A DNA stretch of 61,061 nucleotides from Thermoplasmatota archaeon (GTDB taxonomy: Archaea; Thermoplasmatota; Poseidoniia; Poseidoniales; Thalassarchaeaceae). The stretch covers positions 1 through 61,061 of the forward strand of contig JAYZLP010000002.1 in the NCBI GenBank assembly GCA_036154155.1, in the 5' to 3' direction. The notes below the pieces were generated by a model. The model saw only the letters and a program-made list of their open reading frames with translations. It had not been told where the DNA came from and did no database searches. Within the stretch, counting starts at the first letter, position 1; each line of letters begins with the position of its first letter. Made by a program: the position numbers and the translations under genes. Positions 1-61,061 of this stretch are shown in pieces.

Positions 1-321
1 GCTCACACTGAGGACGACATTTGGGACCCAAAGGGGAACAAGAGGTCATCCGGTTTCCTGATGCACGAGAGGGAATGGTTCACGAGGCTCTTGGAGAGGG
101 GGTGGCACGATCTTCTCAGAATTCACGTTGGACCCCAGAAGGGCCCCTACACGTGGTGGTCAAACTTCCGAAGGGCAAGGGAGAGGGACAGGGGTTGGAG
201 GATTGACTACGTCCTTGCAAACGATGCAGCAAGGTCCCTGATGAAGTCAGCCGAGGTGATGAGGGAAGGGGGAATGGTCGTCTCCGACCACGCCCCAGTC
301 ATCGTCGACTTTGACTTGTGA
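1..321 (+). CDS. xth: Exodeoxyribonuclease III / AP endonuclease (ExoIII-APE family), 5'-truncated by the window edge
   Basis: Frame 1 is open from nt 1. The C-terminus ...RGWRIDYVLAN...VVSDHAPVIVDFDL carries the conserved RIDY and SDHxPV motifs of ExoIII-family nucleases. The N-terminus lies upstream of the window. Confidence 0.85.
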   Translation, partial: AHTEDDIWDPKGNKRSSGFLMHEREWFTRLLERGWHDLLRIHVGPQKGPYTWWSNFRRARERDRGWRIDYVLANDAARSLMKSAEVMREGGMVVSDHAPVIVDFDL

Positions 322-398
322 ACACTCCCGTAGGGAGTGATTTACGCTACTGAGGCGGCCAAGCCACCATTCAAGTGATGGAGTGCAGGCGAAGATGC

Positions 399-1193
399 AT
401 GGCTGATACCTTGCCAACTCGCCTTGAGAGAATCCTCCCAGGAGGAAGGGGAGTTTGGATTCCGATGGACCATGGCGCATCCAGCTACCCTGTAAGGGGC
501 CTCATGAACACCGATTCAGCAGTTGACGCAGTAATTTCAGGAGGAGCTGATGCGATAGTTTTGCAGAAGGGCCCATTGACCTATCACTCAGGCAGGAATG
601 GATGGGACGGGTACGTCTGTCACGTTTCCGTTTCTACTGTACATGGAGGAAATAGGTCACAAGACAAGGTATGCGTCGCTACGGCATCAGAGTCGAAGGA
701 ACGTGGCGCCATCGGGGTATCCGCCCAAGTGAATCTCGGCGACCAATATGAAAATCAGATGATAGAGAGAATGGGGAAACTAACAAGTCAGGCACACGGC
801 GAAGAAATGCCGGTTCTGGGAATGGTCTATCCAAGGGGCCCAAATCTGTCAATAGACGAAGACGACGTCACAGGCGGAACAGCTCACGCCGTCCGTTTGG
901 CTTGGGAGATGGGATGCCATGTAGCAAAGGTCCCATGGACAGGTTCGGCGGAATCATTCTCCAAGGTAGCTGAAGCTGCACCTATCCCTGTTCTAATTGC
1001 AGGCGGGCCCATGGGCGATGATTTCGAAAGTATCCTTTCCACGGTGGAGGAGGCCATGTCGGCAGGGTGCTCGGGAGTATGTATGGGCAGGCAAGTTTTC
1101 GGCTCAGATGATCCCGAATCCAGAGTGAAGGCCCTCAGGGCGGTGGTCCATGAGGGAAGGTCAGCATCAGAAGCATCTCTTCTGCTGAGGTGA
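399..1193 (+). CDS. aroA': 2-amino-3,7-dideoxy-D-threo-hept-6-ulosonate (ADH) synthase, DhnA-type class I aldolase
   Basis: TRLERILPGGRGVWIPMDHGASSYPVRGL...GADAIVLQKG resembles the MJ0400-type aldolase. The gene lies immediately upstream of DHQ synthase II. The longest ORF starts at GTG 375 / ATG 378, but ATG 399 fits homolog N-termini better. Confidence 0.8.
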   Translation: MADTLPTRLERILPGGRGVWIPMDHGASSYPVRGLMNTDSAVDAVISGGADAIVLQKGPLTYHSGRNGWDGYVCHVSVSTVHGGNRSQDKVCVATASESKERGAIGVSAQVNLGDQYENQMIERMGKLTSQAHGEEMPVLGMVYPRGPNLSIDEDDVTGGTAHAVRLAWEMGCHVAKVPWTGSAESFSKVAEAAPIPVLIAGGPMGDDFESILSTVEEAMSAGCSGVCMGRQVFGSDDPESRVKALRAVVHEGRSASEASLLLR

Positions 1194-1197
1194 TTCA

Positions 1198-2145
1198 ATG
1201 GAAATATGGATCGATGCAGATCTGTACGACTTTCCATCTTCTAACGATTCTGAATATCGGGTCTGGAGGGGCGACGATCCGGAAGTAGCAGCAGTCACTC
1301 TTGACGACTTCAAGGGTCAAGACGAGGCCGTATCCCTAGTGGGCATGATCCCCTGGATAATGGTAAGATGCTCCGATTGGAAGATGATTCCACTGGAGAA
1401 CCTAGTCGCAGCTGCCTCTGACAGCGGAACCAAGATAGCAGTCGCAATTTCAGAAGAAGTCGACATTCAAGGTGCCGCATTCGCCCTCGAGCACGGAGTT
1501 GACGCTGTTGTATTGCCCCCGGAGGTCCAAGCACCCGCTCTCTGGTCTTCAGCCAGATCAATCTCAAATTTGAAGGGGCCAAGAGTTAGCAAGCCAACCC
1601 CTCCGGAGCTATCGACAGCGATAGTTGACTCAATCTCCTCTGGAGGAGTAGGCGAAAGGGTGTGTGTGGACCTCATTGAGAGGTTGTCAGAAGGAGAGGG
1701 ATTGGCAATCGGGTCTTCATCCGCTTGCCTTTGCCTTGTCCACGGTGAGACCATTCCGTCTCAGTACGTCCCCTCTAGGCCATTCAGGATAAATGCCGGT
1801 GCAGTGCACTCGTACGTGATGATGGGAGACGGATCGACCAAGTACCTGAGCGAATTAAATTCAGGAGACGAGGTAGCAATCCACTCTGACAAGGGAACTA
1901 GTAGAATTGCCACAATAGGGAGACTAAAGGTCGAGAGAAGGCCGTTTCTCAGAATCTCGCTCAGATCAGGAAATGGGGATGGCCAGGTAATCGTTCAGCA
2001 AGCAGAGACAGTACGCCTGATCTCGGTAGAAGGAACCGCTATATCCGTGACCGAAATAAGTCCCGGAGACGAAATTATCGTCCTTAATGAGAGCAACATG
2101 CGCCACATCGGGAAACCGGTACAAGGGGAGGTCGATGAGAGATGA
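1198..2145 (+). CDS. aroB': 3-dehydroquinate synthase II (archaeal type)
   Basis: DWKMIPLENLVA, GERVCVD, RPFRINAGAVHSYV, TKYLSELNSGDEV, KVERRPF and QQAETVRL closely parallel M. jannaschii MJ1249-type DHQS-II. Confidence 0.9.
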   Translation: MEIWIDADLYDFPSSNDSEYRVWRGDDPEVAAVTLDDFKGQDEAVSLVGMIPWIMVRCSDWKMIPLENLVAAASDSGTKIAVAISEEVDIQGAAFALEHGVDAVVLPPEVQAPALWSSARSISNLKGPRVSKPTPPELSTAIVDSISSGGVGERVCVDLIERLSEGEGLAIGSSSACLCLVHGETIPSQYVPSRPFRINAGAVHSYVMMGDGSTKYLSELNSGDEVAIHSDKGTSRIATIGRLKVERRPFLRISLRSGNGDGQVIVQQAETVRLISVEGTAISVTEISPGDEIIVLNESNMRHIGKPVQGEVDER

Positions 2146-2999
2146 CCGTCTTGGGCTCAGGCACCGCCAACGGGGGAATTTCAATTCTTCATGCATTGGG
2201 TCTTGGAAGGGGCTGCTCAGTCGCCATCGACCTAACTACAACTGTAAATGTCCACGACGAGCCCATTGAACTGCATAATGACCAACACGGACTTCTTGAC
2301 GAGATCCTACGATGTTGGACTGAGAAGGGCCTGCCAACTCCTAGCACGGTTGGTTGGGAGGTTCTGAGCAATGTTCCTGCCGGACAAGGGCTGAAGTCAA
2401 GCGCGGCTCTCGCTTGTGCCGCGATAAGGGCATTGAATGAGGCTTCATGGGCCGGCCTTTCTGACTCAGAGGTAGTCGATATGGCAGTCGATTCTCAGAT
2501 TAACTGTGGTTGCTCTGTGACAGGTAGCATGGATGATGCATGGGCCGCTGTGGAACCAGGATGGAAGCTGGTGGATCCAAGACTTCCGGCGTCAGAATCA
2601 GTTCTCTTTGAGGGCGTGGTCGATGATGATCTGGCCGTGCTGGTAGTCCTGCGTGGAGAGAGGGCGGCAGAAGTGACTGCCGAATCATTCTCCGAAAATA
2701 AGCATCTCTTTGAGAGAGCGCTTGCTTCCCTGACGAACGGCTCCATCATGGATGCTCTTTCGTCTAATGGAATGGCCGTAGCTTCATCCACCGATGACTT
2801 TGAGGCGCTAAGAACATGCAATCTCGCAATCGCTTCAGGGGCTTTAGCAGCTGGATTGAGCGGTTCCGGGCCAGCAATAGCAGTTGTTTGCTATCCAATC
2901 GATGTGCATAATATTCGCAATAGCTTGGAGCAAAAGGGATTGGAGGTTATGGAAACTAGCTTCGCAATTTCCGAAGTGGCTAAGGAGGAGGTCAGGTAA
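2142..2999 (+). CDS. Shikimate kinase, archaeal GHMP-kinase type
   Basis: Carries the GHMP motif VPAGQGLKSSAALACAA and the C-terminal AAGLSGSGPAIAVV. It sits between DHQS-II and chorismate synthase. Its start overlaps the upstream stop (ATGA). Confidence 0.8.
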   Translation: MTVLGSGTANGGISILHALGLGRGCSVAIDLTTTVNVHDEPIELHNDQHGLLDEILRCWTEKGLPTPSTVGWEVLSNVPAGQGLKSSAALACAAIRALNEASWAGLSDSEVVDMAVDSQINCGCSVTGSMDDAWAAVEPGWKLVDPRLPASESVLFEGVVDDDLAVLVVLRGERAAEVTAESFSENKHLFERALASLTNGSIMDALSSNGMAVASSTDDFEALRTCNLAIASGALAAGLSGSGPAIAVVCYPIDVHNIRNSLEQKGLEVMETSFAISEVAKEEVR

Positions 3000-4105
3000 T
3001 GGGAATGGGATTGGGAGAAAGACTCAGGATTACCCTATTCGGGGAGAGTCATGGCACATGCGTTGGGGCATTGGTAGAGGGAATCCCACCAGGGACACCT
3101 ATGGACCCTGAGGCCCTATCAAGGGAGATCGACAGGAGAAGGCCAGGTAGAAAGGGGCTCTCTTCTAGGAAGGAGACGGACGAATGTCAGATTCTCTCCG
3201 GCGTCTATGAGGGAAAGGCAACTGGATGGCCAATCCTGATGCTTACCATGAATTCCGACGTCCGTTCATCGGACTATTCGTTCCTCCCCGACCACCCTCG
3301 TCCGGGTCATGCTGACATGGTTGAGATGGTGAGATCGGAGGGATCCAGTGATCTCCGAGGAGGAGGGTCACAATCCGCCCGTCTGACGTTCGGCATGGTC
3401 GCTGCAGGGAGTCAGGCAAAGTCGCTCCTCGATCAGGCAGGGTGGTCTTGCCGGGCGCACCTCCACAGCGTGGGCGATGTCAAATCCCGCCCCCTATTCC
3501 AACTTGACAGAGATTCTGAGTTAGAATCAGGCTCTGACATGGCTAGGTTGAATTGCAGAGATCCAGATGCAGCAGGGAGGATTTCAGAATTCATAGAGTC
3601 CGTGAGGATGGATAAGGACAGCGTCGGGTCAGTGGTAGAGTTGCTGATTGAGGGAGTGCCCATGGGAGTGGGGGAACCTTGGTTCGATGGAGTTGAACCA
3701 TCACTGGCCCGTGCAATGATGGCGATACCCGGGGCCAGAGCCGTGGAATTCTCTCATGGCGTCGAGTCATCCAGGATGAGAGGCTCTAACCATAACGACC
3801 TGTGGCTTTCAGAGGGTGGCTCCCCCGTTCTTGAGGGAGCGTCTTCGGGGGAGGCCGACGGATCCCTTGGAGGCAGGTCTACAGGGGCCCCGATAAGGGT
3901 CAAGGTCCACTTCAAACCTCCAAGCAGCTTCCCTCGTGAGCAACTAACCCTTCACTTGCCCAGTGGCGATCTGATGCCCCTTGAGGTCGGGGGTAGGCAT
4001 GACCCCGTACTGGGGCCTAGGGCCGTACCAGTCGTGGAAGCCGCTGGAATACTTGTGATGGCTGATCTAGGCCTGATGGGCGGCTTCATAGGGCCCGATG
4101 AATGA
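2999..4105 (+). CDS. aroC: Chorismate synthase
   Basis: RITLFGESHGTCVGALVEGIPPG, RPGHAD and GGGSQSAR are canonical AroC signatures. The start overlaps the upstream TAA by 1 nt. Confidence 0.92.
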   Translation: MGMGLGERLRITLFGESHGTCVGALVEGIPPGTPMDPEALSREIDRRRPGRKGLSSRKETDECQILSGVYEGKATGWPILMLTMNSDVRSSDYSFLPDHPRPGHADMVEMVRSEGSSDLRGGGSQSARLTFGMVAAGSQAKSLLDQAGWSCRAHLHSVGDVKSRPLFQLDRDSELESGSDMARLNCRDPDAAGRISEFIESVRMDKDSVGSVVELLIEGVPMGVGEPWFDGVEPSLARAMMAIPGARAVEFSHGVESSRMRGSNHNDLWLSEGGSPVLEGASSGEADGSLGGRSTGAPIRVKVHFKPPSSFPREQLTLHLPSGDLMPLEVGGRHDPVLGPRAVPVVEAAGILVMADLGLMGGFIGPDE

Positions 4106-4108
4106 ACC

Positions 4109-5041
4109 CTATGCGTTTCTTTCTCTCATCTGCTGCACCCTAAGTGGCAGATTGACCGCGAACATCGCGGCTATTACAACGAAAACGATTACCGTCCCCA
4201 GGGCAACACCGTACACACTCGTCAACTCGACGCTTTCCTTCAGCCGTAAGGCGGAGACGTCATCGAAAATACCCACTATTGCAGGGATGATGAGGTTGAT
4301 CAGGAGAGTCATTAGTGCCACAGCACCAGCTATTGCTGGGGCTAGGGCCAGAGATGTGTGGTACTTCCTGGTAATCTTGTTTACTCCCATGACATAGACC
4401 TCGTTCATCCTGATTGATGTGTCGAGCATGGAGAATCTGATTACCCCGCTTGACAACTCCATGTACATGACAAGGAAAACAGCGTACAGGATGAGGATGA
4501 ATTTTTGCACGATCTCGCTTTCTGGGACGACGTCGAGCCTGAACTCGACAGTGCTCCCAGCGAACCTTATTGTCACCAGGATGAGCGCGACGTAGGAGAT
4601 TAGCATCGCTCGCCTATCCCTCTGGAAGGTCCCGTAGACGCCTCCGATTAGTCCAATTGCTATGAGAAGCAAGTGGAAAACACCGGCAGCGACACCCAAT
4701 CCTAGTGCGTTCGAAGCAGCGAACCAAGCTGTGCCCGAGACAGGGGTGATCATGAACGTGAGGAAGCTGAGTATCAACAAAGAGCCGGCCGAACCAGCTT
4801 GCAGGGAAGAGACCATCCTGTCAGGAGGCAGGAACTTGTCCTTGGAAACCACAGGTCCTCCGAAGAAGGACTCGATGAAGCTAGGAACGTGAATCTCTGG
4901 GATGGCGTCCTGCGGTATCTCCGTGTTGGACTTCAGTCGTCCAGCTGCCTTCCTCCTACTGGGGGCGGAAGACCTGACCTTCTTCCCCTCGTACAGGTGC
5001 GCAGTGTCGCTAGAACCCTCGACCTTCACATCATCAGCCAT
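4109..5041 (-). CDS. Polytopic membrane protein, family not recognised; last gene of the MoxR operon
   Basis: 310-aa ORF with a basic N-terminal tail and about 6 hydrophobic helices. It starts 11 nt downstream of the DUF58 gene on the same strand. Confidence 0.6.
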   Translation of the reverse strand: MADDVKVEGSSDTAHLYEGKKVRSSAPSRRKAAGRLKSNTEIPQDAIPEIHVPSFIESFFGGPVVSKDKFLPPDRMVSSLQAGSAGSLLILSFLTFMITPVSGTAWFAASNALGLGVAAGVFHLLLIAIGLIGGVYGTFQRDRRAMLISYVALILVTIRFAGSTVEFRLDVVPESEIVQKFILILYAVFLVMYMELSSGVIRFSMLDTSIRMNEVYVMGVNKITRKYHTSLALAPAIAGAVALMTLLINLIIPAIVGIFDDVSALRLKESVELTSVYGVALGTVIVFVVIAAMFAVNLPLRVQQMRERNA

Positions 5042-5051
5042 GTTCTACACC

Positions 5052-6371
5052 TCAGAAACCCCTCGCCCCTGCTAAGGCGGTATTCAGCATCATGTCAGGC
5101 TCCCAGTCCATGACGAATGCACCAAGTCCCCTCAACTCGCTCATCAGAATGTCACGTTCGGTCTTGAGAACCTCGTAACCGGTCCTGTCAAGCCTCCTAG
5201 CGTCGAATTCGAATTCAAGGCTGCTAGGGGAAAGAACGGTTACATCGAAGTTTCTTGCCCTTAGATCACGAACTGCGTCAACAATCGTGGGATCGTCTTC
5301 CAGTGGGCTGAGGATGATAATCGGGCTGCCTCTGTTAATGTGGGGCATTATTCTATTTGTGACGACTTTGAGGGGGGTGTTGCCCTTTGCCATTGCACCG
5401 GCTAGCTTGGTAAGTAGGACGTACAGCTGCTTCTTGCCAGTATCCCTGTCGACGGAAACGATCTCATCGCTGTAAACCACTAGGCCAACTGAGTCCCTTC
5501 TAGACAAGAAGTACTGGGACAGACTGGCCGCGGCCCTAGTGCTGTAGACCAATGAGTTCCTGCTTACAGGACCGGTCTCGCTAACGCCCCTGCTGTCAAT
5601 GATCAGAATGATGTCGCTAACGGCGTCACGCTCGTACTCGTTAACCATCATCTTACCTCCGCTCCTAGCGGTAGCCGCCCAGTTGACCTTCTTCATTGGG
5701 TCACCAGGGATGTACTCACGGAGGTTGTAGAAGTTTGATCCTTCCCCGGGATTCCTTATGTTCACCGCACCAGTGAAAATCTTGGGTACCCTACTCTTAA
5801 TCAGAGCGTCCTTGATGTCCTCCATCTTGGGGAACACCAGGAAGTCATCATAGAGGTTGATCTCTCTTTCATTGTGGAAAAGCCCGAAGGCGTCCTGAAC
5901 GCGAACGCACACTGGGCCTATTGTGTAGAATCCCCTCAGAGGTGTCTCTATCGTGTAAGAGATGGTGGTTTCCCTCTGCGGCCCCAATTCCATGAGGACA
6001 TAGTTCGCCCCCTTCTTTATCCTCATCACCTCTGGTACCCTGTCTCGGACCTCGATAATCTTCGATAGATTCGATCGGTTCTGGAGCCTAAGCGTCACTT
6101 CTATTTCCCCATCTTCGAAAATCCTAGCCGAGGATATCTTCCTTAGCGCCACTATGCTGTTCAGTTGGATCCCTTCGTCGGAGTCAGCATCCTCGACCCT
6201 CCTGCCGGAGGAAGAAACGTCCGCATGGTTGGACATGAAGGCAGCCCATGTTAGGAATGAAAGCAGCACCACCGCCACGGTAACTAGCTGCTGGTTCCTG
6301 AGGACTAGCCCAAGGAGGTAGAGCGCGATAGCCAGCGATGCGAACATCGCTGACTTCCTGCTCCACGCCAT
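5052..6371 (-). CDS. DUF58 family protein (vWA-like, MoxR-associated), N-terminal 2-TM anchor
   Basis: FYNLREYIPGDPMKKVNWAATARSGGKMMVNEYE is the DUF58 signature. The gene directly follows the MoxR ATPase. ATG 6371 was chosen; the longest ORF begins at TTG 6404. Confidence 0.8.
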   Translation of the reverse strand: MAWSRKSAMFASLAIALYLLGLVLRNQQLVTVAVVLLSFLTWAAFMSNHADVSSSGRRVEDADSDEGIQLNSIVALRKISSARIFEDGEIEVTLRLQNRSNLSKIIEVRDRVPEVMRIKKGANYVLMELGPQRETTISYTIETPLRGFYTIGPVCVRVQDAFGLFHNEREINLYDDFLVFPKMEDIKDALIKSRVPKIFTGAVNIRNPGEGSNFYNLREYIPGDPMKKVNWAATARSGGKMMVNEYERDAVSDIILIIDSRGVSETGPVSRNSLVYSTRAAASLSQYFLSRRDSVGLVVYSDEIVSVDRDTGKKQLYVLLTKLAGAMAKGNTPLKVVTNRIMPHINRGSPIIILSPLEDDPTIVDAVRDLRARNFDVTVLSPSSLEFEFDARRLDRTGYEVLKTERDILMSELRGLGAFVMDWEPDMMLNTALAGARGF

Positions 6372-6405
6372 CTTGACACCTCTCACAATCTGCCTAGAAA
6401 CCAAC

Positions 6406-7455
6406 TCAGACGGTTGGTACTGGGACCTGCCTGAGGATGTCGGAAATGACTTCCTCGTTCTCTAGGCCCTTTATCTGGTGTTCTGGCTTCAGGATTAGCC
6501 TGTGTGAGACTGCTAGAACTGCAACTGCCTTCACGTCATCTGGTGTGATGAAGTCACGTCCACTCATGGCCGCTGCGGCCCTGCTAGTCTTCAGTAGTGC
6601 CTGGGAGCCACGAGGGGAGGATCCTACGAGTACGCGGGGGTCCTCTCTCGTCCTAGTCACTATCTCGACCATGTACATCCTAACTGCCGGGTCGACATAC
6701 ACCTCTTCGCATGCCTGCTGCATAGCAACAACACGTGCAGGGTCGGTAATCGTCTCAACCTCAACCTCGTCCTTCTTCCTAGCAACACGTCGAGCTAGGA
6801 TCTCATCCTCGTCAGCTCGGTTTGGATATCCAACGCTCATCTTGAACATGAACCTGTCCAATTGAGCTTCTGGAAGTGGGTAGGTACCTTCCTGCTCGAC
6901 AGGATTCTGCGTTGCCATTGTAAGGAACGGAGCAGGTAGCTTGTGCGTTACAACTCCAATGGTTACTTGCTTCTCCTGCATCGCCTCAAGGAGAGCGGCC
7001 TGTGTCTTTGGAGGTGCTCTGTTAATCTCGTCCGAAAGAAGAAGATTGCAGAAAATCGGCCCGGGCTTGAATGTGAACTCGCCCTTCTTCGCATCGTAGA
7101 TGTTTGTTCCTGTGATATCTGCAGGCAGCAGGTCAGGGGTGAATTGTACCCTCTTGAAATCGCATCCCAGCGCATCGGCGAAGGTGTTCGTCATCAGGGT
7201 CTTGGCCAGTCCGGGATAGTCCTCGAAAAGGAGGTTCCCATTTGAGAGGATGTTCACGAGAACGTTATCGATAACGTGGGACTTTCCGATGATGACCTTC
7301 TGCACTTCTGCGCTGATGGCCTCTCCGATTCTTCCCACGGCTTCTAACTTCTTGTCAACCTTCTTTGAACCGCGAGCTTTGGCTGCCTTCTCTTCGTAGC
7401 CCTTGCTTACGGCGTCTGCTGGTGGTGCTTTATCTGCTGGTGGCGGTGCGTTCAT
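6406..7455 (-). CDS. MoxR-family AAA+ ATPase
   Basis: LLFEDYPGLAKTLMTNTFADALGCDFKRVQFTPDLLPADITGT and LLSDEINRAPPKTQAALLEAMQE (Walker A/B region, AAA_3 type). The C-terminal lid region is typical of MoxR. Confidence 0.9.
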   Translation of the reverse strand: MNAPPPADKAPPADAVSKGYEEKAAKARGSKKVDKKLEAVGRIGEAISAEVQKVIIGKSHVIDNVLVNILSNGNLLFEDYPGLAKTLMTNTFADALGCDFKRVQFTPDLLPADITGTNIYDAKKGEFTFKPGPIFCNLLLSDEINRAPPKTQAALLEAMQEKQVTIGVVTHKLPAPFLTMATQNPVEQEGTYPLPEAQLDRFMFKMSVGYPNRADEDEILARRVARKKDEVEVETITDPARVVAMQQACEEVYVDPAVRMYMVEIVTRTREDPRVLVGSSPRGSQALLKTSRAAAAMSGRDFITPDDVKAVAVLAVSHRLILKPEHQIKGLENEEVISDILRQVPVPTV

Positions 7456-7500
7456 ACTAATCTCTCCAGTTTATCTTTGCTTTTCTCAATTTTGCTTGTC

Positions 7501-9093
7501 TTATTTTGCTCCACCCCACCGTCTAATGGCCTTCATGAGCTCTCTGAGCTCTTGGGGGGAGTACTTCTTTTCCTTCGAATAAGCTAGCTCTACTAGCCTA
7601 GGATTGCCTATCATGCCCTGTATCTTGGAGGGCTCCATCAGTGCCATCTCATCCCTGGTTAGGTCATGGTGAACCCGGATTTTGGTGAATAGGGCCTGCT
7701 GGACTCTCTGCCTATAACTGGAGGGGTCCAGCTTGTTGGGCCTCTCGGCGAATCTTGTCAGATCGAAAACGTGCCTCCAGTTCTCCTTCTCGGGAACGAT
7801 CATCATCGCAACCAGCAGTAACAAACCAACATTCAGTACTACTAGCCACTTCAGGAACGTGTTCGATGTCAGCAATACTACTGTGCCCATGGCCTCGACG
7901 AATGGGGCGGACACTATTCCTGTAACGTGCCTGCTTTCGTCGAAAACAATTTGGAAGTTCGAGAAGTCGTCTTTGACCTCGCCAGACAGCTTCTGGTTGT
8001 CGAACTCCATCATAGAGTGTATCAGGAGTTTGAAGTAATCCTCATTCCCGTTCCACTGGGACCCCTCTGTGTTTTCAAACTCATCATTCCAGCAGCTTTG
8101 GTAGGCCCCTTCAACCTCACAGACCTTTGGTATTCCATATTCTTCCCCCACTTGGTCATCCCAAAGTAAGTTGGAGAAAGCCTCTGGGTCTGAGACGAAT
8201 ACTATGCTGCCAGTAACATCAAGCTCGCCCGTGTTACCACCCACTAGGCTACCCTGGCCGCTTCTGACTTTGTCATACACCGAAACACCAGGGTAGTCGA
8301 CTCTTATCATCAGGGACAGATCCCCTGGGGCTGGATTTCTGTAGTCGCTGGAGTCACCATTTCCTGCTAGGTCGATGAATGCGGAAGGGGACGCCTTTGC
8401 GATTCTCGTAACTAACCTGTGGTCCGGGTTATCCCTGTCCATCTCGGTCTGCTCAAATTTCAGACCAGTTGGGTTCCTGAATAATACCGGCAGTGCGCAT
8501 CCGTCATTGTACTGTGAAATCTCGAATGTAGAGCATCCATCGTTGCCAGCATCAGCTGCTTCTTCCTCGAAGGTGCCTACACTCCAAACGTTGCTCCACG
8601 AGTACTCCTTCATTCCGTCATTGTTTGGCTCGGTTACGTAGTATTGGTTCTCGTCAAGCAGAGGCGCATCGAAGTAAGTCACCCCGAATCTATTCGCAAG
8701 CCTGTTTGCATTCGTATCGTCAGCCGCTACTATCACTTTCCCGCCGCGCTCAGTAACGAAATCGTAAATCGAGTCCGCCTCTGTCTCGTCTATCGGTTTC
8801 TCGGGGGCTATGATCAGAAGCATCGTCCTGTGGGGGTATTTCCAGTCGTTCACAAGCATGGGCGTGGACATCGTATTCGCAACGAAATACTCGTCTGGCT
8901 TCTCTTCCAAGCTATCCCTCATGTCCGAAAGCTGGGCCAATCCCTCGTAGTCCCCATCTTGGGAATATGCAGAGTATTGTGTGGATTTTCCAATCACGAA
9001 AATCATAGGGAGGAGCAGTAGAAGTATGGCCGTAACGGAGAGCGACCAAATGACGTAGGTCGCGAAGTCTCGGCTGCCTTCTTCATCTTCCAT
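7501..9093 (-). CDS. Membrane-anchored extracytoplasmic protein, DUF4350-like; first gene of the MoxR operon
   Basis: Has an N-terminal TM, a large acidic ectodomain containing LLIIAPEKPIDETEADSIYDFVTERGGKVIVAADD (DUF4350-like), a second TM near residue 410 and a cytoplasmic tail. The operon context with MoxR and DUF58 supports the call. Confidence 0.6.
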   Translation of the reverse strand: MEDEEGSRDFATYVIWSLSVTAILLLLLPMIFVIGKSTQYSAYSQDGDYEGLAQLSDMRDSLEEKPDEYFVANTMSTPMLVNDWKYPHRTMLLIIAPEKPIDETEADSIYDFVTERGGKVIVAADDTNANRLANRFGVTYFDAPLLDENQYYVTEPNNDGMKEYSWSNVWSVGTFEEEAADAGNDGCSTFEISQYNDGCALPVLFRNPTGLKFEQTEMDRDNPDHRLVTRIAKASPSAFIDLAGNGDSSDYRNPAPGDLSLMIRVDYPGVSVYDKVRSGQGSLVGGNTGELDVTGSIVFVSDPEAFSNLLWDDQVGEEYGIPKVCEVEGAYQSCWNDEFENTEGSQWNGNEDYFKLLIHSMMEFDNQKLSGEVKDDFSNFQIVFDESRHVTGIVSAPFVEAMGTVVLLTSNTFLKWLVVLNVGLLLLVAMMIVPEKENWRHVFDLTRFAERPNKLDPSSYRQRVQQALFTKIRVHHDLTRDEMALMEPSKIQGMIGNPRLVELAYSKEKKYSPQELRELMKAIRRWGGAK

Positions 9094-9125
9094 TTCAATA
9101 ACCAGCCCCGAATTAAGTCTGTAAC

Positions 9126-9237
9126 CAGCACCTACGGTGCTGTGCGGAGCGTGATTCTACAATTATATGTTCGGGTAAATAGTTTCCGCCAATACTTAGA
9201 ATATCTAAGCAGTGATGTTTTTTTACATTTGTAGAAT
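9126..9237. repeat. Cluster of inverted repeats in the 159-nt AT-rich spacer upstream of the MoxR operon
   Basis: Hairpin CAGCACC-TAC-GGTGCTG (9126-9142). Palindrome CTTAGA-ATA-TCTAAG (9195-9209). The 9-mer ATTCTACAA (9154-9162) has its reverse complement at 9229-9237. Confidence 0.55.
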
Positions 9238-9252
9238 ATTCGCAATATCGGC

Positions 9253-10215
9253 CTAATCAGCGCCCTTCCGACTGCCAATTGCAGCCAATAAGACCAGGGA
9301 AACAGTCAACATTGGGCCCATGAAGGGCAGATTGGAACTAACTATCTCGACAGTGTCTTCCGGGCCCTCGGTCTCATCTGGCTCTTCTTGATCGGCAGGA
9401 GGTGGTTCTATGGTGATCCTCGCCTCATCTTCTGATATCTCAGATCCCCCTGAGTTCGTCGCCCCGTTTGAGGAAATTATGACTTCAACATCACAGTTTC
9501 TTTGCGGGTGACTTTGTGAGGCGGTGATCAAGATGTTGGCACTCGATGACTGTCCCGATTGTATGTCCCTTGTAGTCAGAATTTCCAGGCCATTGTCGGT
9601 CGAAAGCAGTGGGCAGTTGTCAGACACTTCAACCGACCCAACCCTGTCAACCACATTTCCAAGATTGCTAACCGTAACCTGGAGGCTCATTTCTGAACCT
9701 GAGTTCATCGGGCCAACTGGATCAGAAATGTCAACCTCCAATGAGTAAACTCGAGGAATCTGAAGCTCTCCCGAGGCCTCCTTAGTCTCTGGTAGTGGCT
9801 GCGGTATTGAGGCCCTAGAAACCAAAGTTACCGAGATTGTGAAATCTTCTTTGCTGTCTGCCTGATATGCCCAAACGTCTATTCCGCTAATCACGAGAGT
9901 GAAGGTCTTGTTCCCTCCCGCCGCGATATTCTCGGATTCAGGTCCGTCACCCTCTCCATCGAATGGTATTTCATATCCGAACTCAACAGTTATTGGGAGC
10001 AATTCGTCGTTGTAAACGAAGAATTCTACGGAAACCGAACCGTCTTCCCTGACTTGGAATGGATTGCTGTCATCGTCCTGTGGAAATTCGATCCCCACGT
10101 CCCACCCACCGATCTGCGACTGGACAGGGAATGAAGCAACAAGTAGGGAGACAATCGAGACCATGGCAGCCCAAGAGTACCTGTTCACTTGGAATCCTCC
10201 AGCAAACCAGAGCAT
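9253..10215 (-). CDS. Secreted acidic protein with Ig/CARDB-like repeats and a C-terminal TM anchor
   Basis: Signal-like N-terminus (AAMVSIVSLLVASFPVQSQ). Beta-rich repeats (VTVSNLGNVVDRVGSVEVSD). The C-terminus is LPFMGPMLTVSLVLLAAIGSRKGAD, a helix followed by a basic tail. Confidence 0.6.
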   Translation of the reverse strand: MLWFAGGFQVNRYSWAAMVSIVSLLVASFPVQSQIGGWDVGIEFPQDDDSNPFQVREDGSVSVEFFVYNDELLPITVEFGYEIPFDGEGDGPESENIAAGGNKTFTLVISGIDVWAYQADSKEDFTISVTLVSRASIPQPLPETKEASGELQIPRVYSLEVDISDPVGPMNSGSEMSLQVTVSNLGNVVDRVGSVEVSDNCPLLSTDNGLEILTTRDIQSGQSSSANILITASQSHPQRNCDVEVIISSNGATNSGGSEISEDEARITIEPPPADQEEPDETEGPEDTVEIVSSNLPFMGPMLTVSLVLLAAIGSRKGAD

Positions 10216-11171
10216 GCCCGCCTTGTTAAGACCTTGACCATCTTACGTCTGTAGGACGGCGGGAACCAAGTATTTAGGACAGGCTTCACCGATTTTCTTA
10301 CCGACTCGGCAAGCAATTCGACACTTTCCTCTCCGTTCCAGTCGTCCAAAACCAGCCGCGACTCTTCTTCATGGTAGCCTGGAACCGACTCCAACCCAGT
10401 AGTTGCCACTCTCAGATCAGAAACATCGCTCCCAGTTTTCTTCCAGGCCACTGCCACACCTGCCTCTGGGAAGTCCCAACTTTCACGCTGCCTCAGTTTC
10501 TGGTAATCACCGTGCCATTCCGACACGTCATCCGGTAGGGTGACATGAGTGACAATCTCTCCCTCTCGGAGGACATTCCTGGTCATTCCATCTAGTTGGA
10601 AGAAATCGCCCATGGGCATTGACCTCTCCCCGTCCTTGGATGCCAGATGAATGGTCGCCCCCAAGCACATCAATGAGGGGGCCAAATCAGCTTGATATGT
10701 AGCCACGCATAGGGTATTCTGATTGGGGATCACCCTACAGTCGGCATCGGTGCCACAATCGCATTTGTGACACCAGTCGATAGATTCACGCCAATCCTCA
10801 GTCTGGTTGAACCAGAAACACCTGGTGTCCAAACATAGGTTACCTCCTACTGTTGCAGAGCGGCGAATCAAGGTGCTAGCCACAGATTCTGCTGCTGCCC
10901 TGACAATGGCGTGGGTATTTTCGGACTCAGCCAAGTCATGTAGTCTAACCATCGCCCCAATGTGGGTGTCAGTAAGCAGTGTTAGTTCACTTACTCCCGC
11001 TAGGGAAATCACGTCGGATTTCACATTCAGGTGCCATTTGTAGTTTGGAAGCAGGTCAGTTCCTCCGGCCACCCAATCGAACTCTCTGTTGGAACTACTC
11101 AACCCATCAGCTATGGAAAACGCCTCCTCCAGGCTTTTTGGACTATGCAACTGGAAGGGGGGCATCTTCAT
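10185..11171 (-). CDS. Molybdenum hydroxylase, FAD-binding medium subunit (CoxM/XdhB-like)
   Basis: The N-terminus FQLHSPKSLEEAF...DWVAGGTDLLPNYKWHL is typical of the FAD_binding_5 domain. ATGA overlap with the large-subunit stop. Confidence 0.85.
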   Translation of the reverse strand: MKMPPFQLHSPKSLEEAFSIADGLSSSNREFDWVAGGTDLLPNYKWHLNVKSDVISLAGVSELTLLTDTHIGAMVRLHDLAESENTHAIVRAAAESVASTLIRRSATVGGNLCLDTRCFWFNQTEDWRESIDWCHKCDCGTDADCRVIPNQNTLCVATYQADLAPSLMCLGATIHLASKDGERSMPMGDFFQLDGMTRNVLREGEIVTHVTLPDDVSEWHGDYQKLRQRESWDFPEAGVAVAWKKTGSDVSDLRVATTGLESVPGYHEEESRLVLDDWNGEESVELLAESVRKSVKPVLNTWFPPSYRRKMVKVLTRRACSGLLEDSK

Positions 11172-13924
11172 TGCGAATCGCCTCTCTTTCTACGTTCGAT
11201 ATGCTTCCATGCGCTTCCGGCTAGTCCAGGACTTTCGAGGTATTCTTCAGAAGGGGTAACCACTGCAGTCCATCTCGAGTCCTGCTCATCCCCGGGGACC
11301 TCCGGATCTAGGCCAAATAGTGCCCCATTGTGATAGGGCGAAGGGTCCTTCTCCCTCCTCCTTTCAATATCCCTCTCGGAATGAGACTTCCCCCTTTCGA
11401 CGATTCTTTCTTGGAGCTCGGAGTGTGAGATTCTGGGCGGTTTCATTTTTGTCGGACTGGAAACCCCATCCTTCCTGCACTTCTTTTCAATCGCTTTGTA
11501 TAGCCTATCTGGTGAAATGGGGAGCTCACTGACCCTAACCCCAGTTGCATCGTAAACAGCATTGACTACGGCTGGAAGGATCGGCAGAAGGGGCCCCTCG
11601 CCGGCTTCCTTGGCTCCAAATGGCCCCTCAGGATCGTTCGACTCAACGATTATTGGGAAAACTTGGGGCATTTCATGAACTGTGGGGATCTTGTAGTCTA
11701 GCAAATCAGGATTGATCAGATGACCAGTCCTTCCGTACCTCATCTCTTCGCTAAGTACCTGGCCCATCCCCATATGGCATGAGCCAATTATTTGCCCCTC
11801 CACAGACAGAGGATTGAGGGCCTTCCCGCAGTCATGCGCGGCCCAAACCTTCAGGACCTTGGTTTGACCCGTTTCTACATCCACCTCGACTTCCGCGACA
11901 TATGCAGAAAACGAGTAAGCTGGAGCGAGACCGGCAGCAGCGCCCTTGTGGACCCTCCCCATGGGAGGGGTTCTGTATGAGCCAGATGAGACCAACGCCC
12001 CCCTGTCCTCTTGGGATTTGTGCAACGCCTCAAGATAGGAAACCCCAACAGCCGGGTCGTCCTTCCTGAATATCCTCCTGTCCCCAATTACCAGCTTTTT
12101 CTCAGGAGAACCTGTTATCTCCGAAGTCGCTTTGATTAACTCAGCTCTAATTTCCATGGCAGCAGAGATAGCCGCGTTTGCGTTCATGAATGTAACACGG
12201 GATGAGTATGAACCAAGATCCACGGGGGAAGTATCAGTCTCCCTGCTTCTGACCCTTATCATGTCCAAAGGCAGTCCCAGAACTTCGGCGACGGATTGTG
12301 CGACCACAGTGTCGGACCCCTGGCCGATGTCAGCCGCACCAGTGTGGATAGTTACGCCCCCGTCCATGTCTATCTTCAGATGAACAGTGGCATGGGGGAA
12401 TTTGTTTGGGTCCCAGTGTATGGGGAGCCCACTGCCTGAGATGAAGAATCCACAGCCAACTCCTATTCCCCTCCCTAATGGCATCTTGCGGAATTTCTCA
12501 TCCCATCCGGAGGCCTCTCGGACCTTCTCAAGGCATTCCCTCATGCCGATACTAGTAACCCTGAAGCCAGTAATTGTAGAGCTATGCGGAGGTAGGAGAT
12601 TGGCCAGCCTGAAGTCAATAGGGTCCACATTCAATTGCTCACAAATGTCATCCAATCCGACCTCCACTGCACATCTCGAATTTACAGCTCCGTGCCCCCT
12701 CATTGCCCCACTCGCAGGTTTGTTTGTCCAGACTCTGGCACCCGTGTAGTGAAACCCTCCAATCTCATAGGGCGCTGTGTGCAGAACCCCATTGTAGTAG
12801 GTAGTAACGTGTCCGAAGGAAGCAAAGGCCCCCCCGTCAATTAGAGCATCCGTCTCAATCCCTGAAATCCTCCCTTCGCTATCGGAGTGTATCGACATCC
12901 CTATTCTGGAAGGATGACGCCCTCGATTTACCCAGAAGACCTCCTCCCTGTCGAAGTTTATCCTAACGGGCTTCCCAGTTTTCCTTGCTAGGATGGCCGC
13001 GCACATTTCATGAGGAAAAGGGTCCGATTTACCACCAAAACCGCCTCCCACAAAGGTTCTGAAAACGTTGATTTGGTGCATTGGAACTTCCAGGACGTCA
13101 GCAAGAGCCCTGTGGAGGTAGTGAGGAACCTGCTGAGGGGTGTATAGCGTGAGCCTTCCCGATGGATCCCAATGAGCGACAACTGCATGTGGTTCCGTGA
13201 AGCCATGATTGGCCCCAGCGAACAGCCAATCGGAGCTATGACTAGCCATAGAGTCCCTCATGTCCTCAACATTTCCGAACTCTTGGAACACCCTCTTCTG
13301 GACGTTCGACTCACCGATGTGGTACTTCCCCCTGTCGTGAATCGGCAATTCGGAGTCCTCCAAACCGTCTCTCATATCATGAATACTATCCAGTACCTCG
13401 TATTCCACCTCTACGAGCCTACATGCCTCCCTTGCAGAGGCCTCGTCCACTGCAGCAACGCAGGCAACCAAGTCCCCTACATGCCTGACCTTATCTTGAG
13501 CCATGGCATGCTCGTCCTTCGTCACCGGCAAAACACCAAACGCACTCGTCGCGTCTTGTCCGGTGGCTACCGCCAGCACCCCCGGCAACTCCAATGCCTT
13601 GCTAGCATCAATTGACAAAACTCTAGCATAGTGGTGGGGGCTCCTGATGATTCTCCCGACCAACTCGCCAGGAAGTCTGATGTCGTCCCCATACTGGGCC
13701 TGTCCTGTAACCTTCCATCGACTATCTACCAATGCGGTAGGCTTCCCAATGACCCTGCCACTGACTATTTCGTCATGTCTGTGACCTCCCCATGGTTGAG
13801 CCTTCGATCCGCCTTGGCTTTCCGGTATCGATGATTCGTCCCGGGGTTCGCTGAATTGGTTCTTGCCCCCTGATCCGGGCTTGGAAAAGGGCAATTTGCC
13901 CGGTTGTTGCCTATATCCAACCAT
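11168..13924 (-). CDS. Molybdopterin-dependent oxidoreductase large subunit (aldehyde oxidase / xanthine dehydrogenase family)
   Basis: GKPTALVDSRWKVTGQAQYGDD, GGGFGGKSD, GAMRGHGAVN and EAGEGPLLP motifs. ATG 13924 was chosen because it lies after the small-subunit stop; the longest ORF reaches 14017. Carries N- and C-terminal low-complexity extensions. Confidence 0.9.
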   Translation of the reverse strand: MVGYRQQPGKLPFSKPGSGGKNQFSEPRDESSIPESQGGSKAQPWGGHRHDEIVSGRVIGKPTALVDSRWKVTGQAQYGDDIRLPGELVGRIIRSPHHYARVLSIDASKALELPGVLAVATGQDATSAFGVLPVTKDEHAMAQDKVRHVGDLVACVAAVDEASAREACRLVEVEYEVLDSIHDMRDGLEDSELPIHDRGKYHIGESNVQKRVFQEFGNVEDMRDSMASHSSDWLFAGANHGFTEPHAVVAHWDPSGRLTLYTPQQVPHYLHRALADVLEVPMHQINVFRTFVGGGFGGKSDPFPHEMCAAILARKTGKPVRINFDREEVFWVNRGRHPSRIGMSIHSDSEGRISGIETDALIDGGAFASFGHVTTYYNGVLHTAPYEIGGFHYTGARVWTNKPASGAMRGHGAVNSRCAVEVGLDDICEQLNVDPIDFRLANLLPPHSSTITGFRVTSIGMRECLEKVREASGWDEKFRKMPLGRGIGVGCGFFISGSGLPIHWDPNKFPHATVHLKIDMDGGVTIHTGAADIGQGSDTVVAQSVAEVLGLPLDMIRVRSRETDTSPVDLGSYSSRVTFMNANAAISAAMEIRAELIKATSEITGSPEKKLVIGDRRIFRKDDPAVGVSYLEALHKSQEDRGALVSSGSYRTPPMGRVHKGAAAGLAPAYSFSAYVAEVEVDVETGQTKVLKVWAAHDCGKALNPLSVEGQIIGSCHMGMGQVLSEEMRYGRTGHLINPDLLDYKIPTVHEMPQVFPIIVESNDPEGPFGAKEAGEGPLLPILPAVVNAVYDATGVRVSELPISPDRLYKAIEKKCRKDGVSSPTKMKPPRISHSELQERIVERGKSHSERDIERRREKDPSPYHNGALFGLDPEVPGDEQDSRWTAVVTPSEEYLESPGLAGSAWKHIERRKRGDSQ

Positions 13925-13952
13925 CTCATCAGAGTCTTCTTCGCCCAATTTC

Positions 13953-14519
13953 TCACCCCGCAAATCCTGGATGCGGATCACTCTTTGGATCTGTGGAATC
14001 ATCCACATTTGCCCCATTGCAGAGAATGTTTGAGGCTTCTTTGACAGAGTCCACTATCTGTTGGTAGCCGGTGCACCTGCACAGATTCCCTTCAATCGCA
14101 GATTTTATTTCACCCTCACTCGGCTCAGGATTTTCACCAAGTAAGGCTGAGATTACAACAAGAAATCCCGGTGTGCAGAATCCACATTGACTGCCTCCGC
14201 ATTCGGTGAAAGTTTGCTGGATCGGATGGAGATGATGCCCATCAGAAAGCCCTTCCACAGTGGTTATTTCACATCCATTGGCTTCCTGAGCCAGCATTAG
14301 GCAGGACAACCTGGGGGAACCGTCAACGAGTACAGAGCAGCATCCGCAAGTACCCATATCGCATCCTCTCTTAGTTCCAAGAATTCCCAAACTGTCGCGA
14401 AGAACATCGAGCAATATTGCATTGCTTTCCAGCCTAGTTGAAACGGCGTTTCCGTTCACGGACGCGCCCCAATCAACCTCATCTGAGGGAGGGAGCATAG
14501 GCAGCCTGTACTGGACCAT
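13953..14519 (-). CDS. Molybdenum hydroxylase [2Fe-2S] small subunit (CoxS/XdhC-iron-sulfur type)
   Basis: Both cluster motifs are present: CDMGTCGCCSV...C and QCGFCTPG...CRCTGY. Confidence 0.92.
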   Translation of the reverse strand: MVQYRLPMLPPSDEVDWGASVNGNAVSTRLESNAILLDVLRDSLGILGTKRGCDMGTCGCCSVLVDGSPRLSCLMLAQEANGCEITTVEGLSDGHHLHPIQQTFTECGGSQCGFCTPGFLVVISALLGENPEPSEGEIKSAIEGNLCRCTGYQQIVDSVKEASNILCNGANVDDSTDPKSDPHPGFAG

Positions 14520-14561
14520 GGTACCACAACCAAGGCCACTCGCACCTTGAGCATTGGGGTC

Positions 14562-14580
14562 TTGACCCCATAGGGGTCAA
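14562..14580. promoter_or_regulatory. Perfect 19-bp palindrome TTGACCCC-ATA-GGGGTCAA between the HTH_10 regulator and the Mo-hydroxylase operon
   Basis: Read directly from the sequence. It abuts the regulator stop codon (14581) and lies 43-61 nt upstream of the small-subunit ATG (14519). An extra GGGGTC at 14556-14561 allows an alternative pairing. Confidence 0.35.
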
Positions 14581-15225
14581 TCAAAGGTCCTCTCTCACCT
14601 TTTTCATGATCTCGTACTCTGCTCTTTTGATGTGCTCTCCCAATGTGCTTCTTGCCATATCTAGCTCATCGGCTATGTCCTTCAGCTTAACATTGGAATT
14701 GGGGTCGTAGTAACCCATTTTTATTGCCAGCGAAATAACCTCTCGCTGCCTTTCAGTAAGGTCACTAGTCCATCCATTAGTTTCGTTTTCGCGTATCGAA
14801 TGCACACTGATTTTGTCAGGTGGCATCACCATTCTGAGAAGAGAGACAAACCTGCGAATGGATCCTGAAAGGCCAGACATCCGCATCTCCATCCCCCTTT
14901 CGGAGTCTATCCCATAGGGGGGTTGTACGTGTATATTGGAGAGCTCTATTGCCGATTTTGCGAAGGGGTGGGTACAAAGTAGACTGACTACAATTACCCC
15001 ATCGTCCTCTTCGTGTATTTCTATCACTTCGAGCCATTCTATGCTAGAAATTTCTTCGAGCTCCTTTCCCTCACGGAGTCTTATTTCCGCTAATTGGACT
15101 ACCCCATCTTCCCTGACTGCCAAATGCCCCAATACTTCGACACTATCCACTATCTCCAGAATTCTAGATACGTCCTTCGATCCTCTCAGAGAGGAGATAT
15201 TCCACCTTAGCGATACTCTCCTCAT
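14581..15225 (-). CDS. HTH_10 (bacterio-opsin activator-type) transcriptional regulator
   Basis: The C-terminal LTERQREVISLAIKMGYYDPNSNVKLKDIADELDMARSTLGEHIKRAE is the archaeal HTH_10 DNA-binding domain. Confidence 0.8.
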   Translation of the reverse strand: MRRVSLRWNISSLRGSKDVSRILEIVDSVEVLGHLAVREDGVVQLAEIRLREGKELEEISSIEWLEVIEIHEEDDGVIVVSLLCTHPFAKSAIELSNIHVQPPYGIDSERGMEMRMSGLSGSIRRFVSLLRMVMPPDKISVHSIRENETNGWTSDLTERQREVISLAIKMGYYDPNSNVKLKDIADELDMARSTLGEHIKRAEYEIMKKVREDL

Positions 15226-15280
15226 GATGACTCCAAACCTATCGGTCTATTGAACACAGCGGAGTTCACCGAAACTTGAG

Positions 15281-16501
15281 TCATCCCCAGTATGCCTCTC
15301 TGATGGCTTGATTCGCTTCCATGCACATTACAACATCACCGGGCCGGGAAGGCATTGTTGCCGTGCCATTGAGGTGCTCTATAATTGGCTCAACATTGCT
15401 CTCATTGACAACGCCCCAACCAACCTGGGTACACGGTGCCACTGGTGAAATTGGGGTCGTTCCCGATAAGGGGTCCCACGTATTGAACGAGGGATACCAG
15501 CCAGATAGGTTCAACGCATCCCGCAGATCGTCATTGGTGAGGGAAAAATTGGTCCCGTTTACTAGCAGACCACCTCTTACTTCTGGATCAGCTCCAGATG
15601 ACATGTCTCCGAACTCATGCCTTAGCGACATCAGAACCTTGGATAGAAGGCCAGCGGTTCTAGGGGTGGCGAAAGAAGTCCCGGAAGTCTCGTGATAACC
15701 ATCGATGTCATCATGGTTGGGCAGAACCTGTGTCCAGTCCGCAGCCATATCTGGGTAGGAGCCGCTCATGGTCTCCTTCTGGTCATCGCCCTCTTCGGCA
15801 TAGCCGGAGACGCCGATACTCCATGGCGGCCCTGCAGTAGGGTCCTGCACAGCAGGTGAGGGAGTGTTGTCAGAAGCACCTGTGTGGACTTTCTTGTTCT
15901 TAACCACAGCTACCTTTGTTGCATCCTCGATGCCGGGAACTGGGATGGAACCTATCGGGCCGAAGCTGGTTGTGATGATGTCCACAAGTGGCTGGTTTGC
16001 AGCAGCTAGAACAGCAGCATCACTGAAACCCTCTACGAAGAATATAACAGCGTTAGGATTAGCATTGATCACCGATCCAGTTACTGCAGTTCCATGCCCG
16101 TCTTGGGGGTCATCTAGAATCGGAATGTCGGTGTTGTCATCAGGCGTTGTGCCGATTATTCGGGTACCTCTGAACCAGACGATATTCTCTGATGTTATGT
16201 TGTCCCAGCAGGTATCCTTGTCGGCCTCGTACCTCTCCTGCCAGGTCCCGACCAGAGTGACATCACAGACCTTGTTTACCCCAAGGCCGTCAAGCAGCCA
16301 TTGAGGGTAAGCCTCATCCATCCTGAAGTGATCGTGGTATACATTGATCCCTGTGTCTATTGGAGCCACAACTGAGAATGATCCAAACTCTTCAGTCGGA
16401 GCCTCATCAACTGGCCCTTCCTCTCCCTCTTCCCAGAAAATACACCCGCTAATGCTGCTAGAGAGGAACAGGATTGCCATGGCCAAGGTTCCACTCCTCA
16501 T
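15281..16501 (-). CDS. Secreted subtilisin-like serine protease (S8), predicted lipoprotein
   Basis: Catalytic motifs DTGINV (Asp), DGHGTAVTGS (His) and SGTSFATPRTAG (Ser). The signal peptide ends in a lipobox-like SISGC. Confidence 0.85.
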   Translation of the reverse strand: MRSGTLAMAILFLSSSISGCIFWEEGEEGPVDEAPTEEFGSFSVVAPIDTGINVYHDHFRMDEAYPQWLLDGLGVNKVCDVTLVGTWQERYEADKDTCWDNITSENIVWFRGTRIIGTTPDDNTDIPILDDPQDGHGTAVTGSVINANPNAVIFFVEGFSDAAVLAAANQPLVDIITTSFGPIGSIPVPGIEDATKVAVVKNKKVHTGASDNTPSPAVQDPTAGPPWSIGVSGYAEEGDDQKETMSGSYPDMAADWTQVLPNHDDIDGYHETSGTSFATPRTAGLLSKVLMSLRHEFGDMSSGADPEVRGGLLVNGTNFSLTNDDLRDALNLSGWYPSFNTWDPLSGTTPISPVAPCTQVGWGVVNESNVEPIIEHLNGTATMPSRPGDVVMCMEANQAIREAYWG

Positions 16502-16526
16502 GCCCCTCGGTCAAGACGTGCCGATT

Positions 16527-17369
16527 TCAGTCTTCGTCTGAATTGGGCATTCTTTCCATCGCGAGAATCTCAGCACAAATGGCTACAGCAATCTCCTCTG
16601 GGGAGTCAGCACCAATGTCCAGGCCTATTGGGCACCTCGCGCTCGAAAGCTCCATCTCATCGATCCCGGACTTTATTGCCGCATCTCTGAAACCTTTCCA
16701 CTTGTTTGTTGATCCGATAACGCCAATCCTGGCCGAGCCATCGGAATTCCTCTTTAGACAGCCGATTAGGAACTCCTGGTCTACCTCCCAGTCATGACCC
16801 AGAATTAGCACGTCTGTGAATCTCGAAATTGATTTTCCCCCTCCCGATTCAAAGAATTCAGAAACAGGACCGCTGTGAATCTCCTCCGCGAAGGGATACC
16901 TGTCATCATTGGCAAACTCCTTTCTAACATCGAAAACGCTGTGTTTCCAGCCAAGAGTATCGCATACTATGGCAACCGATCTTCCAACATGCCCTCCTCC
17001 TGAGATGAGTATGTGTGGCACCGGTTCAACAACCTCCATTGCAACCGTTACACGGCCACCGCAAAGGCTGTCAAGGGCCACTGCCTCTTTTCCCTTGCCG
17101 TCCTTGTGGAGTATGAATGTCTCAACACGACCTCCAATTTTACGCGTTTCTGAAGCAGAAACCTGTAACAAATCACGAAGAGCATTTTCCACCATCATCT
17201 CAAGACCTGCTCCCCCGACGGTCCCAAATTTTGTTCCATCGGAAGAAACCGCCAATCTTGCGCCCGGCTTCCCGGGAACACTTCCACTCGCACTAATCAC
17301 AGAGGCCATGGCGACCCTTTCTCCTGCATCCACTCTCTCGACAACCCATGCGAGAACCGTGCGCGACAT
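16527..17369 (-). CDS. XdhC/CoxI-family molybdenum-cofactor insertion accessory protein
   Basis: N-terminal VAMASVISASGSVPGKPGARLAV plus a Rossmann-like ILISGGGHVGRSVA. ATG 17369 was chosen; the longest ORF begins at GTG 17393. Confidence 0.8.
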   Translation of the reverse strand: MSRTVLAWVVERVDAGERVAMASVISASGSVPGKPGARLAVSSDGTKFGTVGGAGLEMMVENALRDLLQVSASETRKIGGRVETFILHKDGKGKEAVALDSLCGGRVTVAMEVVEPVPHILISGGGHVGRSVAIVCDTLGWKHSVFDVRKEFANDDRYPFAEEIHSGPVSEFFESGGGKSISRFTDVLILGHDWEVDQEFLIGCLKRNSDGSARIGVIGSTNKWKGFRDAAIKSGIDEMELSSARCPIGLDIGADSPEEIAVAICAEILAMERMPNSDED

Positions 17370-17408
17370 GGCACCGGGAGACGCTCCGAACACTTTGGGA
17401 TTGCGCTA

Positions 17409-18218
17409 CTACCCAAGGGCCACATCAAGAACCATCATTATGGTAAATCCGATCATCAGGCCCATGGTGGCAATGTCTCCATTCTTCCCCCTATGTGCTT
17501 CGGGGACTAGCTCTTCGACGACGACGAAAATCATCGCACCAGCAGCGAACGCCAGGGCATAGGGAAGAATGGGGGTCATGTAGATTATTGCCGCTGCCCC
17601 TATGACGGCTGAAATAGGCTCGACTAGTGCAGACAACTGGCCCCACCAGAAACTCTCTTTCCTCGAAAGCCCCTCTCTCCTCAGTGGAACGGAAACTGCC
17701 GCACCTTCTGGAAAGTTCTGGATTCCGATTCCAATTGAAAGTGCGATTGCAGCCCCTATTCCGTCACCGGAAGCTGCTGCACCAAAGGCAACCCCCACAG
17801 CCAAACCCTCGGGTATGTTGTGGAGTGTTATGGCCGAAATGAGGAGCTTGCTCCTATGCCACGTTGTCTTGACCCCCTCAACCTCCTCAGGAGGCGCCCC
17901 TGGGTGGAGGTGCGGCAGGTATGCATCGATCAGCCTCATCCCCGCTCCCCCTAGGATGAAACCAAATGCAGCGGGCAAAACCTTCTCCAGACCTTCCCCT
18001 GGAGTCTGATCTATTGCTGGGCCCAATAGGCCGAAGCAACTCGCAGCAATCATCACACCAGCGGCGAAACCAAGCATCCCATCCAGCATCTTGCGATCAA
18101 TTTCCGCGAAGAAGAAAACCAAACCCGCGCCAGCTGCGGTCATGAACCAGGTGAAAAGGCCGGCAATAAACGCCTGTAGTATTGGGTCTAGTCCCTCTAG
18201 AGTTCCAATGACATCCAT
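17409..18218 (-). CDS. zupT: ZIP-family divalent metal (Zn2+) transporter
   Basis: HNIPEGLAVGVAFG and GIQNFPEGAAVS are paired ZIP signatures. About 8 TM helices. Confidence 0.88.
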   Translation of the reverse strand: MDVIGTLEGLDPILQAFIAGLFTWFMTAAGAGLVFFFAEIDRKMLDGMLGFAAGVMIAASCFGLLGPAIDQTPGEGLEKVLPAAFGFILGGAGMRLIDAYLPHLHPGAPPEEVEGVKTTWHRSKLLISAITLHNIPEGLAVGVAFGAAASGDGIGAAIALSIGIGIQNFPEGAAVSVPLRREGLSRKESFWWGQLSALVEPISAVIGAAAIIYMTPILPYALAFAAGAMIFVVVEELVPEAHRGKNGDIATMGLMIGFTIMMVLDVALG

Positions 18219-18249
18219 GCCTCTTCGCCACCCTCCACGCTCATAGGAT

Positions 18250-18828
18250 TTACCTTAGTTCAGAGAAGGCTTCGTCTAGGGCTTCCAAGTCCGATGGCAG
18301 ATCGACGTTAAGGTGGAGGAAGGAATCTGAAACTTCCATCCTTGAAGGCTCAATCAGCCCCTTCAATGGTACAGAAGGAACGGACTCTAGAACTCTAATC
18401 GCATCCTCTCCCGAGAGAAGCAAGGGGTGCCCACCCCTCCCGTCCATCGATGGGCATGCAGTAATTTTCGAGGAAAGAAGGGAGGACAATGTAGAGTCGG
18501 AGAAACCAGGCCTATCCACAGGAACAATCAGAAATCTCCTCTCTGGGTCCAGTCCTATCCTTTTGATCCCCATCTGGACTGTACCAGTCCTTCCCAAATC
18601 CGGTTCCGGATTGCAAACCACATCGCAGTCAACTGACTCTAGGACATCTTCGAAGAGACTTTCATTAGTCACAACTACTGGATTTAGTCCATGCTTCCTC
18701 AGTCTACTAACAACCCAGCCTACTAGGTTATACTCTCCTAAATCGACTAAGGCCTTGGGTTGTCCAAGCCTCTTACTGGAACCGGCTGCCAATACCACGC
18801 ATCCGACTTCTGTCTCCATGAAGCTCAC
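18250..18828 (-). CDS. MobA/MocA-like nucleotidyltransferase (probable molybdenum cofactor cytidylyltransferase)
   Basis: VVLAAGSSKRLGQPKALVDL is the NTP_transf_3 N-terminal motif. The gene lies in the Mo-hydroxylase/XdhC neighbourhood. Start is GTG 18828 (GTGA overlap) or ATG 18819. Confidence 0.7.
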   Translation of the reverse strand: MSFMETEVGCVVLAAGSSKRLGQPKALVDLGEYNLVGWVVSRLRKHGLNPVVVTNESLFEDVLESVDCDVVCNPEPDLGRTGTVQMGIKRIGLDPERRFLIVPVDRPGFSDSTLSSLLSSKITACPSMDGRGGHPLLLSGEDAIRVLESVPSVPLKGLIEPSRMEVSDSFLHLNVDLPSDLEALDEAFSELR

Positions 18829-19970
18829 GAGCCTCGCAGCATCTCTCTGCCGATAATCAGCCTCTGAATCTGGCTCGACCCTTCGAAAATCTGAACCACC
18901 TTTGCCCCGCGCATCCTCCTCGCTACTGGGTATTCCTCAGAGTAACCATATCCTCCGAATACCTGCACAGCATCAGTTGTTACTTCCATAGCTATGTCAG
19001 CTGCAAATCTTTTGGCATGCGCTGCCTCAAGTGTATTCCTTTCTCCGGAGTCGGACTTGATAGCAGCTTTCCAAGTAAGCATCCTAGCGGCCTCCACCTT
19101 GGTCGCCATATCCGCTAGCATGAAGGAAATGGCCTGATGTTTGACGATAGGCTTCCCAAACGTGCTTCTATCGGTCGCGTACTGAATAGCCTCCTCCAAA
19201 GCGCCCCTCGCATTTCCGACGGCATGAGCAGAAATAGTGGGCCTTGAAAGGTCAAACGCCTTCATTGCGTTCATCCATCCTCCATTCTCTTCCCCCCCAA
19301 CTAAATTTTCAGATGGGACTCTGACATCAGTGAAAGTAACTGAACGAGTGTCAGAGCACCTCTGCCCCATGTTGTCCTCCTTCTTTCCTAGCTCCACTCC
19401 TTCTGAGCTTGCATCAACAATGAAACCGCTCATTCCTTGATATCCAGCTGTCTTGTCGGTGTAAGCCAGAACGAAAAACCAGTCTGCATAACCAGCCCCA
19501 GTTATCCACATCTTGCTACCATTCAGGATGTAGTCATCCCCATCCTTTACTGCCTCCGTCTGAATTGATTGTACATCACTACCTGCCCCAGGCTCGGTTA
19601 CGCAATAAGATGCGATGCACCCCTCTGATACCTTGGTCAGATAACGCTCCTTCTGATCCTCAGTCCCGCCAGTTAGTATCGGGTATGAAGCTAGCATGGT
19701 ACTTCCACACGCAGTAGCGAAACCAGGGTCGCCAGCACCGAATTCCTCACAGACGAGGACTTCTTCGAAAGAACCCATGCCGCCCCCTCCGTACTTTTCA
19801 GGGATCTTCAAGGTCAGTAAGCCGTTATCACTGGCCTTTCGAATTGCTTCCCTGGGAAACTCACTATCCCTGTCCCATCTACCTGCATGAGGCTTTATTT
19901 CTTCATTGGCGAAGTCTCTAGCTAGCTCCTGAAGCATTAGCTGCTCCTCGCTCAATGCAAAGTCGACCAT
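18825..19970 (-). CDS. Acyl-CoA dehydrogenase
   Basis: Full-length ACAD: CVTEPGAGSD, KMWITGAG, QVFGGYGYSEEYPVARRMRGAKVVQIFEGSSQIQR. Confidence 0.92.
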   Translation of the reverse strand: MVDFALSEEQLMLQELARDFANEEIKPHAGRWDRDSEFPREAIRKASDNGLLTLKIPEKYGGGGMGSFEEVLVCEEFGAGDPGFATACGSTMLASYPILTGGTEDQKERYLTKVSEGCIASYCVTEPGAGSDVQSIQTEAVKDGDDYILNGSKMWITGAGYADWFFVLAYTDKTAGYQGMSGFIVDASSEGVELGKKEDNMGQRCSDTRSVTFTDVRVPSENLVGGEENGGWMNAMKAFDLSRPTISAHAVGNARGALEEAIQYATDRSTFGKPIVKHQAISFMLADMATKVEAARMLTWKAAIKSDSGERNTLEAAHAKRFAADIAMEVTTDAVQVFGGYGYSEEYPVARRMRGAKVVQIFEGSSQIQRLIIGREMLRGS

Positions 19971-19993
19971 GCTCTCAGGAGCGGGTACAGGGA

Positions 19994-20935
19994 TTAGAGT
20001 ATTATGGACATGTAAACGAGATATCCAATAACCATTGAGACCCCTGTAATCTTCCCTATTTCGCGGTCATCCAGTAGCATCGCGGCGACTAGGCCCGACG
20101 TAACTAGGACTACCCAAATGTCCCTGTCTGCGAAGTTTGGGGAAATCAAGATCCCGCCACCAATTGCCGCTGTGGCTCCGAGGATTCCCAGGATGTTCAT
20201 CATATTCGATCCAAGAATGTTGCCAACAGCAACTCCTCCCTGCCCCCTTAGGCCAGCTACTAGAGTCACCGCAAGCTCAGGTAATGAAGTACCCAAAGCC
20301 ACGACGGATAGGCCTATGACGGCCTCAGAAATCCCGAGATCGGTCGCTATCCCCGTAGCCCCTCCGACTAGGAACTCCGCCCCTTTCCAGATCAAAGCCC
20401 CTCCAATGATGGTGACTATCATCGCAATCACAATATTGTCGGGAACCCATGATTCATCAAATTGATTTTCAATTTCTTCTTTGGAATTAACATATGAGTA
20501 TGAATAGTAACCAGCAAGAAGCGCTAGCATCAGTATTCCGAAGAACCAAGTTATCTCCCCAAAGATGACCAGTGCTAGCAGAATGAGGGTAGCAAGAATC
20601 ATCGCCACAGCGTCCCTTCTAACCCCCTCTCCCGGGTCGGAAGCGGCACCTAGGATCGATGCCGTACCAAGTACAAGCATTACATTAGCAACATTGGAAC
20701 CCAATACTCCCCCGACTGCAATATCTGGCTGACCTCCTGCTACTGCTTCCAGTGATACAGCCAACTCCGGCAAAGACGTACCTATTGCCACTATGGTGAA
20801 ACCAATTAGAAGGGGCGGGACCCTCATCTTCTTCGCTATGGCCACTGCTCCCTGGACGACGACTTCGCCCCCTCCCAGAAGGAGTACGAACCCCCCAATC
20901 ACCAAAAGCCAGTCAGATGACATGGAAGCATCCAT
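19994..20935 (-). CDS. Ca2+/cation antiporter (CaCA / YrbG family)
   Basis: Two alpha-repeat motifs (GTSLPELAVS and GTSLPELAVT) and about 10 TM helices. An internal ATG (20935 or 20923) was chosen to avoid overlapping the upstream gene. Confidence 0.85.
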   Translation of the reverse strand: MDASMSSDWLLVIGGFVLLLGGGEVVVQGAVAIAKKMRVPPLLIGFTIVAIGTSLPELAVSLEAVAGGQPDIAVGGVLGSNVANVMLVLGTASILGAASDPGEGVRRDAVAMILATLILLALVIFGEITWFFGILMLALLAGYYSYSYVNSKEEIENQFDESWVPDNIVIAMIVTIIGGALIWKGAEFLVGGATGIATDLGISEAVIGLSVVALGTSLPELAVTLVAGLRGQGGVAVGNILGSNMMNILGILGATAAIGGGILISPNFADRDIWVVLVTSGLVAAMLLDDREIGKITGVSMVIGYLVYMSIIL

Positions 20936-20985
20936 GCAACTACGAAAGGAGACGGACTCATGACGGTTTCCATGAGCACTACAAA

Positions 20986-23856
20986 CTATCCACAAGACCT
21001 GATTACGTGCCTCAGTACTAGGTCAGAAGTCGGAATTGTGTGATCTTCCAATGTTGGGGAGAAAGGCACGGGGGTGTCCAATGCGCCAATCACTGTAGGT
21101 GGACTTTCAAGACTCCAAAATGCCTGTTCTAGAATCCTGCTGCTAATCGTATGGCCCAATCCACCGGTCCATTGGGCCTCTTGGAGGATTACCAGCCTAC
21201 CCGTTCTGAGCGTGGAGTCGACGCAAGTTTCAACGTCAAATGGCTGAAGGGTCCTCAGATCAACAACCTCGACTTCAACTCCTTTCTCAGAGGCTCTTTC
21301 TGCAGCATCAAGAGCAATGTGTACCATGGCTCCCCATGTTACAATTGTGATATCCTTGCCCCCTCTGACAACCTTCGCCTTCCCGATAGATGTTTCACCT
21401 GCTTCCAATCTACGATGAACAGAATCAGTGTCAACAATTTGGTTTATCGAATCGCCCCATCCCGTCATGCCCCCTCTGAGCCCGTATAGTCCAATATGCT
21501 CCAGGAATACGACTGGGTCAGGCAGTGCGTGCCCTTCGATTAGTAGATCATACGCATCTTGTGGGTTGCTCGGGAAAGCGATAACAAGGCCCGGGTCATT
21601 GACGAACCAAGATTCAATCATGTTCGCATGGAAGGGACCGCTCCTAGTTTTCGCACCCAATGGTATCCTTACTGTCATCGGAACATCCGCCCCCCACCTC
21701 CACCTCAGTTGTGCGGCATTGTTAATCAGTGGATTCATGGCCAGAGCCGCAAAACCCCCGAATTGTATCTCTGCCATGGGCTTCATTCCACCTAGGGCCG
21801 CCCCAGTAGCTGAATTGATGATTATCGACTCAGAAAGGGGCATGTCGAGTAATTTCGACTGATGCCCCTTGGTCCTCAGAGGAATGTTCATTCCGAATGC
21901 ACCAGCAACCTCCATGTCCTCACCCATGAATACGATCTGTTCACCGTATTTTTCAGCCAGAGAAACCATAGCGTTCTGGATGGACCTGCTAAACGTCCAA
22001 GAATTGGGCGCATCAGAAAATTGCATTGAAATTTCGCCAGGGGCAAGCTCACTCTCTCCAGCCCGCCTTTCCGAGCTCATCGTGTCAAACTGCTGTGCAT
22101 GACTCCTTGCGTTGTAAATTGAAGTAACTCCCTCGCCCACGCTGTTCCCCTCTGGCCATGGCATCTCCTCCATCGCCACCCTTGAATCATCGACGAATTC
22201 CCTTTCCTCTGATTCCATGGCTTGCAATTCCTTCTCACTAGCCCCTAGCCCGATTAACAGGTTTCTGTGATTCGGAAGAGGATCTTTATCGGACCAGTAA
22301 GACATCAAATCTCGATCAACATAACCAGGAGGGGTGCCTGAAATTGAACCTAGGTAAAGGTCATCATGGTGGTGGGCATGTCCACAACCACGCATAGTTT
22401 CAACGTGAATAAGGGTGGCCCCTCCCCCTGATATCGCAATCTCCCTAGCGACGCAAACTGAAGAATAGAATTGAGAGGGATCAGACCCATCTATGGTCCA
22501 CGAGGGTATGCCCATAGCGTATCCCTTGTCTCCAAATGTCTCTGCACCAGATTGCCCAACAACAAACGTATCGAGGGCAATTTGGTTATTCTGAATCATG
22601 TAGCATATTGGCAACCCCCTGGTTCCAGCCAGATTCATCGCCTCCCAGAATTCCCCGCTACTACTACAGCCCTCTCCCACCGGGGCCAAATGGAACCTAT
22701 CGAGCCCCATCCTGAGGGATGCTAGAGCTACACCCGTGGCAGTGGCACTAGCAATCGGCAGGGGAGCAGTTGGAGGAAGTATGCCCTTTTCCCAATTCCC
22801 AATGTGTAAATCTCTCCCGCCCGCGCCTTCATTGCCACCATCCATGTAGGAGCCGGATTTGCCCATTTGGGCAGATAGTACCTCCAAGGGGGTCTGGCCC
22901 ATTGCCAGTGCCAATCCTACATCTCTGATCATTGGGGCTACAATATCCGAAATACCTGATCCTCCCTCTGGATTATCTATGGCTCTCTCCATTGCAGATG
23001 CGCATGCCACAATGCCCTCCTGCCACGTTGACCTGAATCCCTTGCCCCCAAATCTCCCGCCATCTGGGGTGGGAACTCCGTCCGTAAAAAGCTCCTTCAG
23101 GTGTTCATCAATAATCCTAGTCCGAGTCATCCACCTCTGCCATTGTATTCGCTGCTCTAGGCTGATCGATGATTCGTATGCAATTCTCCTAAGGCAAATC
23201 CGAATATCCAGTAGGAACCTGTCATTCCTCCTACCTATGTGACTTGCTCCGGTTCTCCGGGGTATGACCTCCGATTCACCAACCTCTGCAATTAGTGGTT
23301 CAAGGATACGCTCTGAAAGGGCCTCTCTAATCCGATTCACAAGGTCGATACAGAATTCATGGTAGGACCCACCATCAAATGATGACGGCAAGCGCGCTTC
23401 GTCCCAGCACGTGGCCACAATTTCCAGATGTCCATCGTGCCTCTCTGCAACGAATCTGAGTAATTCAGACCTAGCCCTTGTCGATTGGAGCGGGTGCACG
23501 AATTGTAATTCGGAAATGGGTGCCCAGTCCCTAGCGTGGATGACGGGGAGGTCAGTTTGTTTTGGAGTGTCTGAGACACCCTCAAACCCCTCTCGCCCCG
23601 CATCCTTGATCCGCTCGTCCCTCCTCATGCATTCTTTCTCCAACTCCTCTATGCTTACCGACAACGCCCTCTCCCATACTTCGACCCCTCTGCGCCTCCC
23701 TTTTCCTGAGCTCGACCTATCGAGGGTCACTCTCACTCTGGAACCGCATTCCATACATGTTCGGTCTAGCCTAGAGGTTCCCCCACTCCTCGTCTTCCAG
23801 ACCTGGTGTTTCGAGCAATCCGGGCATTTCCACAGTCCTCGTCTAGGGTCCTTCAT
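20986..23856 (-). CDS. Fused 2-oxoacid dehydrogenase E1 component (alpha + beta, TPP-dependent) with an N-terminal zinc-ribbon-containing extension
   Basis: Alpha part: GEGCSSSGEFWEAMNLAGTRGLPICYMIQNNQIALDT (TPP motif region). Beta part: FMGEDMEVAGAFGMN...EIQFGGFA...TWGAMV. N-terminus: CPDC...(19)...CMEC plus about 200 aa that I do not recognise. ATG 23856 was chosen; a TTG lies at 23886. Confidence 0.85.
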   Translation of the reverse strand: MKDPRRGLWKCPDCSKHQVWKTRSGGTSRLDRTCMECGSRVRVTLDRSSSGKGRRRGVEVWERALSVSIEELEKECMRRDERIKDAGREGFEGVSDTPKQTDLPVIHARDWAPISELQFVHPLQSTRARSELLRFVAERHDGHLEIVATCWDEARLPSSFDGGSYHEFCIDLVNRIREALSERILEPLIAEVGESEVIPRRTGASHIGRRNDRFLLDIRICLRRIAYESSISLEQRIQWQRWMTRTRIIDEHLKELFTDGVPTPDGGRFGGKGFRSTWQEGIVACASAMERAIDNPEGGSGISDIVAPMIRDVGLALAMGQTPLEVLSAQMGKSGSYMDGGNEGAGGRDLHIGNWEKGILPPTAPLPIASATATGVALASLRMGLDRFHLAPVGEGCSSSGEFWEAMNLAGTRGLPICYMIQNNQIALDTFVVGQSGAETFGDKGYAMGIPSWTIDGSDPSQFYSSVCVAREIAISGGGATLIHVETMRGCGHAHHHDDLYLGSISGTPPGYVDRDLMSYWSDKDPLPNHRNLLIGLGASEKELQAMESEEREFVDDSRVAMEEMPWPEGNSVGEGVTSIYNARSHAQQFDTMSSERRAGESELAPGEISMQFSDAPNSWTFSRSIQNAMVSLAEKYGEQIVFMGEDMEVAGAFGMNIPLRTKGHQSKLLDMPLSESIIINSATGAALGGMKPMAEIQFGGFAALAMNPLINNAAQLRWRWGADVPMTVRIPLGAKTRSGPFHANMIESWFVNDPGLVIAFPSNPQDAYDLLIEGHALPDPVVFLEHIGLYGLRGGMTGWGDSINQIVDTDSVHRRLEAGETSIGKAKVVRGGKDITIVTWGAMVHIALDAAERASEKGVEVEVVDLRTLQPFDVETCVDSTLRTGRLVILQEAQWTGGLGHTISSRILEQAFWSLESPPTVIGALDTPVPFSPTLEDHTIPTSDLVLRHVIRSCG

Positions 23857-23907
23857 ACATTCTCCGAGGGAAACATAGTACAACAATTATTCGATTGATT
23901 GAAGAAA

Positions 23908-24011
23908 ATTTCACCACATATTGGGAAAAATACGCCAATAAACCGATTACATGAAGATAATTATTACTTTTTACCATAAAAAAACGCTATACTGAAATAT
24001 ATTTCACCACA
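23908..24011. repeat. Two copies of the 11-mer ATTTCACCACA (23908-23918 and 24001-24011) in an AT-rich spacer
   Basis: Exact direct repeat, 93 nt start-to-start, inside the 126-nt spacer upstream of the fused E1 gene. Confidence 0.6.
23978..23984 (-). terminator. Oligo-T tract (T7 on the minus strand) downstream of the moeB-rhodanese gene
   Basis: The minus strand reads GCGTTTTTTTATGG 29 nt after the stop at 24013. Archaeal termination commonly uses oligo-T. Confidence 0.35.
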
Positions 24012-24012
24012 A

Positions 24013-25113
24013 TTAATATTTAGCAATACTGGAATCCACTGAATCAGACCACAAATGTATCCCACCTTCCAAGTTCAGTACTCTTTCATTTTCCCATCCG
24101 GCTTGGACTAGGAATCTCACGACCGCACCAGACCTGCCTCCCGTTCTGCAGTAAACAACAATGTCCCGATCGGAAGGAATTTCGGAAACTCTCTGGGGAA
24201 CTGAAGTGTGTGTAATTCTCAGGTCCGTCCCTTCCAGGGTCACTATGCCTTCTTCGATTTCAGAACGCACATCTAGTAGAAACGGCATCCAACCCTCTTT
24301 CTTCTTGGACACGAAATCAACAGGTCTAATCGAACTCACTCCCAAATTATCATCTCCGAGGCTGGTCACAGCAGCCCTCTCAGGATTGCGATTGAATGTA
24401 AGGACCCTAGTAATCATTGTCAGAGAGTCGACCGTGAGTAGCTTTCCACTGAGGGAGTCCCCAATCCCCAGTATTATCTTCAGTGCCTCTGTAGCCTGAA
24501 TGGTTCCAACTAAGCCGGGTAGAACCCCCAATACTCCTGCCTCTGCGCAGTTGGGGGCCAATTCGGGCGGCGGCGGCTCTGGAAACAGGTCCCTGTAGTT
24601 GGGCCCTCCCTCGTAATTGAATGTCGAAACTTGGCCTTCGAATCTGTGTACGCTGCCGAATACCCACGGTTTTCCAAGAATCTCGCAGGCGTCCCCAATG
24701 AGATATCTCGTCTCAAAGTTGTCAGTTCCGTCGATTATAACGTCATATTCAGAAATGATCGACAAAGCATTTCCCCCGGTCAACCGTTCCACGATTGGCA
24801 AGAAATCCCCGTCCTCATTCAATTCCTTCAGTCTCATCGATGCTGATTGTGCCTTAGGATCCCCGATGCTAGAGGAGGAGTGTATCACCTGCCTTTGGAG
24901 ATTTGAGAGGTCCACGGAGTCGTGGTCGATAATTCCAATCTTCCCTATTCCTGCTGCAGCCAAGTAAAGTAGTGCGGGGGAGCCAAGACCCCCTGCTCCA
25001 ACCACTAGGACAGAGGATTCCAGCAATCTGGCCTGGCCCTTCTCACCGACATGGGGGAGCACCAAGTGTCGTGCATATCTCCGCCGCTCCTCCTCGCTCA
25101 GCGGGTCCACCAT
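24013..25113 (-). CDS. MoeB/ThiF-family adenylyltransferase with a C-terminal rhodanese domain (MoeZ/UbaA-like E1)
   Basis: RYARHLVLPHVGEKGQARLLESSVLVVGAGGLGSP...DSVDLSNLQRQ. The C-terminal VVYCRTGGRSG is a rhodanese active-site loop. Confidence 0.85.
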   Translation of the reverse strand: MVDPLSEEERRRYARHLVLPHVGEKGQARLLESSVLVVGAGGLGSPALLYLAAAGIGKIGIIDHDSVDLSNLQRQVIHSSSSIGDPKAQSASMRLKELNEDGDFLPIVERLTGGNALSIISEYDVIIDGTDNFETRYLIGDACEILGKPWVFGSVHRFEGQVSTFNYEGGPNYRDLFPEPPPPELAPNCAEAGVLGVLPGLVGTIQATEALKIILGIGDSLSGKLLTVDSLTMITRVLTFNRNPERAAVTSLGDDNLGVSSIRPVDFVSKKKEGWMPFLLDVRSEIEEGIVTLEGTDLRITHTSVPQRVSEIPSDRDIVVYCRTGGRSGAVVRFLVQAGWENERVLNLEGGIHLWSDSVDSSIAKY

Positions 25114-25160
25114 GTGCTTGCGAATATGAACAAGGACATTTGGCCTTCGGTCCAAAAGTC

Positions 25161-26174
25161 TCAGTGCTGGTCTTCTAGCCACCTTTCAGCATCTATAGCA
25201 GCTTGACACCCCATCCCAGCCGCCGTAATGGCCTGCCTGTATCTCGTATCCACAACATCTCCAGCGGCGAAGACTCCTTCCACACTGGTCATCGTATTCG
25301 ACTTGTGCAGGATGTACCCCTCGTCATCCATCTCAACCTGATTCTCTAGATACTGGGTAATCGGCTTGTGACCAATGGCAATGAATGCCCCGCTGCACGA
25401 AATCTCCTCCTCACTTCCATCACGTGGATCTTCGAGAATGGCACCAGTAAGTCCGTTTTCATCAGAAGTCCAAGACTTCACTTGTCTGAAAGTCTTGATT
25501 TCGATCTTAGGATGGGCCTCAGCACGCTCATACATCACCTTGGAGGCTCGAAAAACATCTCTTCTGTGGATAATCGTGACCTTGCTTGCGAATCTAGTAA
25601 GGAAAGTAGCCTCTTCCATGGCCGAGTCCCCTCCCCCTACTACTATGACTTCCTCGTCCCGGAAAAACGCACCGTCGCATGTTGCACATGTGGAGATCCC
25701 CCTGCCCTTCTGAGCCTCCTCGCCCTCGGCCCCTAGCCAGATGGCCTCGGCACCTGTGCAGATGATTACGGATTCAGCCCGGAATTCCTCTCCCTCAACC
25801 CAAACTTTGTGAGGTTGGCTCGAGAAATCTACTCTTTCCACATTCTTATCATGGACTTCGAGGCCAAATCTCTCTGCTTGCTCTCTCATATGAACCATCA
25901 TCTCCGGTCCGCCTACTCCTGTCGGGTATCCGGGGAAGTTCTCTACATCAGAAGTTAGCATTAGCTGCCCCCCTGACATGTATCCAGCAAACATTAGTGG
26001 CTCCAAAAGTGCCCTAGCCGCATACAGTCCGGCAGTATAACCTGCAGGTCCTGACCCAATGATGATGACGTTGCGAACTCCCTCGGCCACGAGCCTCCCA
26101 ATGTGGGGACGTCCTTCAACTCTACCTCTGTCATTCCACCATAGAGGCAACCGCTCCAACCGCAGCTCTGGCAT
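25161..26174 (-). CDS. trxB: Thioredoxin reductase
   Basis: VIIIGSGPAGYTAGLYAAR, the redox-active CATCDG, and VVGGGDSAMEEA. The start is uncertain. ATG 26174 overlaps ribH, while GTG 26090 (VAEGVRNVIIIGSG) would give a conventional N-terminus. Confidence 0.88.
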   Translation of the reverse strand: MPELRLERLPLWWNDRGRVEGRPHIGRLVAEGVRNVIIIGSGPAGYTAGLYAARALLEPLMFAGYMSGGQLMLTSDVENFPGYPTGVGGPEMMVHMREQAERFGLEVHDKNVERVDFSSQPHKVWVEGEEFRAESVIICTGAEAIWLGAEGEEAQKGRGISTCATCDGAFFRDEEVIVVGGGDSAMEEATFLTRFASKVTIIHRRDVFRASKVMYERAEAHPKIEIKTFRQVKSWTSDENGLTGAILEDPRDGSEEEISCSGAFIAIGHKPITQYLENQVEMDDEGYILHKSNTMTSVEGVFAAGDVVDTRYRQAITAAGMGCQAAIDAERWLEDQH

Positions 26175-26526
26175 GTGGCTCCAGTCGGGGCTCAATGTGT
26201 TCCGGCTCCGCTCCAGGGCCAATAATTCCCAGTCCTATGGGCTTTCCATGCTTTATTTGCAGCTCAATTACAGCCTTGGTTACAGATTGCCCCATAACCA
26301 TTCCATGATCGGTTTCCCCCTTCTCGATTATACCAAGTACAACTGCTCCATGGATATCTTCTCGTTGTAGCAATCTGTCTAGGGCCAACGGAGCCTCCAT
26401 CGAACCAGGGACCCACACTGTTTCAGAAACCTCCCATTTCTTCGACTCGGCTTCATCTATTGCGAAGGCAAGCATCCGACTGACCTCCTCTTTGTGGAAT
26501 GATCCACAAACTACCCCCATCCTCAT
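26131..26526 (-). CDS. ribH: 6,7-dimethyl-8-ribityllumazine synthase (short archaeal form)
   Basis: VPGSMEAPLALDRLLQREDIHGAVVLGIIEKGETDHG parallels MJ0303-type lumazine synthase. ATGA overlap with ribE. Confidence 0.85.
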   Translation of the reverse strand: MRMGVVCGSFHKEEVSRMLAFAIDEAESKKWEVSETVWVPGSMEAPLALDRLLQREDIHGAVVLGIIEKGETDHGMVMGQSVTKAVIELQIKHGKPIGLGIIGPGAEPEHIEPRLEPHARAAVGAVASMVE

Positions 26527-27125
26527 CCTTCGACCTCCATTCTCCGAATAGTGTCTACAACGGCTTGGGTTCTAGAGTCAATCTCTATGTTCACCATGTC
26601 CCCCTCGCCTTTACCACCTATGGTCGTGGATCTGATGGTTTCGGGTATGATATGAAGGCTGAACGAACTATCAGTAACTTCTCCAACAGTGAGTGACATC
26701 CCGTCAACTGCAATGAATCCCTTCTCAAGGATGTAGGGTATAGCGCCACTCGGACTCTCAATCCGCAAGTCAAAACCCTCTCCCCTTTCCAATTTCTCGA
26801 TAATGCGCGCCTTGTCCATCACATGTCCAGACAAGATGTGCCCCCCCAATTCATCGCCAACCTTCAGTGACCTCTCTACGTTCACTAAATCGCCCTCGCT
26901 TAGGTTGCCAAGTGTCGTCCTTCGAAGCGTCTCCTCTATCGCATCGAAACTAATCCTGCTTCCATTAATGCCTACAACTGTCATGCAAACCCCATCCAGA
27001 GAAACGCTAGCACCAATCACAATACCCTCGTCAAAACCTTCGAGGTCAATCGTAATTTTCAGCACACCGTCGCCCTTCTCAATACTGGAAACTGGGGCAA
27101 CCCCTGCAACTATCCCCGTGTACAT
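26523..27125 (-). CDS. ribE: Riboflavin synthase, eubacterial-type two-barrel alpha chain
   Basis: MYTGIVAG..., GASVSLDGVCMTV, VNVERSLKVGDELGGHILSGHV and GFIAVDGMSLTVGEV...LHIIPETIRSTT align motif-for-motif with E. coli RibC/RibE. ATG 27125 was chosen. Confidence 0.9.
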   Translation of the reverse strand: MYTGIVAGVAPVSSIEKGDGVLKITIDLEGFDEGIVIGASVSLDGVCMTVVGINGSRISFDAIEETLRRTTLGNLSEGDLVNVERSLKVGDELGGHILSGHVMDKARIIEKLERGEGFDLRIESPSGAIPYILEKGFIAVDGMSLTVGEVTDSSFSLHIIPETIRSTTIGGKGEGDMVNIEIDSRTQAVVDTIRRMEVEG

Positions 27126-27126
27126 C

Positions 27127-27585
27127 CTAGTCCTCCTCGTAGGGCCCCCCTTCAGAGGTCGGCCAAAGATCCAGTATCCTCGCGATGATTTTCCTAGTCC
27201 CATCCAGATCATCTGAAAGACCCTCGACCCTAGTTAGCTCAACATTAGAGTATCCATGACTGTCTAAACCGCTCCTCACAGAGTCGATTGAGTGTTTCTG
27301 ATCATAACCTAATGCAATCACGTCTGGCTTCACAACTTTCAGAATGTCGAAGATTGGGGTGCCTGGGGGATTCCCAATTATTGCGTCGTCAACAGGCTTC
27401 AAACCCTTAACCATCCTGCATCTCAACTCCTGGCTCGTCACAGGCTCGTGCTTCTGAGCCCTCACGGTGTCATCATGCGCTACAACTACGACCAATTCAT
27501 CACCCAGGGACTTAGCCTGCTCCAAGTAGTGAAGATGGCCGGCATGGAGGAGGTCGAAAACACCAACCGCCATTACTCGAGCCAT
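27127..27585 (-). CDS. ribL: FAD synthetase, archaeal RibL-type (cytidylyltransferase fold)
   Basis: VMAVGVFDLLHAGHLHYLEQAKSLGDELVVVVAHD is a (H/T)xGH nucleotidyltransferase motif. The size is about 150 aa and the gene sits in a riboflavin-gene context. Confidence 0.8.
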   Translation of the reverse strand: MARVMAVGVFDLLHAGHLHYLEQAKSLGDELVVVVAHDDTVRAQKHEPVTSQELRCRMVKGLKPVDDAIIGNPPGTPIFDILKVVKPDVIALGYDQKHSIDSVRSGLDSHGYSNVELTRVEGLSDDLDGTRKIIARILDLWPTSEGGPYEED

Positions 27586-27623
27586 GCATCTCCCTCTTGT
27601 CTCGACGTCTAGTCATTGCCCTG

Positions 27624-28343
27624 TTATGTCCCCAATGAGGACAGTATATCGTCCCCCGTGATCATTGGGATTCCATGCCTTTCTGCATATTCACGAGCTC
27701 CATCCAATGATAGTGCACCATCCCCATCGGGCTCAAGCATCTCCGCCCCGATGGTGCAAGGAACTTGGCCAGACAACCTGGCCATCGCTACGGCCAATTC
27801 AGTGTGCCCCTGCCGTGTAGACAGGCCCCCTGGTGATTCACGGCAGAGGGGAATGTGGCCCGGGGTCCTGAACTCGCGCCCAAGGGCATCCATTGCAGAA
27901 TCGCTGTCACCGCCCAATAATTCCCCGGAAAGCTCCCCAAACCTACGAGTAGTAAGTGCCCTATCCCTGTCGGTAATTCCCGTATATGTTTCACGATGGT
28001 TAAGGGACAATGTGAATGCAGACCTGCTATCATACTGCAGATCGTTTGTCACAAGCCTTGACAACACCGGATTTTCCCTCACCAGTGAATCATGTGTGTG
28101 AATGTCTTGAAGCCACGGTAAGCCAAACAACTCCCCTACCTCGTCCCCAATGGCCAGGAAAAGAAGGCCCCCGCAATCCTTCCTCAACCTTCTCATCACC
28201 TCTGGCGTGGCGGCTGTCGCAGGCCATAGAAGATCCGTTTCTTTCTCTCTGAAATCAGAGTCGAAAATCATCACAGGTTGGCCAGATGCGAATGCCTTAA
28301 TCGCAGCTGCCACGTCGGAACCCATGCTTGCCGGAGGGGCCAT
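27624..28343 (-). CDS. ribB: 3,4-dihydroxy-2-butanone 4-phosphate synthase
   Basis: GQPVMIFDSDFREKETDLLWPA..., SLNHRETYTGITDRDRA and RTPGHIPL match conserved RibB motifs. Confidence 0.85.
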   Translation of the reverse strand: MAPPASMGSDVAAAIKAFASGQPVMIFDSDFREKETDLLWPATAATPEVMRRLRKDCGGLLFLAIGDEVGELFGLPWLQDIHTHDSLVRENPVLSRLVTNDLQYDSRSAFTLSLNHRETYTGITDRDRALTTRRFGELSGELLGGDSDSAMDALGREFRTPGHIPLCRESPGGLSTRQGHTELAVAMARLSGQVPCTIGAEMLEPDGDGALSLDGAREYAERHGIPMITGDDILSSLGT

Positions 28344-28415
28344 CCATACCCCTTATTTTCGGTCATGACTTCTGCGAACCGAATCATTCTCATTCACATA
28401 CTCTGGCGGTAGAAC

Positions 28416-29267
28416 ATGGAAGGGGGAAGAGAGGCCATTGCTCCAGTCAGGGTTGACTTGGCCGGAGGTTGGACTGATGTACCGCCTTACACAGAGGATT
28501 TCGGCGGAGAGGTAGTAAATTTCACCATTGACAGGTACGTAAAGGCAACAACATACGAATCCTCAGTAAAATTCGCTTTTGGCGTTCCATCCGGTTCAGG
28601 ACTGGGTTCTAGTGGTGCGATGAACGTAGCTAGAGCAGCCCTTGCTTCCCCAGACCGCAATCTGGAAAGCATAGCAGAGGAAGCATACCGCATCGAAGCA
28701 GATGCAGGAAATCTAGGAGGGCGTCAAGACCAGTGGGCTTCAGCCCTTGGAGGATTCAATCACTTGATATTCTTCGGCGAAAGGGTCGAACGTATGCCTT
28801 TCGAACCAATGAGGTCATCAAGGATCTGGCTTCGCAAGCATCTTCTACTGGCAAACTCAGGAATCACGAGGAAGTCGGGTGACCTGCATGAATCCGTCTG
28901 GTCTAGATATTCGGAGAGTGATAAGGACGTAATCGAGGGACTGCACATTGTGCGCTCGGCCGTGAAAGATATGGCAACCGGCCTCCAACAAGATAGGAGA
29001 GACCTGATTGTCGACTCAATGAGAAAGACCTCGGAAGGAGTCGACACCATGGCTCCCGAAATCCACGATCCATTCAGGGAAGCCATTGACCCGATGGTCG
29101 ACTCTGGCATGGTTTCATCTTGGAAGGCAGTTGGTGCTGGTGGAGGTGGTTTTGCCGCTTTGATTTGTCACCCATCTAGCACCGAAGACGTACGAAATAC
29201 ACTGAAATCGTCTGATTGGGACGTTTTGGAATGGGATTACGAGGATGAAGGCGTTCAGATACTATAG
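28416..29267 (+). CDS. GHMP-family kinase, sugar-kinase-like; substrate unknown
   Basis: APVRVDLAGGWTDVPPY and PSGSGLGSSGAMNVA are GHMP motifs. It resembles the heptose-phosphate/fucose kinase branch but is short (283 aa). Confidence 0.7.
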   Translation: MEGGREAIAPVRVDLAGGWTDVPPYTEDFGGEVVNFTIDRYVKATTYESSVKFAFGVPSGSGLGSSGAMNVARAALASPDRNLESIAEEAYRIEADAGNLGGRQDQWASALGGFNHLIFFGERVERMPFEPMRSSRIWLRKHLLLANSGITRKSGDLHESVWSRYSESDKDVIEGLHIVRSAVKDMATGLQQDRRDLIVDSMRKTSEGVDTMAPEIHDPFREAIDPMVDSGMVSSWKAVGAGGGGFAALICHPSSTEDVRNTLKSSDWDVLEWDYEDEGVQIL

Positions 29268-29304
29268 TCCGAACCCATAAACGTGGCCATTCGTCGCCCC
29301 ACCC

Positions 29305-32300
29305 ATGGTGGGGCGCTCATCTGCGATAGCATCTGCCTTGGTGCTGCTGTTCATTCTCCCGCTAGCTTCGTCCTCTATTTCACCAGTCGATCAGGGCAAG
29401 GGGGGATTGGATGCTGATGGCAAATGGGTCCTCAGCGTAGAGTCCGACTTGCATGCCGAATGGTGGCTCCACTGGAGCAGAGACAAGGACTCAGACTCAA
29501 TCGATGACCGGCTTGAGTGGCTATTGCAGCAACCAGAACAAGTTCAGCAGGACTGGTGGAGGAGGGCGCCTGAGGGGAGTGCTAGGATATTCATTGACTA
29601 CAACCACCACCCCACCGACGCCGACGTCTCAGCACTAGAGGATCTAGGGGCCCAGGTCACGTTTCGTCCGAAATACCTTGACACTGTAACCGCAACCGCC
29701 CCGTTTAGCTCAATACTTTCTGAGAATGGAATACTTTCCCTGCCGGGAGTTGTCATGATTGAGGATCTAGGCCTTGCGGAGCCGAACATGCACGAGGCGG
29801 TTCCAAACATGGGTGTTGATCAGGTATGGAACGACTTCGGATTTGACGGCACAGGATCAGTCATCGCTATCCTCGATACTGGAGTGAGGGGCGATCACGA
29901 GGGCCTCAACGATATGGACGACGAGCCATTCACTATGGGCTGCGATCAACCAGACCCCGATCCAACCAATCCGAACCCAATTCCAATTGATTGCGATCCG
30001 AAGATTATTGCCTTCTTCGATGCTGTCTTCACGGACTCAGAACAGGACCCCTCGACATCTTACGACTCGGGGACTCACGGGAGCCACGTGGCTGGTATAG
30101 CCGCTGGGACCGGAGGCGGCCAAACAGACCCAACCACGGGACTCAAGTACGTGGGAGCCGCCCCTGGCGCATTCCTGATCAACCTGCTAGCATGCTGTGA
30201 CGGAGACATCGAGGACGTCATCCAAGGGGCCCAGTGGGCTATCGATAACAAGGACAAATATGGTATCGACATAGTCACATCATCTCTTGGTGAGCAGCAG
30301 TTAGAGATACACTTCGACAATGATGGAAGCTCTGCTTGGAGCAGGCAGATGGACTCGGTGGTAGAGGCGGGAATTATTACCACCCTGTCAGCAGGTAATG
30401 AGTTCGGGGGAGCAACCTTCGCCGGATGCAACACGATAGACAGTCCCGGAGACGCAAATCTGCCAGTAACAGTGGCGAGCTTGGACAAGGACCTCGGCCT
30501 AGCGATTTACAGCAGTCGCGGGTACACATCAGATGGCAGGGTCAAGCCAGATGTCGCGACCATCGGATCTAGCATTATGGCCCCAGACGCAGCGACCAGC
30601 GATGGCTACACCAGCAAGTCAGGCACCAGCATGGCCACTCCCCTGATGGCAGGGATTGCCGCTCTGATGGTAGAGGCCAATCCAGACATCACCCCAACCG
30701 AGTTCAAGGACATCATCTCTGCACACTCCATTGAGAGGGACCTCCAGTTGCTGGACGATCCCGGATTCAATGACTGCAGTATCCTGGAGACTCGCCCGGA
30801 CAACGAGTTCGGGTTTGGTCAGGCAGACCCGCTAGCGTTCGTCGAGGCAGCAGGCAGCATCGACAGATCTCTGAATGTTAGCATGGACGTAGAAACTCTG
30901 CAGCAGATAGGAAACGAGTCTTACATCTCAGGAACCGCATCGGGAGTAGCACCGGGAATGGGCCTGGTGCAGGTTAGAGTCGGAGGCGGTGAGTGGAAGG
31001 GGGCAGCAGACATGTCAGGGGACTGGGGCCAGTGGAGGGTCAAGCTAGATCCGCATGATAAGTCGGGCAACTCCACAATTTATGCACGATTAGTCGCTTC
31101 CGAGAACAGCATCTCACCCATTGATTCCAGAAGGGTCATTCTCGTCGACGGAGATGTTTCGAGTAGTTCCTCGGGGGACCTCACAAAATTGAGCAGCACA
31201 ATATTCTGGATTCCATTCATAGCTTCAGTTGCAATTATCGGCATCGTTTCGGTAAGGGAGCGTTGGATTACGAAGATCAGAGGCGAAGATGAACTCGACG
31301 TATCAGAAAATATGGGCATCTACACCATTACAAGTAAAATCGGCTCAGCAATCGACCCTCGTCTGATCCCAGGCAGGTGGAACTCAGCTAGAGAGTCTTG
31401 GAACGATGGCGAGTCGCTGGTTGAGAACCAATTCAGAAGGTACGTCTCTCTCTCCATACTCTACACTGCCCAAGGCCTCCCTGCAGGATTTACCAGTGTG
31501 ACTTTTGTTGCTTTCTTGGTAGCTAACGGGGCGTCTCCAGAGCAGATAGCTGCCCTATTCGCAACCATAGCGCTTCCTTGGACTTTCAAGTTCATCTGGG
31601 GGCCAGTGGTAGATGCAGTCCAGTTCCCTTCTTACGGACTAAGGAGACCTTGGATCCTATTTGCTCAGACTGGTATGATTATTACTTTGGGGGCATTGCT
31701 TTTCGTACCCGATCTGAATGCCTCAATAGAGCTCGTGACTCTAATGTTGTTCATACATAACCTGTTCTCGTCACTACAAGACGTGAGCGTGGACGCCTTG
31801 GCAGTCGACGTTCTTCAGCCTGACGAGGTCGCGAAGGCGAACGGCTTCATGTTCGCAGCAAAGAGAGGTGGGATAATTATCGGAGGAGCAGTTGTTGGGA
31901 TGTTGGTCTTGGACTTCGGAATTAAGGCCGCCATCATGGTCCAACTCCCTCTCCTGGCCCTGATAATGTGCCTCCACCTCTTCCTGAGGGAGAGGCCCGG
32001 CGATCGTTTGTTCCCCTGGCAGAGATTCGCCGATGGACAAGATGCTGATGGCGATTCTGATACGGCCAAGGAGAATTTGTGGGAAGCAGAAGAGGCCCTA
32101 CCTTGGGAAGATGACCACGAAGATGATTTCAGAGTTGCCAGCTGGGTCTCTGGAAATATATATGGGAATCAGATACAGGGTATCGCCGTACTTCTTTGGG
32201 CAAGCATAGTAGTGATGCTTATCGGAGGCGCATTGGGGATAATTTACCTCGTTTCGGGCGTGGCCTCATTCGATACCATTGCCTCGCCACTAAAGAAAGT

Positions 32301-33135
32301 AGGATGGTACTCCTTCCTGCTATCATTGTCAGGAATAGCGATTGGAAAGTTCCTTTTGCCTGCCGTTTCTGACTTCCGCATATCGAACCCCCTGAGCGTC
32401 TCGGCTAGGACCGGACTCGCAGTTCCTGCCTACAACATTGTCAAGGGGTTCTCTCTCAGGTCTTCTTTCCTGCTCATATTCCTCTGCCTACTGTCCGAGA
32501 TGTACGTCTTCGTTGATCCTATAGTGGTTGATATTTTCATCAACGAGGCAGGATGGACGCAGACGAAGTACAATGGGATCATGGGAGGGATAGTGATTCT
32601 CTTCCTAATGGGGGGGCAGATTCTAGGAGGATTCCTGGGAGACAGGTTCGGAGTCAGGGAAGTTGCAATGGTGGGCTTCACCCTCCTCGCACTCGGTAAT
32701 GCTGGCCTCGCAATGCTTGAGCCTTATTGGACCAATACCGGAATAATGACCGTCTATCTTTGCCTAAGGGCAATAATCAGCGGCCTTGCATGGATTTGTA
32801 TTATCTCGGTATCAATGAGGCTCACCTACAGCAAAGCAGGAGGAACCCAGTTCACTGCATATATGTCGATGTTCAACCTCTCCGCAGTTATTGCATACCA
32901 ATTCACTGGCAGGATGGTCGAGATTTTTGACTACATCTCAGCACTTTACTTGGGAGCGGCACTCACCCTATTTACCGTAGTGATTCTCGTCTTCATCGAT
33001 CCAGACGAATGCGACCGGGTCCTTGAGGGACGTTTGGGTGGTGACGATGAGCCGGACGGCGATCTCGGAGAGACTCCCGATGGTTGGTGGGAGGCAGAGA
33101 ATGAGAGTGTGGGAAGGGATGGCGTCGTTTCTTGA
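29305..33135 (+). CDS. Fusion protein: secreted subtilisin-like S8 protease + single TM + AmpG-like MFS permease
   Basis: Signal peptide. Catalytic residues D191 (AILDTGV), H258 (GTHGSHVAG), N365 (SAGNE) and S442 (SGTSMATPLMAG). TM at residues 633-650. The MFS domain starts at LYTAQGLPAGF...WGPVVD and has about 12-14 helices. The reading frame is uninterrupted for 1276 aa. Confidence 0.85.
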   Translation: MVGRSSAIASALVLLFILPLASSSISPVDQGKGGLDADGKWVLSVESDLHAEWWLHWSRDKDSDSIDDRLEWLLQQPEQVQQDWWRRAPEGSARIFIDYNHHPTDADVSALEDLGAQVTFRPKYLDTVTATAPFSSILSENGILSLPGVVMIEDLGLAEPNMHEAVPNMGVDQVWNDFGFDGTGSVIAILDTGVRGDHEGLNDMDDEPFTMGCDQPDPDPTNPNPIPIDCDPKIIAFFDAVFTDSEQDPSTSYDSGTHGSHVAGIAAGTGGGQTDPTTGLKYVGAAPGAFLINLLACCDGDIEDVIQGAQWAIDNKDKYGIDIVTSSLGEQQLEIHFDNDGSSAWSRQMDSVVEAGIITTLSAGNEFGGATFAGCNTIDSPGDANLPVTVASLDKDLGLAIYSSRGYTSDGRVKPDVATIGSSIMAPDAATSDGYTSKSGTSMATPLMAGIAALMVEANPDITPTEFKDIISAHSIERDLQLLDDPGFNDCSILETRPDNEFGFGQADPLAFVEAAGSIDRSLNVSMDVETLQQIGNESYISGTASGVAPGMGLVQVRVGGGEWKGAADMSGDWGQWRVKLDPHDKSGNSTIYARLVASENSISPIDSRRVILVDGDVSSSSSGDLTKLSSTIFWIPFIASVAIIGIVSVRERWITKIRGEDELDVSENMGIYTITSKIGSAIDPRLIPGRWNSARESWNDGESLVENQFRRYVSLSILYTAQGLPAGFTSVTFVAFLVANGASPEQIAALFATIALPWTFKFIWGPVVDAVQFPSYGLRRPWILFAQTGMIITLGALLFVPDLNASIELVTLMLFIHNLFSSLQDVSVDALAVDVLQPDEVAKANGFMFAAKRGGIIIGGAVVGMLVLDFGIKAAIMVQLPLLALIMCLHLFLRERPGDRLFPWQRFADGQDADGDSDTAKENLWEAEEALPWEDDHEDDFRVASWVSGNIYGNQIQGIAVLLWASIVVMLIGGALGIIYLVSGVASFDTIASPLKKVGWYSFLLSLSGIAIGKFLLPAVSDFRISNPLSVSARTGLAVPAYNIVKGFSLRSSFLLIFLCLLSEMYVFVDPIVVDIFINEAGWTQTKYNGIMGGIVILFLMGGQILGGFLGDRFGVREVAMVGFTLLALGNAGLAMLEPYWTNTGIMTVYLCLRAIISGLAWICIISVSMRLTYSKAGGTQFTAYMSMFNLSAVIAYQFTGRMVEIFDYISALYLGAALTLFTVVILVFIDPDECDRVLEGRLGGDDEPDGDLGETPDGWWEAENESVGRDGVVS

Positions 33136-33385
33136 CCAACTAATGTCCGCAGATACGGACTTCGTTTTCTTCAGCCAGACCATCTGCCCATACTGTGTCA
33201 GGGCATCTAGGACGCTGGAAGCGAACGACCTGACCTATACTGAGGTCAATCTGGACCATTACGAGGGAATGAGGAGAGAACTAGTAATGGAAACTGGTCA
33301 TCGAACCGTCCCGGTAGTTTTTGACACCAGAGGTGATAAACCCATCTTCGTAGGTGGGTCTGACCACCTGATAGACTATCTTTGA
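33119..33385 (+). CDS. grx: Glutaredoxin
   Basis: FSQTICPYCVRA (CPYC active site), TVPVVF and FVGGSDHL. The start is ATG 33119 (17-nt overlap with the upstream gene) or ATG 33143. Confidence 0.8.
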   Translation: MASFLDQLMSADTDFVFFSQTICPYCVRASRTLEANDLTYTEVNLDHYEGMRRELVMETGHRTVPVVFDTRGDKPIFVGGSDHLIDYL

Positions 33386-33966
33386 GCGTTTTCTGCCATC
33401 TCTTCTATAGCGCCTCTGAGCTCCTCTAATTGGTTCAGATTGACCATGTGCCCCTTCTCATGCTCCAGCCTAGTGACGGGCCATCCAGCACTCTCGAATA
33501 GGTCTGCATGCTCTCGGGCCAGATCGATTGGTACAAGGTGGTCATTGGCCCCATGCATCCACGCTATTGGACGGGGCTTGAGAAAAGGCAGAGAGTCCCT
33601 CAGCGATTCGCCACGAACCGTCTTTGTCCCAATGAGGACCAATCCAACGATATTGTCAACAGAATCAGTCTCCAGCAGGGCGGATGCCATCGCACCTCCC
33701 TGTGAGAAGCCACCAACAATAATGGGACCATCAGGCAATATCTCCAAGATTCCCGACAACGACTCTTCCATTTGGGACATTGACTCATCCCAGGAGATGC
33801 CGTCCTCGAAAAGCCACCATGCAAAACCCCCTCTGGTAGGATGCCTAATCCTCGCCTGCGGGCATAAAGTCGACCATCCATCGGGAGTTATCCCCCTTGC
33901 AAACTCCTCCATCTTTTCAGACGTACCAGTCATTCCATGCATCATTATGAGCGTACCTCCGCTCAT
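33376..33966 (-). CDS. Alpha/beta hydrolase, phospholipase/carboxylesterase family
   Basis: Nucleophile elbow GFSQGGAMA, followed by HGANDHLVP and GHMV, consistent with a Ser-Asp-His triad. Confidence 0.75.
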   Translation of the reverse strand: MSGGTLIMMHGMTGTSEKMEEFARGITPDGWSTLCPQARIRHPTRGGFAWWLFEDGISWDESMSQMEESLSGILEILPDGPIIVGGFSQGGAMASALLETDSVDNIVGLVLIGTKTVRGESLRDSLPFLKPRPIAWMHGANDHLVPIDLAREHADLFESAGWPVTRLEHEKGHMVNLNQLEELRGAIEEMAENAQR

Positions 33967-33974
33967 TCAATCCC

Positions 33975-34943
33975 TCACAGATTCCATTGGAAAACCAATG
34001 CCCCAGCAACCTTGAGGTGGACGAACGATGATTGGCCACGGACCGTTACTGTAAGTGAGTACTCTCCAGAGTTGGAAGGTATGGTGCCTATCGCCCCCTT
34101 TTCAGTCGCCCCAGATCCCCATGCGCGAGTTAGGGGGGAAGCTCCGGCATGATCCTTCATTGTTAGGGAACCAGACGAGGCCCCATTGGATGAAATTTCC
34201 ACATCAAGATACCAAACCAAGGTATCCCAATCTCCTTCCGATGGGTGCCCATCATCGAAAAATGAGTCATATATCTCCTGGTCATTCTCCTCATAAAGTC
34301 GATCAATTAGGTCCCTAGCCCTATAGAAAAACACATCACCTTGATAGCTCGATCTGGCGACATTCAAATCCATTCGCAATTGGTTCCTCCCCTCCGAGTC
34401 CTCCCAAACTAGCCTTTCCAGGAAACCATCACTCCCGCTGAATGTGTATTGCAATTCATGGCCTTCTGAAGATTCCGCACTCACTCTGGCATTTCCATTG
34501 TTAATGGAATTAGTAGTAGCACTCCATTCTTGACCGAATAGGGTGAATGACCATTCATCGCCGACGACCCAGGGGAATGAGAATACTTGCTGAGGAACTC
34601 CATTTTCGTATACAGACAGGCCATCAATTGTCATTCTTCCAAGAAATGGATTATGGTTGATTACCGCATGTCTCTGAGCCTCTCTCTCAGAAGAGATTCC
34701 GACTTGGTAATCCCCAGATTCGTTATCAATTTCTGCAACAACTAGCCTTGCGCTGTCTTCTCCGAATTGCGGCGTGATAAATGTGTACAGCCAATTATTT
34801 CCAACTTCCCATTCTGGGAGCACCATGTCGTCATCATCAGACTCTTCCGATTGTCCAGAGTCGCCTGTCTCGATGCAACCGGAGAGAATGCACATCGCCA
34901 TCAATGAGGCCATTCCAATTGCAGACCCGCCCCTCATGGCCAT
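33975..34943 (-). CDS. Secreted acidic lipoprotein, unknown function
   Basis: The signal peptide ends in a lipobox-like ILSGC. The mature part is acidic and beta-rich with no recognisable catalytic motif. Confidence 0.6.
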   Translation of the reverse strand: MAMRGGSAIGMASLMAMCILSGCIETGDSGQSEESDDDDMVLPEWEVGNNWLYTFITPQFGEDSARLVVAEIDNESGDYQVGISSEREAQRHAVINHNPFLGRMTIDGLSVYENGVPQQVFSFPWVVGDEWSFTLFGQEWSATTNSINNGNARVSAESSEGHELQYTFSGSDGFLERLVWEDSEGRNQLRMDLNVARSSYQGDVFFYRARDLIDRLYEENDQEIYDSFFDDGHPSEGDWDTLVWYLDVEISSNGASSGSLTMKDHAGASPLTRAWGSGATEKGAIGTIPSNSGEYSLTVTVRGQSSFVHLKVAGALVFQWNL

Positions 34944-34982
34944 GCGAGGGGGGCCGCAGTCAAGAGACTGACGCTTCGACTA

Positions 34983-37034
34983 TCAGAGTAATCCAGCGAT
35001 AACAACTGAGACTATTGACATCAGCTTGATTAGGATGTTCAGTGATGGTCCGCTGGTGTCCTTGAAAGGGTCTCCAATGGTATCTCCGACGACTGCTGCA
35101 GAGTGGGCGTCATCACCCTTCTCTGCTCCAGATATCTCGCCTTGCTCAATCGCCTTCTTCGCGTTGTCCCAAGCACCGCCTGCGTTAGCCATGAATAGGG
35201 CCATCAGGACACCCGTGGCGGTCGCTCCAGCTAGGGTTCCGCCTAGAGCGGCAGGGCCTAGGGCCAGGCCAATAATTACTGGGCTAGAGATTGCAACTAG
35301 TCCTGGCATGACCATCTCACGCAGAGCGGCCTGTGTCGAAATGTCGACGCACGTGGCGCTGTCCGGCTCCACGCCCTCTCTGCCTTCTAGGAGACCGTCT
35401 ATTTCTCTGAATTGACGGCGGATCTCAACAATCATCGCTTCAGCAGCCCGGCCAACGGACTTCATCGTCATTGCAGCTACCACGAAAGGAAGCGCACCGC
35501 CGATTAGGAGTCCTATGACCACTTCTGGGTTAGTGAGAGAGAGGTCAGCAGCATCCAAGCTGGCACTTGTCTTGTAGGCTGCAAACAGAGCCAGAGCCGT
35601 TAGGGCCGCGCTTCCGATAGCGAAACCCTTTCCGATGGCAGCAGTTGTGTTGCCTATCGAGTCAAGGCCATCGGTGATGTCTCTAACTTCCTTGCCCAGT
35701 CCGGACATCTCAGCGATTCCCCCTGCATTGTCAGCTACAGGCCCGTAGGCATCGACAGTCATTGTAACGCCAACTGTTCCTAGCATGCCCATTGCAGCCA
35801 TTGCGATTCCGTATAGGCCAGCGTCACCGCCGCCCATCACGTCATTGGCACCATATATTCCAGCAGCCATGAGAAGCACTGGAATCAATACCGACTCCAT
35901 CCCGACCGCAAGACCTGCGATTGCATTCGTTGCGCTACCGGTCTTGGAGGCCTCCCCAATGTAAGGGATGGCCTTTACTTGGAACCCGAATACAGGCTCT
36001 ATGCCAGTGTAGTACTCGGTAACTAGGCCAATCATGATGCCTACGAGGCTACCGATAGCAACTGCCCAGACAACGGTCTGATCGAGGCCTAGCTCGCCTA
36101 GAGCGAGGTACCCGCCGCCGATGAATAGTGCTGCACCAATGAAGGTGGTGTTCCTGAGGGCTGCGCCAGCGTCCATGTTCTTCATCGCCGAAATCGAGAA
36201 TACCCCGATAATGGATGCAACATAACCGACAATGGCCAGTGCTATTGGAATCATCAGGTAGTCAGACCCCAAATCACTGCTCGCTGCTGCAATCACCATT
36301 GCTGCGATTATTGAGCCAACGAACGACTCGAAGATGTCAGCACCCATGCCGGCTACGTCACCGACGTTGTCACCGACGTTGTCGGCTATGACTCCAGGAT
36401 TTCGAGGATCGTCCTCGGGGATTCCTGCTTCGACCTTGCCTACGAGATCCGCTCCTACGTCGGCAGCCTTGGTGTAGATTCCACCACCCACACGGGCGAA
36501 GAGTGCGATGGACGATGCACCCATTCCGAATCCTGCGATGTTGCTTACAGACAGGAACTCAGTTTCCGTGAAGTAGTACATTAGTGAGATTCCGAATAGC
36601 CCCAGTCCTCCAACTGCTAGGCCCATAACTGCACCGCCGTTGTATGACGTGGTTAGTGCAGCAGCCTGACCTCCGCTAGCCGCAGCCTGTGCGGTTCGAC
36701 CATTCGCACTTGTTGCTGAGCGCATACCGCTGAATCCGGCAGCACCACTGCAAAGTGCACCAATGATGAATGCAACCATGGTCTCCATCCCAAGATCGTC
36801 ATTGTAGTTCCCTCCAAAGAACAGAAGAGCTGCAACACCGGCTATGAATACTGAAAGCATCCTGTACTCAGCCATCATGAAGGCCATGGCCCCATCCTGG
36901 ATTCTCTCAGTGATTTTTGCTACCGTCTCGTTCTCAATCTCAATCGAGTCTACCTTTCTATAGAGCATGAATGCGACGACAAGGCCGAAAACCCCTGCCA
37001 TCATTCCATACATTCCTAGTTGTTCTCCGTCCAT
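34983..37034 (-). CDS. hppA: Membrane-bound ion-translocating pyrophosphatase
   Basis: [34 protein letters not shown] and [16 protein letters not shown] are diagnostic V-PPase motifs. About 16 TM helices. Confidence 0.95.
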
Positions 37035-37072
37035 AATATCAACCTGTTTCGGCCCGCGGACAAAAGTCCCAC

Positions 37073-37078
37073 TTATAA
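37073..37078 (-). promoter_or_regulatory. Candidate TATA element upstream of hppA
   Basis: The minus strand reads GAATTATAAGTGGG about 40 nt upstream of the hppA ATG. It is the only AT-rich hexamer in the 77-nt spacer. Confidence 0.3.
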
Positions 37079-37094
37079 TTCAAGTCATAGAAGA

Positions 37095-37109
37095 CGCCCC
37101 GGAGGGGCG
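37095..37109 (-). terminator. GC-rich hairpin (CGCCCC-GGA-GGGGCG) immediately after the amidotransferase stop codon
   Basis: A 6-bp perfect stem with a 3-nt loop starts 3 nt beyond the stop at 37112. On the minus strand it is followed by TCTTCT. Its function as a terminator is inferred. Confidence 0.3.
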
Positions 37110-37111
37110 AC

Positions 37112-38014
37112 CTACCTCCTATGTCTCAAAACCACATTAGCAAATGCATCTAGGACTCCGGCACCATCATGTTCCCTCTGGAAAGCAACCATTTCTTCTT
37201 CAGTAATGTGCCCCCATCCGAAAGATCGCTCTATCCTGTGCTTTGCGGCCTCCGGGTGAAACTGCAAACCCCATGCCGGCATTTTTTCGCCAGCCTCCCC
37301 AATTACTCTGACCGCAGTTACGAAGTTATGCTCTGCCGAACCAAGCAATTCACAGCATTCTGGAACCGTGATGACATGGTCCTGGTGGGAGTAAAGAACC
37401 ACTGGCCCCCCCTCCCTCTCCGTTCTTAGATCGAACAACTCATCCCTCGCCCCGGCTTCATTTAGCGACAAGTCCCAAACTCCGCTAGACATCTTTTCCG
37501 CTCTGGTTACCTCGGAACCAAGTGACTTGCATAGAAGTTGGTGCCCAAAGCAAATTCCCAATGTTGGAGTCCCGGATGTGGATGCAACTCTCATCAACGA
37601 AGAGGCACTATTCATCCAATCCTCCCACATCGTTACGTTTCTTCGGGAACCCGAGCAAACCACTGCATCCACGTCAATCAACTCGAGCCACTCCCTCATT
37701 TCGTCGTCCTCCAACTCGCTCGGAAGCGCAATTCTTGTGAATCTGGCTGAATTCCCATTCATTTCGACCTCGCAGCTCTCCCAGAATTCGTAGTCGTAGT
37801 CCCAGTGCGGCACGTCCTCCTCCGAAAGAAGTACAATCCCCTCTGTAGACGCCCTCTTCCCTGAATCGTTAGACTGCATCTGTGGTGTAACCAGCAGAAC
37901 TTCCACATCACCACCCTTCGCCATGGGGATGATGACCTCCTGATTTCCTCCATGTCCGAACTCAGATCTTTCCACAAGGAGGTCAAGGAAGAGGACCCTC
38001 AATGTGTCGCCCAT
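37112..38014 (-). CDS. Class I glutamine amidotransferase-like protein with an unrecognised insert in its N-terminal half
   Basis: TLGICFGHQLL (nucleophile Cys) and GLQFHPE (His/Glu). ATG 38014 was chosen so that the gene does not overlap the divergent Nfu gene; the longest ORF reaches 38140. Confidence 0.7.
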   Translation of the reverse strand: MGDTLRVLFLDLLVERSEFGHGGNQEVIIPMAKGGDVEVLLVTPQMQSNDSGKRASTEGIVLLSEEDVPHWDYDYEFWESCEVEMNGNSARFTRIALPSELEDDEMREWLELIDVDAVVCSGSRRNVTMWEDWMNSASSLMRVASTSGTPTLGICFGHQLLCKSLGSEVTRAEKMSSGVWDLSLNEAGARDELFDLRTEREGGPVVLYSHQDHVITVPECCELLGSAEHNFVTAVRVIGEAGEKMPAWGLQFHPEAAKHRIERSFGWGHITEEEMVAFQREHDGAGVLDAFANVVLRHRR

Positions 38015-38077
38015 GCCAGTCGGAAGGGGCGATTGTTTGAAAGCCCCCCGCATACACAGGGGTCCGAGGGCGGCGTC

Positions 38078-38362
38078 ATGGTGGACAAGCAAGTGATTCT
38101 CGACTCCGTCGGTCCCGTGCAAGCAGTCTTGGATGCCCATGATGGCGTCGTTAATGTGATTGACACAACTGATGGCATCATCTCTATTTCACTCGAGGGC
38201 GGTTGCACTGGATGCAGTGCGACGCCTATGACCGCCATGCAAATTTACTACTCGCTAATGAAATTGGAAGATGTAAACGATGTCCTGTTCGTTAACGGCG
38301 AGCTGCCTGCATACATGAGGGCATTCATAGACGACAAGATCGGCGGAGAGGGTAGTCAGTAG
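38078..38362 (+). CDS. NifU C-terminal (Nfu)-like Fe-S scaffold/carrier domain protein
   Basis: VQAVLDAHDGVVNVIDTTDGIISISLEGGCTGCSATPMT shows the typical Nfu fold signature with CxxC. Confidence 0.7.
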   Translation: MVDKQVILDSVGPVQAVLDAHDGVVNVIDTTDGIISISLEGGCTGCSATPMTAMQIYYSLMKLEDVNDVLFVNGELPAYMRAFIDDKIGGEGSQ

Positions 38363-38701
38363 TCACTCCTCTTCGCGGCGCATCTTCCTGATTTTGTGTG
38401 GATTAGTCTCGCCCTGCACATCTTTTCCTTTCAGATTTAGAGTCGCTGAAATCGCAACTATTACTGCCACCATTGCCATTGGTAGGGCCATCGATCCCGA
38501 ACCCCAGAGCTCTCCTCCCATGGAATTGAGGAGAATCAGCATTATTGCTGAAATAATGCAAAGAGATGCTATTGTTCGCTGTGCAAGAACCTCTCCTTTC
38601 TCAGTTCTTGCGAATGTTCCGATGGACATCCAGAGAAGAGTGGCCACCCCGCAGAAGCTTACTGACAAAGTCTCTAGGAAATCCACGATTTCTATGGCCA
38701 T
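38363..38701 (-). CDS. Small membrane protein (3 TM), unknown function
   Basis: 112-aa ORF with three hydrophobic helices and a basic tail. The opposite-strand ORF over this interval is low-complexity. Confidence 0.5.
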   Translation of the reverse strand: MAIEIVDFLETLSVSFCGVATLLWMSIGTFARTEKGEVLAQRTIASLCIISAIMLILLNSMGGELWGSGSMALPMAMVAVIVAISATLNLKGKDVQGETNPHKIRKMRREEE

Positions 38702-38807
38702 GCACGGCCCAAGGGGTGTTTACTTGAGAGGATTGGGTAATTTTCTCTCACTTTCTAACAACAAGAGGCTGACGAACCTTCATCTTGTAGTTCAATCAGC
38801 GAACATC

Positions 38808-39014
38808 ATGGGACTGATGCGCGGACTCATCCTAGCCGCGATTGCGCTTCTACCAGGCGTATTCCTAGGTTTGTTGGCTTACATCATTATGGGGGGCAAT
38901 ACAAACTCCACAGACCCCTCCGATTTCATGTTCTTGCCATGCTATGGAGTCCCGATGCTTTTCATTGGCGCCGCATTTGTCCTTGGAATGAGGGGCGATC
39001 CGGAGGTCGAGTGA
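38808..39014 (+). CDS. Small 2-TM membrane protein, unknown function
   Basis: MGLMRGLILAAIALLPGVFLGLLAYIIMGG...VPMLFIGAAFVLGM. Its stop overlaps the nth start (TGATG), which suggests translational coupling. Confidence 0.4.
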   Translation: MGLMRGLILAAIALLPGVFLGLLAYIIMGGNTNSTDPSDFMFLPCYGVPMLFIGAAFVLGMRGDPEVE

Positions 39015-39664
39015 TGAAAAGGTCCGAGAAGGCCATAATCATCGGTGAACTTCTGGATGAGATGTACCCGGAAACGCCGATACCCCTGGATCACGACGAC
39101 CCCTACACGCTTCTGGTTGCGGTGATGCTCTCCGCTCAGACCACCGATAAGAAGGTCAACGAGGTGACCCCCCAACTATTCTCTGCCGCAAATACGCCCC
39201 AGGAAATGATGAAACTAGAAGTCAGTGAAATACAGCACCACATCCGACAGATAGGACTCGCTCCAACAAAGGCCCGGAACTTGAAAAGAATGGCCCAACA
39301 GATTGTCCTCGCCGGAGGGGAGATCACTCCAGACTGGGAGTTCTTGGAATCCCTTGCAGGCGTCGGTCACAAAACCGCCAGCGTAGTCATGTCCCAAGCG
39401 TTTGGGATACCAGCATTCCCCGTTGATACCCACATACACCGTCTAGCATCCAGGTGGGGGCTCTCGGATGGGAGGAGTGTGGAGAAAACAGAAAGGGACC
39501 TGAAGAGAGTCTTTCCAAGGGATACTTGGAATCGCAGACACTTGCAGATAATCTACTTCGGAAGAGAGCACTGCCCTGCAAGGAGGCACGACATGGAGGG
39601 GTGCCCGATTTGCTCATGGGCTTCAACAAAGAAGAGGAAGAGGGAGGAGAAGAAGAAATGGTGA
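39014..39664 (+). CDS. nth: Endonuclease III (DNA glycosylase/AP lyase)
   Basis: LLVAVMLSAQTTDKKVN, the HhH-GPD region LAGVGHKTASVVM...PVDTHIHR, and a C-terminal Cys cluster CPARRHDMEGCPIC. Confidence 0.9.
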   Translation: MKRSEKAIIIGELLDEMYPETPIPLDHDDPYTLLVAVMLSAQTTDKKVNEVTPQLFSAANTPQEMMKLEVSEIQHHIRQIGLAPTKARNLKRMAQQIVLAGGEITPDWEFLESLAGVGHKTASVVMSQAFGIPAFPVDTHIHRLASRWGLSDGRSVEKTERDLKRVFPRDTWNRRHLQIIYFGREHCPARRHDMEGCPICSWASTKKRKREEKKKW

Positions 39665-40230
39665 GGGATGTATTCAGGGGTAGGATATTCTCCTCGTCGT
39701 TTGGAAGAGGTGACAGGATTGTCATCGGAAAATGGGAAGAGTCCCCATTAGGCAGATTCACAAATGTGATGTGGGCAGATTCCAATGGCAAAAGGACACT
39801 TTTCTCTCCTTCCGAGGAACACTCTGAATATGTCTCAGCTCTATACACATTCGAAGAGATCAGGATTGTTCCAATAGAAGTCAATATTGCCGGTAAATCG
39901 ATTTCAGTCCAAGCAGATGACTTGAGCGTCTCAATGTTCTGGGGCTTCACACTCCCTCTTCCAATTCCCCGCCCACTCTGGTTCATTTCATCTGTAGAGA
40001 ACTTCTTTGCAAGGATTTTGTTTGGAACAAGGACCCATGGTTTGGCCAACAATGGGAACGAGGAATGGTACTCAGTCCGGGGGATTTCATGGTTGAAGGG
40101 CGCAAGTGCAAAGGTTTCAGGGAATGATTTGGGAGACATGACTAGAAGATCGGACTCTGCATGTTTCGGATTCAGTGAACCGCCGGTTAGGCCCGCGGCC
40201 GTCACACTCTCTTCCATAATCCAGAAGTAA
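39658..40230 (+). CDS. Hypothetical protein (190 aa)
   Basis: The ATG overlaps the nth stop by 7 nt and the amino-acid composition is balanced. A 316-aa ORF on the opposite strand covers the same DNA, so strand assignment is uncertain. Confidence 0.45.
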   Translation: MVRDVFRGRIFSSSFGRGDRIVIGKWEESPLGRFTNVMWADSNGKRTLFSPSEEHSEYVSALYTFEEIRIVPIEVNIAGKSISVQADDLSVSMFWGFTLPLPIPRPLWFISSVENFFARILFGTRTHGLANNGNEEWYSVRGISWLKGASAKVSGNDLGDMTRRSDSACFGFSEPPVRPAAVTLSSIIQK

Positions 40231-40261
40231 AGGTCATCATTGTGCCCCCTCTCCGGTGTAT

Positions 40262-40744
40262 ATGGCAGAACCTGTGACCCTATCAATTGGAGACAAAGCC
40301 CCAGACTTCGAGGCCGTCTTGACAGATGGTTCGACAATCACCCTCTCAGAGATCCTATCTTCCGGAAGGGGGGTGATATTGTACTTCTACCCTCGTGACA
40401 ACACACCCGGTTGCACTGTTCAGGCATGCGATTTCAGAGACAACATGGGAAGGCTGGAAAATAACAAGTGGGCAGTATTGGGAGTTTCTACAGACTCTGC
40501 CAAGTCACATGAGAAATTTATTTCCAAACACGAACTCCCATTTGACCTAATTGTCGATGAAGACGCTGAACTCCACCAGGCCTATGGGACATGGAGAGAG
40601 AAGAATATGTATGGAAAAACGTACATGGGGACTCTGAGATCCACATTCGCCATAGGCGTTGACGGGAATCTTGAGTGGGTCGGATACAAGGTCGGTTCAA
40701 AGGGGCATGTCGACAAACTGATTGAAGAATTAGGGATGGCGTGA
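40262..40744 (+). CDS. bcp: Peroxiredoxin Bcp (thiol peroxidase)
   Basis: VILYFYPRDNTPGCTVQACDFRD is the Bcp/PrxQ active site. Confidence 0.9.
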   Translation: MAEPVTLSIGDKAPDFEAVLTDGSTITLSEILSSGRGVILYFYPRDNTPGCTVQACDFRDNMGRLENNKWAVLGVSTDSAKSHEKFISKHELPFDLIVDEDAELHQAYGTWREKNMYGKTYMGTLRSTFAIGVDGNLEWVGYKVGSKGHVDKLIEELGMA

Positions 40745-40747
40745 GAA

Positions 40748-40975
40748 ATGAGTCAGGAGTCTAGACGAGAAATCGTTGAGCGATTCCTAAGGCGTTGCGT
40801 TAAGTACGCAGACGAGTCGATTCGAAGGAAGCGTCAGAGAGGGGATAGTGAGGACGAGATTTCCAAATGGGTCGCCTACAGGGACTTCACAGCGCACGCC
40901 GTCGAGGAAGTCGCATCAGGCGATTTGGACTCATGGCTTGAAGACGGCCCTGTGTCCTACGAACCTGAAAATTAG
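40748..40975 (+). CDS. Small acidic hypothetical protein (75 aa)
   Basis: The ORF begins 4 nt after the bcp stop. Helical, charged composition with no recognised family. Confidence 0.45.
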   Translation: MSQESRREIVERFLRRCVKYADESIRRKRQRGDSEDEISKWVAYRDFTAHAVEEVASGDLDSWLEDGPVSYEPEN

Positions 40976-41442
40976 AGCTCGGAGAGCTGGTCCATTCCCC
41001 CTATGCCCAACTCGTGCTTGTTGGTGTCCACCCTCATCCCGGCACCTGCAACCATTAGGAGAGTATCATCGTCATTGATGGCGAATACTGGGAGTCCCAG
41101 CCTAGCTGCCATCTCTTGCACCCTCCTCCTGCAAACGTCTCTCTGGCTAGGCATATGGACCAAGGAACCCAGGTCAACTAGGATCATATTGCCCCCTGAA
41201 AGGACATCAGACATTCCTTCTGTGTGGAGTCTATGGAGCGTGTCAGGCTTGAGGTAGACAACCTGCCTCTGAGCTTCCGGTGTCATCCTCCCTGTCCTGT
41301 CCGCCCACCCCTGCTCATCCAGGTAGTGGAAAACATCCTCCGCTTGCGGCTCCGGATCAACTGTGACCCCTTTCTTCGAAATACTCGCCCCACTGACCTT
41401 CGACGGATCGGGTAATCCCAGTAGTCGGAACAGGTTGGCCAT
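40972..41442 (-). CDS. sepF: SepF-like cell-division protein
   Basis: An N-terminal amphipathic MANLFRLLGL followed by a linker. The core VVYLKPDTLHRL...VLSGGNMILVDLGSL...RRVQEMAARLGLPVFAINDDDTLLMVAG matches the layout of archaeal SepF (DUF552). Confidence 0.55.
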   Translation of the reverse strand: MANLFRLLGLPDPSKVSGASISKKGVTVDPEPQAEDVFHYLDEQGWADRTGRMTPEAQRQVVYLKPDTLHRLHTEGMSDVLSGGNMILVDLGSLVHMPSQRDVCRRRVQEMAARLGLPVFAINDDDTLLMVAGAGMRVDTNKHELGIGGMDQLSEL

Positions 41443-41456
41443 GATGGCGCCGATGA

Positions 41457-44400
41457 CTAATCCTCAAAGAGTGCTTCGATGTCTTCGTCGTCCAGAGCCT
41501 CTTCTACGGACACTGCCACATCCTCCGGGACAGCTTCGTCAACCTCTTCCTCGACCGTCTCGCCAGTAAGCTCCTCGAAAGCCTCTGCTACCCCCTCTCC
41601 AGAGAACCTGTCAACTTCGGATTCGACGCTTTCATAGGTCCCCTCCGACTCTCCATCATCTTCTTGAGTAGGCGAATCGGGGTTTTCCTTCTCCTTGCTG
41701 AAGGGGTCATATTGAGGATTGTCAAATGCATCGTCCATTGATATTCTCCTCCTACCTAGTGCCGGATCAGGCCTAGCTCTGCGGTCAGGCCCCCCCCTCT
41801 TCTGCAGAACCACAGCAGCGCCAATTACAACAATCAGGACGAAGGCCAGAATTATTCCATAGTCGGAGACAAACTCCCCCATGCTGAAGGGAGCCTCAAG
41901 AATCACTACAGTAAGTGTCACCGAAGCTCCGTCGCCCTCATCCAGAGCAGTCATTTTTATTGTTCTCGAACCATAACCGTTGAACGTCCACTCAATCCAC
42001 TGGCCTTGGATGTCTATGTCGTTCTCCGGATCGCCGTCACCATCGCTGTCTACAGCCGTGTCCATGTCCCAGTTGTACAGCATATTTGCCATATCGTGCT
42101 CTGAGTCCGTTGTCCCATTAGCGGTGAAGAATAACACATCCCCCTCTTGTACGTCCAAAAACGCACTGGAATCAGCCTTAGGAACCGGCTTGACGTTCCT
42201 AATATCTAGCGGAATTTCCACAGATGCCGTTGCGCCATCGTCATCAGTAACGTGGAAAATTATCATCTCTGGCGCAGTGGTGGCATCGGGCCAAGATCGA
42301 GTGAGGTGGCCCGACTCCAAGTCACAGTCATCCGTCGAAGTCCCCTCTCCATCACTGTTCGACAGTGGATCAAGGTCGAAGCACCTGGTTAGTGTGAGCA
42401 TGTCGCCACTTGTATCAGTCACCTGGATGAGGATGTCTACCAACGAGTCTTCTGCAGCGGGAAGTGGCGGAGAGATTGGTGAGATAGATGGCTCAATGTT
42501 CATCACTTCTATCGGAACAATAAGTGCCTCTGTACTTTCTCCGTCATCGTCGACAACCTGCAGTGTCGCGAGATGCATCCCGGAGGTGTCATAGATGTAC
42601 TCCATAGTACTCTTTCTTCCCGTTGTCTCCATAACGATGTCCGGATTATTCTCAGCATCAGGGGACCATATGTGCACTAGGGTATCCATGTCATTTTCAG
42701 AATCGTCAGCCCAACCCTCGAATCGGAGCGAATCCCCCTCATTCACAATGAAGACGCCCCTGCTGTCGGCTATCATTCGATTATCGCCCAGCCAAATCTC
42801 GGCTCTCGGGTTCGTAGGGGCAATGTTCCTGACCTCTATGGTCTTGGTCGAAGAAACGACGGCCCCGTCGTCATCCATCACTTCGACCTCAGCGGTGTAT
42901 TCGCCCTCTGATGTGGGCGTCACGGTACAGTAGAACCCAACTTGCCCCTCCTCACAAGGTTGCTTCCATAGTATGTCCACCGGTGCGGAGGGGTTCTGTG
43001 TGTCCAGGTCGCCAACGGAATCCTCGACATTGAACTCGATGGGGGAAAGCACTGGTGTCCACTCGTACTCAGAGTTGACTGTAACGTACGGCTCTCGATT
43101 AAGTATGGTCACTACCGACTCGCTCCAACTTTGGTCATTTTCATCATCTGTGATCACTAGCCTGATCGAGAAAACGCCGTCGTCGTCCCACGTATGCTCA
43201 TGGACACAGTCTTCCTCTGCAGATGAGGCATAACCCCCTTCCAGAGTCTCCACAATAAATTCGCATGAAAAATCCCCACCATCTGGGTCGTAAGAAGAAA
43301 GTCCGTTGAAGCTAACTTGGTCAAGAGTCAAAGATTGCGAAGGAGCGCTAAGGCTAGCCGTAGGGGCCCTACCGATGAACAACGAGAATGAACCGTGGTT
43401 GTTGCTCCTATTGCCGTCATTGTATACCTCCTCGTTGGGGTCGACGGTGAAAGATAGCGAGACATCGCCTATCGCCTGAGACTGAGGAACCATCCAGTCG
43501 ACCTCGACTCTTGACTGGCTGAGGCTGGAAAGTGGTGGCACAGAAACACTCTCAGAGGTCCCATCAGGTGCTTCTACCGACATCGTAGTAGCGGGAGAGC
43601 TCAGAATCCCCCTATTCTGAACAGGGATGCTGAATGTCAGCATGTCCCCCGGTATCGCGTTGAATCCTACTACGGAATCCAAGGTGGTAGTTTGATTGTC
43701 CCTAACCCTCTCTACCGTTACGCCCTCCGATCTGGCAATCAGGTCAACGGGGTAAGTGTCCGGGTCTATCGTTATTGTAGATGCGCCAATTATCTTCTGA
43801 TTTGGTATCCAAACAATCACTCCATGGCTCCCCGTGTCGGGACCGCCAATGGAATCATCGGACTCACTACCAGAGTTGAATGTAATTTCCGCCGAACCAC
43901 CTGAACCGGTCGTGAATGTCCTGACATCCTCTTCTATTCCATACCTGAACTCAATAGACTGGCCAGATACATCCTGATTGTTCTGAGTGACATTGGCGAA
44001 TACGGATTGATCCATGTCCAGGGGGGAAAGAGCGAATTCAAGATCAACCGAGATTTGCTTGCTCCTAGGTGCCGCTTGATACATGACCAATTCGTGATTA
44101 GCCAGGAAACCAACGCTTTGGGTGAACGAGGAGTAAACGTCCCCTCTCACAGATGGGCAAAACCACCTGTATCCAGTTGGATCGCCATTAGAATCATAAT
44201 TTGTGATGTTGTAAGATTGCTGACAGGATGCATAGCTGACACCAGGGGCGCCCCTGCTCACGACTTCCCAGCTAGACGACTCGTGTGAAGACTCATCAGC
44301 AGGAATGTCCACATAGTCGCTAGACCCGGTGTATTCTGTATCTTGATAGTAGTCCGTGGACCATTCGTCACCTACGTTCAGAGGGAAATCATACCCCTCT

Positions 44401-44948
44401 GTCGGTGGCGAGAATGTTTGCGAAATTACGAGATCCGCTACGTCTATGTTGATTGTCCACCAGAGGATTTGGTATTCGAAGTCTATGTCAATAGTAGCCT
44501 CTTGACTGATAGTGGCAAGGTCTGACGCCCTAATCAATTCTGTAGTATCTATTTCTACAACTAGGTCCCCCTCATTACCATCAAGCTCGATATCTTCAGC
44601 TTCGTAAGTTCCTACTGAATTCGCCTCATAGACTAGGGTGGATCTGTTGTCCACGTCTGCTAGGACATAGATGTCATCGATATTCTTGACCAGTGAACCC
44701 TCCAGAAAGTCAACAGTCGTACTAACACCAGAGGTCGCGATAAAGTCTCTTACGTCCAACTCTCCGTTGTACGTCCACCTGTCATTTATTCGCCATGTGG
44801 GTAGGTCGACGATTCCCGTATTCCTGGATGTCGAGTGGGTTTCCTGTTCACCCCCCAGGGCCTCTCTTTCTCCGTCAATCAGCAGTATACAGTACTGTGA
44901 AGATAGGAGAATCGCTAATCCAATTGCTATCGCCCGCGCGCTACGCAT
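41457..44948 (-). CDS. Large surface protein with multiple PKD-like repeats, a C-terminal TM and an acidic cytoplasmic tail
   Basis: Signal peptide from ATG 44948. Recurrent PKD-type motifs (SSYDPDGG, ITDDENDQS, VMDDDGAV, VVDDDGES, VTDDDGAT). TM helix YGIILAFVLIVVIGAAVVL, followed by a ~150-aa D/E-rich tail. Confidence 0.8.
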   Translation of the reverse strand: MRSARAIAIGLAILLSSQYCILLIDGEREALGGEQETHSTSRNTGIVDLPTWRINDRWTYNGELDVRDFIATSGVSTTVDFLEGSLVKNIDDIYVLADVDNRSTLVYEANSVGTYEAEDIELDGNEGDLVVEIDTTELIRASDLATISQEATIDIDFEYQILWWTINIDVADLVISQTFSPPTEGYDFPLNVGDEWSTDYYQDTEYTGSSDYVDIPADESSHESSSWEVVSRGAPGVSYASCQQSYNITNYDSNGDPTGYRWFCPSVRGDVYSSFTQSVGFLANHELVMYQAAPRSKQISVDLEFALSPLDMDQSVFANVTQNNQDVSGQSIEFRYGIEEDVRTFTTGSGGSAEITFNSGSESDDSIGGPDTGSHGVIVWIPNQKIIGASTITIDPDTYPVDLIARSEGVTVERVRDNQTTTLDSVVGFNAIPGDMLTFSIPVQNRGILSSPATTMSVEAPDGTSESVSVPPLSSLSQSRVEVDWMVPQSQAIGDVSLSFTVDPNEEVYNDGNRSNNHGSFSLFIGRAPTASLSAPSQSLTLDQVSFNGLSSYDPDGGDFSCEFIVETLEGGYASSAEEDCVHEHTWDDDGVFSIRLVITDDENDQSWSESVVTILNREPYVTVNSEYEWTPVLSPIEFNVEDSVGDLDTQNPSAPVDILWKQPCEEGQVGFYCTVTPTSEGEYTAEVEVMDDDGAVVSSTKTIEVRNIAPTNPRAEIWLGDNRMIADSRGVFIVNEGDSLRFEGWADDSENDMDTLVHIWSPDAENNPDIVMETTGRKSTMEYIYDTSGMHLATLQVVDDDGESTEALIVPIEVMNIEPSISPISPPLPAAEDSLVDILIQVTDTSGDMLTLTRCFDLDPLSNSDGEGTSTDDCDLESGHLTRSWPDATTAPEMIIFHVTDDDGATASVEIPLDIRNVKPVPKADSSAFLDVQEGDVLFFTANGTTDSEHDMANMLYNWDMDTAVDSDGDGDPENDIDIQGQWIEWTFNGYGSRTIKMTALDEGDGASVTLTVVILEAPFSMGEFVSDYGIILAFVLIVVIGAAVVLQKRGGPDRRARPDPALGRRRISMDDAFDNPQYDPFSKEKENPDSPTQEDDGESEGTYESVESEVDRFSGEGVAEAFEELTGETVEEEVDEAVPEDVAVSVEEALDDEDIEALFED

Positions 44949-44989
44949 ACCGGTCTCTGGGCGTAACGCCCAAATCAATGTGTCTAAGA

Positions 44990-45721
44990 TTACATTGCCC
45001 TGTAGTCTGGTAGGTCAGCAAGCTCGTCCTGAATAAACTGGACCGCCTCAAGAATCTCGTCCTTGTGCCTAGCCCCTGTTATCACCATCTTTCCACTTCC
45101 GAAAATTAGGCAAACTACCTTGGGATAGTCAAGTCTGTATATCAGCCCGGGGAACTGCTCGGGTTCATACTCGACCTTGTCGAATGGAAGATGGAATGTC
45201 AGGTTGTTTAGGTTCAGCCTTCTGGGGAGTGCTGCTAGCGGCTCTCCTTGCTTGATCCCCCTGATTCTCGTATCCTCTTCTTCCACTTCTTCATCGGTAG
45301 CGGCCCTAATCCCGCCCCCGTCAACATCGATTACTTTGGTGTTGATGTCATCCATCTTAGCTACTCCATCGTAGTCTTCTGGGAAGAACAATGAGTATGT
45401 TGCCACCATGTTCTGGACCTCAATCTCCACATCTTTTAGGTCCCAAGTGGTTATTCCGGCAGCCCTTAGATCACCAATCATCCTCTCTATCCCTGTCTCG
45501 ATGTTTGCTTGGTTCTTGCCACCGGTGCAAACCGCACGACCGGACCTAAACATCAGTATCGCGAGCTTCGGGTCGACCACTCTGTAGACCACACCAGGGA
45601 ATTGTTCTGGCTCATACTCGCAATTGAGTTGGATTGCAATATCTGGCAGGTCCAACTCCTCGGCAACTCTTGTCGATGCTACGACATTCACAACTGTAAG
45701 ACGCTCCTCGTCACTAAGCAT
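44990..45721 (-). CDS. tbp: TATA-box binding protein with an insertion in repeat 2
   Basis: Two TBP repeats (NVVAS...CEYEPEQFPGVVYR...FRSGRAVCTG and QNMVAT...VEYEPEQFPGLIYR...FGSGKMVITG). The protein is 243 aa, whereas I expect about 180-190 aa for archaeal TBPs. Confidence 0.9.
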   Translation of the reverse strand: MLSDEERLTVVNVVASTRVAEELDLPDIAIQLNCEYEPEQFPGVVYRVVDPKLAILMFRSGRAVCTGGKNQANIETGIERMIGDLRAAGITTWDLKDVEIEVQNMVATYSLFFPEDYDGVAKMDDINTKVIDVDGGGIRAATDEEVEEEDTRIRGIKQGEPLAALPRRLNLNNLTFHLPFDKVEYEPEQFPGLIYRLDYPKVVCLIFGSGKMVITGARHKDEILEAVQFIQDELADLPDYRAM

Positions 45722-45743
45722 GGGTCGCGCACTTATATTCTTC

Positions 45744-45750
45744 TTATAAA
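45744..45750 (-). promoter_or_regulatory. Candidate TATA box of the tbp gene (TTTATAA on the minus strand), centred about 26 nt upstream of the ATG
   Basis: The minus strand reads CCTTTATAAGAAGAATATAAGTGCGCGACC-ATG. This spacing would give a leaderless or near-leaderless mRNA, as is common in archaea. Confidence 0.45.
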
Positions 45751-45795
45751 GGATAGTCGTGCCAATCGACCACTAGTTGCCCTGTTTTACGGGCT

Positions 45796-46767
45796 TCATG
45801 TCAGAATATTGACCCCATCTGCGCCTAGTTTGGAAATTAACGGCCTGCCACCAGCAATCTCGATTGCCTCAGCGACTCTTCGAGGATCTCTAGTAAGGGA
45901 GACCATGCACCCCCCTCCTCCGGCCCCAGTTAGCTTCACTCCAAGCGAATGAGGCCTTGCTGCCTCGATTAGACTCTCTAGCTCCGGGCTGCTGACATCT
46001 AGTGATTTGAGCCTCTCGTGGCATGCATTCATTGCGATTCCAACCCCTTCAAGATTCCCAGCAGAAAGCGCGGCCAACCCTGCATGGGTGATTTTTCCTA
46101 TGGCCTCCATTTCCGTTTCTTTAGAGGGTTCTTTCTGGAGGAGGCTCGCAACCCCGGCTACCATCCGGCCGGTAGGGGAGCCAATCCCAGTGAATCCAAG
46201 CACTATCCATGCACCTAGCCCTTCAGGCACGATGGCCCTGCTTATCGACCAAGTCCTCTCGCCCTCTGGAGTTTCTAGACTGGCATCGAAAATATGTGTG
46301 GTTCCACTTACTAGTTCCCCCGAGACAACAACACACCCGCCCAAGGCGCTCGTCGCAGTATCGGTGGGGCTCGCCCTCCCCTTCTGCGCAATAGCCTCGG
46401 CAGAGTGCCCCATCCTAGCAAGTCCAATCCTGTCGAGTTCGCCGTCAGGGTCGATATGGAATTGTAGCGCTGCTCCCATCGCGTTAGAAATCGCAGCGGA
46501 AGAACCAAGTCCAGCAGCCGAGAAAAGACCGCTCTTTACGTCTATTTCCAGTGGCACCCCGTTGTATTTGAAAACGTCCCTGAGTATATGCGTGATGTGA
46601 GGGTGGCGACTCGGGTCAAAATCCATCCCCTCTATCGTCCATTTGGAAGACTCCCTGATTGAAACCTCCACTCCAGCGTCTATGGCTACTGCAACAGCGG
46701 GGTGCCCATAGACCACAGCATGCTCCCCGAAGAGTATACATTTTCCCGGAGCGAACGCACGCGCCAT
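45796..46767 (-). CDS. mvk: Mevalonate kinase
   Basis: APGKCILFGEHAVVYGHPAVAVAI, GLGSSAAISNA and KLTGAGGGGCMV. ATG 46767 was chosen; the longest ORF begins at TTG 46815. Confidence 0.85.
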   Translation of the reverse strand: MARAFAPGKCILFGEHAVVYGHPAVAVAIDAGVEVSIRESSKWTIEGMDFDPSRHPHITHILRDVFKYNGVPLEIDVKSGLFSAAGLGSSAAISNAMGAALQFHIDPDGELDRIGLARMGHSAEAIAQKGRASPTDTATSALGGCVVVSGELVSGTTHIFDASLETPEGERTWSISRAIVPEGLGAWIVLGFTGIGSPTGRMVAGVASLLQKEPSKETEMEAIGKITHAGLAALSAGNLEGVGIAMNACHERLKSLDVSSPELESLIEAARPHSLGVKLTGAGGGGCMVSLTRDPRRVAEAIEIAGGRPLISKLGADGVNILT

Positions 46768-46949
46768 GATGCTCGCTGAGGCATAGGGGAAATGAGGGTT
46801 GGGTTCTGAAAACAATCGGTTCTATAGACTCGGTGTAGTAATTTGCATCTACTCTCTCAATTATTACCTGTTGCTTTAATTATTGCACCTGCCTCAAGGA
46901 CACGCCGACACCCCAGAGGCCAGTAGATAGAACGGTGCGAGGTTTTCTC

Positions 46950-48992
46950 ATGGAACATCCACTCCTACAATCATATGGCTCCTTCGAGGGCTGGCAAATT
47001 CTGGCTATTATCGGCACTATTTCCATTGGTTTCTTCACATATCAAGTTCAGAAGGCAGTGCGTCTGGTGATGATAGGATCTTCGGATGACAGATTCGACT
47101 CATGGGGCACCAGGATTGGTGTTTTCCTTTCTGGCTGGCTAGGCCAGAAGAAAGTCCTGAGGGACAGGGTTGCAGGCACCATGCACGTTCTGATGTTCTG
47201 GGGCTTCTTGATGCTGGCATCTGACATGTTCGATTTGGCAACTGCAAATGCATTCTCAGAGCACGTCCTTCCCCAGGCCCTTAATGGCCCATGGAATGGC
47301 ATGGTCGAACTCGGCTACACCATGGCTCTCATTGGCTGTTCCGCCGCCCTTGTTAGGAGGGTGGCCTTCACGCCGGAGAAGCTGAAGGGAAAGCCACAGC
47401 TCGAGGGAAACGTCATCCTCCTCCTCATACTGACAATTACCACCACTTCATTCGTGGTTGAGTCCTATGAGGATCCATCTCCATTCTGGGAACCGTTCGG
47501 CCATATGTTCGCAGGAATGGGCCTCTCCGACACCACTGTTGTCATAGCCTACTGGGCCCATATGGTAGCAATTTCTGTGTTCCTTTTCCTAATCCCAGTC
47601 TCAAAGCACATGCATCTGGTAATGGCAGTGCCCAACGTATTCTTCCACGACATCGAGCCTCCCGGTAAGATGAGGCCTTTGGCAATCGGAGAAGACGGAA
47701 AGGCGGTGCCTTTGGAGGATCTGGACATAGACTCTTTCGGAGTCAGCTCCTACACCCAGTACTCGTGGAGGCAACTCATCGATGGTTGGTCATGCACATC
47801 CTGCGCCAGATGTCAGGACGTTTGTCCCGCATACGCATCAGGAAAGTCACTGAATCCGATGCAAGTAATTCATGATGTCCGGGACTATGCAAACGAGCAT
47901 GCCCCAATCCTTCTCTCAGGCGAGGAGCCATCGGAGACAATGATGACTAGGATTACAGAAGATGCTGTATGGGCGTGTACGACATGCAACGCATGTGTCG
48001 ATGTGTGCCCCCTATACATAGAGCATGTTCCAAAACTAACCGACCTCAGAAGGAACGCTATGATGGAGACCATGGAGTATCCAGAGGTCCTGAATACCGC
48101 CATGGGAAACATCGAATCTGCATCAAACCCCTATGGATTCGGAGCTCATGAGAGAGCGGACTGGGCATCAGATCTTGATGTCAAAGTAGGAGAGCCCGCC
48201 GAGTACATCTACTTCGTAGGATGCGCAGGAAGCTTCGATGAAAGGAACCAGAAAGTCGCAAGGTCCACAATTTCCCTTCTGAAGGAAGCAGGCTTGGATG
48301 TAGGCATATTGGGGATGCAAGAAGGATGTTCTGGTGACCCCGCCAGAAGAGCAGGCAATGAATACCTATTCCAGATGCTGGCCGAGACTAACATGATGAC
48401 TTTCCAAGAGCTTGGCGTCAAGAGGATAGTTGCCTCTTGCCCACATTGCTTCCATACCCTTGGCAAGGAGTATGGCGACTTTGGAGGGGATGAACTTGAG
48501 GTATTCCATCATTCGGAAATTATCGCCAAGTTACAGGAGGAGGGAAAGCTTCCCGATGCCGAGAAGAATGGACGAAGCGTGACATTCCACGACCCCTGTT
48601 ATTTGGGGAGGATGGGAGGAGTTGTTGAAGAGCCCAGATCAGTTATTGGAGGGGTCGACGTGGAACCAGAAAGACACGGCAAGTCATCCTTCTGCTGTGG
48701 AGCAGGGGGCGCCCAGATGTGGATGGAGGAAGACGCGGATAAGAGGGTTAACGAGATCAGGGCCGCTGAATTGGCAGAGACTGGCTGCGACACCGTCGCC
48801 GTCGGGTGCCCATTCTGCTCGGTCATGGTAAAGGACGGATTGGATGCAGTGGGGGCAGAGATGGAAGTCCTCGACGTCGCAGAACTACTATGGGAACAAA
48901 TCGTAGCCAAGGATAAAGAAATTCATGACAACTCTACGAATAGGACTGGAAAGGCTAGGATATGGAAATCTTCTATCTCTGATTTAGTTTGA
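46950..48992 (+). CDS. Membrane-bound Fe-S oxidoreductase: N-terminal 6-TM domain fused to HdrD/GlcF-like 2x[4Fe-4S] + 2xCCG domains (EtfD-like)
   Basis: Six N-terminal helices. CTSCARCQDVCP and CTTCNACVDVCP ferredoxin motifs. Cys-rich CCG-type segments (VGCAGS, SCPHC, CCGAGG, GCPFC). Confidence 0.8.
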   Translation: MEHPLLQSYGSFEGWQILAIIGTISIGFFTYQVQKAVRLVMIGSSDDRFDSWGTRIGVFLSGWLGQKKVLRDRVAGTMHVLMFWGFLMLASDMFDLATANAFSEHVLPQALNGPWNGMVELGYTMALIGCSAALVRRVAFTPEKLKGKPQLEGNVILLLILTITTTSFVVESYEDPSPFWEPFGHMFAGMGLSDTTVVIAYWAHMVAISVFLFLIPVSKHMHLVMAVPNVFFHDIEPPGKMRPLAIGEDGKAVPLEDLDIDSFGVSSYTQYSWRQLIDGWSCTSCARCQDVCPAYASGKSLNPMQVIHDVRDYANEHAPILLSGEEPSETMMTRITEDAVWACTTCNACVDVCPLYIEHVPKLTDLRRNAMMETMEYPEVLNTAMGNIESASNPYGFGAHERADWASDLDVKVGEPAEYIYFVGCAGSFDERNQKVARSTISLLKEAGLDVGILGMQEGCSGDPARRAGNEYLFQMLAETNMMTFQELGVKRIVASCPHCFHTLGKEYGDFGGDELEVFHHSEIIAKLQEEGKLPDAEKNGRSVTFHDPCYLGRMGGVVEEPRSVIGGVDVEPERHGKSSFCCGAGGAQMWMEEDADKRVNEIRAAELAETGCDTVAVGCPFCSVMVKDGLDAVGAEMEVLDVAELLWEQIVAKDKEIHDNSTNRTGKARIWKSSISDLV

Positions 48993-49059
48993 AGTATCTC
49001 ATCTCTCTTCTCTGAAAAACCATAGAGAGGGTCATAAGCGAGAACTTCCGGCCAAGGAC

Positions 49060-49461
49060 ATGGATGAGACGTTCACTTTCTTCGGCATGACTGTACCAAA
49101 TCTAGCTAAAGCCGCTGGTGGAATCTTAGCTCTCTGGGGTTTAGCCGCTTACTTCTTGCAGAGTGCGGACCCCCCCTCAATCACTGCCATGATTCCCGCC
49201 TTCCTAGGTGCCCCACTCCTCCTTCTGGGAATATTGGCTGAGAGAAACGAGGCGAACCTTCACCATTACATGCACGCAGCCATGATAGTCGCCCTGCTGA
49301 TGGTTTTAGGTGGAGCACAAGGCCTAATCGACATTGGTGGGAAGTCCAATCTAGCAATAGGCTCCCACCTAATATTGGTCCTTATGGGGGCTATCTTCAT
49401 GACCGCAGGAATCATGTCCTTCAGGCACGCTCGGAAACTCAGGGAATCATCAGGTGTTTGA
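49060..49461 (+). CDS. Small membrane protein (4 TM), unknown function
   Basis: 133-aa hydrophobic ORF. The downstream gene starts immediately after its stop. Confidence 0.55.
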   Translation: MDETFTFFGMTVPNLAKAAGGILALWGLAAYFLQSADPPSITAMIPAFLGAPLLLLGILAERNEANLHHYMHAAMIVALLMVLGGAQGLIDIGGKSNLAIGSHLILVLMGAIFMTAGIMSFRHARKLRESSGV

Positions 49462-50151
49462 GTGCGTCCAGTAATCGGTATCACATGTTTCATGCGTGAT
49501 ACCCAGTATGGCAACTGGCAGAGGCATGCAGCAATATTGCCATCAGCATACGTTTCGATGATAGACAAGGCGGGTGGAACTCCTCGGATCATACCCCCTG
49601 CAGGGGACATGACACGACTCCTGAAAAGCATAGACGGACTCATCGTCTCAGGTGGGCCAGACGTCTCACCTTCCAGGTATGGTCAGGTTCCGGGACCTAT
49701 GACCAAGGAGTTCTACCCCGAACAGGATGAAACTGAGATCGCCCTAATTTCGTCAGCCTTGGAAATGGACATGCCCCTTCTTGGAGTCTGCAGGGGGATG
49801 CAGATTCTTAGCATAGCCCATGGAGGTTCACTACACCAGCATCTCGACGATACTCCCGGTCATGAGGGCCATGGCGGTTATGACGGGAAATCAACGGATC
49901 ATGGTGTCATCGTTGAGAAAGACTCGATTCTAGCAGGTCTCATGGGGACTACTTTCATGGTCAACTCAACACACCACCAGGGAGTCTCAGACCCAGGATC
50001 ACTAACCGTTACTGCAACCGCTGAACATGACGGTCTAATCGAAGCGGTCGAGAGAAGGGACAAGAAATTCTGTCTGGGAGTTCAGTGGCACCCCGAACGA
50101 AAGGGACATGACTTACTGTTCGCTGCCCTAGTTGAAGCAGCGAGGGGTTGA
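49462..50151 (+). CDS. Peptidase C26 / gamma-glutamyl hydrolase-type class I glutamine amidotransferase (PuuD-like)
   Basis: PVIGIT..., LLGVCRGMQIL (Cys), HHQ, and GVQWHPE. A GTG start directly follows the upstream TGA. Confidence 0.8.
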   Translation: MRPVIGITCFMRDTQYGNWQRHAAILPSAYVSMIDKAGGTPRIIPPAGDMTRLLKSIDGLIVSGGPDVSPSRYGQVPGPMTKEFYPEQDETEIALISSALEMDMPLLGVCRGMQILSIAHGGSLHQHLDDTPGHEGHGGYDGKSTDHGVIVEKDSILAGLMGTTFMVNSTHHQGVSDPGSLTVTATAEHDGLIEAVERRDKKFCLGVQWHPERKGHDLLFAALVEAARG

Positions 50152-50178
50152 TGACGGGTAAGCCCAGCAGAAAGGCCG

Positions 50179-51612
50179 ATGGCGCTTAGGGTATACGACA
50201 CTCGTTCACGCACAAAGCGCGAGCTTGTTCCATTGATAGAGGGGCAAATCGGCATCTATGCATGCGGGATTACTCCGTATTCCCCCAGCCACATAGGGCA
50301 CGCTAGACAGGCAGTTGCCTTCGACATAATCGTTAGGTGGATTCGCAAGAGCGGACTAGAAGTAAATTACATCGCCAACTTCACAGACATCGATGACAAG
50401 ATTATCGCCGTCTCCTCCGAAGAGGGGGTCGATTTCTTGGAAGTTGCAAATAGGAATATCGAAGACTACTTCGAAGTGATGGATGCCTTGAATGTGATTA
50501 GGGCTGATGCATACCCCCGCGTCACAGAGACAATCCCTGAGATCATAGAAATGATAGGCGATCTAATCGACAAGGGATTCGCATACGTCGCCAACGATGG
50601 TGTTTACTTCGAAATAGACAAAGCACCTGAGAAATATGGCCAATTGACAGGGCAGACATTGGAGATGGTAAGGGAGGGAGCCGGAGGAAGGGTTGACGAG
50701 ACGGGATCGGGAAAGAGAGACCACAGGGACTTTGCACTGTGGAAATCAGCCAAGTCAGGAGAGCCAAGCTGGGATAGCCCATGGGGCCCTGGAAGGCCCG
50801 GTTGGCACATTGAATGCTCTGCGATGTCTCTCAAACACCTAGGCGAGAGATTCGACATTCACGGAGGGGGTTCAGACTTGATGTTCCCTCATCATGAGGC
50901 AGAGATTTTCCAATCCGAATGCTGTTTAGGTCATGAACCAGTTGTCCAGTATTGGTTGCACAATGGAATGATCAACGTCGACGGAGAGAAGATGAGTAAG
51001 TCAGAAGGAAACTTCTGGACCGTCAAAGACGCCTTGCAGCAGGTCGATCCACTCGTTCTCAGGTATACTCTGATAAATGCGCCATATCGCCAGCCAGTGG
51101 ACTTTAACCCAGTAATGATAGAAGACTCTAGGTTGAATCATGGAAGGTTGCTGAGGGCCTATTCAGAGGGCCTATCCCTGGCAGGTTCAGGAGACTGGTC
51201 GGATAACGGACACCTATCAGAAGCCGCCGAGAGGCTCTCCTCTGGGATGAATGACGACTTTAACACTCGAGTAGCATTGGTGGAAGTTCAGACGGTCGCC
51301 AAATCACTCAGACAGATGATCGAGTCTGACTCCGATAAGTCAGAGATTTCTGCTGCAGTGGGTTGGCTCTCAGAGTTTGCAGGCAACGTTCTCGGAATTC
51401 TTCCTTCCGATGAAAAGGCATTGTCAATCACTGCTACACAAGCAGCAGCCCGCTCTGAAATATCCTCGGTTGTAGAGGACCTATTGGAAGAGAGGGAGTC
51501 CGCGAGGCTGTCGAAGAACTGGTCAAGGGCGGACGAGATAAGGGACGAGCTCATTTCCATGGGTGTAGTCGTTGAGGACGGGGCCGAAGGGCCGACATGG
51601 AGAATAGAGTGA
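50179..51612 (+). CDS. cysS: Cysteinyl-tRNA synthetase
   Basis: YACGITPYSPSHIGHAR (HIGH), GWHIECS, and KMSKSEGN (KMSKS). Confidence 0.95.
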   Translation: MALRVYDTRSRTKRELVPLIEGQIGIYACGITPYSPSHIGHARQAVAFDIIVRWIRKSGLEVNYIANFTDIDDKIIAVSSEEGVDFLEVANRNIEDYFEVMDALNVIRADAYPRVTETIPEIIEMIGDLIDKGFAYVANDGVYFEIDKAPEKYGQLTGQTLEMVREGAGGRVDETGSGKRDHRDFALWKSAKSGEPSWDSPWGPGRPGWHIECSAMSLKHLGERFDIHGGGSDLMFPHHEAEIFQSECCLGHEPVVQYWLHNGMINVDGEKMSKSEGNFWTVKDALQQVDPLVLRYTLINAPYRQPVDFNPVMIEDSRLNHGRLLRAYSEGLSLAGSGDWSDNGHLSEAAERLSSGMNDDFNTRVALVEVQTVAKSLRQMIESDSDKSEISAAVGWLSEFAGNVLGILPSDEKALSITATQAAARSEISSVVEDLLEERESARLSKNWSRADEIRDELISMGVVVEDGAEGPTWRIE

Positions 51613-51615
51613 ACC

Positions 51616-54216
51616 CTACTCTTCCTCTATGCCCGAATCACCCATAACACGCCCTCTCAGGTTGTTGTTTATGGTGGCCACAGAGCCAATTATCACAGCC
51701 AAAGCGACAAATATCGCCACCCAATAAAACGGACCGTCCATCCAGGACTCCTCCTCGGTATCTTCCGCACCTTGATTATCTGAAGGCTCATCGGAGGAAA
51801 CCTCCACGAAAACGACGTCATGCCTGCATTCTAACCAGTCTTCATTCGAGGAGGGAACTAGGGCATCGGTGCAAATCCTTCCTGGGACCGTAAATGAGTC
51901 AGCCACCTCAAGGTTACAGAACTGTGTCATGAACCACGAGGAGATGCACTCCTCGGTGTCCTGCATCACCACTAGGATGGAGCCGCAGAGTATCATTTCT
52001 CCCTCCGCAGCATCTGGTATTCCACCTGAAACGCATTCTTCGATGTGAATCCCCTCAGGTATTGTTGTGGGATGCGGAATAGAGCCACCTCTCGGGCCAA
52101 ACGTAGGGAAAGTCGTTGGAAGGTCAGGAGGAGGTGTAGCCGGAACATTGTTGCCCCCGTTGCCATTTCCTGTGAGATTGGTCTCAATCGGTTCGGCACC
52201 ACCAACTGTGCCACCAACCCTGTGGCCGTTTTCGTCAAGCTCAATGTCGTAGTAATCTGACCATAGGTCGATTGACCGGTCTTTCTGGAATGTCAGAGAA
52301 CGATTCAGAACGTCGAAGTATCGATCATCACCGAGTGTGAATAGGTACTCAATTGGAACGCTCTTTCCTTGATTACAGTCCTGCAGATAAGCAAACATCT
52401 CTGCGAATGTCTGCTGGGCCTCAGGGACTCCATCATAGGTTATGTCGGTCGCCTTTCTGAAGCCATCGCCCTCGATAACCTCGACCTCGTTATCCATGGC
52501 TTGCATGATATCGACGTCCCCGAAAACTGGAAGTCCGCCCACCACAACCAGCCTGATATCAGGATCCACTGCATTTATCGCGTTGCGATATGGATCTGCT
52601 TCGAAGGTATCCAGCACCACCAAATCAGCAGCGAGCCCCTCCTGGATCCTCCCCGTGTTTCCTGACCAACCTATGGCGTCTACGACATTCGTCGTTATGG
52701 TCTGTAACAATTCGTAGTCTGAGAAAATGTCTCCAAGAACGTTTTCATCCCACCAGTCAGCGGTCTTGAGCTCATGCAAAGAGCTCTTAGAGCCCGAAGG
52801 CGACCAATCTGGTCCGATCATTATGTTGACACCTTCAGCCTTCGCCGTGGCAATGTCCGTGGTTTCACCATACAACAGAAGATTGGATGTCGGCGACCAA
52901 GCGAGGCTACCCCCAACGTCGCCCAAAGCTGAGAACTCTGGTTGGGTCAGGCCAGTCCCATGAATTACCACTATTTCTCCCACAAGCAGATCGTTCTGTA
53001 CAAGTACGTCAAACTCGGCTCTGCTGGACTCATCTATCCCCTCGGCAAGGTGGATGAACCAGGCATCAAGGTTCCCCGATGAATTCCCGTCCTTGATGTG
53101 ATTCCCCTCATAGTCCGATTCTAATTCAGTCACCTTGGTCCAGATATTATCCCCTCCAAAGTTGTAGAGCTCAATGTTCCTAGCGAGCATCGTCTCGAAA
53201 GTGTCAGTATTGGAGGTCGAACTCCCCTGCAATGCGGTATTGCCACCAGCGACCGCTCTCAATTCTGCAAATCTCATCGCCGAAGAGTCGTAGAGTGAGC
53301 ATCCAATGTCCTTAGCATCGCTGTATCCAGAGTATGACTGCCATTGGTATCTATTGTCCCACCCATCGGTCCCATGATCCCACAATGGTATGAGGTTGTA
53401 CTTTGCATGATTGTGAGGGTCCACAAATCCAGGGTAAATCGTACCACTAGTGGGTACGTGCACTACTCCCTCAGCCGCAGCGGGAGCATCTTCCGAGGAA
53501 CTCCATACGGCCTCTATCATCCCATCTCTGACCAATACCCTACCATCGTCAATGATATCATCCTGAGCTACCATTGTGACAACTCTGCCTTCGAGTACAT
53601 ACTGTCCATTGTGTACGTGGTCCTGAGGGGGGTAACAATTGCCCATTAGGTGGTTAACCCCGACCCACTCCTCACTGTTTGAGCCCCCTGGGGTGGGGCT
53701 CCCTTCCGAAAGCTTCGACCAAGTTCCACTTGAGTCATATCCGTAGGGTATCCCGTAATCAGAATCCTCGGCTTCATAGCTGACAGAATCAACAACTGAA
53801 CCAGACCCGTCAAGGATCGAGACTGTGTCACCGGCGAAGTAGTCGAACTCTATGTTAGTCTGTGCCCTGTAGAATACTAGGTATGCCCCGGAATCAATTA
53901 CCGTGCCCCAAGCAATGCTGCACATGGGGGAACCGCCGTCCGCTATGTCGTCAATCCACCAGCCTCCGATGTCCACCGCCTCCTCAGATGGGTTGTGCAA
54001 CTCGACGAACTGGTTAGAGTATCGACTAATCTCGCCGTCCCCATTCCAGTCTATCCCCCCATACGCCTCACTATTTGGTGAGACATAGATTTCGTTGATG
54101 TAAATCGAATCTGAGGAGGACGAGCCGTCCGATGTGTTCTGGCCCGATGCCAGCATCGCCGGGCTTAAGCTGGTTATTACAATCAGGAGGGCGGCAGTCA
54201 TCACAGAGGCTCGCAT
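51616..54216 (-). CDS. Secreted, C-terminally anchored lamin-tail-domain (LTD) + amidohydrolase-superfamily protein
   Basis: Signal peptide from ATG 54216. LTD-like segment IYINEIYVSPN...NQFVELHNPSEEAVDIGGWWIDD. Amidohydrolase motifs PGFVDPHNHAKYN, HLAEG, VVIHGTG and GPDWSPSG. A C-terminal TM (WVAIFVALAVIIGSVATI). Confidence 0.75.
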   Translation of the reverse strand: MRASVMTAALLIVITSLSPAMLASGQNTSDGSSSSDSIYINEIYVSPNSEAYGGIDWNGDGEISRYSNQFVELHNPSEEAVDIGGWWIDDIADGGSPMCSIAWGTVIDSGAYLVFYRAQTNIEFDYFAGDTVSILDGSGSVVDSVSYEAEDSDYGIPYGYDSSGTWSKLSEGSPTPGGSNSEEWVGVNHLMGNCYPPQDHVHNGQYVLEGRVVTMVAQDDIIDDGRVLVRDGMIEAVWSSSEDAPAAAEGVVHVPTSGTIYPGFVDPHNHAKYNLIPLWDHGTDGWDNRYQWQSYSGYSDAKDIGCSLYDSSAMRFAELRAVAGGNTALQGSSTSNTDTFETMLARNIELYNFGGDNIWTKVTELESDYEGNHIKDGNSSGNLDAWFIHLAEGIDESSRAEFDVLVQNDLLVGEIVVIHGTGLTQPEFSALGDVGGSLAWSPTSNLLLYGETTDIATAKAEGVNIMIGPDWSPSGSKSSLHELKTADWWDENVLGDIFSDYELLQTITTNVVDAIGWSGNTGRIQEGLAADLVVLDTFEADPYRNAINAVDPDIRLVVVGGLPVFGDVDIMQAMDNEVEVIEGDGFRKATDITYDGVPEAQQTFAEMFAYLQDCNQGKSVPIEYLFTLGDDRYFDVLNRSLTFQKDRSIDLWSDYYDIELDENGHRVGGTVGGAEPIETNLTGNGNGGNNVPATPPPDLPTTFPTFGPRGGSIPHPTTIPEGIHIEECVSGGIPDAAEGEMILCGSILVVMQDTEECISSWFMTQFCNLEVADSFTVPGRICTDALVPSSNEDWLECRHDVVFVEVSSDEPSDNQGAEDTEEESWMDGPFYWVAIFVALAVIIGSVATINNNLRGRVMGDSGIEEE

Positions 54217-54315
54217 GACCAACGAAGCAGCGCTCCCAGTTTTGAACCCCACCGCCCTGCATCGCAGGGCGCATCACGTGCGAAGTGCGAAATAGCACTC
54301 TGCTAACCCATACTC

Positions 54316-55779
54316 ATGGGGCGTGGCATGGCAGGGCGAGTGGCTCTTGTGGCCATAATGCTCGCCAGCACCTCTCTTTCAGGATGTTTCAGTCAAGTAA
54401 TGGGTTCCGAAGACAGCGGCCCTGATTGGAACGAGGGGATGGAATACATCGACTCGCCCTCAAGTCACACCGACTCATGCTCCAGCACTCCTTGCGTCAG
54501 ACCATTCACGGCTGGCGACCCTTTCTCAAATGAAACATGGGGAAACTCCTCGTGGGCCGTGTTCGGAAACGTCGAAGGGGGGAACTGCTGTGAACACTAC
54601 CTTGCCGCTACAAAGGAGGGGTGGATTCTGAACTTTGGCGGAGAATACCCTACATGGTCCGAGGACAGGGGGCACACTTGGAAAGAGTACAGGCCATCCA
54701 TTTTCTCCCAGATAGGATGCATGGAGCCGAAGCCTACCGTGCCCGGTCAAGAGGGCCTAGGGGAGGGCAGCATAGTCCAGGCGACAAATGGCGACTTGAT
54801 TTCCATGGGATGGTTCCCATATCCAAGCTCAAGCGGGGCTGATCAGTTCTATGCTTTCCTTTATGATGCTGAGGACGAGGAGTGGAGTTGGTGCTTCAAC
54901 AGGACCCCCGAGCCTTTCTATGACAGATCATGGCAAGTGGAGGTCGTCGGCCCAATAAATGGGGGCCTGTATGGCAACGGGCCATGGGCCAGCCTAGTGA
55001 TTTCGAACTTCTGGCACCAAGTTCAGAACATAGGGGGACAGATTTCTACTGATGGCCTGAATTACGATTATTTCGGTTTCCCTGACAGGGACGACAATCT
55101 TGATGTCATGGAAGTCGACTTGGATCCACAGGAATTAGGCCCCGAATGGGATTTCACAAAGCCGCATAAGGAGATGAGGGCTTTCCCTGTGCCTTCGGGC
55201 GGCTTATACTTTCCAGATTACTTCGTAGATGGCAGGGACGCGTTCTTGGACACGTCCCTTAATTGGTGGACCGGAGTCACCATGAACGGGTCCTCGCTTC
55301 CATCGCAGTACTGCGCATTCGATTCATCCACTGCACTGCACTGCGTGTCTGCAGGTGGAACTTCCCTCAAACACATGATTTCATGGGATGGGGGGGAGAG
55401 CTGGAGTAACCAATCCTACAACCTCTCATCCGAGGCTACCGAATTGGAGGAATGGGAATTCCACTCCAACGGTGTTCACGATTTGTTCGTACTGAATGTT
55501 CGCTATCAGAGTTCTACGGGTCCTGACGTCGATCTGGCATGGCATGTGAGGGACTTCTCAGATAGCATGCTCCCAGACTACAGGACATACCTGGGACTGG
55601 GGGACCTCGACTCCACATCTGGTGCCGGCAACGACATCAGGTTCGACTTCGCCAGCATGGGGATTCTGCCGGACGGAGGCTCCTTCATTGCATATCATGA
55701 CTCATCGGATCCAGACCCACTTTTCGGATTGGAGCTAATGCTTCCAATGGAGTATATTTCCCAGACGCCAATGTTCTAG
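54316..55779 (+). CDS. Secreted lipoprotein with BNR/Asp-box repeats (sialidase-like beta-propeller)
   Basis: Lipobox-like LSGC. Asp-boxes SEDRGHTWKEY and SWDGGESWSNQ. Confidence 0.7.
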   Translation: MGRGMAGRVALVAIMLASTSLSGCFSQVMGSEDSGPDWNEGMEYIDSPSSHTDSCSSTPCVRPFTAGDPFSNETWGNSSWAVFGNVEGGNCCEHYLAATKEGWILNFGGEYPTWSEDRGHTWKEYRPSIFSQIGCMEPKPTVPGQEGLGEGSIVQATNGDLISMGWFPYPSSSGADQFYAFLYDAEDEEWSWCFNRTPEPFYDRSWQVEVVGPINGGLYGNGPWASLVISNFWHQVQNIGGQISTDGLNYDYFGFPDRDDNLDVMEVDLDPQELGPEWDFTKPHKEMRAFPVPSGGLYFPDYFVDGRDAFLDTSLNWWTGVTMNGSSLPSQYCAFDSSTALHCVSAGGTSLKHMISWDGGESWSNQSYNLSSEATELEEWEFHSNGVHDLFVLNVRYQSSTGPDVDLAWHVRDFSDSMLPDYRTYLGLGDLDSTSGAGNDIRFDFASMGILPDGGSFIAYHDSSDPDPLFGLELMLPMEYISQTPMF

Positions 55780-58700
55780 GATATGACGAATCTCACAGAA
55801 ACCCCGTCAACATCGAATTTTTCGGAATTAGAGGGGAACTCCCCTTCGTTCATTGAGAAATTGCTAGCCCGGGTCTCAGAAACAAGCCTGCTCCAGTCCC
55901 CCTCGGAAAGTTCCAATCCATCAGTCCAAACAGAAAGCGATATTGTTGCTTCTATTTCGAGGTCCAACTCCTTTCTTTTCGCTTGCACCCTCCTGATGAT
56001 GTCTCTGGCGAGGCCCTTGGAAAGTAACTCGTCGTCTATGCCCATGTCAAGGACCAGTGAGACATCCCCATATTCAGACAGGGTGGATGCCGCGTACCCA
56101 TCTTTCTCTACTCTCCTGATCTCTATGTCATCCGAAGTAATCTCGTATCCAGCAAGAGCGGCTATTCCTGCCTCTATCTCGAGAAGCAGGGCCTCGGGTT
56201 CAGCACTCTGGATTTCAGAGAGAACTGCTGGAAGGTCGCCTCTGCATTTTGCACCCAGGGCCTTTCTATTCGGATGGACCTCGATTTTCTGGAATCTGTC
56301 TAGATCGTCTTCTGTGGTCAATTCCTCTACATTCAATTCCTCTGCAAGGATTTCATGGAACTGGGAGATGTCAGGGCCCCCGACAATCCAACCGCTCCTG
56401 CATGGGAGTCTCTGCCTTCTCCCTGCCTCCACCCTGACTCGCCTCCCGGTCTCTGCCAGCGACCTGACCAGATCCATCTCTCTCTCAAGAATGTCGTCTG
56501 TAGGAGGCAGGCTCCTCTCGACCAACTCAGACCCTACTGGCCAATCAGCCAAGTGCACCGAGGACCCCGTGAGCCCCCTGTGAATCGAATCTGGGATGAA
56601 GGGTGATACTGGTGCCATCAGCCTGCAGACAATCAACAAGACCTCATGCAGGGTGTGCTGGCAGGATCTCTTGTCAGAGCTCTCGCCTTCATCCCAGAGC
56701 CGCCTCCTGGATCTCCTGACATACCAGTTCGAGAGATCGTTGACCACGAACGCCTCAAGTTCCCTTCCCCCTTTGTGGAAGTCCCAAGCCACGAAGTGGT
56801 TGTGGTACTCTTCAGACATAGAAGCAACCCTCGATAGGATCCAACGATCCAACGGGCTCCTTTCAGAAACCGGCACGTACGACTCTTCATTCTCAGGGTC
56901 GAAACCATCCAGAGCGGCATAGTCGGCATGGAATCGATATACGTTCCACAGGGTCAGGAACATCTTGGCATAAGACTCCCTGACTCCATTCGGGTCGAAA
57001 TTCGTGGGGGACCACGGGGCACTCTGGGTTGTCATGTACCAGCGGATCGAATCCGCACCCTCCTTGTTGAAGTGGTCCCACGGATTCACGACGTTGCCCT
57101 TTGACTTGCTCATTTTCTTGCCTTCCTTGTCCAAGATGTGGCCCAAAGATAGGCATCTCTTGTAGCAGATGCTGTCGAAAACCGTAGTTGATACCGCTAG
57201 TAGGGAGTAGAACCAACCCCTGGTCTGGTCGACCGCTTCGCAAATGTAGTCCACGGGAAAAGCCCCTTCGAACTTCTCCTCCCTTTCAAACGGATAGTGC
57301 CACTGAGCAAAGGTGGCGCAGCCCGAGTCAAACCAGCAATCCATAACATAGGGCTCCCTCACCATCTCGCCATTGCAGCCCTCTGAAGTACAGTGAAGCA
57401 ATACATCGTCCACATAGGGCCTATGGAGCTCTGGGGGCATGGGCGAAGAACCGGTTTTCATTGAAGCCATCTCTTCAATACTGCCAACACAATGTTCGTT
57501 TCCGCATTCGGGGCAAATCCACACTGGAATCGGGGTCCCCCAATACCTTTCTCGGCTAATGGCCCAATCCTTGATGTTGGAAAGCCACTCTCCCATCCTT
57601 TTACTGCCAGTCCACTCCGGGGCCCACTCAACTTCTGAGTTGTATTGCAGGATTTGTTCCTTTACGGCGGTCATTCTGACGAACCAACTGTCCATCGCGT
57701 AGTACAGCAATGGATGATCCGTTCTCCAGCAGTGAGGGTAGTCGTGTGTGTATTCGTGCTCCCTGTATAACTGACCCTTCTCGTCTAGTAAGTCGATTAT
57801 CGGGTCGTCACAGTCCTTCACGTACTTCCCGTCTAGGATTTCATGTGTCCCAGAAACGAATTTTCCGTCCATGCCAACGGTGTGTTGTGCAGGGAATCCG
57901 ACTTCCATCCCAAGCCTGTAGTCATCCTCTCCGTACATTACAGCGGTGTGAACTACGCCAGTTCCATCAGTCGTGGTCACGAAATCAGCACCAACTATCG
58001 TCCAAGCGCTCTCGTGGCCTGAGCCGTCTATCGCCCCGGGGAAGAGTGGCTTGTACGAATTGCCAACCAATTCAGAGCCAGGGAATTCTGAAACGACTTC
58101 GATCTGGTTCCTAAGAACAGTGCCCACTAGATCCTTAGCAAGAATCAGCTCTTCACCGACCTTTGCCCCGCCTCTGCCTTCCCAGCCCTTGGAGGGTTCA
58201 GCGGTGATGCGGACCCTGCAGTATGTTACATCTGGGCCCACTGCTAGGCCGACGTTCCCCGGAAGGGTCCAGGGGGTGGTGGTCCATGCCAGCACACTAG
58301 CCTCGTCATCCACTAGTTGGAATTTGACAAAGACAGCCGGCTCTGACACTTCCTTGTAGCCTAGGGAGACCTCGTGAGTGGAATAACTGGTACCTGTCTG
58401 GGGGCAATACGGCAGGACCTTGTGACCACGGAAAAGAAGCCCCTTCTCGAACATCTGCTTCAGTGACCACCACGCAGACTCGATGTATTCGTCGTGAAGT
58501 GTGACATATGGGTCATCCATGTCCACCCAGAATGCCATCCTCTCCGTCATCTCCCTCCATGCTTCCTCGTATGTCCACACACTCTCCTTGCACTTCTGAT
58601 TGAAAGCTTCCATCCCATATTCCTCTATGGCCTCATTCGACATGAGGTCTAGTTGCTTTTGCACCTCGATCTCGACCGGGAGTCCGTGGGTGTCCCATCC

Positions 58701-58955
58701 AGCCTTCCTCTCGACCACATGGCCCTCCATCGTTTTCCACCTGCAAACCATGTCCTTGAACAACCTGGAGATGACGTGATGGATGCCAGGCTTACCATTT
58801 GCAGTTGGAGGCCCCTCAAGGAAAGTGAATGTGCTACCGGACTCCCTTCTAGCATCAATCGAACGGGCGAACGTCCCCTCGCTCCCCCATAGTCCGATTA
58901 GAGAGTTCTCAAGGGAGACGGGGTCGAGGTCTCCGGCTGGCTCAGGCACCCCCAT
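55776..58955 (-). CDS. ileS: Isoleucyl-tRNA synthetase
   Basis: PPTANGKPGIHHV (HIGH), KMSKSKGN, an editing domain and zinc-binding CPECG. ATG 58955 was chosen; the longest ORF begins at TTG 59042. Confidence 0.95.
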   Translation of the reverse strand: MGVPEPAGDLDPVSLENSLIGLWGSEGTFARSIDARRESGSTFTFLEGPPTANGKPGIHHVISRLFKDMVCRWKTMEGHVVERKAGWDTHGLPVEIEVQKQLDLMSNEAIEEYGMEAFNQKCKESVWTYEEAWREMTERMAFWVDMDDPYVTLHDEYIESAWWSLKQMFEKGLLFRGHKVLPYCPQTGTSYSTHEVSLGYKEVSEPAVFVKFQLVDDEASVLAWTTTPWTLPGNVGLAVGPDVTYCRVRITAEPSKGWEGRGGAKVGEELILAKDLVGTVLRNQIEVVSEFPGSELVGNSYKPLFPGAIDGSGHESAWTIVGADFVTTTDGTGVVHTAVMYGEDDYRLGMEVGFPAQHTVGMDGKFVSGTHEILDGKYVKDCDDPIIDLLDEKGQLYREHEYTHDYPHCWRTDHPLLYYAMDSWFVRMTAVKEQILQYNSEVEWAPEWTGSKRMGEWLSNIKDWAISRERYWGTPIPVWICPECGNEHCVGSIEEMASMKTGSSPMPPELHRPYVDDVLLHCTSEGCNGEMVREPYVMDCWFDSGCATFAQWHYPFEREEKFEGAFPVDYICEAVDQTRGWFYSLLAVSTTVFDSICYKRCLSLGHILDKEGKKMSKSKGNVVNPWDHFNKEGADSIRWYMTTQSAPWSPTNFDPNGVRESYAKMFLTLWNVYRFHADYAALDGFDPENEESYVPVSERSPLDRWILSRVASMSEEYHNHFVAWDFHKGGRELEAFVVNDLSNWYVRRSRRRLWDEGESSDKRSCQHTLHEVLLIVCRLMAPVSPFIPDSIHRGLTGSSVHLADWPVGSELVERSLPPTDDILEREMDLVRSLAETGRRVRVEAGRRQRLPCRSGWIVGGPDISQFHEILAEELNVEELTTEDDLDRFQKIEVHPNRKALGAKCRGDLPAVLSEIQSAEPEALLLEIEAGIAALAGYEITSDDIEIRRVEKDGYAASTLSEYGDVSLVLDMGIDDELLSKGLARDIIRRVQAKRKELDLEIEATISLSVWTDGLELSEGDWSRLVSETRASNFSMNEGEFPSNSEKFDVDGVSVRFVIS

Positions 58956-59057
58956 CGGCAATGCGACCGACGATGCCGTATTGAATATGACTCGGTCGCC
59001 CGAAGGGCGATTAGAGGCCTTAGTAGCATTCAATAAGGTCAATCGAGACGACCAATC

Positions 59058-59705
59058 ATGTCGGAAACCACCACAATTTCGGTTGGCGGCATGACTTGCA
59101 CCGGTTGTTCAGGAAACGTGTCATCGGCGCTCTCCTCACTAGCAGAAGTGACGTCAGCGGAGGTTTCCCATGAAACTGGATTGGCAGTCGTGGAGCACAG
59201 CGGTGCGGACAGGGAATCGTTGGTCAGGGCCATCCTCGCCTCGGGCTACTCGGTCGATGGCGAGGAACTGCCATTCGACTGGTCGGATGGGTCAGTATGG
59301 AGGCAGTCCGCGCACAATACGAAGTGGTGCCTGGTAGGTTGTTCAATCGGTGATTTTGGCACCATTGCCGCATTCCAATTTATTCCTTATCTCGATGCCC
59401 TTGGATGGTCTACAATGTCGATTATGCTGCTTGCGATGTTCAACGGGATCATGACCTCTATCGCTCTCGAGACCATAATCCTCTCAGCCCAAATGGCATT
59501 GAATGAAGCTTTCAGAGTCGCGATTGGAATGTCCCTGATTTCGATGATTTCAATGGAAGCGACGATGAATATTGTTGACGTTGTTCTGACAGGTGGGGCA
59601 AAGCTGACTTGGTGGGTCATCCCACCAATGCTAATTGCGGGCTTCTTGGCCCCCTGGCCATACAATTATTGGAGGCTCAAGAAGTACGGGGTCGCTTGTC
59701 ATTAG
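59058..59705 (+). CDS. HMA (heavy-metal-associated) domain fused to a DUF4396-like membrane domain
   Basis: N-terminal ISVGGMTCTGCSGNV (GMTCxxC). The C-terminal ~130 aa has 4 helices and begins KWCLVGCSIGDFG. Confidence 0.7.
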   Translation: MSETTTISVGGMTCTGCSGNVSSALSSLAEVTSAEVSHETGLAVVEHSGADRESLVRAILASGYSVDGEELPFDWSDGSVWRQSAHNTKWCLVGCSIGDFGTIAAFQFIPYLDALGWSTMSIMLLAMFNGIMTSIALETIILSAQMALNEAFRVAIGMSLISMISMEATMNIVDVVLTGGAKLTWWVIPPMLIAGFLAPWPYNYWRLKKYGVACH

Positions 59706-59715
59706 GTGGTATGAA

Positions 59716-60498
59716 ATGCAGGACTGGGGCAATCTCTCCGAGCAGATTTCCAATTGGATATCGAGTTACGCCAGCAGTAATGGCATCTCTACATTGGTGG
59801 TGGGCGTCTCAGGCGGAATAGACTCCGCGGTCACCTCCGCGCTTTGCGCCAAAACCGGACTAAGGACCATGGCTCTCAACATGCCTATTCACCAGGAGCC
59901 CTCCCAATACGATCTATCCAACCAGCACATAGAATGGCTATCCACTAATTGGGAAAATGTGGAGGGCCACATAATCGATCTCTCCGGGGCCTTCGACTCA
60001 ATGAGTGCCGAACTCGAGAAGAAGGCAGTAGATGAACTGGCCTTGGCAAACACAAGGGCCAGACTCAGGATGGCCACCCTGTATTCCCTAGCAGGCTCGA
60101 ACAATGGCATAGTGGTCGGCACCGGAAACAAGGTCGAGGATTTCGGTGTCGGCTTCTTCACCAAGTACGGTGACGGGGGGGTCGATATCTCCCCAATCGC
60201 CGACCTATACAAATCAGAAGTTTACTCCCTTGCAAAGGCTCTCGGAATCATCCAGGAAATCCAGGATGCCGCCCCCACGGACGGCCTGTGGGACGACGGC
60301 AGGACCGATGAGGAGCAGATGGGTGCTACATACGAGGAATTGGAGTGGGCAATGAGGGAGATAGAGAGCCCTTCGGGCAAAGAACCCACGGAGAGGCAGA
60401 GCCAGGTGATGGAGAGGTACCTCCAGCTAAACAGCGCCAATTCCCACAAGATGAAGCCGATTCCCGTGTTCAAGAGGGGGACCACTGAGTTCAATTAA
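59716..60498 (+). CDS. nadE: NH3-dependent NAD+ synthetase
   Basis: LVVGVSGGIDSAV (SGGxDS PP-loop), VGTGNKVEDFGVGFFTKYGDGG and PTDGLW. Confidence 0.9.
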   Translation: MQDWGNLSEQISNWISSYASSNGISTLVVGVSGGIDSAVTSALCAKTGLRTMALNMPIHQEPSQYDLSNQHIEWLSTNWENVEGHIIDLSGAFDSMSAELEKKAVDELALANTRARLRMATLYSLAGSNNGIVVGTGNKVEDFGVGFFTKYGDGGVDISPIADLYKSEVYSLAKALGIIQEIQDAAPTDGLWDDGRTDEEQMGATYEELEWAMREIESPSGKEPTERQSQVMERYLQLNSANSHKMKPIPVFKRGTTEFN

Positions 60499-60518
60499 GT
60501 CGCGCCCTACGCCTAGCC

Positions 60519-61055
60519 ATGCAGGAAGGCGTTACAATGCAAACCAGTTATGCCGACAGTGGCCAAATCATGGCAGTGGAGTTCGATAGGAAGATTATCA
60601 TTTACTGGTGGATGATGGCAAACGTAGGACTTCTAGCTTCAATGGTTGGAATCATACTAATGCCAATCTGGATCCCGTTCGGGTGGCTTGTTCACAGGAA
60701 GCAGTATGAGCACATGAGTGGTGCCCTTACAGAACGCTCGATCAACATGCGCATGGGTTGGTTGTTCAAGAAGCAGCAGAACATCGCTCTGGACAAGCTG
60801 ACCGACGTCTCGATCCACGAGGGCCCGATTCTGAGCGCGTTCGGAGTCGTCAGGATGCAGTTCGAGACCGCGGGCGCCGCCCCGTTCATACTGACCGGGG
60901 TGAAGAACGCCAACGAGTTCCGCGACCTAGTCCTCAGGCAGAGGGACTCGCTGGTCTCAGCCCCCCAGCCCCAGGCCGCCCCTCAGGCCGGATCAAGCGA
61001 CGTCCTAGTCGAGATCAGGGACCTCCTGAAGAGCATAGACTCCAGGCTCGAGTGA
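60519..61055 (+). CDS. Membrane protein with a bacterial PH (bPH_2/YdbS-like) domain
   Basis: A two-helix hairpin followed by LFKKQQNIALDKLTDVSIHEGPILSAFGVVRMQFETAG, typical of bPH_2. Confidence 0.65.
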   Translation: MQEGVTMQTSYADSGQIMAVEFDRKIIIYWWMMANVGLLASMVGIILMPIWIPFGWLVHRKQYEHMSGALTERSINMRMGWLFKKQQNIALDKLTDVSIHEGPILSAFGVVRMQFETAGAAPFILTGVKNANEFRDLVLRQRDSLVSAPQPQAAPQAGSSDVLVEIRDLLKSIDSRLE

Positions 61056-61061
61056 TCGGTA

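Follow-up and report, generated by a model that had tools for sequence, protein, structure and literature searches.

A conserved fusion of a predicted extracellular subtilase to an AmpG-like permease in Marine Group IIb archaea

Described relatives of the two halves

Fusions of a protease to a transporter are known from bacteriocin exporters; in the C39 bacteriocin ABC exporters (PCAT1), a cytoplasmic protease on the same chain cuts the leader during export. The protein analyzed here is encoded in a stretch of DNA of 61,061 nucleotides (the window) and likewise combines protease and transporter in a single polypeptide, but the families are unrelated to those of the C39 exporters and the predicted direction of transport is opposite. 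For the permease half, the best family match and the best solved fold were those of AmpG (PAT family, TIGR00901; PDB IDs: 9c3f, 8zgz, and 9j9z), which is a proton symporter (PMC11568325). At approximately 16% identity, AmpG and the window permease have in common an extended motif A (K62, W65, P67, D70, R80, R81, and W83 in AmpG; K762, W765, P767, D770, R780, R781, and W783 in the window protein), an acidic TM4 set (Q124, D125, D129, and D134; Q825, D826, D830, and D835), and more than 12 helices. Whereas the extra helices of AmpG are the C-terminal TM13 and TM14, the two extra helices of the window permease lie in the central loop, and AmpG has neither the N-terminal anchor helix nor the protease ectodomain. 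The archaeal host lineage has no murein, unlike the hosts of AmpG. In A. baumannii AmpG1, a periplasmic domain docks the lytic transglycosylase Slt and so places a substrate-producing enzyme beside the permease (PMC13507758). That association is non-covalent and the partner cleaves the glycan of the cell's own wall, whereas the peptidase of the window protein is in the same polypeptide and its substrate would be external.

The protease half resembled Tk-SP of Thermococcus kodakarensis (PDB ID: 3afg) and further archaeal subtilases of the S8A subfamily: a profile alignment with pro-Tk-SP covered chain 30–415, approximately 390 residues of propeptide and catalytic domain (E = 7e-95). Both proteins have a C-terminal beta domain, and these two domains did not align. 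Tk-SP is a soluble secreted enzyme, whereas the window chain runs on into an anchor and a permease. The literature searched yielded no description of a characterized protease–MFS fusion, in agreement with the first-pass annotation of this DNA, which knew of none; an ectoenzyme–MFS protein would be a transporter architecture without a description in that literature.

Reading frame and domain architecture

The first-pass annotation had described a single open frame of 1276 codons that joins a subtilase to a permease as a genuine fusion rather than two merged genes. The frame was intact (Table 1), and its product showed 98–99% identity to P0001 and to contig DAQP01000008.1 of the MAG UBA438. The order of domains was signal peptide, propeptide, S8 domain, beta domain, Ser-rich spacer, anchor helix, linker, and an MFS permease of 12 + 2 helices. 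S8 and MFS were found in one frame at 99 fetched loci from approximately 80 Marine Group IIb (MGIIb) assemblies, against 0 adjacent split pairs, and more than 100 full-length clusters matched the window protein at 66–98% identity. Among 1.84 billion representatives there were only about two clusters at 50% identity; one belonged to Marine Group III (MGIII), in which the same fused architecture was present and collinear. Related genomes held mostly fused orthologues and a minority of split, non-adjacent genes; since the fused form is the majority, orthologues are not always two separate genes. These comparisons confirmed the fusion as genuine and conserved, in one membrane protein of a planktonic MGIIb archaeon (Thalassarchaeaceae). 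The fusion architecture is old and common to MGIIb and MGIII. Purifying selection on both halves is strong, with dN/dS values of 0.01–0.045 (0.008–0.045 for the MFS halves).

Table 1. Features of the fused gene and of a related site in the window
Feature	Residues	Position (nt)	Strand	Basis
Fused S8–MFS gene	1–1276	29305..33135	+	ATG start, 1276 aa plus stop, no internal stop
Signal peptide, MVGRSSAIASALVLLFILPLASSS	1–24	29305..29376	+	Hydropathy peak 1–29; orthologues align from residue 1; putative cleavage site
Subtilisin-type propeptide (within N-terminal pro-region 25–170)	~88–165	29566..29799	+	Profile alignment to pro-Tk-SP
S8 subtilase catalytic domain	171–505	29815..30819	+	Pfam PF00082 full length
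Catalytic Asp (AILDTGV)	D191	29875–29877	+	S8 motif
Catalytic His (HGSHVAG)	H258	30076–30078	+	S8 motif
Oxyanion Asn (SAGNE)	N365	30397–30399	+	S8 motif
Catalytic Ser (SGTSMATP)	S442	30628–30630	+	S8 motif
Beta-rich domain	506–613	30820..31143	+	Common to stand-alone anchored subtilases up to RRVILVDG
Ser-rich juxtamembrane spacer (module junction)	614–626	31144..31182	+	Homology break point
Single anchor TM helix	~627–651	31183..31257	+	Hydropathy; AlphaFold
Cytoplasmic linker (~57 aa), partly helical, acidic	652–708	31258..31428	+	AlphaFold model
MFS N-domain, TM1–6	709–894	31429..31986	+	Pfam/NCBIfam match, AlphaFold
Acidic disordered central loop	895–942	31987..32130	+	pLDDT <50
Two extra TM helices within central loop	~959–984 and 987–1016	32131..32394	+	AlphaFold
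MFS C-domain, TM7–12	~1031–1235	32395..33009	+	NCBIfam match, AlphaFold; dN/dS 0.008–0.03
Acidic disordered cytoplasmic tail	1236–1276	33010..33132	+	Hydropathy, AlphaFold
Empty tandem subtilase site		18277..19970	-	Acyl-CoA dehydrogenase (18837–19970) adjoins NTP-transferase (18277–18798)

In the protease half, the Pfam model PF00082 (Peptidase_S8) matched residues 182–505 over its full length (1–288 of 288; E = 5e-42; 144.7 bits; cut-off, 21.8). The catalytic set that had been read from the sequence was complete, with Asp, His, and Ser in that order and the oxyanion Asn all in their motifs, and these four residues were invariant in 226 sequences (122 fused and 104 stand-alone homologues). 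Judged by sequence, this half is a catalytically complete S8 endopeptidase of the S8A-like subfamily. The catalytic domain had a dN/dS of approximately 0.01, and the propeptide 0.04–0.06. The Pfam model Inhibitor_I9 did not match the window protein in the Pfam search. The propeptide had been absent from the first-pass description. The beta-rich domain, for which a spacer of about 120 residues had been claimed, measured approximately 108; it had no Pfam match, contained N-glycosylation sequons at N524, N537, and N589, and showed a mean identity of 82% among fused forms and a dN/dS of 0.03–0.04.

Homology to stand-alone subtilases faded in the Ser-rich spacer, which was weakly conserved (42% identity among fused forms), and homology to S8-less permeases began at residue 627. 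A hydrophobic peak at 626–652 coincided with an AlphaFold helix at 632–651 (pLDDT 74–94), close to the single helix at 633–650 and the linker of about 60 residues expected earlier. The sequence RERWITKIR directly after this helix follows the positive-inside pattern. Spacer, anchor, and linker together had a dN/dS of 0.17–0.32. The AlphaFold model, which represents part of the chain, contained the anchor, six TM helices, the acidic loop, two inserted TM helices, and six further TM helices. This 15-helix layout fits an ectodomain outside and MFS termini inside, and the topology argument of the first-pass annotation holds.

Permease family and exchange of ectodomains

The C-terminal half scored as an MFS transporter (PF07690, MFS_1; E = 1e-23; 84 bits; cut-off, 33.4), and the 12 core and two inserted helices of the model agreed with the predicted domain of 12–14 helices. 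The MFS motif A, which lies between TM2 and TM3 (G-x-x-x-D-R/K-x-G-R-R/K), was represented by the invariant sequence WGPVVD...GLRRPW, and the AlphaFold model had six + six core helices. The earlier assignment to AmpG/PAT held at the family level, at which TIGR00901 was covered from 4 to 415 of 417 (E = 1e-36), but the score of 126.3 bits was below the curated cut-off of 350. The AmpG equivalog models gave just 50–63 bits against cut-offs of 656–756. A Foldseek search against the PDB placed AmpG structures at ranks 1–4.

Along with motif A, the K762/D826/D830 cluster was invariant, D826 and D830 corresponding to D125 and D129 of AmpG. The permease is predicted on this basis to keep the acidic/lysine proton-coupling cluster of the AmpG family. 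The position of AmpG R79 is Leu in the window protein. The sugar contacts of AmpG were replaced, Y59 by W759 and Y152 by K853 (both invariant across the subfamily) and K132 by an invariant Ala, A833; therefore the substrate of AmpG itself cannot be assumed for this permease. The hydrophobic vestibule formed in AmpG by the C-terminal TM13 and TM14 was absent, the chain ending past TM12 in the disordered acidic tail. The central loop showed 48% identity among fused forms, and the two inserted helices were missing from forms of 770–804 residues (L049 and P0151).

The module of anchor plus permease occupied a conserved locus and bore an interchangeable ectodomain. In a sister permease clade, an unrelated M28 peptidase with metal-ligand motifs recognizable by eye occupied the same architecture, in L165 within the same genomic neighborhood. 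In nested lineages, the peptidase was replaced by an uncharacterized, non-enzymatic beta domain (X) or by a blue-copper domain (Cu) whose type-1 copper motif was intact. The tree set contained approximately 78 S8 and 26 M28 ectodomains, against 18 + 3 + 2 of other kinds, and the ectodomain had been exchanged at least twice inside the S8 clade and again inside the M28 clade. A similar anchor helix was found in the X, M28, Cu, and MGIII forms. In neighbor-joining trees, the window protein grouped with the X, M28, Cu, N270, and MGIII forms in one archaeal clade, and the S8/X part was monophyletic in 60 of 60 bootstraps. All of these forms carry a signal peptide, an ectodomain, a single anchor helix, an acidic linker, and a permease with W759/K762/D826/D830/A833. 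We propose the grouping of ectodomain-anchored AmpG-like permeases of Poseidoniia, all features of which are recognizable in the window protein, and the locus appears to be a modular cassette of the type "ectodomain on permease". Other members of the wider permease family are fused to glycoside hydrolases.

The M28–MFS fusion of Poseidoniales (P0245, 869 aa) resembled the window protein in its signal peptide, peptidase, spacer, similar anchor, acidic linker, and sister-clade permease. It differed in having a metallo-exopeptidase instead of a serine endopeptidase and a 12-helix permease without the central insert, and the equivalent of R854 was not conserved in fusions of this type. The stand-alone subtilases of Thalassarchaeaceae (P0402 and others, approximately 670 aa) showed 68–75% identity to the window protein over residues 10 to approximately 640, with the same propeptide, catalytic, and beta domains, but they end in a TM helix of their own and a short tail. 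These genes were found only in genomes whose permease gene bears the X domain and not S8; in this lineage the separately anchored S8 gene lies approximately 12 kb from the permease gene, beside a distant paralogue, and both genes have been kept. Related genomes had one or two anchored S8 genes between those for acyl-CoA dehydrogenase and NTP-transferase, the site that is empty in the window.

Functional readings of the fusion

MGII rank with the most abundant archaea of surface seawater; they are uncultured and are thought to use high-molecular-weight protein, a lifestyle that poses the problem of how a free-floating cell regains what an external enzyme yields. They are considered to degrade extracellular protein, with ectopeptidases of the S8 and M28 families (PMC6864105, PMC6336850, and PMC9723583). 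We propose, at about even chances of being right, that the tethered protease of the cassette feeds cut fragments to the fused AmpG-like permease. The S8 protease would be exported through the Sec signal peptide, activate itself by removal of the propeptide, and be held a few nanometers above the outward-facing opening of the permease on the same chain. Dissolved or particulate protein would be cut into short peptides or glycopeptide-like conjugates of a size suited to an AmpG-type carrier, and proton symport would take these up before they were lost by diffusion. More tentatively, and with a probability somewhat short of even, Poseidoniia (MGII and MGIII) may possess a modular, one-chain "cut-and-capture" machine in which a membrane-tethered S8 or, in sister lineages, M28 ectopeptidase passes its products straight to an AmpG-like proton symporter. 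If true, a permease-borne protease would be a direct physical answer to the recovery of products, would explain how planktonic cells gain from extracellular proteolysis without diffusive loss, and would represent an archaeal equivalent, aimed at protein, of "selfish" polymer uptake.

Coupling of cleavage to import is favored by the like fusion of M28, unrelated to S8, to the sister permease clade, by the glycoside hydrolases fused to other family members, and by the docking of Slt to AmpG1. On the other hand, the core pocket residues of the N-domain were identical in glycosidase-fused members and in bacterial stand-alone relatives, whose gene neighbors encode a sulfatase, a beta-lactamase-family protein, a SASA esterase, or a DeoC aldolase; the core site therefore does not track the peptidase fusion. 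Because this Trp/Asp/Lys pocket is common to relatives in carbohydrate contexts, a glycopeptide-like compound may be the cargo in place of a plain peptide. M28 enzymes usually free single amino acids and S8 enzymes oligopeptides, so that a single common product is not obvious. The lineage that kept S8 and permease separate suggests that covalent linkage is dispensable.

It is possible, though we consider it rather unlikely, that the permease cargo is unrelated to the ectodomain activity and that the module is a stable membrane scaffold to which this lineage has repeatedly joined surface proteins that lay nearby, the linkage bringing co-expression and surface display instead of substrate channeling. 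The cupredoxin and the X domain on the same platform suggest that the module can act merely as an anchor, and the repeated exchanges of ectodomain, the separate anchor of S8 in split genomes, and pocket residues that stay unchanged with ectodomain type agree with this; moreover, with MGII secretomes rich in peptidases (PMC6864105), grafting at random would frequently pick up a peptidase. However, two unrelated peptidase families predominate among the ectodomains, the hydrolases fused to relatives elsewhere yield small transportable products, and AmpG1–Slt is a precedent in the family for coupling of enzyme and permease (PMC13507758). A single C-terminal helix anchors the stand-alone paralogues, which indicates that a 14-helix scaffold is unneeded for anchoring.

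We regard it as very unlikely that the fusion serves biogenesis only, with the exported protease cutting itself loose within the Ser-rich stalk to act as a free exoenzyme while the permease works alone. Autoprocessing is common in subtilases, a propeptide is present, and the stalk is flexible and weakly conserved, but no conserved cleavage motif was evident in the stalk, and a released enzyme would probably bring little gain to a free-living planktonic cell. The TM anchor retained by the stand-alone paralogues suggests an S8 lineage made to remain on the cell. Still less probable is export of a precursor (a peptide or other conjugate) by the MFS half and trimming by the outside protease, by analogy with lantibiotic LanT/LanP or the C39-peptidase ABC exporters. 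Protease–transporter fusions of bacteriocin exporters are a precedent, and some wider-family relatives, with SLC33A1 among the weaker matches, move substrates out of the cytosol; however, the closest characterized relatives (AmpG and RhtX/FptX) are importers, the locus is conserved class-wide, unlike patchy secondary-metabolite clusters, and its neighbors are housekeeping genes (riboflavin synthesis, GHMP kinase, and H+-PPase), with no precursor or modification genes at the locus. An artefact that joined two genes through an error in sequencing or assembly, such as an overlooked stop codon or frameshift around nt 31100–31450, is practically refuted by the recurrence of the stop-free fused frame in the independently assembled loci and in NCBI, JGI, ENA, Tara, and Logan data, by unbroken homology to both parent modules across the junction, and by the collinearity of the MGIII homologue over residues 53–905, and nothing was found in its support.

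With respect to cleavage coupled to import, the fused S8 and M28 forms, the non-enzymatic swaps, and the split lineage amount to a natural experiment on tethering. The genes are currently labeled "hypothetical protein", "MFS transporter", or "S8 peptidase", and surveys of MGII peptidases tally them with the permease overlooked.

Domain structure and predicted topology

Positions 29305–33135 of the forward strand formed a single ORF with an ATG start, 1276 codons, and no internal stops, as the first-pass annotation had read it, and the S8 catalytic motifs were all found exactly as quoted there. Profile-HMM searches bore out both halves: Peptidase_S8 was matched full-length at residues 182–505 (Pfam, E = 5e-42), and Pfam matches to MFS_1, BT1, and Acatn started at residue ~716. 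The top NCBIfam model for the C-terminal half was TIGR00901 (AmpG family), aligned over model positions 4–415 of 417 (E = 1e-36) with a score of 126 bits, well under the curated cut-off of 350. The ectodomain profile aligned with pro-Tk-SP of Thermococcus kodakarensis (PDB ID: 3afg) over chain residues 30–415 (E = 7e-95). Because this alignment took in the propeptide, residues ~88–165 are the predicted subtilisin propeptide, and the enzyme would be made as a zymogen. The beta domain at residues 506–613 was common to stand-alone paralogues and gave no match in the Pfam search.

A crude hydropathy scan showed a signal peptide, an isolated hydrophobic segment at residues 626–652, and a dense helical region past residue ~780. 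An AlphaFold2 run on residues 613–1276 with a 47-sequence alignment (pLDDT 74.5, pTM 0.75) gave fifteen membrane helices. The anchor (residues 632–651) led through a partly helical linker into a first set of six helices; a disordered acidic loop and a pair of inserted helices (~959–1016) separated this set from six further helices, and the chain ended in a disordered acidic tail. The sequence RERWITKIR directly behind the anchor agreed with the positive-inside rule and, together with the helix count, indicated that the ectodomain lies outside and both MFS termini inside; this supported the topology proposed earlier, with the protease outside, one crossing, and the MFS N-terminus inside. In a Foldseek search against the PDB, ranks 1–4 were all AmpG structures (E = 1e-11 to 8e-8), and lower matches were other MFS carriers, including SLC33A1 and POT peptide transporters.

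Key residues taken from the cryo-EM paper on E. coli AmpG (PMC11568325) were mapped by profile alignment. K62, W65, P67, D70, R80, R81, and W83 of AmpG corresponded to K762, W765, P767, D770, R780, R781, and W783 of the fusion, and Q124, D125, D129, and D134 to Q825, D826, D830, and D835, whereas Y59, Y152, K132, and R79 were changed to Trp, Lys, Ala, and Leu, respectively. Extra helices are C-terminal in AmpG (TM13/14) but were found in the central loop of the fusion. The permease half is thus predicted to be an AmpG scaffold with the presumed proton machinery. The original assignment to the AmpG/PAT branch held at the family level; several AmpG-defining features fail, and the proper name is AmpG-like, not AmpG.

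Distribution and constraint of the fusion

A protein search of 5.8 billion sequences returned 888 matches. The best 120 of these were 1255–1317 aa long and 66–98% identical over 97–100% of the query, came from NCBI, JGI, ENA, Tara, and Logan assemblies, and all (120/120) contained both S8 and MFS Pfam domains; some fused proteins were labeled "subtilisin family serine protease/MFS family permease" in JGI. Among species-representative genomes, MAG UBA438 was ~99% identical to the window. In two scans, S8 and permease shared one frame, stop-free between them, in 99 of the 99 listed loci where both adjoin, and an adjacent split pair was found in none of them. The recurrence of the fused frame in several databases and in these 99 listed loci agreed with the earlier view of a genuine fusion rather than two merged genes. 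Host labels of the fused loci, as deposited, were Poseidoniales, Thalassarchaeaceae, Thalassarchaeum, and MGIIb. An exhaustive HMMER pass with residues 77–1276 as the query covered 1.84 billion representatives at 50% identity, among which there were only about two full-length fused clusters. The second, P0242, was 48% identical and collinear over residues 53–905, and included a protein annotated as a Marine Group III (MGIII) euryarchaeote.

The catalytic residues Asp191, His258, Asn365, and Ser442 were unchanged in 122/122 fused sequences. In comparison with four orthologues, dN/dS was ~0.01 in the S8 domain, 0.008–0.045 in the two MFS halves, and 0.13–0.32 in the stalk, anchor, linker, and central insert. 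By these measures, both halves of the fusion are evidently constrained. In comparison with a 94%-identical orthologue (L002:4087-7914), dS was 0.9–1.1 over the propeptide and S8 domain and 0.27–0.58 from the beta domain onward, a pattern suggestive of a recombination mosaic whose breakpoint lies close to the module junction. The distance from the end of the S8/beta region to the MFS start was bimodal among fused loci L096–L161, at 55–57 aa in 18 loci and 90–127 aa in the others; the linkers seem to fall into two length classes. One contig binned as "Candidatus Neomarinimicrobiota bacterium NAT51" (NZWI01000049.1; L020/L129/L260) carried an archaeal fused gene and a locus of the distant anchored-subtilase paralogue S8p2 in MGII synteny, and is probably mis-binned.

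Ectodomain exchange on the permease

The fusion gene lay in a syntenic order of ThiF, Pyr_redox, riboflavin genes, DHBP synthase, GHMP kinase, the fusion or X gene, alpha/beta hydrolase, a 320-aa gene, H+-PPase, and GATase. The neighborhood was dropped as a functional operon, because its housekeeping genes keep their synteny throughout the order and give no clue to function. Other features of the window are listed in the table. The 322-aa ORF had no Pfam or NCBIfam match. The 1172-aa ORF, with no Pfam match in its N-terminal ~430 aa and C-terminal ~450 aa, is probably a large surface protein, and the 877-aa ORF may encode another surface-exposed hydrolase.

Features of the window outside the fusion gene
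Feature	Coordinates	Strand	Observation
Empty subtilase site	18277-19970	-	Acyl-CoA dehydrogenase and NTP-transferase genes abut
322-aa ORF	33975-34943	-	Conserved; immediately follows the permease gene in loci of the S8, X, and M28 types
1172-aa ORF	41457-44978	-	CARDB and PKD domain matches
877-aa ORF	51616-54252	-	Lamin Tail Domain and amidohydrolase matches

S8-less permease relatives of ~875–895 aa, from the same archaeal family and ~50% identical in the permease half, occupied a syntenic position identical to that of the window gene. The place of S8 was taken by X, a Cys-containing, all-beta ectodomain of ~230 aa with no Pfam match, whose AlphaFold model (pLDDT 50.6) was too poor for a fold search. 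An S8-less variant of 770–804 aa also had no central two-helix insert. Stand-alone subtilases of ~670 aa, 68–75% identical to the ectodomain half, had their own C-terminal transmembrane helix. Homology to these subtilases faded by residue ~640, and that to the X forms started at residue 627; the predicted module junction is the Ser-rich stalk at residues 614–626.

Permease trees were constructed by NJ on corrected p-distances and rooted with bacterial relatives. The fused forms were monophyletic in 0/60 bootstraps. The X forms fell into two distinct clades (57/60 and 60/60), each nested in a different part of the fused set (60/60 and 58/60). A history that starts from the fusion, with S8 later replaced by X on two occasions, required 2 changes and the reverse 5. 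Because the X forms nested inside the fused forms in the rooted trees, the birth of the fusion from a subtilase copy displacing X was rejected. The S8 tree was poorly resolved, and the direction of the S8 move was not readable from that tree alone.

The stand-alone S8 lay between acyl-CoA dehydrogenase and NTP-transferase genes, adjoining a 35%-identical paralogue and only ~12 kb from the permease locus. A known fused gene was found in 0/10 assemblies with a stand-alone S8 at that site, a stand-alone copy at the site in 0/10 assemblies with the fused gene, and both in none of the assemblies compared, absences that are provisional among the loci listed since MAGs are incomplete. This mutual exclusion indicated that each genome has a single S8 module, which is either fused to the permease or separately anchored close by. 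At the same site, related genomes had one or two anchored subtilases, S8p2 with or without an S8 of ~80% identity; among the loci listed, 25 had S8p2 only and 10–11 had both. Both are missing from the window genome, either by loss or because they were never present.

The exhaustive HMMER pass also turned up other ectodomains on the same permease family. P0245, a 134-member cluster from Tara, had Peptidase_M28 at the N-terminus, P0250 had a plastocyanin-like domain with an intact type-1 copper motif, and further members had N-terminal domains of ~270 aa without an assigned identity. The full-length M28 fusion, which had the same layout as the window gene and a similar anchor helix, was present among the Poseidoniales in about 25 species representatives, some of them MAGs labeled MGIIa and MGIIb-P, and at one locus (L165) lay in the same neighborhood as the window gene. 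In a combined NJ tree, bacterial stand-alone permeases fell outside one archaeal clade, within which the MGIII S8 fusion branched first and the M28 clade, with copper and unknown variants nested, was sister to the MGIIb S8 clade, with X variants nested. When the lists of S8-fused and M28-fused assemblies were compared by eye, no assembly prefix was common to both. More distant family members had C-terminal extensions (P0376, 1367 aa; P0282, 840 aa; P0379, 1080 aa), consisting of a GH63-like glycosidase with GH65C and galactose-binding F5/8 type C domains, a 3-keto-disaccharide hydrolase, or FG-GAP repeats.

Functional coupling and possible cargo

Published work treats MGII as degraders of protein that possess ectopeptidases of families S8 and M28 (PMC6864105, PMC6336850). 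A "subtilase" is among the highly transcribed MGII genes (PMC9723583) but could not be linked to the window fusion, as the transcribed subtilases compared were stand-alone genes of one MGIIa MAG. An ectopeptidase-permease fusion was not mentioned in the literature searched in full text or in MGII genomics papers, in which extracellular S8/M28 peptidases are discussed. Both domain families, and precedents for enzyme-permease coupling, were already known; what appears to be new is the covalent joining of an ectopeptidase to an MFS permease, the age and distribution of this architecture in Poseidoniia, and the cassette-like exchange of ectodomains.

The coupling suggested in the first-pass annotation, in which the tethered protease would cleave and the permease would import the product, has in our judgment about an even chance of being correct. 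Both parts are intact and conserved, in the predicted topology the protease sits above the permease, the same position is taken by peptidases of two unrelated families (S8 and M28), and relatives are fused to hydrolases. Coupling is also favored by AmpG1 of A. baumannii, which docks the enzyme producing its own substrate (PMC13507758). Counted against it, or as complicating it, were the cupredoxin and the non-catalytic X riding on the same platform, the natural fission that keeps S8 and permease as separate parts, and the invariance of the pocket across groups. A permease module that merely carries the ectodomain is a possible but less probable reading. Shedding of the protease from the permease is improbable, a role in export or maturation more so, and an artefact hardly conceivable.

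The N-domain pocket and proton residues were invariant in every group, bacterial relatives included. Bacterial neighbor analysis gave weak hints, and loci other than those described here were heterogeneous. In six Verrucomicrobiales loci (L051, L052, L055, L057, L058, and L063), the gene after the stand-alone permease coded for a sulfatase with a C-terminal SGSH domain, and the next for a ThuA-DUF7133-cytochrome c protein of ~1100 aa; these loci are closely related and therefore count as few independent observations. With pocket invariance extending to relatives in sulfatase, esterase, and aldolase contexts, the cargo may be a sugar-containing conjugate, such as a glycopeptide, rather than a plain peptide. 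In two Planctomycetia loci (L068:5974-10828 and L069), the stand-alone permease was followed by a beta-lactamase-family protein, a SASA-type acetylesterase, and a DeoC/LacD aldolase, with genes that overlap or nearly abut in an apparent operon. This candidate catabolic operon might reveal the cargo of the subfamily.

Follow-up and report, generated by a model that had tools for sequence, protein, structure and literature searches.

The sole canonical TATA-box binding protein (TBP) gene found in the genome of a Marine Group II archaeon of the order Poseidoniales encodes a protein of 243 aa in which both repeats are intact, but the second is expanded by an insert of 55 residues with a net charge of −9 (F112–P166; 45224..45388, minus strand) within its S1′–H1′ loop. 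This insert consists of two layers, a stalk of about 20 aa that is found throughout the order and an acidic tip of 34 aa that has only a partial range. On balance, we consider it probable, if only somewhat so, that this is a single canonical TBP with a selected two-layer insertion that serves as an accessory contact or regulatory surface, dispensable for basal function.

TBP is among the most conserved archaeal and eukaryotic proteins, usually with a compact core. Marine Group II archaea, which rank with the most abundant archaea in surface seawater, are uncultured, and therefore their basal transcription machinery is known from sequence only. The insert is a lineage-specific change to this normally compact transcription factor, and no prior description of it was found in the literature; no TBP insert is mentioned in passages of PMC7221094 and PMC7289017, and the supplementary alignments of the former might include such sequences.

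Results

The tbp gene and its neighbourhood

The window, i.e. the whole 61,061-nt stretch of DNA that was analysed, carries the tbp coding sequence on the minus strand at 44990..45721 (stop codon included), as deduced from the ORF listing, the translation and Pfam; its 243-aa product is named P0001 here. The host belongs to family f1 of the Poseidoniales. A profile search of the source genome (1.30 Mb in 60 contigs, 92.8% complete) revealed this gene as the sole PF00352 locus, so the lack of a second tbp copy, which a preliminary description of the sequence had noted for the window, extends to a second canonical tbp in the source genome.

A TATA-like element, TTTATAA, read from the sequence at 45744..45750 on the minus strand, ends 22 nt upstream of the tbp ATG and is probably the gene's own promoter, with a leader that would be short or absent. 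Upstream of tbp lies a GHMP-kinase gene (mevalonate-kinase-like; 45796-46815, minus strand), and a GHMP-like frame is likewise found upstream of tbp in a genome of family f3 (L035). The latter locus was dropped as a candidate for a long-form TBP because its apparent long frame is due to a run of N. On the downstream side, a gene for a PKD/CARDB surface protein of 1173 aa with an acidic C-terminal tail (41457-44978, minus strand) has its TTG start 12 nt past the tbp stop codon.

An intact TBP core

Pfam detected two PF00352 repeats in the product (E 5e-51), both of them in one frame on the genome, which bears out the earlier assignment of the ORF to a TBP of 243 aa in which neither repeat is disrupted. 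Repeat 1 (residues 8-86; 45464..45700, minus strand) is canonical according to Pfam, the genome search, the alignment and the AlphaFold2 (AF2) model, and its S1–H1 loop is ordinary and short in the alignment, so that it has no counterpart of the insert, as had been claimed. In repeat 2, strand S1′ (residues 100-110, including QNMVAT; 45392..45424, minus strand) was assigned by DSSP on the AF2 model (E100-110), and the remainder of the repeat from H1′ to H2′ (45014..45232, minus strand), with EYEPEQFPG intact, corresponds to Pfam profile positions 12-84. In the profile search of the genome, the second PF00352 match also begins no earlier than profile position 12.

Residues N12, N104, F41, F58, F190, F207, E186 and E188 were invariant in an alignment of 33 sequences; we take N12 and N104 to be the central Asn residues, and F41, F58, F190 and F207 to be the DNA-kinking Phe residues. 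Two glutamates in the stirrup of the C-lobe are presented as TFB/TFIIB contacts in a passage of PMC7221094, and by our own reading they correspond to E186 and E188. Judged from the alignment, the putative DNA-kinking and TFB-contact residues are unchanged in P0001.

The AF2 model of the whole protein had a mean pLDDT of 91.4, and a Foldseek search with it produced 44 matches at E ≤ 0.001, every one of them a TBP chain or a fusion. Against single-chain solved TBPs, the target-normalised TM-score (TMt) was 0.82-0.93, whereas the score normalised to the query was only 0.61-0.67, because the insert is absent from all solved TBPs. Canonical archaeal TBPs (M. jannaschii 2z8u, P. woesei 1pcz/1ais and S. 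acidocaldarius 1mp9) have the same two-repeat saddle, and phmmer matched solved archaeal TBPs with E-values from 6.9e-44 to 3e-34, but their solved chains have 181-198 aa and none spans the insert, their S1′–H1′ loop being of about 3 aa compared to 57 in P0001.

When the NCBIfam TBP models were used, P0001 fell under every curated cut-off (the best scores were 191 bits vs. 255 and 170.4 vs. 181), the score being lowered because the match is split by the insert, and a cluster close to P0001 (P0004) is publicly labelled 'hypothetical protein'. Therefore, the insert leads to under-annotation of these genes. The product is a member of the TBP family, and the long S1′–H1′ loop is a variant feature that does not argue against this membership.

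Position and architecture of the insert

The preliminary description had located about 55 extra residues at 45224..45388, between S1′ and H1′ and in repeat 2 only, and these coordinates proved to be exact. By codon arithmetic, F112 falls at 45388 and P166 at 45224, and hmmalign to a TBP profile of 184 positions yields a single insertion of 54 aa at column 111. QNMVA and EYEPEQFPG are spaced 76 aa apart in P0001 vs. 22 aa in 6/6 TBPs from Thermoplasmatota other than Poseidoniales, one of them from a genome of the sister order; these six proteins have 179-184 aa, so that canonical relatives are indeed compact, as had been stated. When compared by phmmer with the M. jannaschii TBP (2z8u, E 6.9e-44), residues 5-123 and 178-237 of the query were aligned and the middle was unmatched.

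The preliminary description is to be corrected in that the insert is not a single block; the alignments revealed a nested arrangement, in which the stalk of about 20 aa is found order-wide and the tip of 34 aa is inserted at its end. The N-terminal half of the stalk (residues 112-123; 45353..45388, minus strand) carries the motif [FHY][FY]PEDYDG, its C-terminal half (residues 158-166; 45224..45250, minus strand) the motif G[ED]PLA..P, and the consensus of the whole stalk is [FHY][FY]PEDYDG...G[ED]P.A..PR. By eye only, the stalk shows a brief resemblance to H1′ or the EYEPEQFPG segment, from which no origin by local duplication is claimed.

The acidic tip (residues 124-157; 45251..45352, minus strand) has no counterpart in the short-form TBPs of the order. 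The latter share with P0001 a core that is 84-91% identical and the 20-aa stalk, with the motifs YPEDYDG and EP.AG.PR, but lack the 34-aa tip, with a spacing of 42 vs. 76 aa. The motifs DD.N..V[IV][DE], [IL]R.AT[DE]EE and RIRG are conserved in the tip, and the acidic run DEEVEEED is found within the insert. Comparison of 36 distinct inserts revealed that R139 and E145 are invariant and that D143 and E144 are nearly so, with the variable positions at the turn of the predicted hairpin and beyond the helix. No Pfam family matched the 64-aa segment with the insert, and an ESM Atlas feature search with the insert returned TBP clusters alone, with scores (≤ 0.87) that reflect the flanking residues.

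Selection on the insert and its presence in RNA libraries

The possibility of an assembly artefact had been raised together with the insert. The insert, whose frame is continuous, was found in independent assemblies from several sources and in a single-contig genome of 1.6 Mb (G025). As the synonymous sites were saturated when all pairs were considered (pS ~0.85), dN/dS was calculated from the 18 of 595 pairs in which synonymous change was unsaturated, and the values obtained were lowest for the core (0.009), followed by the stalk (0.018) and the tip (0.055; columns 123-157), which indicates purifying selection.

Transcript evidence had also been proposed as a check. RNA-library contigs from four runs, corresponding to four marine libraries from four studies, covered 45194-45598, and with it the insert, colinearly and without indels or joints, although these are contigs, for which contaminating DNA is possible and strand and transcript ends are not given. 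Among the variant letters that these contigs show within the insert, 7/9 are on third codon positions. As judged from these comparisons of sequences, the insert is shown to be real, translated and selectively maintained. Purifying selection would, however, also act on a folded decoration that is neutral in itself but is carried by an essential protein.

Predicted structure and charge

In the AF2 model of the whole protein, the block-mean pLDDT was 88-94 over residues 111-170. The insert is predicted to form two strands (125-133 and 137-140) arranged as a beta-hairpin, a short helix (143-147) and another strand (154-156), with isolated bridges at residues 112, 120, 161 and 166, and this model suggests that the two halves of the stalk pair with each other and that the tip sits on them. 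When the insert was folded alone, with an alignment of 36 rows, the mean pLDDT was 51 and the secondary-structure elements were as in the whole protein, from which we infer that the insert would be a module whose folding relies on the core of TBP. The high pLDDT of the whole protein could in part derive from its deeper alignment (106 vs. 36 rows).

Position 229, in helix H2′, is occupied by F in 27/37 long forms, by Q in 7/37 and by I in 3/37, whereas I is present in 16/16 of the others; this co-variation among related sequences is a hint of a contact between the tip and H2′. Regarding charge, the net value is −20 for the whole TBP, −17 to −18 for tip-less Poseidoniales TBPs and −5 for the TBPs of other Thermoplasmatota. 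As the tip-less proteins already reach −17 to −18, acidity is a trait of the whole protein and not of the tip.

Distribution across the Poseidoniales and beyond

A sample of 121 Poseidoniales genomes was searched, 118 of which had a TBP match, and about 60 of the genes were translated. A stalk of at least 20 extra residues was present in every Poseidoniales TBP that was read and in 0/6 of the TBPs from other Thermoplasmatota. Among the matches listed, an unbroken match through the insert was found in 51/118 Poseidoniales genomes, with a very uneven distribution between families (49/58 in f1, 2/59 in f3 and 0/1 in f2). The spacing fell into classes of 22 aa (6/6 outgroups), 42, 48, 50, 75/76 and 81-92 aa, and the length added in the longer classes is located at the hairpin turn or past the acidic helix. 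The stalk-only spacing of 42 aa, in proteins of about 204 aa, is that of most of family f3, of genera g2 and g3 and of part of g9 and g10. Genera g9, g10 and g17 each contain long as well as short forms, and in g10 the cores of both forms are nearly identical in sequence. The spacing of 75/76 aa is retained in those genera whose genomes are smallest (1.2-1.7 Mb), which, as these are related lineages, is no more than suggestive.

The long-form TBP of family f3 has 255 aa and an f3-type core, and is found under the name Poseidoniaceae on contigs of up to 2.0 Mb; therefore, the long form is native to this family. All of the 120 homologs listed were 87-97% identical to P0001, with lengths of 237-283 aa and a query coverage of at least 96%, the nearest being named as TBPs of Marine Group II, Thalassarchaeaceae or Poseidoniales; one homolog cluster comprises 723 contigs. 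In a tree of TBP cores, 26/47 inner branches were open, and the state of the insert changed nine times on the free tree, whereas the well-supported branches force a single change. As this tree is poorly resolved, gains and losses of the insert states can be neither counted nor polarised.

To cover other lineages, 109 near-full-length representatives of clusters at 50% identity were aligned with hmmalign. Insertions of at least 8 aa between S1′ and H1′ were found only in P0123, P0129 and P0153, all of them with the Poseidoniales-type motif, whereas in the lineages without this motif the insertions are confined to the inter-repeat linker. P0181 had been placed by hmmalign among the S1′–H1′ insertions and was rejected, as inspection by eye located its insert in the linker. 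The extra residues are a normal feature of the TBPs of the Poseidoniales, but not of archaeal TBPs in general. P0129 and P0153, of 201 aa each and with 51% and 47% identity to the query, respectively, have a stalk of 19-20 aa with the motif YP[EN][ED]YEG, and judging from these sequences the stalk may be older, or wider in its spread, than the order sampled.

TFB paralogs and a second TBP-fold protein

The source genome encodes two TFBs. TFB1 is canonical, with 308-309 aa, whereas TFB2 (G000:C20:66962-67855; L067 1189-2211, minus strand) is divergent, being 40% identical to TFB1 where the two align, and is extended at its N-terminus by a strongly basic segment. Most Poseidoniales genomes have both paralogs, irrespective of whether their TBP is of the long or the short form. 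For TFB1, continuous matches (up to residues 1-309) with 86-100% identity were obtained wherever the gene was whole on its contig, with any state of the insert, and no change in its length was found across the order. When TFB1 columns that track the insert were searched for in three within-genus contrasts between long and short forms, the internal fixed differences found numbered 2, 0 and 2, none of them shared.

A divergent two-repeat paralog with the TBP fold, of 173-190 aa, was detected in 119/121 Poseidoniales genomes, and in 7/7 of the other genomes of the same genus as the source. Its relation to TBP was supported by hhalign with a probability of 97%, but most of the signature residues for contacts with DNA and TFB are missing. 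Outside the Poseidoniales, its profile matched ordinary TBP genes alone, and weakly. Examples are found at G008:C42:30730-31260 (L089), G015:C1:39022-39540 (L091) and G009:C27:40897-41442 (L092). The paralog was not found in the source assembly, where the region around it in another genome of the genus aligns with the opening bases of contig C58 of G000; the paralog therefore falls in an assembly gap of the source genome, and is expected just beyond the start of that contig.

Discussion

The functional part of the explanation that we favour is put forward tentatively, as a possibility that falls somewhat short of probable: the insert would offer, on the convex or lateral side of TBP, an accessory surface for contacts or regulation that is dispensable for basal function. 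From the topology of the fold and the behaviour of position 229, the module would sit on that side of the C-terminal lobe, near H1′ and H2′, where it could act as a protein-contact or regulatory surface that tunes assembly of the pre-initiation complex and not promoter recognition. Tip-less TBPs with near-identical cores occur in sister species of the same genera, which is why the basal function of TBP is taken not to depend on the tip, and its apparent repeated loss argues that any function of the tip would be non-essential.

A rival explanation is a decoration without a dedicated function, that is, a neutral but structurally constrained loop expansion that became fixed in the order, grew at its tip and would be conserved for the sole reason that misfolding of the insert would harm an essential protein. 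The length or presence of the tip differs within g9, g10 and g17, and the tip is absent from most of f3; the cores of long and short forms are nearly identical, TFB1 shows no co-variation with the insert, and variation falls at the hairpin turn and beyond the helix, a pattern like that of tolerated loops. However, for a dispensable segment the tip has a low dN/dS, charged positions (R139 and E145, and nearly D143 and E144) are kept across the 36 distinct inserts, and the 75/76-aa form persists in small genomes, with the reservation made above about related lineages, so that we regard neutrality as possible but rather unlikely. A further step beyond the accessory surface would be a docking or regulatory subdomain specific to the Poseidoniales, which arose with the TBP-fold paralog and contacts this paralog, the basic tail of TFB2 or another regulator, in such a way that repeated loss or resizing of the tip retunes initiation. 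We find this doubtful; if it were true, the Poseidoniales would have a modified initiation apparatus, with global initiation retuned between sister species. As to selectivity for TFB, the preliminary description had proposed that the insert could modulate the interaction with TFB, and a module that touches TFB near the C-terminal stirrup could affect affinity and favour one of the two TFB paralogs over the other. The insert is in fact located in the lobe that binds TFB, and the basic extension of the second TFB could pair with the acidic module, but TFB1 is continuous and 86-100% identical whatever the state of the insert, no TFB1 column is fixed-different in all three within-genus contrasts, both paralogs accompany long and short forms, and the stirrup glutamates are unchanged, all of which makes such a role improbable.

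Electrostatics could suggest yet another role, in which the acidic module is directed towards the concave face or the DNA backbone, as an autoinhibitory DNA mimic or an electrostatic tuner that decreases non-specific binding. The net charge of the insert, with its DEEVEEED run, and a loop that emerges from the saddle's central strand would fit with this, and in eukaryotes TAND1 of TAF1 and the latch of Mot1 are acidic segments that occupy the concave face of TBP, in trans or from other proteins. The insert resembles these segments in being acidic, but binding to the concave face is known for the eukaryotic ones only. Moreover, AF2 models the insert as compact and confidently placed, not as a flexible acidic tail, and tip-less TBPs are already far more acidic than those of other Thermoplasmatota, so we judge this role very unlikely. 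Finally, the probability that the segment is an artefact or a removable element (an assembly error, an intein or an intron) is negligible, given that independent assemblies from several sources share it, that its frame is continuous under purifying selection, and that RNA-library contigs, in which contaminating DNA is possible, are colinear with the gene; for an intein in particular, the segment has no Pfam domain and lacks intein-type junction residues, as it starts with FFPE and ends with AALP followed by RR.

The accessory surface that we favour can be set beside other modules of the transcription machinery. The domains SI1–SI3 are folded, lineage-restricted modules in surface loops of the bacterial RNA polymerase, and the parallel with the TBP insert is an analogy of kind alone, as the protein and the fold are different and there is no homology. 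A passage of PMC7289017 refers to SI domains. The long, intermediate and short alleles that occur naturally in close relatives constitute a tractable natural experiment, and the insert opens the question of whether regulation makes use here of a TBP surface that model archaea leave free.

Additions of other kinds were also observed in this protein. In two tip-less TBPs of genus g9 (L038 and L039), a basic N-terminal tail of 35-42 aa, rich in Lys and Ala, would be present if an upstream ATG were used, and the long-form TBPs of the same genus do not have it. P0212, P0181, the TBPs of genus g3 and P0122 resemble P0001 in carrying lineage-specific additions in a conserved TBP, but their additions are in the inter-repeat linker between H2 and S1′ and not within a repeat. 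Those of g3 are of 554-560 aa, with an in-frame insertion of about 350 aa in this linker (L033 730-2391 and L034 710-2389, both on the minus strand) for which Pfam detected no family. A TBP of family f2 (L047) has 20 extra residues at the linker position used in g3, and P0122 (452 aa; 14 contigs of up to 127 kb) combines a related linker insert of about 210 aa with an S1′–H1′ tip.
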